DNA of 63,366 nt, filler included, from Neoconidiobolus thromboides FSU 785 (lineage: Eukaryota > Fungi > Entomophthoromycota): NCBI GenBank assembly GCA_025603075.1. It is 5 parts of 5 records of this genome, joined end to end, with 100 filler letters (N's around TTAATTAATTAA, not from the genome) between each part and the next. Parts side by side here need not be neighbours in the genome. Positions count along the whole stretch, not along the records: positions 21,366 to 53,067 come from MU626475.1; 4 more parts are not named here. One strand, 5' to 3'. Under the pieces are notes generated by a model, which worked only from the letters and a program-made list of their open reading frames with translations, did no database searches and was not told where the DNA came from. Shown here in pieces: positions 1 to 63,366 of the stretch (positions are counted from its first letter, which is position 1; each line of letters starts with the position of its first letter). A program made the translations under genes and the position numbers.

Positions 1-1789
1 GATGTGCAATTACAATAGTAGTTCTATCTTTAGCAGCATTATCTAGTGCTTTTTGAACAATTCTTTCTGACTCAGTATCTAAAGCTGAGGTAGCTTCATC
101 AAGTAATAATATAGTTGGATCCTTAATTATAGCTCTAGCAATAGCTATTCTTTGCTTCTGTCCACCACTCAATTGAGAGCCACGGTCACCAACCATAGTA
201 TCATATTGTTGTGGTAATTTCATGATAAAATCATGAATATTAGCTAGTTTACAAGCATTTACAACACGATCATGTAATTGTTTAGCATCAACTTTAAACT
301 CATCATCATTCTTTAAACCAAATAGTATGTTCTGTTTAATAGTAGTACCAAACAAACATGGTTCTTGACCTACTAAACTAACATGTTCTTTTAAGAATTT
401 ATTTGAGATTTTAGATATATCTATTCCATCTAACAAAACTCTTCCAGATGTTGGTGCATAGAACCTTTCTATCAATCCAACACATGTACTTTTACCACTA
501 CCAGAATGACCAACTAAAGCAACAGTTTGTCCTTTTGATGCTTCAAAAGTAATACCTTTAAGGATCTGAACATCTGGCCTAGATGGATAACTGAATTGTA
601 CATTTTCAAATGTTATGTTTCCCTTAACTGATGATATTTTAGATTGATTTCTTAAATGCTCATCAGTTACTAAAAACGGATCAATGTTTGATTTCCTTTC
701 AATAATTTCAAATAATTTAGCAGCAGCACCTTGAGCAGTAGAAATAGCAGTCAAGGAAGCGGAGGTCATACCAAGCATTGTGGATCCAATCAAAACATTG
801 AAGAAAACAATTAAAACATCAGTAGCACTTTCTTCATTATTTAAAATTAATTTACCACCATACCACATAGCTAAAGCGTAACTCAAAAATACAACGAGTA
901 AATTAATACCATTACTAATACCAGAAAATATAGCTTTACGAAACCCAGTTTTACGTGCTAATTTTAATTTTTCTTCATATCGATTTTGTTCCCTTTCTTG
1001 GGTATTAAAAGAATAAATTGTTTTGATAGCTGATAATACTTCTTCTACTATAGATCCAGCTTCACCATAAACTTCTTGACCATCTTTAGATACATTAGCA
1101 ATTAGTTTACTGGTTAGCATACCAGCAATTACTAGTAAAGGTATTGAACTTAACATAACCAAAGTCAACTTCCACCCATTTATAATAGCTATCAGAAAAG
1201 CACCAATAAAACAAGACACATACTGAATCAGTAAACCAACTTTATCTGATATACCATCTTGAATTAAATTAATATCACTAGCTATACGTGAAGCTATATC
1301 ACCTGAAGAGTTAATATCAAACCAACCTACTTCCTGAGTTAGTATAGAATAATAATATTTATTTCGTATCCTCAAAGCTTGAGTTTCTCCTACTATCAAC
1401 CAAAGCGAAAGTTGAAGGTAAGCAGCTATTGCTATAATGATCCCAATAATTACAAATAAGATACATAAAAAATCAGTGGCTTGTTTTAAATTGGTATTAG
1501 CAAGCTCGGGATTTTCTAAATAACTTTTTTGATATTCTCCAAGAAGTCCAATGAGTTGAGCACATAATAAAAGTAAGATGGGTTGCGACAAACCATTGAT
1601 AACAGAGGCTATGGTAGCTAATAACAAGAGTAATTTATCTTCAAAAGTAGAAAATTGAAATAACTTGATAAAGGGGACAGGTTGAGTAGTTGTTGAGAGC
1701 TCATTTTGGGGATCAAGTTCTTTCTCAACCACTTTACTTAGGCTTGTATCTTTTTTTTTGGGCTTGAAATAAGCTTTTAGTTTATCCAT
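1..1789 (-). CDS. ABCB1: ABCB/MDR-type (P-glycoprotein-like) ABC transporter, N-terminal TMD1+NBD1; runs off the window start
   Basis: Manual minus-strand translation from ATG at 1789 (MDKLKAYFKPKKKD...) gives membrane helices, then FRYP-like SYPSRPDVQILKG, Walker A VALVGHSGSGKST, signature LSGGQKQRIAIARA and Walker B ILLLDEATSALD. Absent from the ORF track because its stop is outside the window. Confidence 0.95.
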   Translation of the reverse strand, partial: MDKLKAYFKPKKKDTSLSKVVEKELDPQNELSTTTQPVPFIKLFQFSTFEDKLLLLLATIASVINGLSQPILLLLCAQLIGLLGEYQKSYLENPELANTNLKQATDFLCILFVIIGIIIAIAAYLQLSLWLIVGETQALRIRNKYYYSILTQEVGWFDINSSGDIASRIASDINLIQDGISDKVGLLIQYVSCFIGAFLIAIINGWKLTLVMLSSIPLLVIAGMLTSKLIANVSKDGQEVYGEAGSIVEEVLSAIKTIYSFNTQEREQNRYEEKLKLARKTGFRKAIFSGISNGINLLVVFLSYALAMWYGGKLILNNEESATDVLIVFFNVLIGSTMLGMTSASLTAISTAQGAAAKLFEIIERKSNIDPFLVTDEHLRNQSKISSVKGNITFENVQFSYPSRPDVQILKGITFEASKGQTVALVGHSGSGKSTCVGLIERFYAPTSGRVLLDGIDISKISNKFLKEHVSLVGQEPCLFGTTIKQNILFGLKNDDEFKVDAKQLHDRVVNACKLANIHDFIMKLPQQYDTMVGDRGSQLSGGQKQRIAIARAIIKDPTILLLDEATSALDTESERIVQKALDNAAKDRTTIVIAH

Positions 1790-2647
1790 TTTTATTAATT
1801 AGGTTTGTTATTTTAAGTTGATAGTTTTCTTAGAATTATTTATACTATTTTTTGGCTTGAACCTGAGTACAGCTGCCACAGCTTTATTGCGATCTAATTT
1901 GCAAGTATTTTTATGACTAGCTATTTGTTTAAATTTTCTTAGACCCTAGAATCATAGATTTGGTCTTATTTTGACTAAATTTTATTTTAGAATGTACGAT
2001 TAAATCGCAATATAGCTGTTACAGCTATAAATTTCTATTAAAATTAAATATAAATATAAATCTATGACCCATTACTGCATGAATAATTAAATAATCACTG
2101 CGGATATTGAAGGAATAAATGCTGCGAAGATTAACTATGATAATCAATTAAAGTTTATTTAGTTTTGGTTAGCTTATTAGGGTATAATTATACAAAAAAT
2201 CATTTTATTCTGATAAACTCTGCTCCCTAAAATTGATTGTAATGAATCAACAATTAGATTTGATTTATTTCCTATACTGAAATTGAAGCAATTAAATACA
2301 AAAATTTAGACCAACTGGGTGTCTCCGTGAGTTTTTTAAATTTCTTAAACAAACTTAACATGGTGAAAGTATAAATTGCAATGGTAGATAACTTTTGTTA
2401 CAAAATCATCTCTATTTTCAACTGAAAACCTTTTTACTATAATAGTTCTATTAATTTTTTTTACTTTTAGTAAAAAATTTATCAAAATATCTCAAATAGC
2501 AGAAGTATTTATACCTGTATGTATGCTACTATTTTAAGTTTCTATAAAAAATAGTAAAAAAATTATTACCAAGATAAAAAGCATCAAAAAGAGCTTTTTG
2601 AGCTTGAGGAGGGTCTTTTTTAAAAATCAACAAAGTTAAAAAACAAT

Positions 2648-2750
2648 TATTGGGGATATATTTTTGTGTTTAAAAATTTTACTAACAAATTTTCCGCTTG
2701 AATAGCGCTTAAAAATGTAAAAATAATGAAGTCAAAAAAAACACTACCGT
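2648..2750 (+). mobile_element. MITE-like family A copy (degenerate right end)
   Basis: tggggatata...aatttt actaacaaattttccgc...aatagcgcttaaaaatg...aatgaagtcaaaaaaaacact matches the family consensus. Confidence 0.75.
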
Positions 2751-2994
2751 TGTTTTTTAAAATTACATAAAATGAAGTTCAAAAAATTTCATTTATCAAA
2801 TAATGTGAGTATTGTATAAAAGTATGCTATTTATTTTTTTAATTTTTTTCAAGTTTTGTTTTCAGATACATTAATTTAAGGATTGATAGCTTTGACTTTT
2901 AAGGCATTACTAACGACACATGCTTATAAAGACTTAAATAAATGTCTTAAATAGAATTTAAAGCTATTTTTTTTCTATAATTTAAGTAAACAGT

Positions 2995-3100
2995 ATTTGG
3001 GGATATCTTTTTGTATTTAAGAATTTTACTACCAATTTTTCCGCCTAAATAGGGCTTAAAAAATGGAAAAAGTAATGAAACCAAAAAAACATCCCCATTT
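2995..3100 (+). mobile_element. MITE-like family A copy
   Basis: tggggatat...gaattttactacc...aaatagggcttaaaaaatggaaaaag...aaacatcccca; both TIRs present. Confidence 0.85.
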
Positions 3101-4141
3101 TATTAAGAAAAATGGTAAAACTTTAAAGAAAAGTTCTTATAAAAAGAATATAAAAAAATAATATCCCTGAACTCAAAGGAGTGAATTAAGGAGGCTATGG
3201 CCAGGCTTGGACTTTAATAATCTAACTGATACTAACATTAAATACTCGAATATGAAAATTGTCATTTTTCGACTATACCTTGAAACGAGAGTATCATAAT
3301 ACTAGGATTAGAGTAACTCTAGTTAAAGTCTCAGAATATAACTGAGATTATCGTAAGAAATGTCTTTATTTTATTATTTTTATATTTTTCATGGAATGCA
3401 AAATAACAAAAATTATTATATTTTAAGATATCACATCTATTATAATATTCGCAAATGCTATAAAACAGCAGATTACTCACTGTTTTTTAATTTCATTACT
3501 TTTCATTCTTAAGCATCATTAAGTCAAAAAATGTTAATAGATTTCTTAAACAGAAAGAGACATCCTTGTAAAACATTACAAATTGCAAGATTTAATTTTT
3601 GAATAAAATATTATATGTTATTTATAGTATTTTTATTTTTATACATATTGTGGAATCTGGTACTCAGGGTTTGGAGTCAAGAACAGCTATTGCTGGGTTG
3701 ACTACACTATAAGTCGAAAAGTCTTAGTTTATGTGACTAAGATAGACTTGGATTATGAGAAATAGCACGTAATAGGTTACAAGCTATATAAGACAAATAG
3801 AATAGACAATACTAATGTGAAATCTACGTAAAATCTACGTAAAATACTATTAAGAAAACTTAGTGGCTTTATTAAATGTTCGAGATATCAGGGAATAATT
3901 CAGTTAAAAAGCCTCGAACTATTATACTCTGTAAACTCTTTTATACTCTGAAAAGTATAAATATCAAAATGAGAAGATAATATTGTTTTGGATGGAGCTA
4001 GAAATTCTCATAACAAATCAAAATAAGAAGATGGGATTGATTTCCTCTGAACTCGAGAACACAACAGCTTAGGCGATTGTTATGTTATAATTAACCATGG
4101 GACTGACAAAGCGATATTCCACACATATTACTATTTATAAT

Positions 4142-4245
4142 ATATGGGGATGTGGTTTTTTATTTAAGAATTTTACTAATAACTTTTTCACTTAAATAGT
4201 GCTTAAAAGATGAAAAAGTAATGAAATCAAAAAACATCCCCATAT
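4142..4245 (+). mobile_element. MITE-like family A copy
   Basis: Perfect terminal inverted repeats atatggggatgt ... acatccccatat. Confidence 0.9.
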
Positions 4246-4321
4246 ATTTAATCACTTTATAAAATTCACCTTACAAAAAGCTCTCTAAACGAAAAGCTAT
4301 ATTAAAAGCCTTTTTTATCTA

Positions 4322-4429
4322 ATATGGGGATTTTTTCTGGCTTTATCACTTTTTCATCTTTTAGGTGCTATTATTTAAGTGGAAAAATTGTTACTAAAAT
4401 TCTTAAACGCAAAAATACATCCCTGATAT
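4322..4429 (-). mobile_element. MITE-like family A copy, inverted relative to 4142-4245
   Basis: Reverse-complement match to the consensus (ggaaaaattgttactaaaattcttaaac...aatacatccc). Confidence 0.8.
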
Positions 4430-5116
4430 GTTTATAGAACTGTGAATTCTTAAATATCCAGAATACCAACTGTACTATTTTCATAGCATAATATACTAGT
4501 AGGATATGCCGTTATTTAAACAGCAAAATAATTTTACACTTCATATGATAACTTAAAAAGTTATAACATCCATTTAAAACCGTCCGTCTCATATTTCCCT
4601 TTAGTTATTTATTATAACGTTTATATTAGTTGTTTAGCTATCTTTAACAGTAGGTTATGCTCTTTTCTGTAAGAGTGAGATCAATCAAAATTTTAAACAC
4701 ATCTTTATTTATCTAAAACAAACTTTTTGTTCTATTAATATTGTTAAATTAATGCTTGTCAAAAGTCTAGAATAAGGTTGCTACAGTTAATTAGTTCAAA
4801 TATGGAAAGTAAAAATGTTTGGCACTTCATACCTTTTATAAATTAATTAAATAAGAGAATGAAACAATACTAAATATTATTTATTTTAAATTTGTCTATA
4901 GCTTATCAATTGATGCAGTTAATTAGTAAATAAATGGAACGATAAGTCATGGCTTTGCCCAAAAATCTACAATAAAATAGTAACCTTGGGCTAATATTTC
5001 TCGAAAAGGTAGAACTCAAACAGAGTGGGGCTAATAGATCAGCTCATACTTACCGTTAAAAAACTGTAAATTTAAGATTGTTGAAATTTTGAAATTTTTC
5101 ATGTTTTAATTATATA

Positions 5117-8100
5117 ATGTTTAAGTATAAAACTTTACCTTATAAAACACTTGATCTTTATATAACTCAAAGTGCCTTTTATGTCTGCTCTGTGAGTCAA
5201 GATAAAAGGATAGATTTACCAGAAGATAAGGCTGAACTGAAGCTAGAGAATGAGAAAAATAGCAAAGCTGAGGATCCAGAAATAGACTCGAGAAATAGTT
5301 TCAATTTAATCAAAGAAGATGCACAAAAGTCAATAAATGAAAACGAAAATGAAACTTTAAAAACTGATAGCTTAAGTTCTAACAAAGTTTTGAAAGAATC
5401 CGGAACTAAACCTGGTATAAGAATCAAATTAAGTCAAAATTCAATCCAACTATTTGATAATAGATCTATTACTTCAATTACAGATGTTTCTAATAAATCA
5501 GAAACAATATTACCAACCTTTTCGTTACCTAATGTATCGCCAAATAAGAACATAAATTCTATTGATGAATCAAAGCCAAATAAATATCTTAAAATTAGTT
5601 TTGATAGAAGAATTCACCCAATTGAGATCGGTAATTATATTTTTATATCATAAAATTTATTTTAAATAACCATATTTAGATAACCTAATCTTAGAAGAAC
5701 CTTATAAAAAATATAGGATATATGGAATTGTTGGAAGTTTGAGGCTTTTGACTGGTAATTTAAATTTAAATTGATAACATTTTACAATATAACTATAACT
5801 ACTATTTAGGTTGGCACTTGATAGTGATATCAAAAATAAAAAAAGTAGGTTCATTTAACAAGAAACCTGTCTACCATATTGAAGAAATTAATATTTTACC
5901 ATATGATTACACTTTAAGTGTCCTTGCTTTCGAAGTAATAATTATTCAAATGTTTAATCCAGTCATATTAACAAACATAGGAAAATTTCAATGAAGATGA
6001 TAGCGCTAATGAGTCTCCAAAGGCTGAAGAGCCTAATCCATTGGTCGGTCAAGGAAAAGGCTCTGAGAGTAGTACACCGAATTTATTTGATCGCTTGAAA
6101 GCTGTTGTGCAAGCATATGATAAAAGAGTGGAAGATAAAAAGAAAGACATGAGTCCAACGCTTCATGAAAGGGTAGAAGGTATTGTTTCTGATATAAGTT
6201 AAGGATAACTAATTACAATTGTAGGACTAAAACTTGAATTGCCAAACTCACCTATAAATCCAATGTCAGATGATGATGCCACACCAATAAGTTCTCCCGG
6301 GCTAAAAAGCATTAGCTGGGATAGTGCAAGTGAAACATCGAATTTAGAAAGTCCAAATAAAGATATCAAACAAAATGATGCTACTCAAAAAACTTATGCT
6401 GAAAATACAAGGATGCTAAATTCTATAAATAATAGAAAATCATCAAGGTCAGAAGATGAGCTTTTAGAAGCAAGGATCAAGAGAGAAATACGAAAACTAT
6501 TTGGAGTTGATGGTAATATGTATATGTCCTACTACTATGATCTTACCAATAGCCTTCAAAGAAAAGAGTCTATACACAAAAACGAAAATAGTTTTTTTGA
6601 AGAGTTCAATAACGAGTTTTGGTGGAATAGAACTATTCAATTGGATTTTATACAAGGAAATTTAGATCTTTGGATTATACCTATCATTCAAGGCTATTTT
6701 CAAACAGAGTTATGTGAAATTGATGGGTTTCAATTTAATCTTACTGTTGTTTCAAGGAGGAGTGTAAATCGGTTAGGAATGAGATATCAAAGACGTGGTG
6801 TTAATGAGTGCGGTGATGTAGCCAATTTCACTGAAACTGAACAAATTTTAGAATTAAAGCGCGAAAGTATAAATCATGTATGCTCCTTTTTACAAATTCG
6901 CGGATCGATCCCTTTGTTTTGGAGCCAGAGTCCTTATTCGTTGAGACCAATCCCAATCATGGAGCGAGGAGGACCAGAAAACTTAGATGCCTTCATTAAA
7001 CATTTAGCAAAGTTAACGCACGTTTATGGGAACCAATTGTCACTTGTCAATTTGGCTGAGCAAAGTGGTAGAGAAAGTATCGTTTCATCAGCCTTTAGAA
7101 ATTATTTGAACTCTTCCAAAGATAAAGCCAAAAGTATAGCTGATAAAGTAGAATTGATAGAATTTGATTTCCACAGAGAAACTCAGGGTATGAATTATGA
7201 GAATTTGAGTAAATTAATTCAAGTATTGGAGCCACAATTTGGTGACATTGGTTATTACTGGAAGAATCAAACCGAAAATACAACTTTCACCCACCAAGAA
7301 GGAATATTTAGAACCAATTGTATGGATTGTCTAGATCGTACAAACGTTGTCCAAAGTGCCCTTGCTCGTTATGTTTTAAACACACAATTATTTAGATTAG
7401 GAGTCCAAGAGCATCCTGATAAAGGCTTAGGATACCATGAAGCATTTGAAATGGTTATCAACGATTTGTGGGCTAATAACGGCGATGCTATTTCTCAAGC
7501 ATATGCTGGAACGAGTGCACTTAAAGGAGATTTTACGCGCACTGGAAAAAGAAATTTACAAGGATTAATGAATGATGCAACTAACTCGTTATCCAGATTT
7601 TATCTAAACGCTTTTAAGGATTTCTTTACTCAAGCTGTGCTAGATTACCTTCAAGGTCATCATAGACTTGAAAAATTTAGAGAAGTTGCAGAGACTCATA
7701 TTGCTACAGAACCTGGGCTAGAAGAACGATTGAAAAAGATTCGCGTGAATGCAGTAGAGGTTAGCGCTTCTATTATCCTCATGGATAATGAAACCAAATT
7801 AGCGGGATGGACTTTATTATCCCCTTTGAAATTAAACAGAGTATTTCATCTAAAACTAGAGGAAAAGATTATAATTTTAACTACATGTTCCATCTATATA
7901 TGCTCCTTCCACTATGGCTTAGAAAAAGTGATCCAATTTACACGTATCCCGCTTGAAAAAGTGGTTAAGATTAAGGTTGGGGAGTATTTTTTAACACCTT
8001 CTGATTTAAAAGCTGCTGAGAGCCCAATGGACGGTTTCCCTCCAGTTTCTACTGATGACCCAAGCTGCTATGGCATGGTTGTATACTATCTATGGAATCA

Positions 8101-8710
8101 ACAATTAGATAAAGATAATAATAAATCATTAAGGAGCCGTGAACCATCGAAGCTTTTCCAAATCATGTCTGGAACTAATGGGACTAAAAAACAAGAACAC
8201 AATAATACCAAAGCTTCCAATAGTCCGTTTAAGCTTATAACGAATAGTAAATTGGAAATGAGATTCATTGCATTAAAAGGTGTACCAAATTTAATCCCAT
8301 CCGCTAAGAGCAACGAGTCTGATTTTAAAAATGTTAATCAAAGCACAACAAATATCATTGAAAATCTAATGGATAAAGAATGTGCGACATCAAACAACTC
8401 TTTCTTTGCTGGCCATAAAATAATTAGTACATTATCGACCGAAAAGAATGATAGTGATTTAGGCGAGACATTATCTCCTTATGGTGTTATACAGCTGGCT
8501 AAAGATAAGATAACTCTTGCTTATTGGAATCGAGTTTCTGAAGTACAATCTAATTCTGACTTAGACCTAGGTGAAGGTCTTCAAATTGAAGAAGAGTCTA
8601 TCCTTACTGCTGATGGGTTACGTAAACATTTATACCCAACCGGAAGTACTTTATTAATGACGCCAAAAATTATAAGCGATCAAATCGTAAAAAGACTGAC
8701 CCAACAATGA
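5117..8710 (+). CDS. INPP5F: SAC1-domain phosphoinositide phosphatase with C-terminal hSac2 domain (SAC2/INPP5F-like), multi-exon
   Basis: Long exon has RLGMRYQRRG, FLQIRGSIPLFWSQ, catalytic RTNCMDCLDRTNVVQ (CX5RT) and WTLLSP..EEKIIILT (hSac2). Upstream short exons bounded by GT..AG encode the SacI N-terminal RIYGIVGSLRLLTGWHLIVIS. The start at 5117 is inferred. Confidence 0.88.
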
Positions 8711-9347
8711 TAGGAGATATAATACAGATAAATAATGATTTATCAAGTCATAAATCTAGAATTTGATTAGATACATTATTTTTTAATTTTAATATAAGTT
8801 CGCTAATATAATCTACTAGTAAAGAAGCAAAATATATTGCTACTTTTGCTTTTTTGCTATAAATCCATGATGCTATTATAATATCAAAATATTACTATCG
8901 CTCTTTTAGCATTGTATATTATCTAATTTTTTTAATACGTTTTTTTATAGCAATTAATAAATAGTTAATAAATTTATTAGATGCTTATCGTTTTGATCTT
9001 TATAAAATAATATGCATATCTGTTAATAAATTTTCATAGTGTAAAATAATGCTCAAAATATTTTGAATGAGTCAAATATAGGCATATGGTGTGATGAAAT
9101 ATGTCGATGATATTTTGGATATACTGGATTTGATATTAAATTCGTTTGTAAATGATATTTAATATACATCATATTTGATTAAATAATAAGCATTACTATA
9201 CAATGCTAGATGAGTTAATTTATTCTCTGCTAAGTTAGAAAATCAGAAATAAAATAAAATCAGTCTTATTTTTTTATTTATATTAGCTTAGATAAAAACA
9301 AGTTGTCTATAATAGTTGACTAATTTTTCGATTGAAAATTGTAATGA

Positions 9348-9719
9348 TTACCCAATATTATTATTATTTTTCTTGAACAGCAATTTCAAATCCTCCTCTT
9401 TTAAATGCTTCCAAACTGCCAAAAATTCAATATCATGTTCTGCATTTTTCCAAAGACTTTCTAGCTTACTTTGGCCTCTCTCATAACGATAAAGTTCAAA
9501 CAACTCCCTTACATTATATTGCAATTTATTTTTGTAATTTGGAATAGGGAACTGGCTTACTTCTCTTAGTGCTTTTCGATAGAGATGTATACTTTTTAAT
9601 TCCTTTGTTTGAGCTCTTAGTTGAGTTAAAGACTTTGATTTATTTTCTAATCCTCGAAACGTAGCTGCTCCTTTTGATTTAAAGCTATTAGCCGCCTTTA
9701 TAATTTTTGACGAAAACAT
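9348..9719 (-). CDS. LYR-motif (Complex1_LYR family) small mitochondrial protein
   Basis: IHLYRKALRE...NVRELFELYR fits the LYR pattern; basic Ser/Ala-rich N-terminus resembles a mitochondrial presequence. First ATG is at 9719 (the track's 9746 start is TTG). Confidence 0.75.
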   Translation of the reverse strand: MFSSKIIKAANSFKSKGAATFRGLENKSKSLTQLRAQTKELKSIHLYRKALREVSQFPIPNYKNKLQYNVRELFELYRYERGQSKLESLWKNAEHDIEFLAVWKHLKEEDLKLLFKKNNNNIG

Positions 9720-9818
9720 GAAAATATTTAAAGATGCAAAAAACAATTTTTTTAAAAATAGTCAATAAATTTTATAAGGCAAGCAACAAAAATAGGTTTA
9801 AACCATTTTATACCTAAA

Positions 9819-10676
9819 ATGGAAGCAAGTCTAGATAAAGATGCTTTGTATGAATGCTCATTGTATGGTTTGTTTTCTAATGGGGACTATGAAAGAGTAA
9901 GAGAGTTAGTAATTGCTTTATGTGGGGAAGATTTTATTGAAATAAGGCACCATGAGTTGGTGCTATTTCCTACAAGTGAGTAGATTTTTACTATTAATTT
10001 TTAAATTAAATGAATATTAGTAACTACTCCTGTTGGGCCAAGTAGAAATGATGATTTAGCTTTGAGGTTGAGAAATGGCTATATCAATAGGTATTCCAAA
10101 GCACGTTCCAATAAATGGTAAAATAAAAAGACTCTTATTGGTATAAGTAATCTAATGTTTCTAAGGCAACTTTACATGCAAGGGAAACCAGATTCAAGAC
10201 CGGATAGAAGTGTTACAGTCAGGCCAGTTATTTATACTAGGATTGTTGGAAACTTTTCAAAGTTTTTTCTGGCATTAGGCTATACGTAAGTTTTTTTAAC
10301 TCCAAAAGATCAAGCGTTTAAATAATTGTAGCAATGAATATGAAACAGCAAAGGAAGGTTTTTGTTATTTTTTTAACAACAGTGTCACTATATCAATCTA
10401 TAAGCTTTACAAGGTAATATGAAGTTAAATATTATAATTAACCTGAGCTTTAATTTTCAGGTAGGAAAAAGGTTTGATATGAGTACATTGTTTAATATTG
10501 ATGGTAATGACTCTTGGGTAATGGAAGTTAGTTCTGTTCCAGGACCAGTTGAAAGCATACCAAGTTCGGTTGAGACCCTGGATTCAATTCAGGACTATTT
10601 AAAAGATACTATACATATACAATATGTCGATCATCTTATATTGGAGAATAGAATCAGTTATCGTAATACTGAATAA
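9819..10676 (+). CDS. MED18: Mediator head subunit 18 (Srb5), multi-exon
   Basis: Joined exons give YECSLYG...LVIALCG...HHELVLFPT, GKPDSRPDRSVTVRPVI...FFLALGY, and C-terminal LKDTIHIQYVDHLILENRI, matching recalled Med18 motifs. Confidence 0.85.
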
Positions 10677-10999
10677 AGAGTTAAAGTAAAGCAAAGAACT
10701 GATATCTTTTTTTACTATAATCTTAATTGTGTGGCTTTAAATATGATGTTTACTAAAATTACTCTATTTTACGCCAGAAAGCAACAATATATTTTAAATT
10801 AAACAGGTTTCAGTGTTATTATAAATAATGTGATTTTAAATGATCGTTGAATTCTAAAGATATGTTAAAGGTAGAAATATTGATTCATGACATAATAAAA
10901 GTTGTAGTTTCACTTTAACTTGAAGTAAAATAAATAAACATATATAATTCTTTAGGTTTATTCTCATACAATGAATTATAATTAAATATAGATAACATG

Positions 11000-12533
11000 C
11001 TAATTACCATGCTTTGCTCTTTTTGAACTTGATTTTGCATGAGTTTTTTCCTCTTTCTTCTTTGTTTGACTTGGTTTGGTAGGTATACTTTGGGTGTGTA
11101 ATTTAGCCATAGTTTTAGCATCCTGTTGTAATTTACGTGTAGGATAGCTTATGGTATTTGATTCAAAGATACTAAATGTCTGGTTATAAATTAAGCTCAT
11201 CTATTTCTCTTATAAATATACCTACTTTTTACTTGGTAGTGGCTCTTCTTTAAAGTAAGGATGGTTTAAAGCCTGTTTAGCAGTTATCCTCAACTTTGGA
11301 TCATATATCAGCATTGACTCTAAAAGTTGAAACCCAGCCTCACTTTTAACATGACATGCATTAAACAACGATCTCAATGAGTTATAATGCCTAAACCGAA
11401 TTAAATAGTTAAATAAATCATCAGAAATATTACTTTTTAAAGGCACTCATGTGACTATAATCTGGCATATATTGTAAGTCATTCCATTTATCAACTAAAA
11501 ATTAAATTTAACTTGAATAAAAGCCATCATTATTCTTACCAGTAGGATTTCCCAAGACTTCAATAATTTTCAACATTTGGTTTTTTTGGAATGGAATCGT
11601 GCGTTTTTCCATACGTAACTCTTCCCCTTTAAATAATGGTCTTGAAATCAACATTTCTCCAAAAATACAACCGACTGACCACATGTCTAAAGTTGTTTGT
11701 AAAAGATACCATTTAAATAGCTAAAAAATACCAATTGCTTTAGTGTAATGTCTAGCACCTAGAATGAGTTCTGGAGCTCTATACCAAACTGTTACTACTA
11801 CTTTGTCCGAATTGTAAAGCGGCTGAATTGGTCTAAAAAAGGACCTTGCTAAACCTAAATCTCCAACTTTAACTAAACCTTGATCGGTTATTAGTAAGTT
11901 GGCAGGCTTTAAATCACGATGCATGACCCAGTTTTCATGTAAATAATGTACACCATTTAATAGCTGCCATAACAATGATTTGATCATTTTTTCTGGCAAT
12001 GGTGTTCTAAGGGTATAAGCATGGTGATGAATTATTTGCTACTCAATTAGAATGTATAATGACAATAATAATAAATTATAATACTTGGAAATCATGCTCA
12101 GCATAATCAAAAACCATATAGATAGATCCTTCTTCTAATACAACCTCTTCTAATGATATCAGATTATCATGCTTTAATTCCCTACAAAGCTAAAACAGTT
12201 TTAAAATAAACAAGTAATAGAACTGTAAAGTACGTTAATTTCTCTGGTTGCAGATTGGGAAATTCCCGTAGCAGCCGCATCTTGGCCTTCTTTTTCAGGC
12301 TTAAACTTCTTTATTGCAAAGAACCTTGATCCAGTACTTTAAAAAAATTAGACATTTTGTGATTATTTCGTCGTTATTTACCTATCATTAATAAAGGCTT
12401 TATATACTCGCCCATAGGTACCGGATGAAATAAATCCAAGGAAATGATATCTATCAAAGATAGACTTTTGATTTTGTCGAAATCTTGTTTTGTACTCCGT
12501 TATTAATTTTTTATTTACTTGATATGTTGCCAT
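11000..12533 (-). CDS. CDK8: Cyclin-dependent kinase 8 (Srb10/Ssn3), Mediator kinase module, multi-exon
   Basis: [72 protein letters not shown] (CDK8-type activation loop). Last exon splices as ...PLPSKNIFES...YPTRK and ends at 11000. Confidence 0.95.
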
Positions 12534-12680
12534 TTGTGTTTATTTTGAAAAAGTTTATAAAGTTTAATCTCTCTGCACAAATTTAGTGCTTAAAATTTAA
12601 AAGACATGAATTTTGAGAAACACTCTTTAATTTAAAATGAACAAATTTCATAATAGTTTTCTAACTATACTTAAACAAAG

Positions 12681-14500
12681 ATGGAAACATTGTGTGATGT
12701 ATAGTATAGCAGTTAGTTCGCTTCCGATCGTGTTAAGATGTTTGATTTTTAAACAATGTATATTATTATTGCTATATTAAGATTTAAATTAGTATGCTAA
12801 TTCTAATCATTTTAGTTACATTTTTTGATTTTATCATAGGAGCAGTTTTATTCTTGTTGATAAATATATTGTTCGTGAGCAACATATTTATATCGAATAG
12901 TAATTTAATTTTGAATCATATGTATAATATATTAAAAATTTGATAGCAATAAGTAGTAGGTCAATGCGTGAATTAGATGTGATGACCTTTGTATTTAGTT
13001 TGGCCTGTCATTTTATATATAGCTTGATGTATTTTAAACTATTAGTCCCTCGGTTAGACATTTTTATAGATTTCAATTTCAGCCCATCAATATTATATTA
13101 TATATCATTATCATCAATTCTTTCATTTAAATTTGTTCTTGATCATCCTCTAGATTTAAAATATGATAAAAAAGTAATTAATTCCCTCTGATACATTATT
13201 TGTCTAAAGACCCTTTATAGAATTGGTCCTTCAAAGATAGTTTTGTAATTAGCTTATTGGATACTATTTCTAAAAAAAGCCATGAAATATTATTTCCTAT
13301 TGCAACTTCTACCATCTTTTCAATATTAACCTATTCTTATTATCATATGGTTATTTCGTACTTTATTAGGTAAAAATATCTAAGCTAAGTTTTCCAGTTC
13401 TAATTCAATAATATAGCATAGAATTTCAAATTACAATGCATTTTATACTTAATCTAGTACTAAGTGTTGCTTTAACGTACTGTATTCATTTTATTTGGAT
13501 AATGGTAACAGATTATGCTCATTCATTGTTGATTCAAGTAATTGCTATTTTATTTAATTTACCATTAACTTATTTTTAGCCCTTGAACATTGATTTAGCA
13601 CAATTTTATGACACTGATTTTTTGATTGATGGGTTTACAGATAAATCCAAATGTTTTCAAGTAATTTTGATTTATTTTTATAGACTTAGACTTATTATTT
13701 AGACTTTTTCCAGCATTCAATTGTTAGACCAAATAAAAACGAACATAAAATTTCGTGAGTTGCTATTCAATTCGCCAAGATATCCTAAAGAAAAGACAGT
13801 TTCTTTGCAACTAGTGAATATATTAATCCAAGAACCAAAAGAATTGTTAGATGAACTAAATAACATTCATTTTGAAGGTAATGGTTATATATATACATCA
13901 CACACAAGATAATTGGTGTTTTAGGATTTTATGAGAGTATCATTAAGCTTGATGATTATTATTTGTATTGGAAAAACAGGCTGCCAAGCTACCTCCCTAC
14001 TTATTTAAAAGATCGAATCAGTGAAGACAAATTAAGGTTCTTTTTTAAACTTTTAAATCAACAACCAAGATTAGCAAAATTCATCTTCAAATTTTGGTCA
14101 CCAGATCATCCACAAATTGTGATTGAAGAATTACTGGAAAAGCACACATTAATTCTAGTCAAGATTGAAAGTAGTATTTTATTACACTAGTTGAATTTAC
14201 TAATAATCGTATGTTTTAGTATTGATTGAATTATTAATAAAAAGTAGAACCGAAGACAAGCATGGTTATTTAAGTTTTAGAGCACAAGAAATTGAGGGAG
14301 CACTATCTCAATTAAATGAAAAAATCAATGAATATGTAATTTATTTGGAAAATATGAAATTCCAATTACCTATTAATTTAGGAAAATTTCAAATCAATAT
14401 CCTATCAATCAGTATGATTTTTATTTAACAATTTAGTTTTTCTAACATTTATTTTTTAGATATTCAAGAGCAAATCTCTCTTTTAAACGAGATGAAATAA
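12681..14500 (+). CDS. Hypothetical multi-exon protein, family not recognised
   Basis: A series of short open exons with GT/AG borders (track ORFs 13721, 13963, 14222). The last two splice in frame to ...ILSINIQEQISLLNEMK*. Start and 5' exons are uncertain. Confidence 0.45.
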
Positions 14501-14672
14501 ACAAAGGTTTAAAAATATCTTTTGACACAATATAGAATAAAATTATTTAATTTTATCAAATTTCATGAACTATATTATTTATTAGTGTAAATAATTTAAT
14601 ATGACTTTATTTTATAAAAACTATTGCCATATGATACTGCTAATTTAAATACAAACTTAGAACTCACTTCAT

Positions 14673-15032
14673 TTAATTTATGACAGAATATGCTGGGTTC
14701 TCACTAGTAGCCCATAAAACGTTACTTGGAGATTCCGAAAAAGTATTTGATAACGAAACTGCCCAAAGAGGATTGTTAGGACTAGGTAAAATTATATTAG
14801 TGGGTGATGGTGTAGTCATTGTTGATAAAGATATAGCCCAGTTTACATTATTTGGACTAATAGTTGGGGCTATTTCATCTTTGTGAATTATTGTTTTATA
14901 ACTTAAATATTGATTTGATAGTGTGGTAGTATATTGAAGGTTTTTAGCTATCTTTAATTCCTTTGTTATAGGGTTTGAGATTTTTGCTTCAAAGCTTAAG
15001 CATAATAGAAAAGACAATAAAATGAAATTCAT
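14673..15032 (-). CDS. Small secreted protein with three SPxNxxWAxS repeats
   Basis: ATG at 15032, signal-peptide-like MNFILLSFLLCLSFEA, intronless 119 aa; repeats SPNNVNWAISLS, SPNNPLWAVSLS, SPSNVLWATSEN. Confidence 0.7.
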   Translation of the reverse strand: MNFILLSFLLCLSFEAKISNPITKELKIAKNLQYTTTLSNQYLSYKTIIHKDEIAPTISPNNVNWAISLSTMTTPSPTNIILPSPNNPLWAVSLSNTFSESPSNVLWATSENPAYSVIN

Positions 15033-16714
15033 TTTTTTGAAATAAATAATTTACGAAATACTTTGTTTTATATAACTCTTTGATATAAAGGTGATCGATT
15101 TACCTCAATTATACTCTGCTTAAATTTCCGGTTTCTTAGAATTAAGAGTAAAATTTTGCAAAATTCAAAATTTAACATTTTAAAGAATCTACTAATGACC
15201 CTTGTCTTACCTTATATGAATCAAGTTGAATATCAAACACTAAAAATTAATTAAATGGATTCAAATAATTAAAAAATGCGTATTAAAGGTCATATGCCTT
15301 CATATTGATATCACTTAATGAGACTTTCGAAAGTTTAGCTTATAACTGTTAAATCATTTATTTAAAAAACATTTATTTTCAATGTTTTTATTGAAACGAT
15401 GCTTTATAAAGTAACTCCTGGAAAGCATTCTTCGAGTTTTTTGCTATGCTTATTTTCAGCATGTTCAGCCAAACTATACAGCTAATTAATACATGGCTCA
15501 TATTGATGTAAAATTCTTACGCTTTTGGTCTAATGGTACAGAGGAAAGTAGAGCGACAAACTTGACAAATAATAGTTCTAGCTTGTTCATTCTATTTTTA
15601 TTAATTATTTTTTAAAAAGTTAAATTTGAATAATACTTACCACTTTTAATTGACTCTTAGCTGTTTTACTATCTTTAGCGTTTCTTTCACGCTTCATTTG
15701 CGCTTTTGCTCCCTATTGAACCTTTTAGTTACACTTTATTTGAAAGTTGAATTTATTACATTGCCCATGTTTGTTAGTTGTGCTAAATTTAAAAAGAAAA
15801 GACAAGGAAAATTTTACTCGAAAAAATATTTATCAAAAAAAGACCAATCAATTTTTAATCAATCTGATGACAATAAATAAAAATATTTTATATAATAGTT
15901 AGGCTTAAACTAATATCAATGGTTGTTATAAAAAAACTTCAAAAGGCTACTTTTATATTTATATGCATTTATATTTGGAGTTTAAATGAAAAACTGCTTC
16001 CTATAAATGAATAAAAAAATTTAATATGAGATTACAAAAATGAGATGAATTTTATCTTTATTTAATATCTTGTATTCAAATATTTACTAAGTGAAATAGT
16101 AAAGAATGTTCTTAAAACCTTTTTAGTGAACTTAGAAATATTTATATTGAAGAAGTGTTCAACTTTAACCAACAACATTATGAAAGGATCCCCAATTATA
16201 AAAACGTGTACCTCATTGTCATAAATAATTTTCATTTAATTACTTTGTGGTTTATTCATATTAATATTGCTTATGTTAAGATATTAACTATCAGAAACAA
16301 CTAAAGGATGAGTATATTAATTTAAAGTATACAGGTAATATTAAATCATCAACTTTATTTTTGTCTTAAAAATTGAAACTAAAACATACTAAATAATACC
16401 CAATCAAGCATTTAAACTTCAAAAAGCCTATTCATTCCTTATTTTTTCATGTCCTTTTGATATGCTGAATAGTAAAACACCCTTATTTAAAAGCGTGTTA
16501 CTAGTCTTATAGATAGTATATAGTACACATTCTATTAAAACAACCAATAAATGTATATCTAAATTACGTTTTACGAAAAATGAGAAGTGATTAGCAGATG
16601 AAATAAGATGACTTAATTTGTAATAAATGTTAGTTGCTCCTAGGATATAAGGTTTTTTAGACCTACGAACTTCGCTAATTTCAATATGCTGGAACACGCT
16701 ATCAGCAGCATGTC

Positions 16715-17060
16715 TTATTTTTTGTCAGAGTTGCCTGTTATTGATTTAACTTTCTTTAAGTCCATATCAAACGTTCCATCATTGTCATGTAATATTATTT
16801 TAATTTTTTCTAAAATATCTTCGATTTGGAACTTTTTACAATAAGGATAGATTCTAGTATTCATCTCTTCTATTTTTTTGGCATTTTTAGGCTGATCACC
16901 AAAAATCGGCATACCCAAGATGGCTGCTTTGATAATATAAGCTTCGGTAATTGATTTCAAATATCCTATGGATATAAATAATCTTACATTTATATGGTTC
17001 AAAATTTGGTGTTGTGGTGCCTATTTTAATAGCTTGATGTTAAAATACACATTGTTAAAC
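16715..17060 (-). pseudogene. UDP-glycosyltransferase C-terminal relic
   Basis: HINVRLFISIGYLKSITEAY...ILGMPIFGDQPKNAKKI is a degraded UGT sugar-donor motif (FITHGGxNSxxEA...P.FGDQ..NA). No intact 5' part; a MITE sits immediately upstream. Confidence 0.7.
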
Positions 17061-17074
17061 ATTTTTTCAGTGTC

Positions 17075-17179
17075 ATATGGGGATGTGTTTTTGTATTTAC
17101 GAATTTTACTAACAATTTTTCCACACAAATAGTACTTAAATGATGGAAAAAGTGATGAAGCCAAGATAGCATCTCATAT
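17075..17179 (+). mobile_element. MITE-like family A copy
   Basis: atatggggatgtg ... gcatctcatat with the consensus interior. Confidence 0.85.
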
Positions 17180-17648
17180 AAAGAATTTATATAATAGCTC
17201 ACTTCTCTATATCAATTTGGATCTATTTTGTTATTATGAATGCTTTCTTTTTTATTTCTTTAATAAGTACAATGAACACAGACTTTAAACCTACTATATT
17301 TACGCTGTCGAAATGTTATAAATGTTTATGACCTTGAGGTTATATAATAGGGAGATTGAGCAACTTCAAAACTGTAAGATTTCACAAAGCTATTTCTCAT
17401 TGTTAAATTGTTATGGCCAATAGCTTTGTAATTTGGGGCTAATATATTTAATTTTATATATGGATTCTATAAGGCTTATTTGTCACATATTAATTATATA
17501 TTAAAGTCTTTAAATAAGTTGAATTTATTATGAAATATCTAATACCTTAAATTTGCCTGTATGATATTTTATAAATTAATAATCTGACTTATAAAATTCC
17601 ATAATAAAAATAAAGCTAAAACTTGATTTTATTTAAGTAGTAATATAC

Positions 17649-18419
17649 TTAACTAGAATTTTTGTTGATAAAGTCAGCAACAGCTGAAGCACGAGTATAC
17701 ACACCTGGTTTGCCTTTAAGAGCACAGCCCTCACCCCATGAAACAATACCAACCAATACTGGAGTGGTACCTTCTTCAATGAACATTGGACCTCCAGAAT
17801 CACCTTGACAAGAGTCTTTACCTCCTTCTGGATAAGCAGCACAGAATTGAGTCTTAGTGTCCAAATCTGAATAAGCTTGCTTACATTTAGCAGCATTAAA
17901 CACTGGTACTTTAACTTCCAAAAGAACTGGGGAAACATTACCACCGGATGAAGTAGTACCCCATCCAATAACCTTAAGTAAGGTATTATCTGTACTGGCA
18001 TACTTACCAGCATCAAGTTTGACACCTGTTGATGGTCCAGTTGCAGTATCAAGCTTCCAGATAGCGACATCATAGGCATGAGTACCCGCATTGTAACTTG
18101 GGTGAGAAATACGAGACTTGATCTTATAAGTCTTTCCTTGTTCTGAAGCTTCACTTAAATTCAAGTTATGACGATGTACACGAGCAGTCCATGATGAAGT
18201 TGATCCAATAACACAATGAGCAGCTGAGATAACAGTGTTTCCATTGTATAAAGTACCACCACATGAATGAGAACCTCCATAAGCAAGAGATACTGCCCAT
18301 GGATATTTAAATTTTGGAGATACTTCGTAACCACCTACAATACGACCAGGTGGTGTTGTGAATGGGATATCAGCAGCAATGGCAGCGCCAAGGAGAGTAA
18401 AGATAAGAGAAGATTTCAT
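17649..18419 (-). CDS. Secreted trypsin-like serine protease (S1A), intronless
   Basis: Signal peptide, propeptide ending R|IVGG, HSCGG, SAAHC (His), DVAIWKL (Asp), KDSCQGDSGGP (Ser, with Asp189 giving trypsin specificity), WGEGCA, PGVYTR. Confidence 0.97.
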   Translation of the reverse strand: MKSSLIFTLLGAAIAADIPFTTPPGRIVGGYEVSPKFKYPWAVSLAYGGSHSCGGTLYNGNTVISAAHCVIGSTSSWTARVHRHNLNLSEASEQGKTYKIKSRISHPSYNAGTHAYDVAIWKLDTATGPSTGVKLDAGKYASTDNTLLKVIGWGTTSSGGNVSPVLLEVKVPVFNAAKCKQAYSDLDTKTQFCAAYPEGGKDSCQGDSGGPMFIEEGTTPVLVGIVSWGEGCALKGKPGVYTRASAVADFINKNSS

Positions 18420-18683
18420 TTCAAAAATGATAGATAAGTTTCAAGGCTATTTTCCAGGTAGTATTTATACTCATTTCTTCCACTAGTTAAGATTTATTTA
18501 TTTGCATGTTTGTCACATTTCTCACGTATGGTTCACATTGTTACGTGATTAGCTGACTATTAAAATCACTATCCACTTTATAAAAATTTAATAATTTCAT
18601 TACATCTTATGATTTCTATTTAATGAAGTAAAATTTTGTGCCAATATAATCTCCTGTTTTGTTTGGAATAATTTGATAAGATT

Positions 18684-18789
18684 ATATAGGGGGTATTTTT
18701 TTTATTTCAAGGCTTTTTCATCTTTTAAGGGTTATTTGAGTTGAAAGATTGCTAGTAAAATTCTTAAGCAAAAAAATAAATTCCTATAT
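18684..18789 (-). mobile_element. MITE-like family A copy (diverged)
   Basis: Reverse-complement match: ataggggg...tttttcatcttttaagggttatttgagttgaaagattgctagtaaaattcttaa...ttcctatat. Confidence 0.7.
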
Positions 18790-19762
18790 TGTATTATAGA
18801 AGCATAACAATATATTAGCAATAAGATTTAAAGAAGTGTTTGTGATTTTTTAATATACTCTTGTATGGCCTTTTGCTAATAAGGTATCCAAACTTTAAAG
18901 CAGCTAATATTTTATAGCTATATAAATTACAGCCTTTAAAGCTTATTAAATCACAATAAACGTTATAAGTTATAGGCTATAAGCTAATGACCTTTATTAT
19001 CTATAATGAAGTATAGTTTACTTTTATGCTAAGTTTAGCCGAGACTTAACTATATGCATATTTTAGTACCCACTTGATCTTTATTTTGACACATTTGATA
19101 TTGCTTTACACAAGCAACAATAAAACATCTGACCTTTCAAATCTGAATGAAAAGCTTCAATATCATTTTACTTTAAAGTAATCACGTTTATATCAACGAT
19201 TGGTTTATTAAATTCAAAATTAAGTACATTGTTTTATAATTCATTTCAAATTTTTATTAATTATAAAGTAGTTGAAATATCGAGAAATATGAAATTGATA
19301 TTTTTTTTAATATTATTTGTAAATAAATTTTCTATGATTTTATCAAATTCAAACCTTTGTAGATTTCATAAGTTGGAATCAATAGAATGTAATCATGTCA
19401 ATAATTTTTGCTTTAGATAGTTTGCTATCATCAAATACTATGACTGATCATTAAGCTTTATGATTTTAGCAGTTGACTTTTATGAAGTAATATACTTAAG
19501 TTTATATATAATACGTGTTTCATTATAGTTACTATTTTTGATGACTTTAGCTTATTCATACTATCTAATTATTTTTATTTGAATTTATTTGAAGTAGCAT
19601 TTTTATTGATAATCTTTCAGTTGAATAATAAATTTTGCATTTTCTTATTTTATTCGGTCTAGTTTATAGGGGTAATGAAAAGTTAAAAGAACTTATTTTT
19701 GTTGCCTAAAAATGGTATTTTTTTACATAAAGATTCGATAAATGAAAATAAAACCTAACAAT

Positions 19763-19868
19763 ATATGGGGATGTATTTTTGTATTTAAGAATTTTACTGA
19801 CAATTTTTCCACATAAATAGCGCTTAAAAAATGGAAAAATAATGAAACTAAAAAAAACAGCCCTATAT
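19763..19868 (+). mobile_element. MITE-like family A copy (near-consensus)
   Basis: atatggggatgtatttttgtatttaagaattttactgacaatttttccacataaatagcgcttaaaaaatggaaaaataatgaaactaaaaaaaacagccctatat. Confidence 0.9.
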
Positions 19869-20657
19869 GGTATAAATAAAAAGCCTATTTAAAACACTTT
19901 AAAAGAATATAACCATTAATTTTTAAATTAAAATTATTGCGAAAAGTAATTTTTTTTTGAAATTTCAAAATTTATTAAACAAAATAAAATAAAATGTAGA
20001 AATAAAATATAGAAATTCAAGCATAGTAACCTAGAGTTATCTTATGTATTTTTTTAATATTTTTTAAGAGTCAAAAGAGCAGCATTAGGGTACACTGAAG
20101 GTTCTCAAGATATCAAATTTAAGGATAAACCAGTTATTTTTAAGCTTTTGAGGAAATATTCATAAATTTTATTAAGCTAAGAAAAAAAGCATCCCTTTAA
20201 TTCTTTATTTTTTTACATTTATTAATATTCTTTATAATTTTGGAAATCTAATTCAATAGACTTTCCATTACCCTTACATTAAGTTGGATGTAAAATTATG
20301 AATTCTACACATTGGTTGTCACTAAATTTAACATACACTTTAATGCTAATTTGTATAGCGATCATAACTTGTCTATATTTTTATAAGTGAAAACCCATAA
20401 AAAAATTTATAATGAGCGTAAATTTATTGGTATGTGTAGTCTGGTTTTCTTATGATCTGTATAAGTCTTTTATCTGTAACCAGTTCAAAAAGCTAGTAGA
20501 AGAACTAGTTGTTCTATATAGGAGAGCTCTTTTTGTTTAGTTTTAAGCAATAAATCTACTGGTAACTTTAAATAAATATTGCATCTTATGATTGATTTAC
20601 TCCGGTATCAAAGTACTGATCCTTTATTTCTATCGATAGCTCTTTAAGTATGATACT

Positions 20658-20762
20658 ATATGGGAGTGTTTTTTTTACTTCATTATTTTTTCCATTTTTT
20701 AAGCACTATTTAAGCGCAAAAATTGTTAGTAAATTCTTAAACACAAAAACACATCTCCATAT
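20658..20762 (-). mobile_element. MITE-like family A copy
   Basis: atatgggagtgt ... acatctccatat, interior is the reverse complement of the consensus. Confidence 0.88.
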
Positions 20763-21204
20763 GTTTTCATGTTGTGAACAGTATTTACTCAAAATTCATA
20801 TTTATCATTTTTAATTAGATATGCAGAATATAAAACATATGTGTATTATAAAAATAGCATTATCATTAATAATATGTTGAAACCTCCTTCAGGACAATAA
20901 GATTAACAGTTTCAATTAAGATTATTTTTTGATGAAACTATACTCCATTTTTAATATACATATCTGTCATCAATAATAGATGTAGAAGTTACTTATTTAC
21001 ATATATTTAAAAAAATTAATAGCTTATAACAATATTATTTAGGATTTTATTTAATAAAACAATCTCATTTAAAATACTTAAACAATTTAACAATAGCATA
21101 ATAGGATAGTGGATAGTTTATAATAAACATAGAAAATCTTTAATTTTATGGAAAATTGTATATTGAATTCTATTAAAATATCTTTCAAAAATATGATAAA
21201 GGAA

Positions 21205-21265
21205 TTAACTAGAATTCTTATTAATAAAATCAGCAACAGCTGAAGCACGGGTATATACACCTGGT
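21205..21265 (-). CDS. 3' end of a second trypsin paralogue, truncated by an assembly gap
   Basis: Reads PGVYTRASAVADFINKNSS*, the same peptide as the end of 17649-18419, with synonymous differences. Confidence 0.85.
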
Positions 21266-21365
21266 NNNNNNNNNNNNNNNNNNNNNNNNNNNNNNNNNNN
21301 NNNNNNNNNTTAATTAATTAANNNNNNNNNNNNNNNNNNNNNNNNNNNNNNNNNNNNNNNNNNNN
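21266..21365. other. Artificial contig spacer (44 N + TTAATTAATTAA + 44 N)
   Basis: Identical 100-nt layout at four places; the 12-mer puts stops in all six frames. Confidence 0.97.
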
Positions 21366-21366
21366 A

Positions 21367-21690
21367 AGTACCAGTAACTATGCAGGTTCTGCCGGTACTG
21401 GTTCTACTTCTGGTGTCACTTTAGGAACTGCTGGTTTTGGATCATCTACCAACTTCCAAGCTTCTCAAGGTAACATCTTTAATCAATCTGGTGTCACTGG
21501 TTCAGGTACCAGTTATGGTCAATCTCTTGGTCCATATTCAGGTACTAATGCAGGTAACAGTGTTGGTATCATTGCTACTGGAGCTGGATCTGTTGGCTCT
21601 TCTAATAACTATGGCTCATCCACTGGACTTGGTGTCATTGGTGCTGGTACTAACTTCAATGGTTATGACAATGCTACCCCATACCACTAA
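21367..21690 (+). CDS. C-terminal 107 aa of a Gly/Ser/Thr/Asn-rich low-complexity protein (5' end lost in the gap)
   Basis: Open frame STSNYAGSAGTGSTSGVTLGTAGFGSSTNFQASQG...GAGTNFNGYDNATPYH* with strong codon bias (GGT, TCT, ACT, AAC, TTC) like the trypsin. The track lists only an off-frame ORF here. Confidence 0.85.
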   Translation, partial: STSNYAGSAGTGSTSGVTLGTAGFGSSTNFQASQGNIFNQSGVTGSGTSYGQSLGPYSGTNAGNSVGIIATGAGSVGSSNNYGSSTGLGVIGAGTNFNGYDNATPYH

Positions 21691-22956
21691 TTTATTGATA
21701 AATAAAAAGTAATACTTAATATTGAAATTAAGATTTATTGAATGCAAAAACCTTTTTTCTATCATTTCCTAATAATGTTAATAATAAGTACTAGTTAAGG
21801 CCAGTAAATGCTAATAAGTTTAAAATCTATAAATCATTAGTTTCAGGAGTTCTTTTCATATCAAATATGAGAAAGTATTACAATTAGACTGAGAAAAGGA
21901 TGTTATATTTTTTATAGCATCATGAAAATAAAAGCAATAATGAAATTCAAAGAAAACAACCCCTAGTTTACTAGATTTCTTGCTATAAAAGGTTTAGTAT
22001 ACTGCTTATTTAGTGCAATTGAAATATTTTTTTGTAGTTGATTATAAAAATAATTGGATAGCTATAATATTGCATATTTTCCATTAATCCTTATCAAAGA
22101 AATCAAAAGCTATTTGCAGACTGTAACATTTCATTGAATTTTACGGCATTTATTCGGATGATTTTTCTATAAGCTTATTACAACTCAATTCAAAATAAAT
22201 GGTATAGATTTACTAAAAGCTCCTTAGTAAATTTGCCTTGTTTATTTTGGATGGAGTTATAACTTTGAATTTCATTGAGATAAATGCTTCAAAATGATGC
22301 ATTATTCAAAATTTGATTAATTAGAAAATAGGATTTAGAATATACCATTTGAAGTAAAGCACAATATAATACACAAAGTCCTTTTAAGGGTTAATTTATT
22401 GTTTAGATCATACGTTTGCCAAGACTTATTAAGATGGTACATCTGGCTGGTCCTTCAACAAAAATAAGTAACTTCTTTGTAAAACATAACACTAAACCCT
22501 CTTAAAAATTAATGTTTTTTAAAGACTTTATTAGAAATGAGAATATATTCATTAGTAAATGATGATGGCACTTTTTCGATCAAAGAAAAGTAAAAAAAGA
22601 TATTTATAGTGGATATAACAATGGTTCTAATGTCTTATAATAGTTGAATTTTTTCATCTTACTTTTCATGTTATATTATTGAAAACTATATTAATAGTTT
22701 AATTAAAGACTTTTATTTCTTATTATTTTTCTTTAATATATTCAAAAAAATAACCGAAAATGAGTAGTTTTCTAAAACATTTGAACCATTAGTATAACCA
22801 CTTTTATAAAAAAAAATTATGAAAACAACTAATAAACTATAGTTATTACTTAAGACAATAACATAAGATAAGACAGATTTTATATTAAAAATAATTATGT
22901 TAAATTTTTTTAACTTCTTTTTCGAATTTAATATTTTAACAGTCTAACAATAAAAG

Positions 22957-23970
22957 ATGAGTTACGTAGGAGAAATAATAGTATTAATTCAAGCTTTAAT
23001 AGGCATAGTGATCAATATTACAATGTTTTATATAATTGTTATTAAGTTAAAGTTAAAAGGCACGGATTTAAAATTAATATTGGTGATTGGGATCCTTGAT
23101 TGTTTATTTTATATAAATTCAGCTGTAAGAGTATCACTGATGATCAATCTCAATCAAGATACAACTTTATTCCCCAATTGGTGGTGCGCGAGTGACACAA
23201 TAATAATAATAATAACATTAGAATCTTCCTTAGAATTAGTAGCTATCTTAGGTTTAATGCGATATTTTGTTATTTGTACCAAATATAAGATATCTGGTCT
23301 AATTTGGTATATCATATCTTCAATATCAATTTTATTATCTTTAGGAACAGCATTATTCAATTTACGTTATAAAGATCCTTATTTTTGGTCGCCATCAAAA
23401 CTAGTATGTTTACCTTTTCCTAAACTAACATCCAGTAATGCAACATTTGCTAAATTTACTTATATTTTATTTATGACAAGATTTCTACTTAGCTTAATTA
23501 TCATTGTATTTTGTTATTTTAATTTGAATTTAGCCTATAATAAACAGTTATCATTAAAAATCAAAAACGAAAGTTCAAGGCACGCACTGTCAGGTAGGTG
23601 GGAGATTTGTGATGAAAACGAGTCCCCACCAAAAGGAAGCTTTTATTCTCAATACAGTGATATAGAAGCTAAAGTATCAAGTATTAAGTTGTGGACTACA
23701 TTAAAGTTAAGTGGTATGATATTAGCTTATATAATATTTATATTACCAAATGCAACAATATCATTATCCTTAGCTTTGAATCCAAGATATATTGATCCAA
23801 GTATAACTACTTTTAGTCATATATTTAATTCATTTACTGGTATTATAAATCCATTATTTGTTTTATTAATTCATGATCCAGCTCGCAAACAAGTAGACAA
23901 AATGTTAGCTAAATTGAATTTAAAAGCACTGCCAAATGCTTCTCAATTTGCTTTTCCATATAGTCCTTGA
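22957..23970 (+). CDS. Class A (rhodopsin-like) 7TM GPCR, intronless; paralogue 1
   Basis: Seven hydrophobic segments with N1.50 (GIVIN), D2.50 (LGILD), C3.25 to R3.50 at the exact spacing (WCASD...GLMRY), ECL2 Cys, TM5 FCY, TM6 ILP and TM7 INP. Confidence 0.85.
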   Translation: MSYVGEIIVLIQALIGIVINITMFYIIVIKLKLKGTDLKLILVIGILDCLFYINSAVRVSLMINLNQDTTLFPNWWCASDTIIIIITLESSLELVAILGLMRYFVICTKYKISGLIWYIISSISILLSLGTALFNLRYKDPYFWSPSKLVCLPFPKLTSSNATFAKFTYILFMTRFLLSLIIIVFCYFNLNLAYNKQLSLKIKNESSRHALSGRWEICDENESPPKGSFYSQYSDIEAKVSSIKLWTTLKLSGMILAYIIFILPNATISLSLALNPRYIDPSITTFSHIFNSFTGIINPLFVLLIHDPARKQVDKMLAKLNLKALPNASQFAFPYSP

Positions 23971-24364
23971 TTTTTTATATTCAATAATAATATTATTAAT
24001 TTTTATTTCATTTAATTAATTTGAAAATTTATATAATAACTTATTAATTGTTTACATATGAAATTTACTTTTTAGCTACAATAACCTATACTAACATGAT
24101 TTTGTATTAATTTTGTATTTTTTTATTAAATTTTAATAATAAAGCTATACAGAAATTTATGAAAACAATAAATTAATCATATAATAAAATAGCAGCTTTG
24201 ATTCAATATTATTTAATTATGAAACTTATACATCAATATCATATATCTCATTATTCCATTGTTTTTCCATATCTTTGTAGAACTATTTTTTTACTCTATT
24301 AAAATTGAATGTTCTATTACCAAAACTTGATAGTTATTATTTAAATTATTAGATAACTCAATTC

Positions 24365-24472
24365 ATATGGGAGATGTATTTTTATGTTTAAGAACTTTAC
24401 TAACAATTTTCCCGTTCAAATACTGCTTAAAAAATGGAAAAGATGATGAAGCCAAAAAAAGTATCCCTATAT
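24365..24472 (+). mobile_element. MITE-like family A copy
   Basis: atatgggagatgt ... gtatccctatat with the consensus interior. Confidence 0.85.
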
Positions 24473-25311
24473 CAACACTTTCAACTTATGTCTTTTGCTC
24501 CTGGGCTGCTCTCTACAAATTAAAGTTCATGCCTTTAAACTTAACCTACTCAATTCCAAAGCTATTCAAGTTTGGCTAAAGTTTTTCCCTTTAATTGCGT
24601 AACTCTCCTATTCCTGTCCTTTTCCAAACCAGTCTTAATCATCTTTGGAATCATTTAATCCTTTATTTTACTTTCTCCAATAAAACACTTGGAAGTCTCT
24701 GATTCCTTCAAGATTTTTTTATTAAGTCATTCAGATTCTGTAAAAAAATATATTATGGTTTTTAAACTATTATTAGTTTTGAGTACCTTTTTATTTTGAG
24801 TGCATTATTGATTTTTGTTATTAATTACACAAATAATTATTATAAGCATCACTATACTTATTATAGATAACCCAACTATAAAAAATACATTGAAAGATTA
24901 TTGATAAATAAGTAACTTTGTCATGAATAAACTTTTTAATTTTAATTAAGTGAAGTGTTATTCTAAGCTGAACTTTCATAAAGGAAACAAAGTGAGAGAG
25001 GGCCAAAGAATGACATTGGAATCATTTAAGTTGAATTAGAATCTTCCACTGAATATAAAATTAATCTACCTACTACGTCACTAATTGTTTAAGCTTCAAA
25101 TTTTCCTTACCACTCACATGATCCCATAACCTTCATTGATTGAGCCAATCATCGGATCGATTTTTTTAGCTCAAAAATTACCACCTTTGATTTTCATTTT
25201 TTATCATTAGTTTTCAAATCTGTTAATACTGAAGGGTAAGAAGCATCGTTTCACTTGTATCAGCAATAGAAAAAGAATTAATACAAAGGACATAGAATAA
25301 AATACATTACT

Positions 25312-28300
25312 ATGGATTTTGACGATACCAATCTAAGTGTTGGTTTAACACAAAGTACCATTTCAAATAGACGAAAAGCTTTATTGAAGACCAATGAGCA
25401 AGAAGAAAGATTATTCACACCACAAATAGAAAATGCTTCTACCAATCCTACCACTAATGGAATAAATACTAGTATCCGAGAGACTAAACCACAAGGGAAT
25501 AGAAGTCCAATTAGTGAAGGAGGTATTCGTAATTTAGTGTATCGTAATCCAACAGAACAATCCAATACTTTTCTCTCAAAGTTCTCTATACCATATACCT
25601 TACAAATTCTATTGTTATTATTACTTGTTTCAAGCTATTATTTTATAAAAATATTGTATATATTTGAGATAAGTGAGGAGAGTGATTCGAAAGTGTGGTT
25701 ATTTTATCAACTGTATGCAGTGTTAAAATGGACTTTGTTAGATTCTATATTATTCGGATTTGCCATGTATTTTAATTTGTTTGAAATTAAAAGAGAATTT
25801 GGAAGTAAAACTCTTGGAGCAATATTAGTTACTATGGCTGCAGTCAATACATCAATTATTTTTAAAATAGGGTGGGTAAGTAATTGATGAGTTGATTTTT
25901 TGTTAAGTAATAATATTAATAATTGAATATTATGATTAGATATTTTCGCCATTCACTTATTTTTTACCTGGTACAAAGACAGAGGCATCATCAGCTAGTA
26001 AGTTTTAAAAAACAAAAATCTTGAATGTTTTATTAATGTATTTTAGTTCCAATAGTTCAAGATAACTTTCAAGGAATTGGATTAAGTAATAATAAGCTGT
26101 TAAGTAGAGAAGAAATTCTTACTGGAAATCAACATCTTTCAGGGAGATATACAGTGAAAATATTACCGGATAGGTAAGAATAAGTTTTTCTATATATGTG
26201 ATCATGAGTTAACATTTTTATTTTTACTATAGTTCCGTTAAATTCAACACTGAGGATCATCATTTCTGTTTAATTAAGGATAAAGATGATAAATATAGAA
26301 AGGATAGTATTTTGATATTTATCAATGGCACTAATCCAAATAAAATGGAAGTGGAATATAGTAAAATTGGAGAAAACAAGAGTAAAATAATAACAATTAA
26401 ATTGAAACAATTTTCAAAAGATAATATTAAAACAAAAGAAAATGGAGATAAGATTGTAGTTGGTCATTATGAATATAGCATCGATAAACCTGGGAAATAT
26501 AGATTTAATAATGTATATGATGGGGAGGGAAATCAGTTTTCTAAATTAGGAAAAGAATTTGAATTAAATATAGCCCCTTGTCCAACTGCAAAGATTAATA
26601 ACATATCACATGATCAACTTAAACCTTCTGATTATTGTTTATCTACAACAAAAGAACCATTGAATACGAATATAGTAGTTTATGGTATTGGACCAATGGA
26701 AGTAACTTATAATTTAAAAGATCAATCAAATAATATGTTTAGTAAAACGATCATTACAGATATTATTGAAAAAGATACATTAAAAGAACAACAATTTAAT
26801 GTAGATTTTAAATTTGATAAACCTGGAAAATATGAATACCAAATTGCCAAGATTAGAGATTACTATGGAAATACTATAGATTATGAGGGATTAAAGAAAT
26901 ACAATAACGAAAAGGAATTAGAAGGATATTTAACAGCTCATTCTAAACCAGATGCTTATTTCAATTTTAAAAATAAGAAACTATATTTATCTCCAATTAA
27001 AAAAGAACAACAGTTATCATTTTCAGCTCAAGGAGAACCCTATGTTAATGTTACTATTGGATTGTGTAAATTAGATAAAGACTGTAACAATATCGAGAAT
27101 TATAAAGTTTATGATATAAAACAATTTAATGATGATTATGATTTTTATGTAAAACATGTGGGATATTATAAAATATTATCAGTTACAGATGCTTATTGTA
27201 AAAATGATATGATTAAATCAAAAATAGTTAAAGTAGAGAAATTACCTAAACCAGAATTAATGATGGATAATCAACCTATTTTATCAACTTGTAATAAAGA
27301 AATTGGTATGGAATTTAATTTAACATTAGCAGGTGATGTTCCATTTGTTTTAGATTATAATATTATAGGAAAACAAGATGATGGAACTAAAGTTAACAAT
27401 AGAAAGAGTATCAAATTAATGAATTTAATTAATTATATTAAAATTATACCAGAACATTCAGGAAATTATGAATATAAATTTACAAAATTAACAAATGAAG
27501 CTTATGGACAAGTAAAACTAACTAATGAGTATCATCAAATAGTAAATGCTCAACCAATAGCTAAATTTATTACTAAAGAAAATAAGGATATTAAATTATG
27601 TTTAAATGAAGATATTCAATCAAATGAATTATTCGTTCAATTAAATGGTAAATTTCCACTGCAATTAGAATATTCAATTATAAATGATGAAAATATTAAA
27701 GAATTTGTAATTAATGATATTCATGATTCAACAATTAAATTAAAAATTGATAAACCAACTATGACTGGCAAACATATAGTACAGTTAACTAATATAATTG
27801 ATGCTGATGGATGTGAAAACAAATTAAATGTACCATCAATAAGTTACGATGTGAGAGATACAAAACCTAAGATTCAGTTTATTTATGAAGATGAAGTTAA
27901 TAATAATAGTAACATATTGTATGGTAAACAAGGTCAAGAATTTAAACTACCAATTTACTTAGAAGGAGAAGCCCCATGGCGATTTATTGTATCAACACCA
28001 AATAATAAATTAAAACCATTTGAGCTTATAGATAATAAAGCTACAATTAATGTGTTTGAAGAAGGAGAATATAAATTAATATCAGTTAAAGATGATTACT
28101 GTAAAGGAGAAGTAGTTAAGGGTGAAGATAAATTTATTATTAAATATTATGATAAACCAATAGTTAAATTAATTATGGGTAGTAATGAACATAATGATAA
28201 TGACTATAATATATTTAAATTAAATCCGGTTTGTCAATATCAATTATCTAATCAAAAGTTAAAATTTTATGGCAATGGACCATTTAAATTAGGTTATAAA

Positions 28301-29538
28301 TTTAAAAATGGAAAATATGAAGATTATTCTGATAAACTTAAAGATAACATATTAAAAGATGAATATTTATTTAATTTAGATACAAATAATGATGGATTAA
28401 ATGAATATCATTTAGATAGAATTGGAGACATGAATTACAATGAATTAATTAAATTAGAAAATGGTATAAAAATTGAGCAATTAGTTTATAAAAATCCAAA
28501 AGCAAGTTTTGTAACAAATAAAATAAAACACATTAAAGCATGTAAATCAAGTACAATTAAAGATTTACAACTTAATTTAATCGGTGAAGCTCCGTTTAAT
28601 ATTGAATTAGAATGGGTAGATCCTAATGGTAATAGTTATCCAGTTGAATTCAAAAATATTCAAACAAAACAATTGAAATTTGAATTGAAATTACCTAATG
28701 ATTCCATAGGTAACTTTAAATTAAATTTAATTAATATACAAGATAAACATCAATGTCAATTTAATAACCCACATATTGAGAGTATTAATATACAAGTATA
28801 TGATATACCTGCTATAAAATATCATTTCCATAAAGATTTATGTGTTGGTGAACAGCTACAATTTTCATTAATAGGAGAAGCACCTTTTCAATTTTATTAT
28901 TCATTAAATGAAAGGAAATTAGGACCAATCAAATTGGAAGATATTGCATTTTCAAGATTAGCAGATAAAGAAGGAAAATTTAAAGTAGAAAAACTATGTC
29001 ATATTGATAACATGTGCTGTAATGAAGAATTGACAGAAATAATAGAAATTCATCAATTACCATCAGCTATTATTCAAAGTCCAAACCAAGTTGAAAAAAT
29101 TCATCAAGGTAACTGAATTTATAAATAAAAGTAGGATTGATATTAATAATATATTCTAATTCACTTAGGTGAAGAAGCTAATATCTCAATTAAATTAGAA
29201 GGTGGTAAGTAAAAAGAAGATTATCTTTTTATTTTTCTTTAAAAGTTTTATTAATGAATTTCAATTTGTTATTTTTAGTTGCTCCCTTTTCAATCCGATA
29301 TACACAACAAGATTTAAAAACTAATCAAGTAAAATCTGCTTCAACAATTCGAAATATTAATCAAAAAAAGTATGATTTAAAAACAAAAGAAGAAGGTAAA
29401 TTAAATTTATAATTTATAACCAAACTTGAAATACAAAGAGTAATTTATTAATTATTTTATTATTATCTTATTTTAGGTATCTTTGAAATTGTTTATGTTG
29501 AAGATAGGTATTGTAGTTATCCACCAATTGGGAAATAA
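25312..29538 (+). CDS. POM152: Nuclear pore membrane protein Pom152-like, multi-exon
   Basis: Disordered N-terminus, transmembrane helices, then tandem beta-rich Ig-like units with recurring GxxPf/wxlxY and D..C motifs (LAGDVPFVLDY, LNGKFPLQLEY, LEGEAPWRF, LIGEAPFNI, LIGEAPFQFYY). Ends VEDRYCSYPPIGK* at 29538. Confidence 0.85.
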
Positions 29539-29778
29539 ACTAGACTGAATGAAGAAAAAAGTAAAGAAGATATAAACAAGGGGAAATGGTTTGTTTTTTA
29601 TAATAAAATTGATTAGCTTAAAAAATAAATAATAATATATCTTTTAAGTTCTTTTTTAGTTCAAATGATAAGTTGATTTGAGTTTTATAATTTATTTTGA
29701 CTATGAAGCGTCTTTTATTAGACTAAGTATTTACACTAAAGTTTTAACAAAATTGTAAATTGATAAAGTTTAATATAA

Positions 29779-29919
29779 ATTTGAGGATATTCTATTTTGT
29801 TTAAGAAATTTACTACCAATTTTCTACTCGTATTTTCACTCATACTTTCACTCATACTTTCACTCATATATCGCTGAAAAATGAGGAAAAGTGATAGTAC
29901 CAAAAAAAATCATTTATAT
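29779..29919 (+). mobile_element. MITE-like family A copy with internal tandem expansion
   Basis: Consensus flanks (tttaagaaatttactacc..., gaaaagtgatagtaccaaaaaaa) around three copies of tttcactcata. Confidence 0.7.
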
Positions 29920-30168
29920 ATTAACACATTAATATATTAATAAAAAACTTATCGAAATAATCAATAAAAACTTAGTTTTGTCTATTACTATATATATCTA
30001 CTTTATAATTTGTGAAAAAAACTATTAATTTTGTAAGCTACTTTTAATTATACTCATAATACAACTAATATTTATAGTTCAATCCATAAAATTAGAATTG
30101 CTTATTAAATGAAAATCATTTCCAATAGTTAATTTAGTTGCTCTATACTAACTTAAACAAACAACAAG

Positions 30169-30271
30169 TAGGGGTGTTTTTTTGGCTTCATTATTTTTTC
30201 CATTTTTTAAGCGCTAGTTGAGTGGAAAAATTGTTAGTAAAATTCTTAAATATAAAAATACATCCCCATAT
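30169..30271 (-). mobile_element. MITE-like family A copy
   Basis: taggggtgt ... acatccccatat, reverse-complement consensus. Confidence 0.88.
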
Positions 30272-30418
30272 GGTTTATTTGATTTATAGCATAATTACTA
30301 AGCTAAAAAAAGAATGTACAATTAATATAAAGTATTTCATTCAATAACATCAATTCAATTCTAACATTGCATATAAATCAAAAACAAAGTGATCTTGATC
30401 ATTAGAAAAATAACTAAT

Positions 30419-30524
30419 ATATGGCGATGTTCTTTTGTGTTTAAGAATTTTACTAACAATATTTCCACTCAACTAGCGCTTAAAAAATGGAAAAGTAATG
30501 AAATCAAAAAAAACATCCCCATAT
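30419..30524 (+). mobile_element. MITE-like family A copy
   Basis: atatggcgatgt ... acatccccatat. Confidence 0.9.
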
Positions 30525-31002
30525 GGTAATTTAATTTTATAATAGGGTATACAAAGGGGATTCTCTTTATTTATTTTAAAATAGAGATCAAATAGAGCTT
30601 GAATCGCATCAAGGAGTTGCTTCAACTTATGATAAATCAGCTGCTAATCTAAATTCGGAAGTTGAGATAAAAATGCATCGTCATTAGCATGAAACGAGCT
30701 GTGTCCTCATGATCCATCTAATATATTAGAACCATAATTAACCTTAAGCTTAGATCGATTAAAATAACGTAAAGTTTGATTTTATGTCAAATGCAACTCG
30801 TTTTTATAACTAACATATAATATTAATGACCAGAAAAGCAAATAGAGTTAACTATTAAAGTGCTACTATTTTACATCTTGTAAAAATAAATAATAATTGT
30901 TCATCTATAACGTGTCTCGATTTTACTTTATTAATCAAGTTTTAAATTCTCGAAATAGCGCTAAACCCCTGAAATCTTATAAAATTAGTTGGACAAGTTA
31001 TT

Positions 31003-31104
31003 ATATGGAGATGTTTTTTTAGCTTCGCTTTTTCCATTTTTTAAGCACTATTTGAGTAGAAAGGTTGTTAATAAAATCCTTAAACACAAAACACATCACC
31101 ATAT
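31003..31104 (-). mobile_element. MITE-like family A copy
   Basis: atatggagatgt ... acatcaccatat. Confidence 0.88.
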
Positions 31105-31445
31105 GTAGTAATGGTCGATTAGTGAATCTTTTATAATTTTTGGTGCTATTAACGATGATCTTCATGTTTGTTACAGGAAAGTTTGTTGACTGTATAGCTT
31201 TAAATTTTATAAACAATTTTCAAATTGGTTTCAATAGTAGGATATCAAATAGTTACTATGATTTTTAAATGCTATATAGTTGTATTAAGGTGGATTTTAC
31301 TTATTTTAAGTTTATATATAAATTAAAAAGTTAGATTAAAATCAATGTATATGTATTAAATAAATCCTTTAGATAAAAGTTATAAATGATAGAAGCGCAA
31401 AAAGTAAAAAAATGGAGCTATAGTTAATATTGAATTTATTTACAT

Positions 31446-32180
31446 CTAATTTAGGGAAAGTATATTAAAATAAAGGTTTAGTATCGAATATGAGATATTC
31501 AGATAATAACTATCGATATAGTCAAGTTTTATCAAGATGTGAGCTTGACCAAAGTAATAAAGTAAATCATATACATACTTTGAATAAAGATCCTTTTTTT
31601 GATTGTTCTTAGGTTTAAAATATTTCTCAGTCACAAATAGTATGATGGTTAAAAGCATAAAGTTGTATACTGGATTCATGAAATTTTGCTTAAAAAATTC
31701 AATATTAATTTCATTCAAAATAAGATTGATATTACTTATATCTAGTGCAAAAAATAAATCTACTAAAATAAGATCTTCCTTGTCAAAATTATATAAAAAT
31801 TGAAAGCTATTTTCAAAACTGATATTAGAAATTGGGTTATAACCTTTAGTAATAAGTTGAGTTAAGTCTAAGCTGTTGTGTATTAGCTCGACTTCTTCAT
31901 TTAATAAATTTTTAAAATCGGTATTGATTGTCCTATTGAGGCCAGAGTTTGAATTTTCATAATAGTATGTTGAAGTATTACTTGAACCTGTAGAAGGACT
32001 TAAGGAAGGACTTAAGGAAGGACTCAAAGTATGACTAAAAGAAGGTGTTAAGGTAGAATTTGACAAAGGGCTTGTAGGAACAAGCTGTATACAATCTTTT
32101 AATAAAGAATATAATGAAGAGTCAGGAATCAAAGCATTCTTTATATTGTTGAACAAAGGTTTGGGCAAAATATTGGTCAT
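31446..32180 (-). CDS. Hypothetical protein or fragment; possibly the linker and middle-homology region of a fungal transcription factor
   Basis: 244-aa ATG ORF with a Ser-rich linker (SPSL repeats), then LVDLFFALD...ILNEINIEFF...FMLLTII, loosely like Fungal_trans regions. No intact Zn2Cys6 domain found upstream. Confidence 0.35.
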   Translation of the reverse strand: MTNILPKPLFNNIKNALIPDSSLYSLLKDCIQLVPTSPLSNSTLTPSFSHTLSPSLSPSLSPSTGSSNTSTYYYENSNSGLNRTINTDFKNLLNEEVELIHNSLDLTQLITKGYNPISNISFENSFQFLYNFDKEDLILVDLFFALDISNINLILNEINIEFFKQNFMNPVYNFMLLTIILFVTEKYFKPKNNQKKDLYSKYVYDLLYYFGQAHILIKLDYIDSYYLNISYSILNLYFNILSLN

Positions 32181-34653
32181 CTCAAATTTACGAACTAAAT
32201 AAAAAGATTACTTTTCACTGGTTATATAGTGCTATCTACCTCAAATTTTTTATTAGTTAATAAAAATAGATAAATAATGAATGACTTTCAGAAGCCATCG
32301 AACTAAGTTCAATAACAATGGTGTTATATAAATTCACTTGCTACTGTCGTTTACTGCTCCTTTCTAGAACAGGATATGCTATAAATTGACCCATTTGTAA
32401 ACTAATCCGATCGTTCATTCTTAGAATACCAACTTTGGCAATAACAAGTTCCTTATTTAGAGCTTATTTTAGACCAAATAAGAACCATTTTTAATTGTTC
32501 AAAATAGTCTTTTTATGATTTCTAAATCCCATCATTTTTGTTGCTTAAAATTGTTCATATTTAAGACTTTATTGCCTTAAATATTCGATAACATTAGGTC
32601 TCTTTTACTAACTATTTGATTAAATAAAGCTCATAATATCACTCTCATACTTTAACTTTGAATTACAACGATAGTATTTGGAATTTCTTTGTTTTTATAA
32701 CCAATTTAACCTTAATAAAGTCCATAGTTTTAATTTTGCTTATTGTATTCTGAGATTTTAATATTGAATTAACTCTGAGATTGAGCCTTTATATTAAGAT
32801 CAATTCTGTTATTTCAGTGTTCTACACTAATCACTTCACTTGTTATTTGATATATATAGGACTGAAAGTTTACATAGAAATAACAAATCAGTCTAGAACG
32901 AAATAACGTAATTTATATATTTTCTATTTAATAAACTAAGAATGTTATCAATAAAGTAACATTAACCTTAATTTTGGTTTCATTTGAGAATATGCTCACC
33001 ATCTCGAATTACTAAATATAAAAGTTCAATGCCTATTTAGATAGATATATCAATTACCTTTTAAAAACATTGAAAATAGAGCTTTTCTATAATAGATACT
33101 TTTGAAGTTTAAACTATCAGTATAAACTATTAATAAAAAAGCTAAAATAGTAATAAAAAAAGAGCTTATACAGTATCTTTCAATAATCACACATCAAATA
33201 ACTTGTAAATCTTATATGAAAGCTCTACAGTTTAGCCCAATCGATAAAAAATATCTACTTTCTGATTATATCTATCTCCTCATTATATAGAAAGCCATCT
33301 GGAGAATAAAAGTGAAAGAAATCCCACTTTGGCTATCGGCTTCTTCCAAAGATAATAGGTTGTTGAACTCAATTTCTATTTTACCAGGTGGTACTCTTTG
33401 AGGATTTTATTTCCTAGCCCCACTGACTTTATCATTTAAACTTTTATTTTAACTAATAAAACACTTGAAGTTTCAGTTTTCAAAAGAAGAAAAGAGCTGT
33501 AAATCGGTATCAAAACTGTTGTCTTCAGATATATAGACTATTTTTCTTAAAATTTGCTCCAAAAGTTATATTTATATAATATAATTTTAATTACTGCCTG
33601 TATAAAGATATCAAACAGTATATCAAAAATAATAATCTTTTCTATGGAACATTTTTTGGTATAAAGTATTTGAAAAAAAGGCCGTTTTAGTAAAGCTTTA
33701 TTAACTAATACAAAAAATTTAGTAATCGATAAAATTAAATAACTTTTGTTTTGAATTATGAACCTTTAAGTAAGATAAATAAATACGTTAGCCTTGCAGT
33801 ATTTATATAAAAATGTCTGTACACATTGCTGACGAATTTCTTAGAAAAAATCCTTAGCTTCTCTATTTCTTATACAAGAGTCATCATTGTATCTTTGAAG
33901 AATATTATTAGTTTTATACTAAAAGCTTTCAAAAACACCACAATAGCAATTATGGGCTCAATAAATATTCGTTTCTTATTCTGTTTAAGTTTGTTTTTAT
34001 ATATATAATTTTACTTCGAAGGCTACAGGGCTTTGTGTTTTGTTAGTTAATAAAACGATCAGGAAAGAGACATTATAGTAGTAGAAAATCAAAGAATCGA
34101 TGAAGCTTACAGAAGTTTATGAAAGAAGTCATTATGGGTCGGTTAAAGCCAGTCATAAAGGAAAAAACCAGGATCATATAGTGTCGGTCTTGTTGCGGGC
34201 GAGCTTAGAAATTGAGTATCTGAGTTTGGGAAAGGTAAGGTTCAATATCCAGGGAACATTTTTGTATATTTGGATTTAAAATTTTGAAAGTAAACTTAGT
34301 TTTAGATATAATTGATCTATTGAAGCTACTAGAATATTAATGCCTCTTCACTTCATCGCATCTAACTTTATAATCTTTGAAATGACCAACATTTTTTTTT
34401 AAGCTAGCTTATTAAAATAACATTAAAGTGAAGTCTCTTATTCTATATATATTTTGATTTATTACTTTGTTTAGCTTTCCTCATCCTACATCAATAAACT
34501 TTAAAGATGCAAGAAATCATGACCAATAGCTTGATATAAAAATTAAAAGTTGATAGGAAGTATTTTGACCCTAATTCATTGCTCTTTAAAAAAAGAAATT
34601 ATAAAGAAAAAATCAACAAAATTGTATCAAATAGACATAATTTACTAAAAAAA

Positions 34654-35667
34654 TCAAGAGCTATATGGGAAAGCAGATTGTAGACCATTTGTTTTTGATT
34701 TGAAGCTAAATTTTGACAACACTTTATCTACTTGCTTACGTGTTGGATCATGAATTAATAAAACAAATAGTGCGTTTATAATACCGCTAAATGAATTAAA
34801 TATATGGCTAAATGTTGTTATATCCGGATCAATATTTCTCGGATTTAAAGCTAGTGATAATGACACCGTTGCATTTGGTAAAATACATACTATATAAGCT
34901 AAAATCATACAGGTTAGCTTTAATGTTGTCCAGAACTTGATTCTTGCTATTTTAGCATCTGTGTTATTATCTTCAAAGTAAAGACTCTCTTTTGTTGGTG
35001 AATCAGCCCCATCAGAAATTACTAATCCTTCTGTCAAAGCATGCTTTGAATCCCCATTTCTGATTTTTAACGTTAAATATTTGTTATAAACTAAATTTAA
35101 ATTAAAGTAGCAGAACACAATGATAATCAAACTGATTAGAAATCTGGCCATAAATAAAATGTATGTGAATTTAACATAAGTTCCATTATTCGATGCTAGT
35201 TTAGGGAAAGGCAAGCATATGAGCTTAGATGGAGACCAAAAATAAGGATCTTTATAATATAAATTAAATAGCGTTGTCCCTAAAGATAATGAAATTGATA
35301 ATGAAGACATAATATACCAAAATAAGTTGGATATCTTATACTTCCTACAAATAGTAAAATATCTCATTAAGCCTAAAATAGCTACCAGTTCTAAGGAAGA
35401 TTCCATTGTTATTATTGTTATACTTGTGTCACTTGCACACCACCAATTCGGAAATAAAGTTGTATCTTGATTAAAGCTCGTCATTAGTGATATCCTTACA
35501 ACCGAATTTATATAAAACAAACAATCAAGGATCCCAATCAGCAATATTAGTTTTAAATCTGTGCCTTTTAAACTTAATTTGATGACAATTATGTAAAACA
35601 TTAAACAATTTATCATTATGCCTATTAAAGCTTGGATTAGCAAAACTATTTCTCCTGCGTATCCCAT
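34654..35667 (-). CDS. Class A (rhodopsin-like) 7TM GPCR, intronless; paralogue 2
   Basis: Same length (337 aa) as and collinear with 22957-23970; WCASD...GLMRY, FCY, ILP retained; TM7 reads INA rather than INP. Confidence 0.85.
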   Translation of the reverse strand: MGYAGEIVLLIQALIGIMINCLMFYIIVIKLSLKGTDLKLILLIGILDCLFYINSVVRISLMTSFNQDTTLFPNWWCASDTSITIITMESSLELVAILGLMRYFTICRKYKISNLFWYIMSSLSISLSLGTTLFNLYYKDPYFWSPSKLICLPFPKLASNNGTYVKFTYILFMARFLISLIIIVFCYFNLNLVYNKYLTLKIRNGDSKHALTEGLVISDGADSPTKESLYFEDNNTDAKIARIKFWTTLKLTCMILAYIVCILPNATVSLSLALNPRNIDPDITTFSHIFNSFSGIINALFVLLIHDPTRKQVDKVLSKFSFKSKTNGLQSAFPYSS

Positions 35668-36486
35668 CTTTTATATTAAATTATTAAATTGAAAAAAAAT
35701 AAAAAATAAAAGTCTTTAATATAGGTATTTATCTAATATTAGTATTACCATTTTAGCTAGTAACCATGTTTTATTCATTACAATAATAGCACAACGAAAT
35801 TAAGGTAAAGGAAATAGTAATCAAAAATCTATAAATAGCAAATGAGATTAAATAAAAGAGAATAAAAATATATTGAAGCTTGTTTCTAACTAGAACTAAG
35901 TAATTATAATAAAATTTATAACCCAAGTTTTAAAAATTTTCATTTTTTTTATTTGGCAAAGCATATTATCATTACTTACTAACAAATATATTACTACTTC
36001 TAACAAAGTAATTTTAATATTATATTGATTTTTAAGAGGGTTGCGTTATATTTTATAAAATAATTATTTTTTTTATAAAAGGACCTATTGGGTATACAAC
36101 CTTAATAAGCATTGTCAAGAATTTGATTCAGGAAATATATTGATCTGAAAGAGATCTCATAAATTTCTATAAACTTTATTGTTTGCTAATAACATTGTGT
36201 ACTATATCTCCAAAACTATTAGATTTTAACTAATAATTGTACACAATCTATAATGTTATCTATAAAATAATCTTCCTTTTTGGGCAAATATGTTACCCTA
36301 AAGATGTAGAATTGCTACACATAAACCTTCATGTAAGAAATGTCTCATTTTTGAACATAAAAAACACCTCCTGTCGCAATCGATATCCTTTTTACTACTT
36401 TTGATCATAAAAAGGAGCTTGCTTTAGAAATAACTCTGTAGTTTTTCAATGATCAATGATCAATAATCAAAATAGAACACTAACTA

Positions 36487-36794
36487 GAACAGAATCCGTT
36501 CAGTTGAGGATAGACTTATTAAATTTAAGCATTTTTTCATTTGGTTAAGCACCATGAAATTATTATAAAATTGTTAGCATTTAAATTTCATATTTTTTAT
36601 AACTTGACCAAGTTCGAAAACATTTGCTTATTTTAAAACTGCCTATCTTTTAACTTTTAAATATTTCATATTAGCAATTAAGAGAGAAAATGAAATTTAA
36701 ATGCTAACAATTTTGTAATGATTTCATGGTGCTTAACCAAATGGAAAAATGCTTAAATCCAACAAGTCTGCCCTTAACTAAACGGATTCCGTTC
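36487..36794. repeat. Long fold-back element: ~105-bp inverted arms (36487-36591, 36690-36794) around a ~98-bp spacer
   Basis: Left arm gaacagaatccgttcagttgagg...catttggttaagcaccatgaaat...aaaattgttagcatttaaatttcat is the near-perfect reverse complement of the right arm. Confidence 0.9.
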
Positions 36795-37458
36795 CGATAA
36801 TTATTTGCATAAAACAGAATGGTCTTGTATTTATGCATAAGAACATTTTTGAAAAGGCAATAAATTAAATAAAACTTGTTATTAGAGTTAGTATACCCAA
36901 GGTCTAATTTTCCGGTTTTAGTTTCTTGAAAAATTATAAATTAAGTAAAAATACTATTAAGATATTTGCTCTTTTGCTTAAACAAACAATATGGTAACGC
37001 CTTTTTACTGTAGGATTTAACTGTAAACTTTTTGAGTTTTGCTAAATATAAAGATGAACAAGAAAGTTTAAAAAAGTCCAATTTTCATATGAGTTTTGTA
37101 ATTGATACTATAATTACAATGATATTTTTAGTAACCTCTATTTTCATTAATCCAAAAACTAGATTATAAATCTATACATGATAGGAAAATTATTTTAAGA
37201 ATTAACTTTATTCTTACAAGGTAACTACTTAAAGATCAAAACTCTAACACTACCATGAAGAAACCCAATATTAGGTTAATTATTATATATAGTTATGTCC
37301 CTTACATAACTGATAGTTTTATTAATTATATGATAAACCCAGATTTATTGTAATTCTTAATTTATAAAACTATGCAACTATATAAAAATCATAGCGATAT
37401 ATAATAGCTGATGTAACAATTGTTTTTTCTGATTAGAAACTACTTTTTTAAAAATCGA

Positions 37459-37564
37459 ATATGGGGCTGTTTTTTTTAGTTTCATTATTTTTCCATTTTT
37501 TAAGCGCTATTTATGTGGAAAAATTGTCAGTAAAATTCTTAAATACAAAAATACATTCCCAAAT
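37459..37564 (-). mobile_element. MITE-like family A copy (near-identical to 19763-19868)
   Basis: Its reverse complement differs from the 19763 copy at only about 3 terminal positions. Confidence 0.9.
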
Positions 37565-38177
37565 ACTCTTATAGTTTAAAAAGCTTATTTTTAATTTTAG
37601 TTATTTAAAACATTTCCTTTTAAGAATATAAAAAAAATTATATTGAAACATCCATCTTTATAATCATTAGAGTTCAATTATAGACACTTGCATAAATTAA
37701 TATCGATACTTAGTATTAATTTGCTAAATAATTGATTATTTAAAATCTCAACATTATTTGTATTAGTCTTTGAGCTCAAATATACTTTTATAAATTCTTG
37801 TTAAAACTTACAAGTTTTTTAAACTTGCTGAGCTGCCTCAAAAAAATATTTGAAATCTTTGAAAATAATCATTTGTCAAATTTTTAATAAAAACCAGACA
37901 CTTTAACTTACATAAAACATCTATTACCAACCTTTAATAACTATGTAGAAAAACCAATATGATTATAAAGTTATAGGGGTATTTCGAAGGTTCTTGAAGC
38001 TTTTTTGAATAAGGGTAAATCTAAGAATATAAAACTACAATAGATAAAAATATTTGCTGCAATTTTTTTTAGACAAAATAGACAATTGAAATATCAACAA
38101 TTAGATAAAACTTACCATTGTAACTAATATATTCGTTAGCTTTTCAAACCTGAAACTACAAAAACTTCTGAAAAAAC

Positions 38178-38281
38178 CATAAGATTGTCTTTTTTAGTAC
38201 CACCACTTTTTCCATTTTTTAAGCCCTATTGAGAGAGGGAAATGTTAGTAAATTTCTTAAATAAAAAAGACATCCTCATAT
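38178..38281 (-). mobile_element. MITE-like family A copy (diverged)
   Basis: tttttccattttttaagccctattgagagagggaaatgttagtaaatttcttaaat...acatcctcatat. Confidence 0.75.
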
Positions 38282-38615
38282 AATAAAACCTTAAGTTTAA
38301 AAAGGATACTTTTAGTGTGTTTACTAAATGTATAGTTAATAACTTGTAAAATTAATTCATAAATAATAGACGATAAATAAACATTTTGATGAAATAATTA
38401 ATTTTAGGCATAAACGTTTGAATTTGAGGCGTCAGCCTTTCAAGAAATAAGACATAATCATAATATGTTTGAACTTTTACTGCATTAAGTAGTTAAATAA
38501 AGTCTTTAAGTCGATCTCAAAAGCAATGCATATAGTATTTAAAAACTATATAAAATTACAATATCATAAATTCAAATCTAAATTTTTAATTCATTTGATC
38601 CCTGTTTATTATAAA

Positions 38616-39638
38616 ATGGTCGATGCTGGAGAAATTTTTATGTTGATACAAGATTTGATAGGTATTATAGTTAACTGTGCAATGTTTTATATAATTGTTG
38701 TAAAACTGAAGTTAAAGGGCATAGATTTGAAATTGATACTTGTAATTGGAATTCTTGATTGTTTGTTTTTTATAAACTCGGTACTAAGGATATCTTTAAT
38801 AACTTGGTTTAACCAAAATTTGAAATTGCTTCCAACTTGGTGGTGCGGTTGGGATTCTACATTGACATTAATAACATTGGAAACTTCATTTGAATTAGTC
38901 GCTATATTAAGTTTGATGAGATATTTTACGATTTGTACTAAATATAAGCCTCCAATCTTATTCTGGGTCTTGATCTCACTCTTGTCTTTTTCAATTTCAG
39001 TGATAGCACCATCATATGCGTTTAAGTATAATGATCCCTTTTCATGGTCAGCCTCAAAATTAATTTGTTTACCGTTGCCTAAACCATCAGCACATAATTT
39101 AGATTATGCTAAATTTTTGTACTCTTTCTTTATGGCTAGATTTATATTCGATATATTGGTTATTGTATTTTGTTACTTGAATATAACTTTAAAATATAAT
39201 AAGGCTATCTCAATTAATTTCTATGATACCACGACAGTCTATCAGCAACGAAATCTTCAAATTCCCTACAATGATACCATACACGATGTCCAATCAATTC
39301 AGAGCTCCGACTTTAAATGTGACGAACATACTAATAAACAAATTAGAAAAATTCGTACTTCCACTACCATAAAACTATTGACTATAGTTATTGCCTATAT
39401 AGTATGCATATTACCCAACTCAATACTTTCATTAAAGATAGCATTAAAACCTGAACCAATCAACTCGAATTTAGTGACTTGCACTCATATATTGATTTCG
39501 TTTGTTGGGATTATCAATCCATTATTTGTACTTTTGGTACATGAACCATCTCGTCGTCAGCTGATTAGATTAACACCTTTCATATTTCCAAATAACAACA
39601 AAAAAATACATAAATTTCCTTACTTTAGGCACCCTTAA
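38616..39638 (+). CDS. Class A (rhodopsin-like) 7TM GPCR, intronless; paralogue 3 (more diverged)
   Basis: ATG at 38616 (MVDAGEIF aligns with MSYVGEII and MGYAGEIV); LGILDCL, WCGWD...SLMRY, FCY, CILP, GIINPLF. Confidence 0.85.
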   Translation: MVDAGEIFMLIQDLIGIIVNCAMFYIIVVKLKLKGIDLKLILVIGILDCLFFINSVLRISLITWFNQNLKLLPTWWCGWDSTLTLITLETSFELVAILSLMRYFTICTKYKPPILFWVLISLLSFSISVIAPSYAFKYNDPFSWSASKLICLPLPKPSAHNLDYAKFLYSFFMARFIFDILVIVFCYLNITLKYNKAISINFYDTTTVYQQRNLQIPYNDTIHDVQSIQSSDFKCDEHTNKQIRKIRTSTTIKLLTIVIAYIVCILPNSILSLKIALKPEPINSNLVTCTHILISFVGIINPLFVLLVHEPSRRQLIRLTPFIFPNNNKKIHKFPYFRHP

Positions 39639-39803
39639 GTTTCATATAGCATTAACGTGGTCATTGATTGTCTTGTTTTAATTATTATTGTTTATCATAA
39701 TAAAATTATTTTCATATTATCCAAATATGAACTTTAAACTAAAAACATAATTGTTTTTAATTTTTATTATAATACCTAAAATTGAAAAGAATGAATCTAA
39801 AAA

Positions 39804-39875
39804 TAGCATCTGAAGGTTTCGATCCTTCGACCTCGGGGTTATGAGCCCCGCGCGCTTCCTCTGCGCCAAGATGCT
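39804..39875 (-). tRNA. Initiator tRNA-Met (CAT)
   Basis: AGCATCTTGGCGCAGAGGAAGCGCGCGGGGCTCATAACCCCGAGGTCGAAGGATCGAAACCTTCAGATGCTA: A1-U72 pair, GGG/CCC anticodon stem, ATCGAAA T-loop, all eukaryotic initiator hallmarks. Confidence 0.96.
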
Positions 39876-40194
39876 TTCTATAACCATAAGAAAATTTTTA
39901 TATAAAAATTTTTTAAAAGTGTCCTCAGTTTATTAAAATAAAATGAAATGAATTTTTAATAGCGAACATTTAATACTTTACATCTAAAAAGACTCTTATT
40001 ATAATTTAATCTGCTATTGTATTGTTTCCATACTATTTTGGTTTTTCTAACCATTTTTGTGACTTTTTACTGCGGAAATTAAAAAAAGTTAGAGTAGCAA
40101 GCCAATTAAATCTGCCTAATTTATAATATTAAAGCAATAATTTAAACCCTTATCTTTTTCTTTCATTAAGTCTAGTAGTAAATAAAATTAAAAA

Positions 40195-42282
40195 ATGAGA
40201 GGAAGAAGAAAATCAAAAGGAGAAATTTCTAGAGGAATTCGAAGGTCAAATTCAAAGCCTAAGAACTTTTCAAATCATGATATCTATTTAGATGGTGATG
40301 AACTGATCTCATTTGCTGAGCTACAAAAGTTTACAAGCAATAATAATAACTTTGTAAATCAAGTTCAACTACTCAATTCAGGAAACTCAAGGAGAAAAAT
40401 GAAAAGTAATAAAAGGGATATTAGTACCAATAGCAGAGATAGCAATGATAATAACAAGAACTACAATAATGGAAATGAGCCTTTGAAAATTGGCGGAATG
40501 GAATTGATAGTCGAAAATGATTATATCGACACAACTAGTAATCTAAGTTATAACGTAATTATTTTAATAATTCAAAACTTAAAATTAAACCTGTTTAGAA
40601 CATTTTCCAAAGTAATAAAAAGAATCTTAACTCCAAACGACATAAAAGTGATGTGAATAGAAATTCAAAAAGCAAAAGCAAAAGCAAAAGCAAAAGCAAA
40701 GAAAATTACCAGCAATCAAATAGCCAAGGCAAAAACTCTAAAAAGAATGGGAAAAATACTATTTCTAATAATAGTGTTGCATTTGTTAAAGCCATTAAAG
40801 GTATTTAATATTAGAAAATTTAGTATATTCTTATCATCTTTAAAGAATCAAGCGAAGATGATGAAAGCGATTGGCCATCCTACGATACTTCAGATGAGGA
40901 AGGCCCATCAAGTGGAGTTAAAAAGAGTAGCTCAATCGAAGAAACAGTAATTAAAGTTCATTCTTGATATTTATTTTTAACACAATATGTAGGAGACAAA
41001 AGAAGTTCTTAGTTTAAGTGATACATTTAGTAATATAGTAGAAAATGTAGATGATATTTTATCAGATATGGCATCGCCATTCGAAGGCTTTTCAGATGAA
41101 ATGGTTCGGGATGAAAGAAGTTCACCACAAGGGAACTCGATCAAAAGTGAGATATACTCAAAAGAGGAACAAAATTTTAATAACATTATAACAAAATTAG
41201 AAAATATAAATTTGGACTCTTTAATTACTTTGGATACTCTAGGAGGGTATGCGGAACATACTGGTAATCAAAATGCGATCAATCAATCAAGTATATTTAT
41301 AAAGCATCAAGGATCTAAAGAAGCCATTATAATATCTGACGGAGAAAAGTTTGATGAAAAAGAGATTGATTGCGAAAATTTGTCATTGGAAAATCAAGAA
41401 GGAAAGAACGTTATTGAATTATCAGATGAAAACAGTTATAATAGTAGCGATTCAGATGGTTATACTAGTGATTCAGAAAACATTGAAGTTGATTTTACTG
41501 ATTCTGATAATGATAGCAAAATTCAAGATTATCTTGACAATATGTCGATTGAAGCAATGAAGTTGAATGTAGTAGATATTGATGATGATAGGGATATGTA
41601 TATAGACGACCCATCATTTGAGTTCAAGCAAGGATTCTTCTATGCCATCAATGCTATACTTAAAGAGTATCCTCAACTTGATCAAGAAGAAGCGCTTTCA
41701 AATATGAAAAAGAAATATCCTGAAATGTTTAAGCAACGAGAAAAGAAAAGTAAAAATAAAGCTAATTCAATAAGCAAAGAAAGCCATGTAAAAGTACATA
41801 AAACAAAAAGTACAAACGTTATGTCACAGATATTCTTTGACTTTTTAGTAGCAAAGGATAAGCGCAAGATTGAATTTCCACCTGTTAGTAAGGATTTGGT
41901 TAATAAATTGCTTATGATGGGCAGTGAACACGGCTTGGTTGCCAATTGCTCTGGGAAAGGAAAAAAGAAAGTAGTGACATTAATCAAAACAAAACGTACT
42001 GTTATACCTTCAAGTATTAAAGAGATTGATTTGCTAGCCTATTCTAACATCAAGAAGAAAAATGTGACTATTAGTAAGAGAACTGAAAAGTCAATTTCTG
42101 TAACTGGAGGTAGTGGATTAAAGGTAAATAAAGCACCACCAATTGCAGTATCTAATGTAGGCCATAAATTACTTTCTAAGATGGGCTGGGCACCGGGACA
42201 AAAGCTAGGTACAAACGATAATGGGTTGCTTATACCTATCCAACCTCAAGCTAGGAAAAGAAATTCTGGGCTTGGATCTTGA
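40195..42282 (+). CDS. SQS1: SQS1/Pfa1-like G-patch protein with a degenerate R3H-like domain, multi-exon
   Basis: Long acidic and basic low-complexity N-terminus, FPPVSK...SGKGKKKVVTLIKTKRT (R3H-like), and terminal G-patch IAVSNVGHKLLSKMGWAPGQKLG...GLLIPI...RNSGLG. Confidence 0.75.
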
Positions 42283-42528
42283 AGTATAGTTATATACTTG
42301 CTAGCTGCAAAAATTATATTAAAATGTCAAGATATTGATTTAAATTTGCTTTTATTCATGGTTGTAAATGCTTTATAATCTATTTTCTTTATTTTCGCGG
42401 TTAAGTTTATATCAAATATTACTTGTCAAAATTTTTCAAGTCAATACTGTAACTTCAAAATGTAATTTTATGTTACAATAAATTTTTAATCAAAATCATA
42501 CTACTTTATTGATAATAAAACAACACCT

Positions 42529-44834
42529 TTATTCATTGTTAATCTTTTGATAAAGTTCATCAATGTGTTTTTGATACTTCGATTTAAGATCATGACGTTT
42601 AAGCTTAAAACTAAAAGAACAAATTAATAAATTAATAAATTAGTAAAAACGAACTTACGTTGGTGTGATAAGATTATTTTCAATACTAAACGGCTCATGT
42701 TCAACAAAGATACCAAATACTTTTTCGAATCTAAAATGAAGTTAGACCATTATCTTTAACATTTAAATAAATTACTTACCCAGCTAATTTAGTACGGGTT
42801 TCAATATTTTTGATCTCTTTCAACAAAGCTTCATTTACCTTTGGATGTTGACAGAGTTGTTCAATGCTTAATTGTTCACTGCCTCCAACAATGGATTTTG
42901 CCCATTCTGGAAAGTTTTCTGCATCCGGCACAATAACAGCGACTAGCTTGCTTTGGAATGAATCACCATAGACAAATGCTTGAGCTATGTATTTTGTAGT
43001 TGCATAAATATTTTCAATCTTTTCGGGTGAAATATATTCTCCTATTAGATTAAATTAAATTAATATATACTCAATTCATATCTTGTTCATTAAATTACCT
43101 TGAGATAATTTGAAGATATTCTTTATACGATCAATAATAACCGGGAACCTATGACGATTAAGAGTAGCAATATCCCCAGTATGGAACCAACCCTCTTCAT
43201 CAATTGCTTCTTTTGTTTTTTCAGGTTCATTAAGGTATCCTTTAAATATATTATATCCTCTTATACATAACTCCCCTCTAGCAAAAGGTTTATCTGTTGA
43301 TAAGTAGTTCATTGAAGGAACATCAACTAACTTGAATTCATTACTAAAAAATCGTAAATGAAGATAAAAATTGAGTTTAAAGTTGAATTACCAGAATAGT
43401 GGTGGCCCAACGGCCCCTGCTTCATTATCGCCTCTTACTGTAAGTAAAGAAGCTGCACAAGTTTCAGTAGTACCGAAACCTATTTTTACCAATTAAGTAC
43501 ATTTCATTACAAAAAAAAGTCGATTTACCTTCACAAATATCAAGACTTAAACAAACTCTTAAAAATTCCATAACTTTTGGTGATAAAGGTGCTGAACCTG
43601 TAAGCATAAACTTAAGCCTGCCACCTAAAACTTGACGAACTTTATTGAAGACTAAAGGATCCCAAATAGGGTGTTCAACTCCGTTACCCTCTTTATAATA
43701 TTGTAACTTCTTCTGATAAGCGATTCTGAACAACGCAGGTCCCAATCCTTGTCCATGTAAGCCTTTAGCGGCAATTGCATCATAAATACGATTCAATAAT
43801 CTAGGTACTGAGTTCATAGCAGTGGGCTTAAGTACAGCACAATCATCCATTAACTTGGTAATATCACCACAATAAAACCCTATGGATGCACCAGTATATA
43901 AAAATGCATATAAAGAACAACGTTCAAAACAGTGAGGTAGCGGAAGGAAACTCATATATACAACATCTTCCTCACCTCTAGGAATACCTGCTCTTTGATA
44001 GGCCCCAAGAGCAGCACTTGAATTGTTGGCATGAGTTATAATCGCTCCCTTTGGTTGACCTGTGGTTCCTGAAGTATAGCAATAAGTGTAAATATCCTCT
44101 GGTAACGGTGGATTGGCTACGACAGGGTTTTGCTTCCCGATAGCTAACACTTCATTAAAATCGAGTAACTTAATATTGCAAGAAGCTGCCCAGGACTTTA
44201 AAATATTAGAAGAAGAAGCTTCATCTTTGTTATTGCTAAATGGATCCATGCTGATTATAACTTTCAATCCTGGAAGGTTAGGAGCACTCTTTAATAGCTT
44301 TGGAATACGTTCTTGACTACATACAATCAAAGGTACTTGAGAATGATTGATTACGTATTCCAAAGTTTCTTGACCATAAGTATCAAATAAAGCTACATTG
44401 ATAAGGCTTTGTGAAATTAAAGCAAAGTCGGTAATGACCCATTCAGTACGATTGGCAGAGAATAAACCTACAGTTTTACCTTTTAAATCGTCGAGCTTGC
44501 ACTCATTTTTATACAAATAGACTAATCCAGAACTGAGGTCTGAAGTTAATTTTTCGACTTCAGAGTAAGTGATCCATTCATAAGGTCCAAATACACCGGT
44601 TTGTGGGTCCTTATTTCTGGTCCCAAAGCAATTTTGTTTTCCATACGCTTTAAAAGCATATTGTGTAAACTCATAAAATGTTCTTGGTTCACCTTCTCTG
44701 TAAGCAACGAGCTCTTCTTTATAATCTCCAGTACGGAATATACCAGTTTGTCCAGACTTACGGCTGTTTGGTACCTCAACACAGAGCTGGTCCAATTTCA
44801 AGCCTTCTTTTACTGTTAATGTTTTTACTACCAT
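42529..44834 (-). CDS. Long-chain fatty acyl-CoA synthetase (ACSL/FAA-like), multi-exon
   Basis: [58 protein letters not shown]; final exon [23 protein letters not shown] ends at 42529. Confidence 0.95.
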
Positions 44835-45398
44835 GCTATTTTACAAATAAATTGAAATTGAAATTTGATGTATTTGTAGTTTAATACTTGTTTTTTTATT
44901 CTTAGACCAATCATTGGATGCTTGGAATTTGATTATTGTGTTTTATAGCATTTTCTTTCCATTTGATTGTTGAACATAACTGTAGAGTTTGCTTGATTAA
45001 GTAGAAATGCTCATCATTCTTTTTTGTGAATTGGCCAATTAATTTTGTAAAAATTGAACTTTTGACGTCTAATTTTTCCGAAACAAAAAGCCAATTTAAA
45101 TTTTTAAAGCAACTGTCTATATAAATAATAGAGCATTAACCTTATATAATAATGTTTTAATTATATTATTTATAGATACTATTTTATAGAAACAAATAAC
45201 ACCATGATATATAATATATTAAATAAAATACTTCAGCTATATTTCGAATTAGTTCAATGGAAATAAACTCCACACCTATGTTCTTTTTTTGCACTAATGA
45301 TTTAATAATCTATTTTCCACTCAAAAATTGTGGATAATAAAAGTTGGCTATGTTATTATATTAATAATACTATACTGTTACTATCATTAATTTATTGT

Positions 45399-46960
45399 TT
45401 ATTTATTAAATAAAATTTTTTCAAGATTAGTGCGATTTAAATCTAAAGAGGAGATTGAAGATAAATTTGAGATGGAAGTAGCAGAAAGTTCAGATAATCC
45501 GAACGAATGAGCTTTTGGAGGTGCATTTAACAATTCTTTTTGTTTTTGTTTTTCGAAATCCTGGTTCATATTTTTAATTGACATTTTGCGCAATGTTTTT
45601 AAGCTAGGTACCTTATCCTCTTCATAATGTTTTAATATTGATGGTTGCGTCAAGTTTGTATGTGAGATTAAGTCTTGGTTTAATTGGTTGGCCGATTTAG
45701 ATAAATAGTATTCAGAAATGGTCTTAAGGATCGTTGTACCTTGACTTTTTAGGCCTATAATTTCTTTTAAGTTCTGGGTAAAGTTTGCATTTTGATGAAA
45801 GTTATTATAATATTTGGGATTCAGTTTCATACATATATAAATTACTAAGATCATATAAATTAAACTTATTGTTCCATTATCTGCCATGACTCCAATTGCT
45901 CCTTTTTTGCTATTAAAGTTTATTAACTAAAGTCAATATATAATTAAGTTAATTACTTACTAATAAGTTAAATCATGGATTATATCTATGCAATTTATAT
46001 CAGTATCAATGAATTACCAAATTATAATATTATTCCAACTTACCACTACTAACTAATATATTAACAAAGATAGTAACGTAGTTTGGTAGCTCTAGTAGCT
46101 AATATATAATGTTATTCTAATTCGATTTAATTAATATTAAGATCCTTACTAATACTAAGGCACATAGTGTTGACTTTGAGAGCACTAGCGTAAGATCGGT
46201 TTCAAAGGTGGAATGAAATAAGAAAATAATATAAATAACAAAGATCGAGCTTAGTATAGTACTAAGATCCAAATAAAATAATGGAGAAGTAAAATGCAAG
46301 TCGTGGGGACAATGATCTATTTTGGGCACCAAAATGAATTTAAGTAAGGTAGTAATAATCGAGATAATAGGAAGCTGACTGATAGCCAGAAAAACTTTCG
46401 GTAAAAATGAAGGTTTTGCTGGTTGATATTTGATTTTACAAAAGGGAAAAATTAATCTTCTTTGTTTTCGATTCGCTACTATCTCTTTCACCTTCATATC
46501 ATCCTTTTCTAATATATGTACCATCATCTTTAGTACTTGTAGCATCAATACTCCATTATACGTTTTATTTAAATTTTTTAAATAAATGTCTAAGAAAGGA
46601 AAGCGGTAACTCACGATTGAGAATATAATCATTACCGGTACACTAGTTAATATTTGCAAAATCGGTACTTGCAATTCCTAATAAAACATAAAACATAAAA
46701 TATTGATTGTAATAAAAAAGATGAAGCCAACCTTAGTATAATATTTTATGTGTATATAAATGTGATAGATCGCAAAACCTGCAGTAACAATTCCAATACC
46801 TCCGATTAAACATAGTATACTATAACTTGCTAAAACAGGATAAAAAATTAGCTACCTTGATAAGCTTTAGCTTTTAATATTTACTTATTATCTCTGCCAA
46901 ATGCTGTTCGCTACCAAACGTGCCTTCTTTTAAATGATTATAATAACAGCTTTCTGACAT
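45399..46960 (-). CDS. TMEM184 / organic solute transporter OST-alpha family membrane protein, multi-exon
   Basis: AIYHIYIHIKYYTK|ELQVPILQILTSVPVMIIFSIVSYRF...TY matches the family's H.Y..P..Q..IiRIL.mVP pattern; charged cytosolic tail. First splice junction is uncertain. Confidence 0.72.
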
Positions 46961-47327
46961 TAAATGAGTATAAAATATAATAATAGTAAATTATAAATTT
47001 TTTCTTCATTCATTTTTATTTTTCATTATATTTGAAACTTGTCTTTTGTTTTAAATTTAAATTTTGACTTCGGTAACTTTATGCTTCTTAATTTTAATCA
47101 CTTTGAAAGTAATTTCAAGTCTTGGAGTTTCATCTTTAGATTGGGTTTTAACAATTTTTATTCCGCTTTGAGAAAATAAAACACTTAATTTTTTGAGTTA
47201 TTTATTTTTAAAAATAGATATAAAGTATTTTATGCATTGCCTTTTAAAAACGTTTTTTTTTATAAATCGATATTTATTTCACAACAAGATATTATCTAAC
47301 CGCTAGAAAAGTAGGTTTATTCTGTTA

Positions 47328-47430
47328 ACATGGTGATAATCTTCTTGTTTAAGAAATTTGCCACAATCTTTTCCACTTATTAGCGCTTAGAACTGGAAAA
47401 GCAATGAAACTAAAAAGGATATTTCCATAT
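47328..47430 (+). mobile_element. MITE-like family A copy (diverged)
   Basis: ttgtttaagaaatttgccacaatcttttccacttattagcgcttagaactggaaaagcaatgaaactaaaaagg...ttccatat. Confidence 0.7.
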
Positions 47431-47950
47431 TCTGTTTTATAATTCTGAGTTTCGAAAAAATTGCAAAAATTTATACTATTATAGTAGTGATATTGTTTTT
47501 GAATACAGTGTTATAATTAAGGTCGCTTTTGAAAGCATTAATACATTGTTTATTACAATTAACATTAAGATAAATCATAATAAGTCCTTATTATTATGAG
47601 CATACTTTTTATTTGATTTGAAATGGGTTTTGTACATTAGTACTAATATAGAATGGATAAAATCTAATGAAAGAGGGATCTTATACTATTAATAATAAAA
47701 CTCCAACTTTAATATTTAATCGATAAAATATTGACAATAAAACAAATATTGAATTGTATTAAACTTTTGTAAACTCCAAATATTTGCTAGCTATTAGAAT
47801 CATCTAAAATTGACCAATATTCCAAACAAAGTTGCCCAAAAGGCGCAAGATTTCACACACAACTGAGAAATTCGTAGTTTTGAGCAAAAAAAATTTAAAT
47901 GGCAAATTTTAAATAAGTTGGTTATCTCACCTTTACTTAATTTGCGACAT

Positions 47951-50900
47951 ATGGATATCAACCAAGATACACTCAATTATTTAGCCAATGTATTAGAGCA
48001 AACCTTTAGTCAATTGACAAGAAAGCAAGGTTAGAGCTAATTATATTCATAATATAAATTATTAATCATGTTCTTTTAGCTGAGAATGAACTCAAACAAA
48101 GGGAGTCACAACCAAGATTTTTGATGTGTTTGTTTAAAATAATCGAAATTGATGGGTTTTCTCCTCAAGTTAAGTTTGCTGCAGCAATTTATATAAAGAA
48201 CTTGACCCGTAGAGAGTGGCATATTGTAACTTATTAATTGTCATTATTTATTTTTACTAATAGCCTAATAGTCTGGCGAAGAAGATAATATTATTAGCCA
48301 ACAGGATCGAGAGTATGCTAAAAGCAGGATTGTTGATCTTATTATGAGTTCGCCCCCAAACTTTCAAATTCAACTTTCTGAAACACTAAATTCCATTTTA
48401 AGTTCAGAAAACATAGATTATTGGAAATTGGTTATAGATGTAATTTGTTTATTATACTATCAAAGTAAAACATAACCAAGTTTTAGGCATTATCTAAAAA
48501 ATTCGATAGTGAGAACTACTCCCCTAATGTTACTGTTTTAAGAGTTATAGATCTTTTTATGCAACGGTAATTTATTGTTTGCAAATAATTGCATTCTCTA
48601 AATTTTTTTAAAGGTTTAGGAACGAAAGAGAATGTCTAGAATTCGGGGAACATCTTCAAATCATTTTTGATATGATAACTCAACCTCTTTATGTTTTGTT
48701 TGTTGTAAGTTATTTCAATATTTTAATTTTATTTAAATTTATTTTTAGACTTCGTTGAGTAACATTGAGAAGCTACCATCCAATTCAACAATTTTAAAGT
48801 CTATCTTTGATTCAATTTTATTGATGATTAAGATCTACATATCTGCTTGTACTCATGATATTCCTCAAAGCTTTGATGATCATAAAGAGGAGTTTTTCAA
48901 AGGATTTCATAATCTTTTAAACTATAACAATCCTTGCCTTGAATCTGATGTAATATTTCTATGATTTTTTAATTCAAAATTAATATTCTATAGGATCCAG
49001 ATGAGTCGGGAGTTTTAGAAGAAATCAAAACATGTATTTGCGAAATTTGTAGAATATATTATTACAAATATACTGCTGATTTTGTGCATTCTGAAGACTT
49101 TTTAAAAAGTATATGGACTACTTTGGTAAATATAGGCCCCGAACAAAAATACGATATGGTAACTTAAATTTCTTTATTCAACTTTACAAATTTAATGTAA
49201 GATATAGTTGGTTTCTGAAGCTATGAATTTTATTACTACTGTAGTTAAACGTACCGGAGGTGATGTAATATTTCAAAATGATGAAGTTCTTCAAACTGTG
49301 TGTGAAAAGATTATTGTCCCAAATTGTCGTTTAAGAGGTGATATAATCATTTAATTTTAATTATTTTTATTGATCTTTTACAGATTCTGATATCGAAGCA
49401 CTTGAGGATGAACCTATTGGTTATGTTAGACGTGAAATAGATGGTTCCAGTATAGATTCTCGTAGACATGCTTCTATGGAAATGATTCGGGCGTTTGTAT
49501 ATCAATATGAAGAAAGAATGGCAAGAGTTTTTATGGACTATAGCAACAAATTTATTGAAGTGAGATTCTTAATATTTTATTTTATAATAAACTAAATTAT
49601 GCTTTAGAAATATAATTTGGATCCCCCAAATAACTGGAGAGATAAAGATACTGCCAACTTTTTATTTAATGCGATCGCTATAAAAACATTCACAACTCAG
49701 GTACCTTTTAATTATGGAATATTTTAATTCTAATTTTTTTAGTTAGGCGCTACTAAAGTAGTTCCCACTATTGACTTTGTTAAACATTACCAATCAAGTG
49801 TTTTGCCCGACTTGGATCCAGGATCCCCTTCACATAAGGTTTTAAAAGTAGGAGCTATTAAGTTTATATGTAACTTCAGATATCACTTAGGCGCCCAGGA
49901 TTTGTTAAATATCCTTCCTATTTTAATTACTCATCTTGCTTCACCACATTATATAGTATACACCTTTGCAGCTATCTGTATTGAGCGTATTTTGTTTTTA
50001 AAACTTGATGGGAAACTAGTTTTCACTGAACAAGTGCTTAAGTCCCACCTTGAGACATTATTAGGAAATTTGTTTGATATTGCTGAAAGGCCATCAACTC
50101 CTGAGAAGGTTGCAGAAAATGAGTTTATAATGCGCGCTGTAATGCGTATTATTTTTATTGGGAAGGAAACTATCACACACCACAAAGCACTCATTTCAAA
50201 GAAATTGGGCAATATCTTAGCTGTTATTTCCAAAAATCCATCAAATCCAAAATTCAATCATTATCTATTTGAATGCATAGGCGGCGTTGTTAAGTAAAAA
50301 ATCTTCTTTGTTTTTTATTTTTTTACTAAAAATCATTAGAACTACCCACCCTACAGTAGAAGAGTTTGAAGCAAGCTTCTGGCCATCATTTCAATATATT
50401 CTTGCAGAAAATATCGCAGGTACTTTATTATATTGCCTTTATTTAGCATTTACTTATTTATCTATTTAGAATTTTTCCCATATACGATTCAAATCATGTC
50501 ACAAATCTTGTCCTTCCATGATAAAAATATGCCTCTTCCCAAATTTTTCCAGGACTTTTGGCCCCCGGTCGTTCAACCACCTTACTGGGAAAGCAAAGGT
50601 AATTGAACAAATGTAATATAAGTTATAAACTAATTTTTTAGGTAATGTGCCAGCCCTTGTTAAACTTTTGAAGGAGTATCTTAGATGTGCCCCCTCCTTT
50701 GTTTCTGATATGAATAACATTCGTTCCATCCTTGGTGTCTTCAATAGACTTTTGAATTCCAAGCCTTATGAAGAACACTCTTTTGATATTCTTGAAGCCG
50801 TATTTTTAAATGTTGACTTGTAATGTTTTGTTTAGTTTTGTTTGGTATGTATCTTATAATTATTTAGGTCAATTTTGGATCAATTTTTGCAAACAGTTTT

Positions 50901-51647
50901 CCTCAAGATTTTACAAAGAATCAAAACGAATCCCTCTACTTCCCTTATACTTTCAGTTACTAAATTCGTCTGCTTCTTATTAACTATCAAAAAACCTGAT
51001 ATGAACCCAGATATTGTTTTATCTTTCTTTGCCAGGGTTGATCCAGGGTACTTAATACCACAACTTAAACTACTTAATACTAATTTTCTTAGAGCCTTTG
51101 CTAAATTACTTAGAGAATATGTTATTCCAAAATTGAGTCAAGTAAGGTATACTGATCGTGTCCTTGTTGTAAATGGATTTACTATTTTATTAACCGAATG
51201 TCCAACATTTTTGAGTATTGATCAAACTTATGGCCTTTGGTATGTATTATAATTTAGATCACTCTTTTTGCTAATAATTACTTAGGATTAATCTGCTTGA
51301 AAATATTATCTTACTTGTTTCAAAGCCCATCAATGAAATTGATACCACCCAAGATATTGAAGCATATGATATTAACGAAACTGAATTCCAAAATGCCTTT
51401 GTTAGACTTGCGTCTTCTTCCACTAAAAAAGCAAACCCAGCAATTGCATATGGACCACCAGAAATTTTCCTTGTCAACTCATTGAAGGAAGCAAATAGCA
51501 GAAGTGGGGGAGTGGTAAGTTATCAGTTTATTAAAAAAAGTAACTTACTAAAATTATTAGATATCTCAGTTATTGAATAGATTATCACCTCAGGCCAGCG
51601 TTAGTTTGGAAAAACTTTATACAGCCTCTGCAAATGGAGGAAATTAA
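47951..51647 (+). CDS. CSE1: Exportin-2 / importin-alpha re-exporter Cse1, many short introns
   Basis: IBN_N AENELKQRE...KFAAAIYIKNLTRREW; SKNPSNPKFNHYLFECIG; FPYTIQIMSQIL; GNVPALVKLL; FQNAFVRLA; ends ...EKLYTASANGGN* at 51647. Confidence 0.93.
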
Positions 51648-51857
51648 ACTAAAAAGTTAAGCTGTGAAGAATAGTTTAATAAATTTTTTCGATATAGATA
51701 GTATCTTAATTCACTTTATCATTTTAGTTTACTAATTCAGCTACTAAAACGGATTTATGATAAAATTAAGCTAGTATTTACCATTTTAAATGTTTTAGTA
51801 TATAAAGTTTACTTTTGTCACCTTAAATTACTTTTTTTTGAAAACTCAATGTCAATG

Positions 51858-51960
51858 ATATGGGGCTGTTTTTTTGGTTTCATTATTTTTCCGTTTCTTA
51901 AGCGCTATTTGAGTGGAAAATTTGTTAGTAAAATCCTTAAACACAAATACATCCTCATAT
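51858..51960 (-). mobile_element. MITE-like family A copy
   Basis: atatggggctgt ... acatcctcatat. Confidence 0.9.
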
Positions 51961-52244
51961 TGTAGAAGAATTATAGTTGTTATTTTAATAAAGTTGGTAC
52001 TTACAAAATTTGAGGCTTTTCATAAAAAGTTGTAGCCGATTACAATAAATAATGATTACTATGCTACAGTATTATGATAAAATAAAGTACTACAAACAAA
52101 CCTCACAAGGCTCGTTTATTGAATATAAAAAATAAACTATCAAATATAATGAAAATTTTAGCTTGTTTTGTAAACAATGTTTTAGTAATTAGTCGTGAAT
52201 AATAAAAATTAAAAATATATATAATATTTGTAGTCGAAATCTAA

Positions 52245-52316
52245 AGCATCTTGGCGCAGAGGAAGCGCGCGGGGCTCATAACCCCGAGGTCGAAGGATCG
52301 AAACCTTCAGATGCTA
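52245..52316 (+). tRNA. Initiator tRNA-Met (CAT), identical to 39804-39875
   Basis: Same 72-nt sequence, followed by a T-run (Pol III terminator-like). Confidence 0.96.
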
Positions 52317-52537
52317 TTTTCTTTTACTCATTAAACAAAACTTCTTTTAGATAAATTTCAATATTTTAATGACTATTAGACAGACCATACTTATCCTTTT
52401 TAAAAGAGGTATTTATTTATTAGTTATTATAATTTACAAACCATTGAGTGTTTAATATAAAGTTCTTAAAGCTATTTTGATTATTTTTTAAATAAATATA
52501 AGCTTTGTTTATAATATAATTGGATTATTAAATATAA

Positions 52538-52633
52538 AAATGTATTTCTTTGTTTAAGAATTTTGCTGATAGCCTTTTCATTGAAATAATGCTTAAAAAC
52601 GGAAAAAGTGATGAAATCAAAACACCTTCATAC
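52538..52633 (+). mobile_element. MITE-like family A copy (degenerate, head-to-tail with the next copy)
   Basis: tgtatttctttgtttaagaattttgctgatagcc...gcttaaaaacggaaaaagtgatgaaatcaaaacacc. Confidence 0.7.
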
Positions 52634-52734
52634 GTGGGTTATTTTTATATTTGAGAATTTCACTAATAATTTTTCCACTCAAATAGTGCTTAAAAGATGG
52701 AAAAAATGATGAAGCCAAAAAAACATCCCCATAT
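52634..52734 (+). mobile_element. MITE-like family A copy
   Basis: ...ttttccactcaaatagtgcttaaaagatggaaaaaatgatgaagccaaaaaaacatccccatat. Confidence 0.85.
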
Positions 52735-52751
52735 CTTATTCATCAAAGATC

Positions 52752-52920
52752 AATTGGGGTTGTCCGAATTGATGGTTTCAGAATTTACTTAGTCAATCCA
52801 AATTTTAAATTTTTAAATTTGTGTCTAATGTGACGGTTAAATTTAAAAAGCCTAAATCAAATCTCTCTATTTAAAACTTATTTTAATTGTTTCCTTTTCT
52901 TAAATAGCTAATTTTCCTAA
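52752..52920 (+). repeat. Dispersed repeat family B copy (~170 bp)
   Basis: Collinear with 63182-63354; shares ggtttcagaat, tttgtgtctaat, aaaaagcctaaa and an identical 3' block ctctatttaaaacttattttaattgtttccttttcttaaatagctaattttcctaa. Confidence 0.88.
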
Positions 52921-52958
52921 CTACATGTTTTATATTATTTCTGTTAGGTATTTAATAT

Positions 52959-53065
52959 ATATGGGTATGTGTTTTTGTATTTAAGAATTTTACTAGCAAT
53001 TTTTCCACTCAAATAGCGCTTAAAAGGTGGAAAAAGTAATGAAGCCAAAAAAAACATCCCCATAT
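52959..53065 (+). mobile_element. MITE-like family A copy (abuts the gap)
   Basis: atatgggtatgt ... acatccccatat. Confidence 0.9.
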
Positions 53066-53067
53066 GT

Positions 53068-53167
53068 NNNNNNNNNNNNNNNNNNNNNNNNNNNNNNNNN
53101 NNNNNNNNNNNTTAATTAATTAANNNNNNNNNNNNNNNNNNNNNNNNNNNNNNNNNNNNNNNNNNNN
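53068..53167. other. Artificial contig spacer
   Basis: 44 N + TTAATTAATTAA + 44 N. Confidence 0.97.
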
Positions 53168-53361
53168 TTTGATTTTGGAGTAACTAACTCATAATAATTA
53201 TTTTCATCACTTCCATAATCGTATTTTGAAGTAACAATAGATTTCAGATGAGATATAAGAGTTGAACTGGGGCTACTGTTTGTTGCAGTGGTTCCAATAA
53301 CTACACTATCGATTGAAGCAATCCATACAAAAGTCAAGAGTAAAGTGTTATTTAACTTCAT
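53168..53361 (-). CDS. N-terminal fragment of a secreted alpha/beta-hydrolase (esterase/lipase-like), truncated by the gap
   Basis: ATG at 53361, signal peptide, then TSKYDYGSDENNYYELVTPKS shared with the 56233 copy. Confidence 0.65.
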
Positions 53362-54061
53362 GTTGTTTGACCTTATTTTGTTTCATTTTTTCTGCTATAT
53401 ATAGTTTATGGTTTTTTTTAATCAGGTTTGTTAATCATATAGTGCTCATAATCTTCATCTATTTTATTAGTTAATATTTCATTTTTACAATTTAGAATTT
53501 TTATTCTTTAACCAGAACTACACTACTTTTTATTAGCTCTATTTAAAAAATAAACTTTGGTTTGATATTTTTATTATTAATATACAAAATAACTTCAATT
53601 ATTGTGTTTGGAGCATTTGAATCTAAATTAATATATTTCAATTACTAAGAAAACTAGTAGTTTTAAATTCCAAATTATACAAAACTACAATATAAAAATG
53701 ATCCAACAACAAAAACATCATATTCGAACATGATACATCAAAACCAAAACATCATAAAAATTCAAATACAAACAAATAGCAATACTACATTCTTTTATAA
53801 AATATATACTATTACTCCCCATTAATAATAAATTAAAAATGATTTATTTTAAATTGCCTTTTATTATTCTTCAAGTTCGAAAAATGACAGTGTTTATATT
53901 AAAATTTATGCCATTTTTCACCCAAACCAATAGTATCTAAATATGACAATCATTATATTAATTTTTTAATAAATTTAGCAAACTTTATTATAAAATCTTA
54001 TGATGTGGGTTAATATACTAAATTCAATTTATATGTTTAAGAAAACATATTTATTGCGTCT

Positions 54062-54166
54062 ATATGGAGATATATTTTTGTGTTTAAGAATTTTACTAAT
54101 AAATTTTCCGCTTAAATAGCATTTAAAGAATGGAAAAGATAATGAAGTCAAAAAGCACTCCCATAT
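54062..54166 (+). mobile_element. MITE-like family A copy
   Basis: atatggagatat ... gcactcccatat. Confidence 0.85.
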
Positions 54167-54634
54167 TGATTTTTAGTTTTAAATAATTATAAAGCTCACA
54201 GATTTTGTTTATTCTATTTCATTATTAAATTCCAAAAATTTGATTCAGTATTTTGATCAAAATTTTTATTTCGAATATTGTTCTTAAAACAAGACATTAA
54301 ATTCAGAAATTAAATTTGATATTTTCTTCCACTCTCGATTCGCTCTTTCCTGATTTCAAGAGTCTTACTAAATAATTTTCATTCATTCTACATTTTAAAC
54401 GATAGTTTAGTATTCCATTAGGACCTCTGTTTAAAGCACTTTTATTTAATATAACTCTTAAACTTGTCACCTCCTTAGTCCTCTTTCTTTTTAAGGGCCT
54501 TTCTACCTTTCAGTGTATTTCATCTTAATCTCGCTTCTAACTTTGTATACGTTTGTTTTATTGGATAAAAACCAGATTTTGTTTCAAAATTAAGATTTAA
54601 ACTTTGTTTAATTTTACTTGTACTATTTTACAAA

Positions 54635-54728
54635 ATTGGGATGTCCCATTTTGAGTCTCATTATTTTTTTCACTTTTTAAGCAGTAAAAAAATGTTGACA
54701 AATTTTTTGAGTGGAAGAACATCCCCAA
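54635..54728 (-). mobile_element. MITE-like family A copy (degenerate, shortened)
   Basis: ttgggatgt...cattatttttttcactttttaagc...acatcccca. Confidence 0.5.
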
Positions 54729-54823
54729 GATTATTATTTAGTACAAAGTATATCTGGTTCAAAAGTAAATAATTGACTGCTGTAAAAGATCTGATACCTT
54801 GTTTATAGTATAAAAGGTATAAA

Positions 54824-54846
54824 TGCGCCCACCGCGGATTGAACGC

Positions 54847-54890
<44 letters not shown>

Positions 54891-54896
54891 AGCCGC
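54824..54896 (-). tRNA. tRNA-Phe (GAA), intronless
   Basis: GCGGCTATAGCTCAGTTGGGAGAGCGTCAGACTGAAGATCTGAAGGTCCCGCGTTCAATCCGCGGTGGGCGCA; canonical D, anticodon and T arms. Confidence 0.93.
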
Positions 54897-56232
54897 TTGT
54901 TTTTACGGAAGTTTAAGAAATATATTTTACAAATGCTATTTCTACTCAACTGGTTGATATAATAACTGAAATATCGAATTAGAGATTATGAAGCAATCCT
55001 TAAAAATTTGAGGTATTAGTAAACCTTCTTGATCCTATATGACTTATTTTTGTATCTTACAAGTTTTGTTTTTCTATGTTCAATCAACTTTTTTCATTTC
55101 TTTATGCAAATAAATATTATTTTATTACTTAAAAAAGATATTTGAACTTCATAGTTCTAAATTATGAATTAGACATAATATATGCAGAAGAGAAGATAAG
55201 TCGAGTCAGCTTAAGCTTAATAAATAAAGGTTGCTATTTTCGAAAGCTATAAAATTTATAAAATTAATTAATCAAATCGAAAATTGTGCCATTAAATGCG
55301 AAATTCAATGAAGTGTTACTTAATTGAATTAAATAAATGCCCTAAAAATAAACCCGGTACTAATAATAATAGCCCATATATTTACTGTATCAAAAACAAC
55401 TCACTTGTATTGTGAAAAATAAATTAATAATATGGTTCATATCGGGTAAAACCAAAAAAAAAGTTATACTTATTATTAATACGATGTTACATACCATAAA
55501 TATATAAATGAAATACAAAATTAATTTGACCCAGCATACTATAATTAGGTGATTGTTAATTAATATGAATTAGGGCTTATAGTAACTCGTTGTAATATAC
55601 AAAGCTTTTAAGTAAAAAAAAGTCATATTGAATATAGTTTAATAAAAATTTTATTAATGGGCGTATTAAATATTTAAATTGAATAATAGCAATAAGGATA
55701 ATAGCGTTATTTAATTCATTAAAACACATATATTAAGTAACTATAAAATTCCAAATATAGATCGGTAAAATTGAAATCAATTTTTTTAATATAAGCTATA
55801 AAGAAATTAAAAGTTATAATTTAAGTTTATAAACTTTATTTTTTAATTATTTTTTTTAATAAAATAAAGGTTCATGGGCAATATTAATATTTTTAATTTC
55901 ATTTCATTCAAGGTCGCTTTTTATTAAACTAATTTACCCATCTGAATATTTTAAAGTTTTATTCTTTAAATGGAGAAAAATTTCTATTTTTGAAGTTAAA
56001 TAATATAAAAAATAGTTTATTTGAATAATTGCGATAATACTTAAGGGCTACAACCTTATGTAATACAGTATTCATTCTATGATAATATAAACATTAGTTT
56101 AACCTAAAGAGATTTATCAAATTAAGGTTCTTAGGGGAATAATAACGCTATCTTCGAAAAGTATAAATAAGCCACAAAATTGCAAGAACAATAGCATAAC
56201 AAATTAGAAAAAAATCAGTTGTAGATTTGAAT

Positions 56233-56477
56233 ATGAAATTCGCTTCTTTCTCATTATTTACATTATGGACTACTTTCGTCATTGGTATGTGGCCTACAGG
56301 CACTGTCACAAAGCTGAATGCTGCTATCCCAACTTCAGATGTCCAAGTAGAATACATTATGACTTCAAAATATAACTATGACAGTAACCAAAATAATTAT
56401 TATGAGTTAGTTACTCCAAAATCAAATGTTAAGGATTCTCCATTGTTAGTTTGGTTATTAGGTGGTGCTTGGGTTAG
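56233..56477 (+). CDS. N-terminal fragment of a secreted alpha/beta-hydrolase (HSL/BD-FAE-like esterase; S10 carboxypeptidase is a weaker alternative), truncated by the gap
   Basis: Signal peptide, then YNYDSNQNNYYELVTPKS...SPLLVWLLGGAW, resembling the YG...LDxYxP...PvvvfxHGGaW pattern. Confidence 0.65.
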
Positions 56478-56577
56478 NNNNNNNNNNNNNNNNNNNNNNN
56501 NNNNNNNNNNNNNNNNNNNNNTTAATTAATTAANNNNNNNNNNNNNNNNNNNNNNNNNNNNNNNNNNNNNNNNNNNN
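56478..56577. other. Artificial contig spacer
   Basis: 44 N + TTAATTAATTAA + 44 N. Confidence 0.97.
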
Positions 56578-57077
56578 TGAGATTCTACAATGAATTAACA
56601 AATTTGTAAAACTAATACTAGAAACATTAACTTACCATGAATTTCAGAAGTACTTCTATCTGCATATCCAAATAAAAGCTCAAAAGTATCAGTAAAATCC
56701 ATTAGTTCAATCTCATAATAAAAGGATTTTGAGTTTAGGGTCACATATTTTCCTTGAAGTATACAGGTTTCATTAAAAAATATGGAGTTGAATCCCTTCT
56801 TACTGACCTTAGTTTGTTCACCAGTGCATACAATGAATTTATAATTATTTATTACCAAATTATTCTTTGCTAATATTGTAGCTAATTCGATTGAAGTGAC
56901 ATTCTCCCCAAGTTGTAGATTTCTGTTCCTGTTCGCAACTCTGTTATTTCCGTATACTCCATCATTTGTGTTAACCGGCCTCCTACCAAAGGCAGTAATA
57001 CACATCCGATACCCAAGAGGTATTGAAACGATTACCAAGAAACCAAGACATCCAAATAAAACATAGCTAATGAGCAT
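56578..57077 (-). CDS. N-terminal TM + SPRY-domain protein (SSH4-like), truncated by the gap
   Basis: N-terminal membrane helix, then FFNETCILQGKYVTLNSKSFYYEIELMDF...LLFGYA (start of a SPRY domain); a 51-nt GTAAGT..TAG intron follows ...SEIH. Confidence 0.65.
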
Positions 57078-57914
57078 TTTTGATTTATGTCTCCCTAATT
57101 TGTTTTAATCATTTTTATATCACACAAACTTCTTTTTGGAAGCTAGAAACTTATTTTACCGCTTTCATGATCATCAAAAATTTTAAAATAGTATTACAAA
57201 TCTTGATTGTTCTTGTAATTACTTTTAATAGATTATTTAAATATCAAAATTCTATATTAAGCTCATTTTCTTTAGTATGGTGTTACATTAGTTATTTTTA
57301 GACTTCCAAAGCTCACGTAGAGAGAGAAATTATTACACTGGTTATATTAGAAGTTATTATGAAAGGTAAATATTAATAAAAGTGATATCATTAAGTTTAA
57401 AGCCTAGTTAAAACTAAAAAATTTCAATTCACTTTTTTGTATTTTCTATGCAGCATAACTTTTAATATCAAGAAATACTAGATAAAACATTCTTAGAAGT
57501 TATTTTAAAACTAAGCAAAAAGTAACTATTTACAGTACCTCAGGCTTAATTTGAAATTTTTGCTAAAATCAAACTGGAAAAAAATTGAGCTTTGGATTTG
57601 AACCAACCCGTATATTTTAGATATAGACAATGATAACAAAGTGAATTATACTACTTAGCAAGTACAAAGGATTTACATAAACACAGTGCTTCATTAAAGT
57701 CTTTGTTGAGAGTTTTTTAATAAACAGTTACTTTGAAACTACAAAATTTATTTATTCCTTTATGAAAATATTAAACAAAAAATCTCATTTAGTTTATCAT
57801 TTGCATAAGGGATTTCTTTAATAACTTTGTTACGACTAAAAAAAGTTTGCATACTTATTACACTTTTATGTTTTAGTATCAAACTCTAATTCATTATGAA
57901 CAAGACTTTTTAAG

Positions 57915-58018
57915 ATATGGGGATATATTTTGTGTTCAAGAATTTTACTAACAAATTTTCCGTTCGAATAGTGCTTAAAAAATAGAAAAAGTAATGAAAC
58001 CAAAAAACACTCCTATAT
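57915..58018 (+). mobile_element. MITE-like family A copy
   Basis: atatggggatat ... acactcctatat. Confidence 0.85.
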
Positions 58019-59150
58019 GGAAATCTATTTAGATTTTTTAGCTTAATTTTATATGAAACTTGAGATATATAGTATAGTTAGCTTAGTTAAGAGTATGGGT
58101 ATAAAAGCAAAATGCTCTTTCAATACAATTTTAGTTGTCACTTGTATAATACTAGTTAAGTTATTCAAAATTTTTAAAAACAAAAAATGAATATTTAAAG
58201 TACCAAAAGGCACTGTATAAAATTTATTTAATGCCAAAGCTTTAAAGTTTGTCTTTATTGACTTGAGTTTACTCATATTATTAACTCATTTATTAGCAAA
58301 ATCTTATCTTCAATGTCAACTTACATACTATTATAAAAACATTTAGCAATAAACAAATTAGCATTTAGAATTAAAAAAGTATCTCAATTTTAGCATTAGT
58401 AATTTGTTTTGATTAATCATCAATTCGAATTAGTTAATTTTTAGTTCAGATCTTTTGATTTATCGCTTATTAACTTTTGTATTCAACTTAACAATGATAT
58501 TGTGCTTTACAATATAGGAAAATAAAGTATTTTGTTTAAATCTATATGATCAAATATTATCATTATTATTGTTTATTTTTAATGATAAAGATATTTCAAA
58601 AACTCATTGAACCTATATTTTAATTAATTTATAGTAATACTTGATTAAGCTTATTTAAATAAAATAAAATAAAATAAATTTTACTAGTTCTAGAACTTAT
58701 CATACAAAATTAACAAATTACAGAATATAAAGCATCTATTGAAAAATAGGTGTACTTTAAATAAATGACTATATAAATTGTGAAATTTATCATACATTTT
58801 AAACAAAAATATGAAAGTGTTATTATATGATTTTAATTTATATAGTAGAAGAAGACGTTCATACTTGATTCTTTAATATTAACTTAAATTCTAAAAAATA
58901 ACAATTGTATAAATAGTCAGAATTTACCATATAAACTACCAAAACAATCAGTGTAATTAATTAGCTTCAACAAAATGTAAAGCTTAAAATTAAAATATAA
59001 ATGTAAATGAAGAACATTTGAACAAGAACCAATAGCAATAAACGGGGAAATAAGGATTATGATTTAATCAGCCAAAAGAGAAAAAAGGCAAAAAAGTATA
59101 AAAAAGTACAAAGTATAAAATCTATTGCATTAAAAAATTCAAAATAACAA

Positions 59151-59647
59151 ATGTTCATAGATTATCTTAAACATGTAGCTATTGTGGTTGTAATTATCAT
59201 TGTAACCCTAGCTACAGGCCATTATACTACTGCTTATTATTATAGGCGTAGAGCTGCAAGAATGGAAGGAGAGGTAACCAATAACGCTACAAGTAGTAAC
59301 ACTAACTCACATGTTGGAAACAATAATAATCAAGTTGAATTAAACGAAATAATGGTAGAAAACATTTCAGTTACAATCAAAAACAAATTTGAAGTGAGTA
59401 CTGGAAAACAGAATAAAATTAGTGAAAAAGAAAGATATTGTGTATTTTTCGACGATGACTGCATTATACAAGCAAAACATCAAAAATTAAATCCAGAGTC
59501 CCTCTATTATGAGATCAAGTTAGTTGATTTCACTGATGACTTTGAGTTATTGTTTGGATATGCAGATAGAAGTACTTCTGAAATTCATGGTAAGTTAATG
59601 TTTCTAGTATTAGTTTTACAAATTTGTTAATTCATTGTAGAATCTCA
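59151..59647 (+). CDS. N-terminal TM + SPRY-domain protein (SSH4-like), paralogue, truncated by the gap
   Basis: TM helix ending YYYRRR, then FFDDDCIIQAKHQKLNPESLYYEIKLVDF...LLFGYA; intron at 59590-59640. Confidence 0.65.
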
Positions 59648-59747
59648 NNNNNNNNNNNNNNNNNNNNNNNNNNNNNNNNNNNNNNNNNNNNTTAATTAAT
59701 TAANNNNNNNNNNNNNNNNNNNNNNNNNNNNNNNNNNNNNNNNNNNN
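59648..59747. other. Artificial contig spacer
   Basis: 44 N + TTAATTAATTAA + 44 N. Confidence 0.97.
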
Positions 59748-60154
59748 TTTGGGGCTAACCACTCCCTCCCATACAGCTATTTATTAACTTGGGAATATAT
59801 TAATAATGCTACTATAATATTGAATTTAAAACTGTGTTGTGTTGGGGATAATTTTGCTTCTAATAAAGGATTCATTATAAATTTTAGAAACTAGAAAAAA
59901 ATAAAGTCGCTTTCTTTGGACATCCCTTGAATGTTTAAAAATTGGCAATAATTTATAGGATTTTGTGTTTAAAGTCAAATGGAATATTCTTTCAATTAGA
60001 ACCTTTTAAAATTGCTCCATATTTTGTGAATTCAGGCTTAAAATTAAAATACATTATTAAAAAATTTAAGTTAATTGAAATAGTATAATTTTTTTACCTA
60101 TTTATATATAAAATGTGTTAAAAATTCCTTGCAACATCTTAAATTGATCAGACC

Positions 60155-60253
60155 AGTCGTTTTTTTGGCTCTATATTACCTTTTTCATCTTTTAAGCGCC
60201 TATTTGAGCGGAAAAATGGTTAGTAAAACTCTTAACATATAAAAATATATCCC
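60155..60253 (-). mobile_element. MITE-like family A copy (diverged)
   Basis: ttttttggct...tttttcatcttttaagcgcctatttgagcggaaaaatggttagtaaaactcttaac...tatatccc. Confidence 0.75.
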
Positions 60254-61206
60254 TTTTCATATCTCAAAATACTGAAAGTAGTTAAAAAAATTTTAATAGT
60301 TTTTAAGCAATTTGAATATTAGTTATTTTTTTTGTAACCATTTTTAAACAGTGCATTTAGAAAACTCGAGATCTAATAATTAATGACATTTCGAATTAGG
60401 TAAAGTAAAGAAAGTACTTTACCATTGTTTTAACATTTCTATATTATGTTTGTTTTTCTAAACTTTTGATGATTTTTATTTTTGACTTGTATTTTATAAT
60501 TGATTTACAAAAAACTGCTGGTATAATTATTTAAGACTTTTTTGGTAGTTTGCATGTAGTTTTGATGCTTAAAAGTAAGTTAAGCTGTAAGACAGATATT
60601 AAATATACGCAAGAAGATTTTAAACCTTATAAAAACAAAATGTTAATGCTTAGATTCTTTTTGGCAGAAAAATTCGTTTGATTTTATGATTTCTAGTTAT
60701 TAAAACTAAATTACACCTGCTAAAAAATTGACTCTTAAAAAGTACTAGTTTACTATATTAAAATTAACAAAAGTTTTAAAAATCATTTTTTCAATTCTTT
60801 GGCATTGAGGCATTTTATTTAGCAAAAAACAACTAATGAACCATTGTAGATTATTCGATATTAAATTGAGATCAATTGGTAAAAAACGCGACTAATTGAT
60901 TGATGTATCTATCGTGTTGGTGTTGAGTATCTATCAATTTGAGAGTTTAAATGAAAAGGTAAATAAATAATGGCAACCTAAAAATAGTACTGTAGTAATA
61001 GCAATATTTTAATAATCTATTACAAATTTATGTAAAATCCATAAATGTCAATCTTTCACAATAGCACATATATCTCATAAAGGATTACTTTATTAAATAA
61101 ATAAAATGAAATTATTAAACAAATGCTTTATCATTAAATTGCATATGGAAATTAAAATTATAGCTACTAAAAATCTTCTGAATTAGATTACATTAATTTT
61201 AATAAT

Positions 61207-61312
61207 AGTGGTGGTTGATTTTGTGTTTGGGATTTTACTAACAGGTCTTTCCGGTCAAATAAATAGCGCTTAAAAAGGAAAAGGTGATGAGGCCAAAAAA
61301 ACATCTCAACAT
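61207..61312 (+). mobile_element. MITE-like family A copy (diverged)
   Basis: ttttgtgtttgggattttactaacagg...aaatagcgcttaaaaaggaaaaggtgatgaggccaaaaaaacatctc. Confidence 0.7.
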
Positions 61313-63181
61313 AATTTGATTAATAAAATGTAAATACACAAATTAATTTCTAATTACTTTTGAACTTTTACTTGAATTTAGACATAAATTTCAAATATAT
61401 ATTTTTGCTAACGTTTTTAAAATACTAGTATAATTTAAATTTTAGCTATAGATCAGCTCTTTCTAGATATAGATAGACTTAGTTTTTATTTTTACCTAAA
61501 ATTATTCAAAGATCCCAAACACCAATAATTTTCCCTTTTTATACCTATACCTTTAGAGTTTGTATTCAATAAATACAATCGATGTAACTTTAAAGATGAT
61601 TCTTTAATAAAAGTGATTTTTTTGCATGTTATTTTTGGATTCTAGCCTAGTTTAAAGGGTGGTGGGGGTGGGTTAGCTTAGTTTAGAAAGAAGTTGTTCA
61701 AAATGATTTAAATGAAAATTGTGCGAAAAAAAGGCTTGTTTTTATATCAAGTCCTCACTCGTGTTATTTCAGACAAACACAAATCAAATCACTTTTATTC
61801 GAATTTGCTGGTATTTTTTACCTGAACTTAAGGATTATTTATAACCTCCCCCTGCATTTTTAAATTCAAGTGAAAAAAGTCAATGGTGAATTTCAAAAAA
61901 TGAAAACATACTGAGAATAACAAAACCAACCACCCTTTTAATGGATTATTATAAAAATTGTCCATTATAAATGAATAAATTAAAATCCTGTTAGTTTTTA
62001 ATTTTTGAGGCAAGGAAAAATAAAATGGTAGTTGAGAAATATAGAAACTAGTAAAATATCTAGAGTACTACAAAATGGATGAAACCAAGCAAAATAAGTA
62101 TTTTTACATTTATTATAATGCTCTAAAGGATGGATACCCACTCGAAGTTGTTGATATCAATTTTATTATTTGTCACTGAGAGTTATAATTAAGACTTTTT
62201 ATAATAAATATACAAAAATAAAGCCCATTTTATTTTACACATTTTTAATCAAAACAATTCTTGAGCTTTTCATCAACCACCTTTACCACCTTATATGATA
62301 CAATGTACTTGCTCTTTTTCTGCACAGTTTTTTATTTGATTTTGATTCTATGATACTAGTGATTTAGTCAGCAAACCAAAGTAACACCTATGTACCTTAG
62401 AATTTTTAGTTTATGATAATTAAATTTGCAAAATAAAATAGCAGCTACCAAGGGAAAACGATTTTACGTATTTATTAACATATTTACTATTAAAGTATAG
62501 GAGGCTGTACAAAAATTCCCTTCTAAAATAGGTGCTATAAAAAGTTGAGATAAATTTTGTATAACAAATATAGCAAAAAACTGAAGAAACTTCAAAAAAC
62601 GATACTATACTTTCAAAGGTCAATTTCTATTTAACTAATAAAGTCAAAGGATTTCTCTAACAAGCTGTTACTAAAGGTTTGATCTTAAGATAGATTGAAT
62701 TTTTTTATTAGGAAGCTGAACTACTCTTAAAAGAGGGGTGGTTTTCCAATTTTGAGCCCAAAAGCTTAATTTTCAATAATAAACAAAATTTTTAAAAAAT
62801 ACAAACCAATGCAAAAAAATTACAAAACAAACTACTACAAGATTGTATAAAAAGATTTACCATATATGCTTGTTTAAAACTAAGAATTAATTTTTATCAT
62901 TTTAACATTAGGAGGTAATTTTCTATTAAAACAAACTATGCTTTTAAGCTTAAACTTAAAATTAGGCCTTTTTAAAAGTTAATCTCAGTTTTCTAATGAA
63001 AAAATTTAATCTATCTAACAAACCAATAACTTGTTAGAAATCCTTTGACTTTATTAGTTAAATAGAAATTGACCTTTGAAAGTATGGTACCGTTTTTTGA
63101 AGTTTCTTCAGTTTTTTGCTATTTGTCACAACACCTCAAACGGCAATCCTGCTAAACCTTTTTGGATTTTTTGGTTTAAAC

Positions 63182-63354
63182 TATATGGGGCTGTCCTAAT
63201 TGGTTTCAGAATCTACTTAGAAATTAATCCAAATTTAAAATTTTAAGTTTGTGTCTAATAACATGATGGTCAAATCTAAAAAGCCTAAAATTAAATGTCT
63301 CTATTTAAAACTTATTTTAATTGTTTCCTTTTCTTAAATAGCTAATTTTCCTAA
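63182..63354 (+). repeat. Dispersed repeat family B copy; begins with the family A terminus atatggggctgt
   Basis: Collinear with 52752-52920. Confidence 0.88.
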
Positions 63355-63366
63355 TTATATAAATAC

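Follow-up and report, generated by a model that had tools for sequence, protein, structure and literature searches.

The window analyzed here, a 63,366-nucleotide stretch of DNA from Neoconidiobolus thromboides FSU 785, contains three intronless genes, G1 to G3, which very probably encode functional class A receptor paralogs that belong to an entomophthoralean-specific clade, arose by local duplication and are maintained by purifying selection. The three genes are real and were rightly read in an earlier note on this DNA; they define no new kind of system and belong to a receptor expansion that is already catalogued. Their positions and those of their signature motifs, as recovered by ORF and motif searches, are as follows:

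22957-23970, plus strand: G1 (P0002), class A-type receptor gene without introns, ORF of 337 aa
23257-23265 and 23848-23862, plus strand: MRY and NPLFV motifs of G1
34654-35667, minus strand: G2 (P0001), class A-type receptor gene without introns, ORF of 337 aa
35359-35367 and 34762-34776, minus strand: MRY and NALFV motifs of G2
38616-39638, plus strand: G3 (P0003), class A-type receptor gene without introns, ORF of 340 aa
38916-38924 and 39516-39530, plus strand: MRY and NPLFV motifs of G3

Class A identity and residue architecture

Scans with the Pfam 7tm_1 profile (PF00001), the check proposed in the earlier note, gave scores above the gathering cut-off of 30.5 bits for both G2 (35.7 bits) and G3 (35.6 bits). 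G1 alone recovered no Pfam match at E<=1, and is a member of the 7tm_1 family as judged by homology, its protein being 75% identical to that of G2. Among 55 family sequences 7tm_1 was matched by 32, and other Pfam GPCR families by none. A 24-sequence family profile searched against the PDB matched 524 sequences, the best 60 of which are all class A receptors, with somatostatin receptor 5 (2.2e-18) and rhodopsin (4.5e-18) at the top. An AlphaFold model of G2, computed from the 55-sequence alignment (pLDDT 87.2, pTM 0.86; a three-sequence alignment gave a pLDDT of 38), displays a bundle of seven TM helices followed by helix 8, together with an ECL2 hairpin that carries a Cys for pairing with C3.25, while the N-terminus is nearly missing, with TM1 preceded by about 4 residues in the model. 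Foldseek searches with this model recovered at least 500 matches at E<=0.001, and the best 50 are all class A structures with TM-scores of 0.59-0.81, a range due to the choice of normalizing length; identity between animal receptors and G2 in structural alignments is 12-17%. Neighbors in the ESM Atlas are likewise 7tm_1 clusters. The Pfam, PDB profile and predicted-fold results thus agree on the class A identity claimed at the outset; the PDB and Foldseek matches listed are class A only.

The residue numbering of G2 follows from aligning it by HMMER with rhodopsin and with the beta2-adrenergic receptor, and gives the following assignments:

TM1-TM3 of G2: N20=1.50, D48=2.50, C77=3.25, D80=3.28, E89=3.37, S91=3.39, E93=3.41
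xRY of G2: M101-R102-Y103=3.49-3.51, with C77 exactly 25 residues ahead of R102
TM4-TM6 of G2: W117=4.50, C151 in ECL2, Y187=5.58, P264=6.50
TM7 of G2: H288=7.39, S292=7.43, N298-A/P-L-F-V302=7.49-7.53 (A/P being variation among the paralogs)

These residues are the same in all three proteins, with the sole exception of position 7.50, which is Ala in G2 (NALFV) and Pro in G1 and G3 (NPLFV). Each of the motifs claimed for the three proteins was recovered at the position given in the earlier note. The reference set of N1.50, D2.50, R3.50, W4.50, P6.50, N7.49 and C3.25 with the ECL2 Cys is invariant in the three and frequent among the 55, and the two cysteines would be expected to form a disulfide. 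ICL3 is, as had been stated, the most variable region (5% identity over alignment columns 201-240). The proposed sodium pocket appears to be partial only: of the residues that together mark class A sodium-site receptors (D2.50, S3.39, W6.48, N7.45, S7.46 and N7.49), the three proteins keep D2.50, S3.39 and N7.49, with Ile at 6.48, S/T/V at 7.45 and Gly at 7.46. Three features went unmentioned in the earlier note, namely Ser or Asp at 5.50, the absence of W6.48 and an invariant Arg at 5.46.

Activation switches and signaling

An acidic residue at 3.49, P5.50, W6.48 and Y7.53 are typical of class A receptors, though not strictly defining. These canonical microswitches are absent from G1-G3, where the corresponding residues are Met (3.49), Ser/Asp (5.50), Ile (6.48) and Val (7.53), and this holds across the 55-sequence family, in which 3.49 is hydrophobic, 7.53 is V/A/I, W6.48 is absent and P5.50 is rare. 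On the other hand, the family conserves R3.50 (54/55), Y5.58 (52/55), P6.50 (54/55), N7.49 (46/55) and D2.50 (49/51). MRY and NPLFV/NALFV, on which the notion of a rewired switch was based, were both recovered in G1-G3, and the switch is shared by the family in the form just given. NPxxx, with no Tyr at 7.53, had already been noted in fungal rhodopsin-family receptors in 2012 (Krishnan et al., PMC3251606).

A further peculiarity concerns charged residues on TM3 and TM5. The 12-protein clade described below has 11 sequenced members (G1-G3 and eight relatives), in which an acidic 3.41 is always accompanied by Arg5.46, and among the 55 sequences 25 have both an acidic 3.41 and a basic 5.46, 26 have neither and 4 are mixed (Fisher 3e-11 in a raw table). 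A tree-aware test, for which supported branches supplied just 3 independent pairs, showed no significant association, and the apparent pairing is thus offered as a lead. Position 3.41 usually lies at the TM3-4-5 interface, outside the ligand pocket. Given this location and the co-occurrence, the charges at 3.41 and 5.46 may be structural. Hence, although D3.28, E3.37, E3.41 and H7.39 are all kept in G1-G3 as the earlier note had it, its reading of them as an acidic pocket is weakened.

These features might be taken to imply that the entomophthoralean clade is a class A lineage of different activation design that constitutes the main chemosensory repertoire for insect-host cues, a tentative reading that we consider unlikely. 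It would view R3.50 as unrestrained (hydrophobic 3.49, basic 6.30), with W6.48, P5.50 and Y7.53 gone and His7.57 conserved, and would posit a putative buried link from Arg5.46 to Glu3.37/Glu3.41 joining TM3 and TM5. Less probable still is the possibility that these are 7TM proteins of the class A fold without G-protein signaling, which signal through other partners, serve as constitutive scaffolds or fill roles related to the membrane. The family-wide loss of D3.49, W6.48, P5.50 and Y7.53 could reflect such lost signaling, and a literature search found no coupling data for the fungal 7tm_1 expansion. However, the strongly kept R3.50, Y5.58, P6.50, N7.49 and D2.50 are chiefly relevant to activation of the G-protein type, and Y7.53 is also absent from chytrid rhodopsin-family receptors (PMC3251606).

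If G1-G3 are functional class A receptors, as preferred here, their ligand site would lie inside the helix bundle or the loops, and the ligand would therefore be a small molecule or short peptide, with the clade-conserved D3.28, N/D6.51 and H/N7.39 as candidate contacts. They would couple to G proteins, the signal passing to the heterotrimer via the conserved R3.50, Y5.58, Y6.44, P6.50 and N7.49. As 3.49 is hydrophobic and 6.30 basic, there would be no ionic lock on R3.50; further, the lack of the W6.48 toggle, the P5.50 kink and Y7.53 suggests an activation path unlike that of animal receptors in detail, from which a high basal activity may follow. His7.57 and the Arg5.46/Glu3.37/Glu3.41 cluster are candidate stand-ins for the lost switches. 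A literature search did not find Y6.44, H7.57 or an acidic 3.41 with a basic 5.46 described for fungal receptors.

Gene integrity and origin of the family

All three genes were found as complete single-exon paralogous ORFs of 337-340 aa at the place claimed. Their fungal source is likewise borne out, with POM152 and Cse1 as neighbors and the contig lying within the N. thromboides FSU 785 assembly GCA_025603075.1, which also contains the paralog KAI9292293.1. The gene region contains many dispersed repeats. The G3 ORF is open from 38526, but its start by homology is the second ATG at 38616: nucleotide comparison shows similarity to G1 and G2 beginning at 38610, and the stored protein P0003, with 340 aa, fits this start. 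Protein identity of G3 to G2 is 49-51%. G1 and G2 resemble each other at the nucleotide level over the ORF and for only about 7 nt beyond it on either side.

Pairwise dN/dS values are 0.17 for G1 versus G2 and 0.20-0.30 for the comparisons with G3, at a dS of 0.8-2.0, and variants in a related isolate comprise 16 synonymous and 9 replacement changes. In a read check that took in G2 and G3, a 1021-nt contig from X5, a run guessed to be RNA, was collinear with 34673-35669 in G2 with 0 mismatches and 0 gaps, and confined to the G2 ORF; a 186-nt contig from the same run maps to 39390-39575 in G3. The low dN/dS values, together with the collinear contig in this probable RNA run, speak for functional genes. 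That they are instead decaying duplicates, whether pseudogenes or annotation noise within an AT-rich genome full of repeats, is very improbable: the abundance of dispersed repeats and the want of a Pfam match for G1 would fit it, but the ORFs are full-length and intact despite a GC content of 26%, at which 1-kb ORFs are unlikely to arise by chance. The dN/dS values, the end of between-copy similarity at the ORF limits, the confident G2 model over all helices and the probable transcript contig also speak against decay.

All relatives used here come from one exhaustive search, which covered 1.84 billion representatives and recovered 53 relatives at E<=0.001. The source was looked up for 30 of the 52 non-window relatives, and those named are all entomophthoralean (N. 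thromboides, Massospora cicadina, Entomophthora muscae and Conidiobolus coronatus), so the family is present in at least four genera of this group. Word-based protein searching recovered no more than G1-G3 themselves, and the 24-sequence profile added almost nothing to them. In the tree G1-G3 form one clade (SH-aLRT 98), nested in a 12-protein clade (support 100) that otherwise comprises eight N. thromboides paralogs and one Massospora protein. These results accord with the lineage-expanded family posited earlier, and the three genes would have been born by local duplication inside the N. thromboides lineage, with their sequences thereafter probably maintained by purifying selection.

The description of these receptors as animal-type should not be taken to mean an animal derivation, there being no animal protein among the 53 relatives. 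A recent horizontal gain of the genes from an animal host, namely an insect, could be envisaged given that the family is best known in animals and the fungus is an insect pathogen. It is nevertheless highly improbable in view of the absence of animal relatives, the purely entomophthoralean named sources, the low identity to animal receptors noted above and the spread of the family over several entomophthoralean genera. Moreover, gene GC (28-30%) and GC3 (20-29%) are in line with the host contig, and receptors of the rhodopsin family date back to the opisthokont ancestor (PMC3251606, PMC12716839). A role as animal-type, retinal-binding light sensors, already denied in the earlier note, is the least credible of all despite the rhodopsins among the top PDB matches, as 7.43 is Ser in all three proteins, Lys is outside the seven commonest 7.43 residues (which account for 45 of the 55 sequences), and the rhodopsin score is no better than those of peptide receptors.

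Known receptors and biological significance

Animal class A receptors, among which rhodopsin and the somatostatin, PrRP and prostanoid receptors match best, share with G1-G3 the 7TM bundle with helix 8, the ECL2 hairpin, N1.50, D2.50, the C3.25-ECL2 pair, R3.50-Y3.51, W4.50, Y5.58, P6.50 and N7.49. G1-G3 differ from them in lacking an acidic 3.49, P5.50, W6.48 and Y7.53, in their basic 6.30 and in their nearly absent N-terminus, and fall within no animal subfamily. Ste2, Ste3, Gpr1/Git3, PTH11 and the Bac_rhodopsin opsins are, like G1-G3, fungal seven-helix membrane proteins, but none of these Pfam families matches G1-G3, and the TM7 Lys required in Bac_rhodopsin-type opsins is missing. The cAMP-receptor family, recognized by NxY in TM3 in place of xRY (PMC3251606), was also considered and rejected, there being no Dicty_CAR match in the 55 sequences and R3.50 in all but one.

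Close counterparts are the class 15 (7tm_1) receptors of early-diverging fungi, which make up 26 of the 33 GPCRs in the N. thromboides genome (PMC12842992, J Fungi 2025) and are of the same Pfam family, with the same concentration in Entomophthoromycotina (PMC3251606, PMC12842992). Chytrid and blastocladian members have been described as carrying ERY, whereas the clade of G1-G3 has M/I/L/V-R-Y. A 7tm_1 expansion in Conidiobolus was reported in 2025, with host recognition put forward as a hypothesis without experiments (PMC12387763); this expansion, in C. coronatus, involves a related genus, the same receptor type and the same host-recognition hypothesis. Its distant family members include KXN68449, KXN66231, KXN72880, KXN74013 and KXN68445, but no C. 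coronatus relative exceeds about 25% identity to G1-G3, whose subclade is restricted to N. thromboides and Massospora. The earlier guess that the genes belong to a known Pfam 7tm_1 expansion devoid of functional data was correct (PMC12842992, PMC12387763).

The expansion of the family, together with the published hypotheses, suggests a role in sensing environmental or host cues, and G1-G3 might conceivably sense host amines, peptides or lipids. Most recognizable GPCRs of these insect-pathogenic fungi are of the rhodopsin family (26/33 in N. thromboides, PMC12842992), and the value of G1-G3 lies in their being compact, intronless and well-modelled candidates for receptor experiments. A deorphanized member would reveal the working of non-animal class A receptors without the DRY acid, the CWxP Trp and the NPxxY Tyr, and could account for host finding in a group employed for biological control.

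The three genes and their class A affiliation

The piece of the window from MU626475.1 (31,702 bp) carries three receptor genes, here called G1, G2 and G3:

22957-23970, + strand: G1, single-exon ORF, 337 aa
34654-35667, - strand: G2, single-exon ORF, 337 aa
38526-39638, + strand: G3, single-exon ORF, start at the second ATG (38616), 340 aa

The start of G3 was placed at 38616 because its DNA begins to resemble that of the other two genes at 38610. G1 and G2 are 75% identical, while G3 shares about 50% identity with either; the nucleotide similarity of G1 and G2 covers the ORF and about 7 nt on either side, and then ends. Nei-Gojobori dN/dS values are 0.17 (G1-G2), 0.30 (G1-G3) and 0.20 (G2-G3), with dS of 0.8-2.0, and in contigs of a related isolate's run (X4) the differences listed for G2 and G3 include at least 16 synonymous and at least 9 replacement changes. 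In X5, a probable RNA run that holds just 22% of the region's words and was compared over a stretch excluding G1, a 1021-nt contig lies on 34673-35669 (the G2 ORF) with 0 mismatches and 0 gaps, and a 186-nt contig falls within G3. These contigs fit transcription of an intronless gene but fall short of proof, as the type of the run is a guess. The longer contig also has 24 letters past 35669 that do not match the genome, which could stem from adaptor sequence, from faulty assembly or from a spliced 5' UTR exon further upstream.

The class A identity proposed in the earlier note is upheld by several concurring lines of evidence. G2 and G3 match Pfam 7tm_1 with 35.7 and 35.6 bits against a gathering score of 30.5. 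G1 lacks a 7tm_1 match even at E<=1, despite its identity to the passing G2, and Pfam-based counts are therefore lower bounds. Within the family of 55 aligned sequences, 32 match 7tm_1 and none matches any other GPCR family in Pfam. A 24-member family profile recovered 524 distinct PDB sequences, with 60 of the 60 among the matches listed being class A, and the best matches being somatostatin receptor 5 (2.2e-18) and rhodopsin (4.5e-18). AlphaFold gave a pLDDT of 38 with a 3-sequence alignment, and 87.2 (pTM 0.86) with 55 sequences; the model comprises seven helices, helix 8 and an ECL2 hairpin, with a disordered ICL3. Among the Foldseek matches listed, 50 of 50 are class A receptors (TM-score 0.59-0.81 by normalising length), and ESM Atlas neighbours are consistent with this assignment.

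Conserved residues and a possible mode of action

The numbering register was taken from HMMER alignments of the family profile with bovine rhodopsin and the beta2-adrenergic receptor.

Residues of G2 at generic positions, and motif counts in the 55 family sequences
Position; G2; family
1.50; N20; -
2.50; D48; -
3.25; C77; -
3.28; D80; -
3.37; E89; -
3.39; S91; -
3.41; E93; -
3.49-3.51; M101-R102-Y103; 3.49 M/I/L/V 47/55, Glu 4/55, Asp 0/55; 3.50 Arg 54/55
4.50; W117; -
ECL2; C151; -
5.50; -; Pro 6/55 only
5.58; Y187; Tyr 52/55
6.44; -; Tyr 52/55
6.48; -; I/F/L, Trp 2/55
6.50; P264; Pro 54/55
7.39; H288; -
7.43; S292; -
7.49-7.53; N298 to V302; 7.49 Asn 46/55; 7.53 V/A/I, Tyr 1/55
7.57; -; His 46/55

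The tabulated residues N20 to V302 are identical in all three proteins bar P/A at 7.50, giving NALFV in G2 and NPLFV in G1 and G3, and conservation is lowest in ICL3. The residues listed in the earlier note thus proved correct in every testable detail; its sodium pocket has D2.50 and S3.39 as described, but the set is incomplete (6.48 Ile, 7.46 Gly). Beyond that list, the three proteins share Ser/Asp at 5.50, Ile at 6.48, Lys/Arg at 6.30 and an invariant Arg at 5.46. Their C-termini have an invariant F-P-Y tripeptide (G2 residues 333-335, window ~34663-34671) in an otherwise variable tail; this tripeptide might serve in sorting or in binding a partner.

The counts show that the 'rewired' switch noticed in these three proteins is a trait of the whole family. 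Fungal rhodopsin-family receptors were described by Krishnan et al. as bearing 'ERY and NPXXX' (PMC3251606), whereas the present family differs in its hydrophobic 3.49.

As only about 4 residues precede TM1, ligand recognition would have to sit in the bundle and loops. D3.28, N/D6.51, H/N7.39, R5.46 and an acidic 3.41 are constant in all 11 sequenced members of a 12-protein clade including G1-G3, and S3.39 in 10 of the 11. G-protein-type activation is suggested by the conserved R3.50, Y5.58, P6.50, N7.49 and D2.50, and basal activity may be high because neither 3.49 nor 6.30 is acidic to hold R3.50. That the three are instead non-coupling 7TM proteins is rather unlikely. The tests run on these proteins or their family contradict four other readings, namely pseudogenes, a recent transfer from an animal, opsins and cAMP-type receptors.

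An acidic 3.41 and a basic 5.46 (residues 93 and 175; alignment A3) occur together in 25 sequences, with neither in 26 and a mixed state in 4 (Fisher 3e-11); a tree-aware test of this association, underpowered with just 3 independent contrasts on supported branches, was not significant. The two residues could be buried and ion-paired across TM3 and TM5, taking the place of the P5.50 kink. Glu3.37 and His5.46 are known to interact in bovine rhodopsin, and a putative Arg5.46-Glu3.37/3.41 link joining TM3 to TM5 is therefore a reasonable lead.

Genomic neighbourhood and repeats

The piece (21366-53067; GC 23-34%) also encodes POM152, a G-patch protein, an AMP-binding enzyme, an Ost-alpha-like protein and Cse1. 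Its features include:

25312-25887, + strand: weak TRP-like membrane ORF, between G1 and G2
26312-29116, + strand: POM152 nucleoporin, 934-aa ORF, between G1 and G2
31446-32180, - strand: 244-aa ORF with no Pfam match, between G1 and G2
39804-39875, - strand: tRNA-Met (CAT), just downstream of G3
46117-46674, - strand: ORF matching Pfam Solute_trans_a (Ost-alpha), E 9.5e-15
52245-52316, + strand: tRNA-Met (CAT)
24374-24472, 30171-30271, 30427-30525, 31005-31105, 37464-37564, 51862-51962, 52540-52735, 52967-53065: dispersed ~100-nt element

Given POM152 and the two ORFs between G1 and G2, the paralogues are dispersed rather than strictly tandem. The Solute_trans_a ORF is probably a single exon of a larger gene; as this family is the fungal GPCR 'Class 13' (PMC12842992), the contig holds a second GPCR-like family.

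The ~100-nt element occurs at least 9 times in the 32-kb piece, in both orientations; its summed contig depth in the genome run (X1) is ~1.9 million against a baseline of ~450, which suggests a MITE- or SINE-like repeat with thousands of copies. G2 and G3, which point away from each other, are separated by a spacer with two inverted arms of 120 nt each (36487-36606 and 36675-36794; 86% complementary, 68 nt between) that look like a hairpin-type (MITE-like) insertion. Both tRNA-Met genes lie within 105-nt inverted duplicates (39800-39904 and 52216-52320; 90% complementary).

Relatives and place among fungal receptors

An exhaustive search of 1.84 billion representatives recovered 53 relatives at E <= 0.001; those named come only from N. 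thromboides (an entomophthoralean insect pathogen), Massospora cicadina, Entomophthora muscae and Conidiobolus coronatus, with no animal proteins among them. In the maximum-likelihood tree G1-G3 form a clade (SH-aLRT 98) nested in the 12-protein clade (support 100), whose other members are a single protein from Massospora and eight further paralogues from N. thromboides. The paralogue P0004 (KAI9292293.1, on MU626458.1 of GCA_025603075.1), named by NCBI 'family A G protein-coupled receptor-like protein', is likewise intronless. Three clade paralogues have consecutive accessions (KAI9295062-64) on one 97-kb contig that also holds a fourth, KAI9295057, and these neighbouring accessions indicate that the clade grows by local duplication.

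The 7tm_1 receptors constitute the fungal 'Class 15', with 984 found, concentrated in Entomophthoromycotina (PMC12842992); its supplement places 26 of 33 GPCRs of Conidiobolus thromboides FSU 785, and 22 of 24 of C. coronatus, in this class. A C. coronatus isolate has 125 seven-transmembrane receptors, for which host recognition was proposed and functional tools were said to be lacking (PMC12387763), and the family's origin has been dated before the fungal-animal split (PMC12716839, PMC3251606). The three genes are thus real and correctly read, and their kind is already catalogued, in the same genome. At most three items are new: the table of motifs for the whole family, the joint occurrence of acidic 3.41 and basic 5.46, and the escape of G1 from Pfam.

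The interpretation in the earlier note is largely supported, and its functional part is hypothetical. The Arg5.46-Glu link, if real, weakens its idea of acids lining the ligand pocket. Catalogues resting on Pfam matches probably undercount this receptor family.
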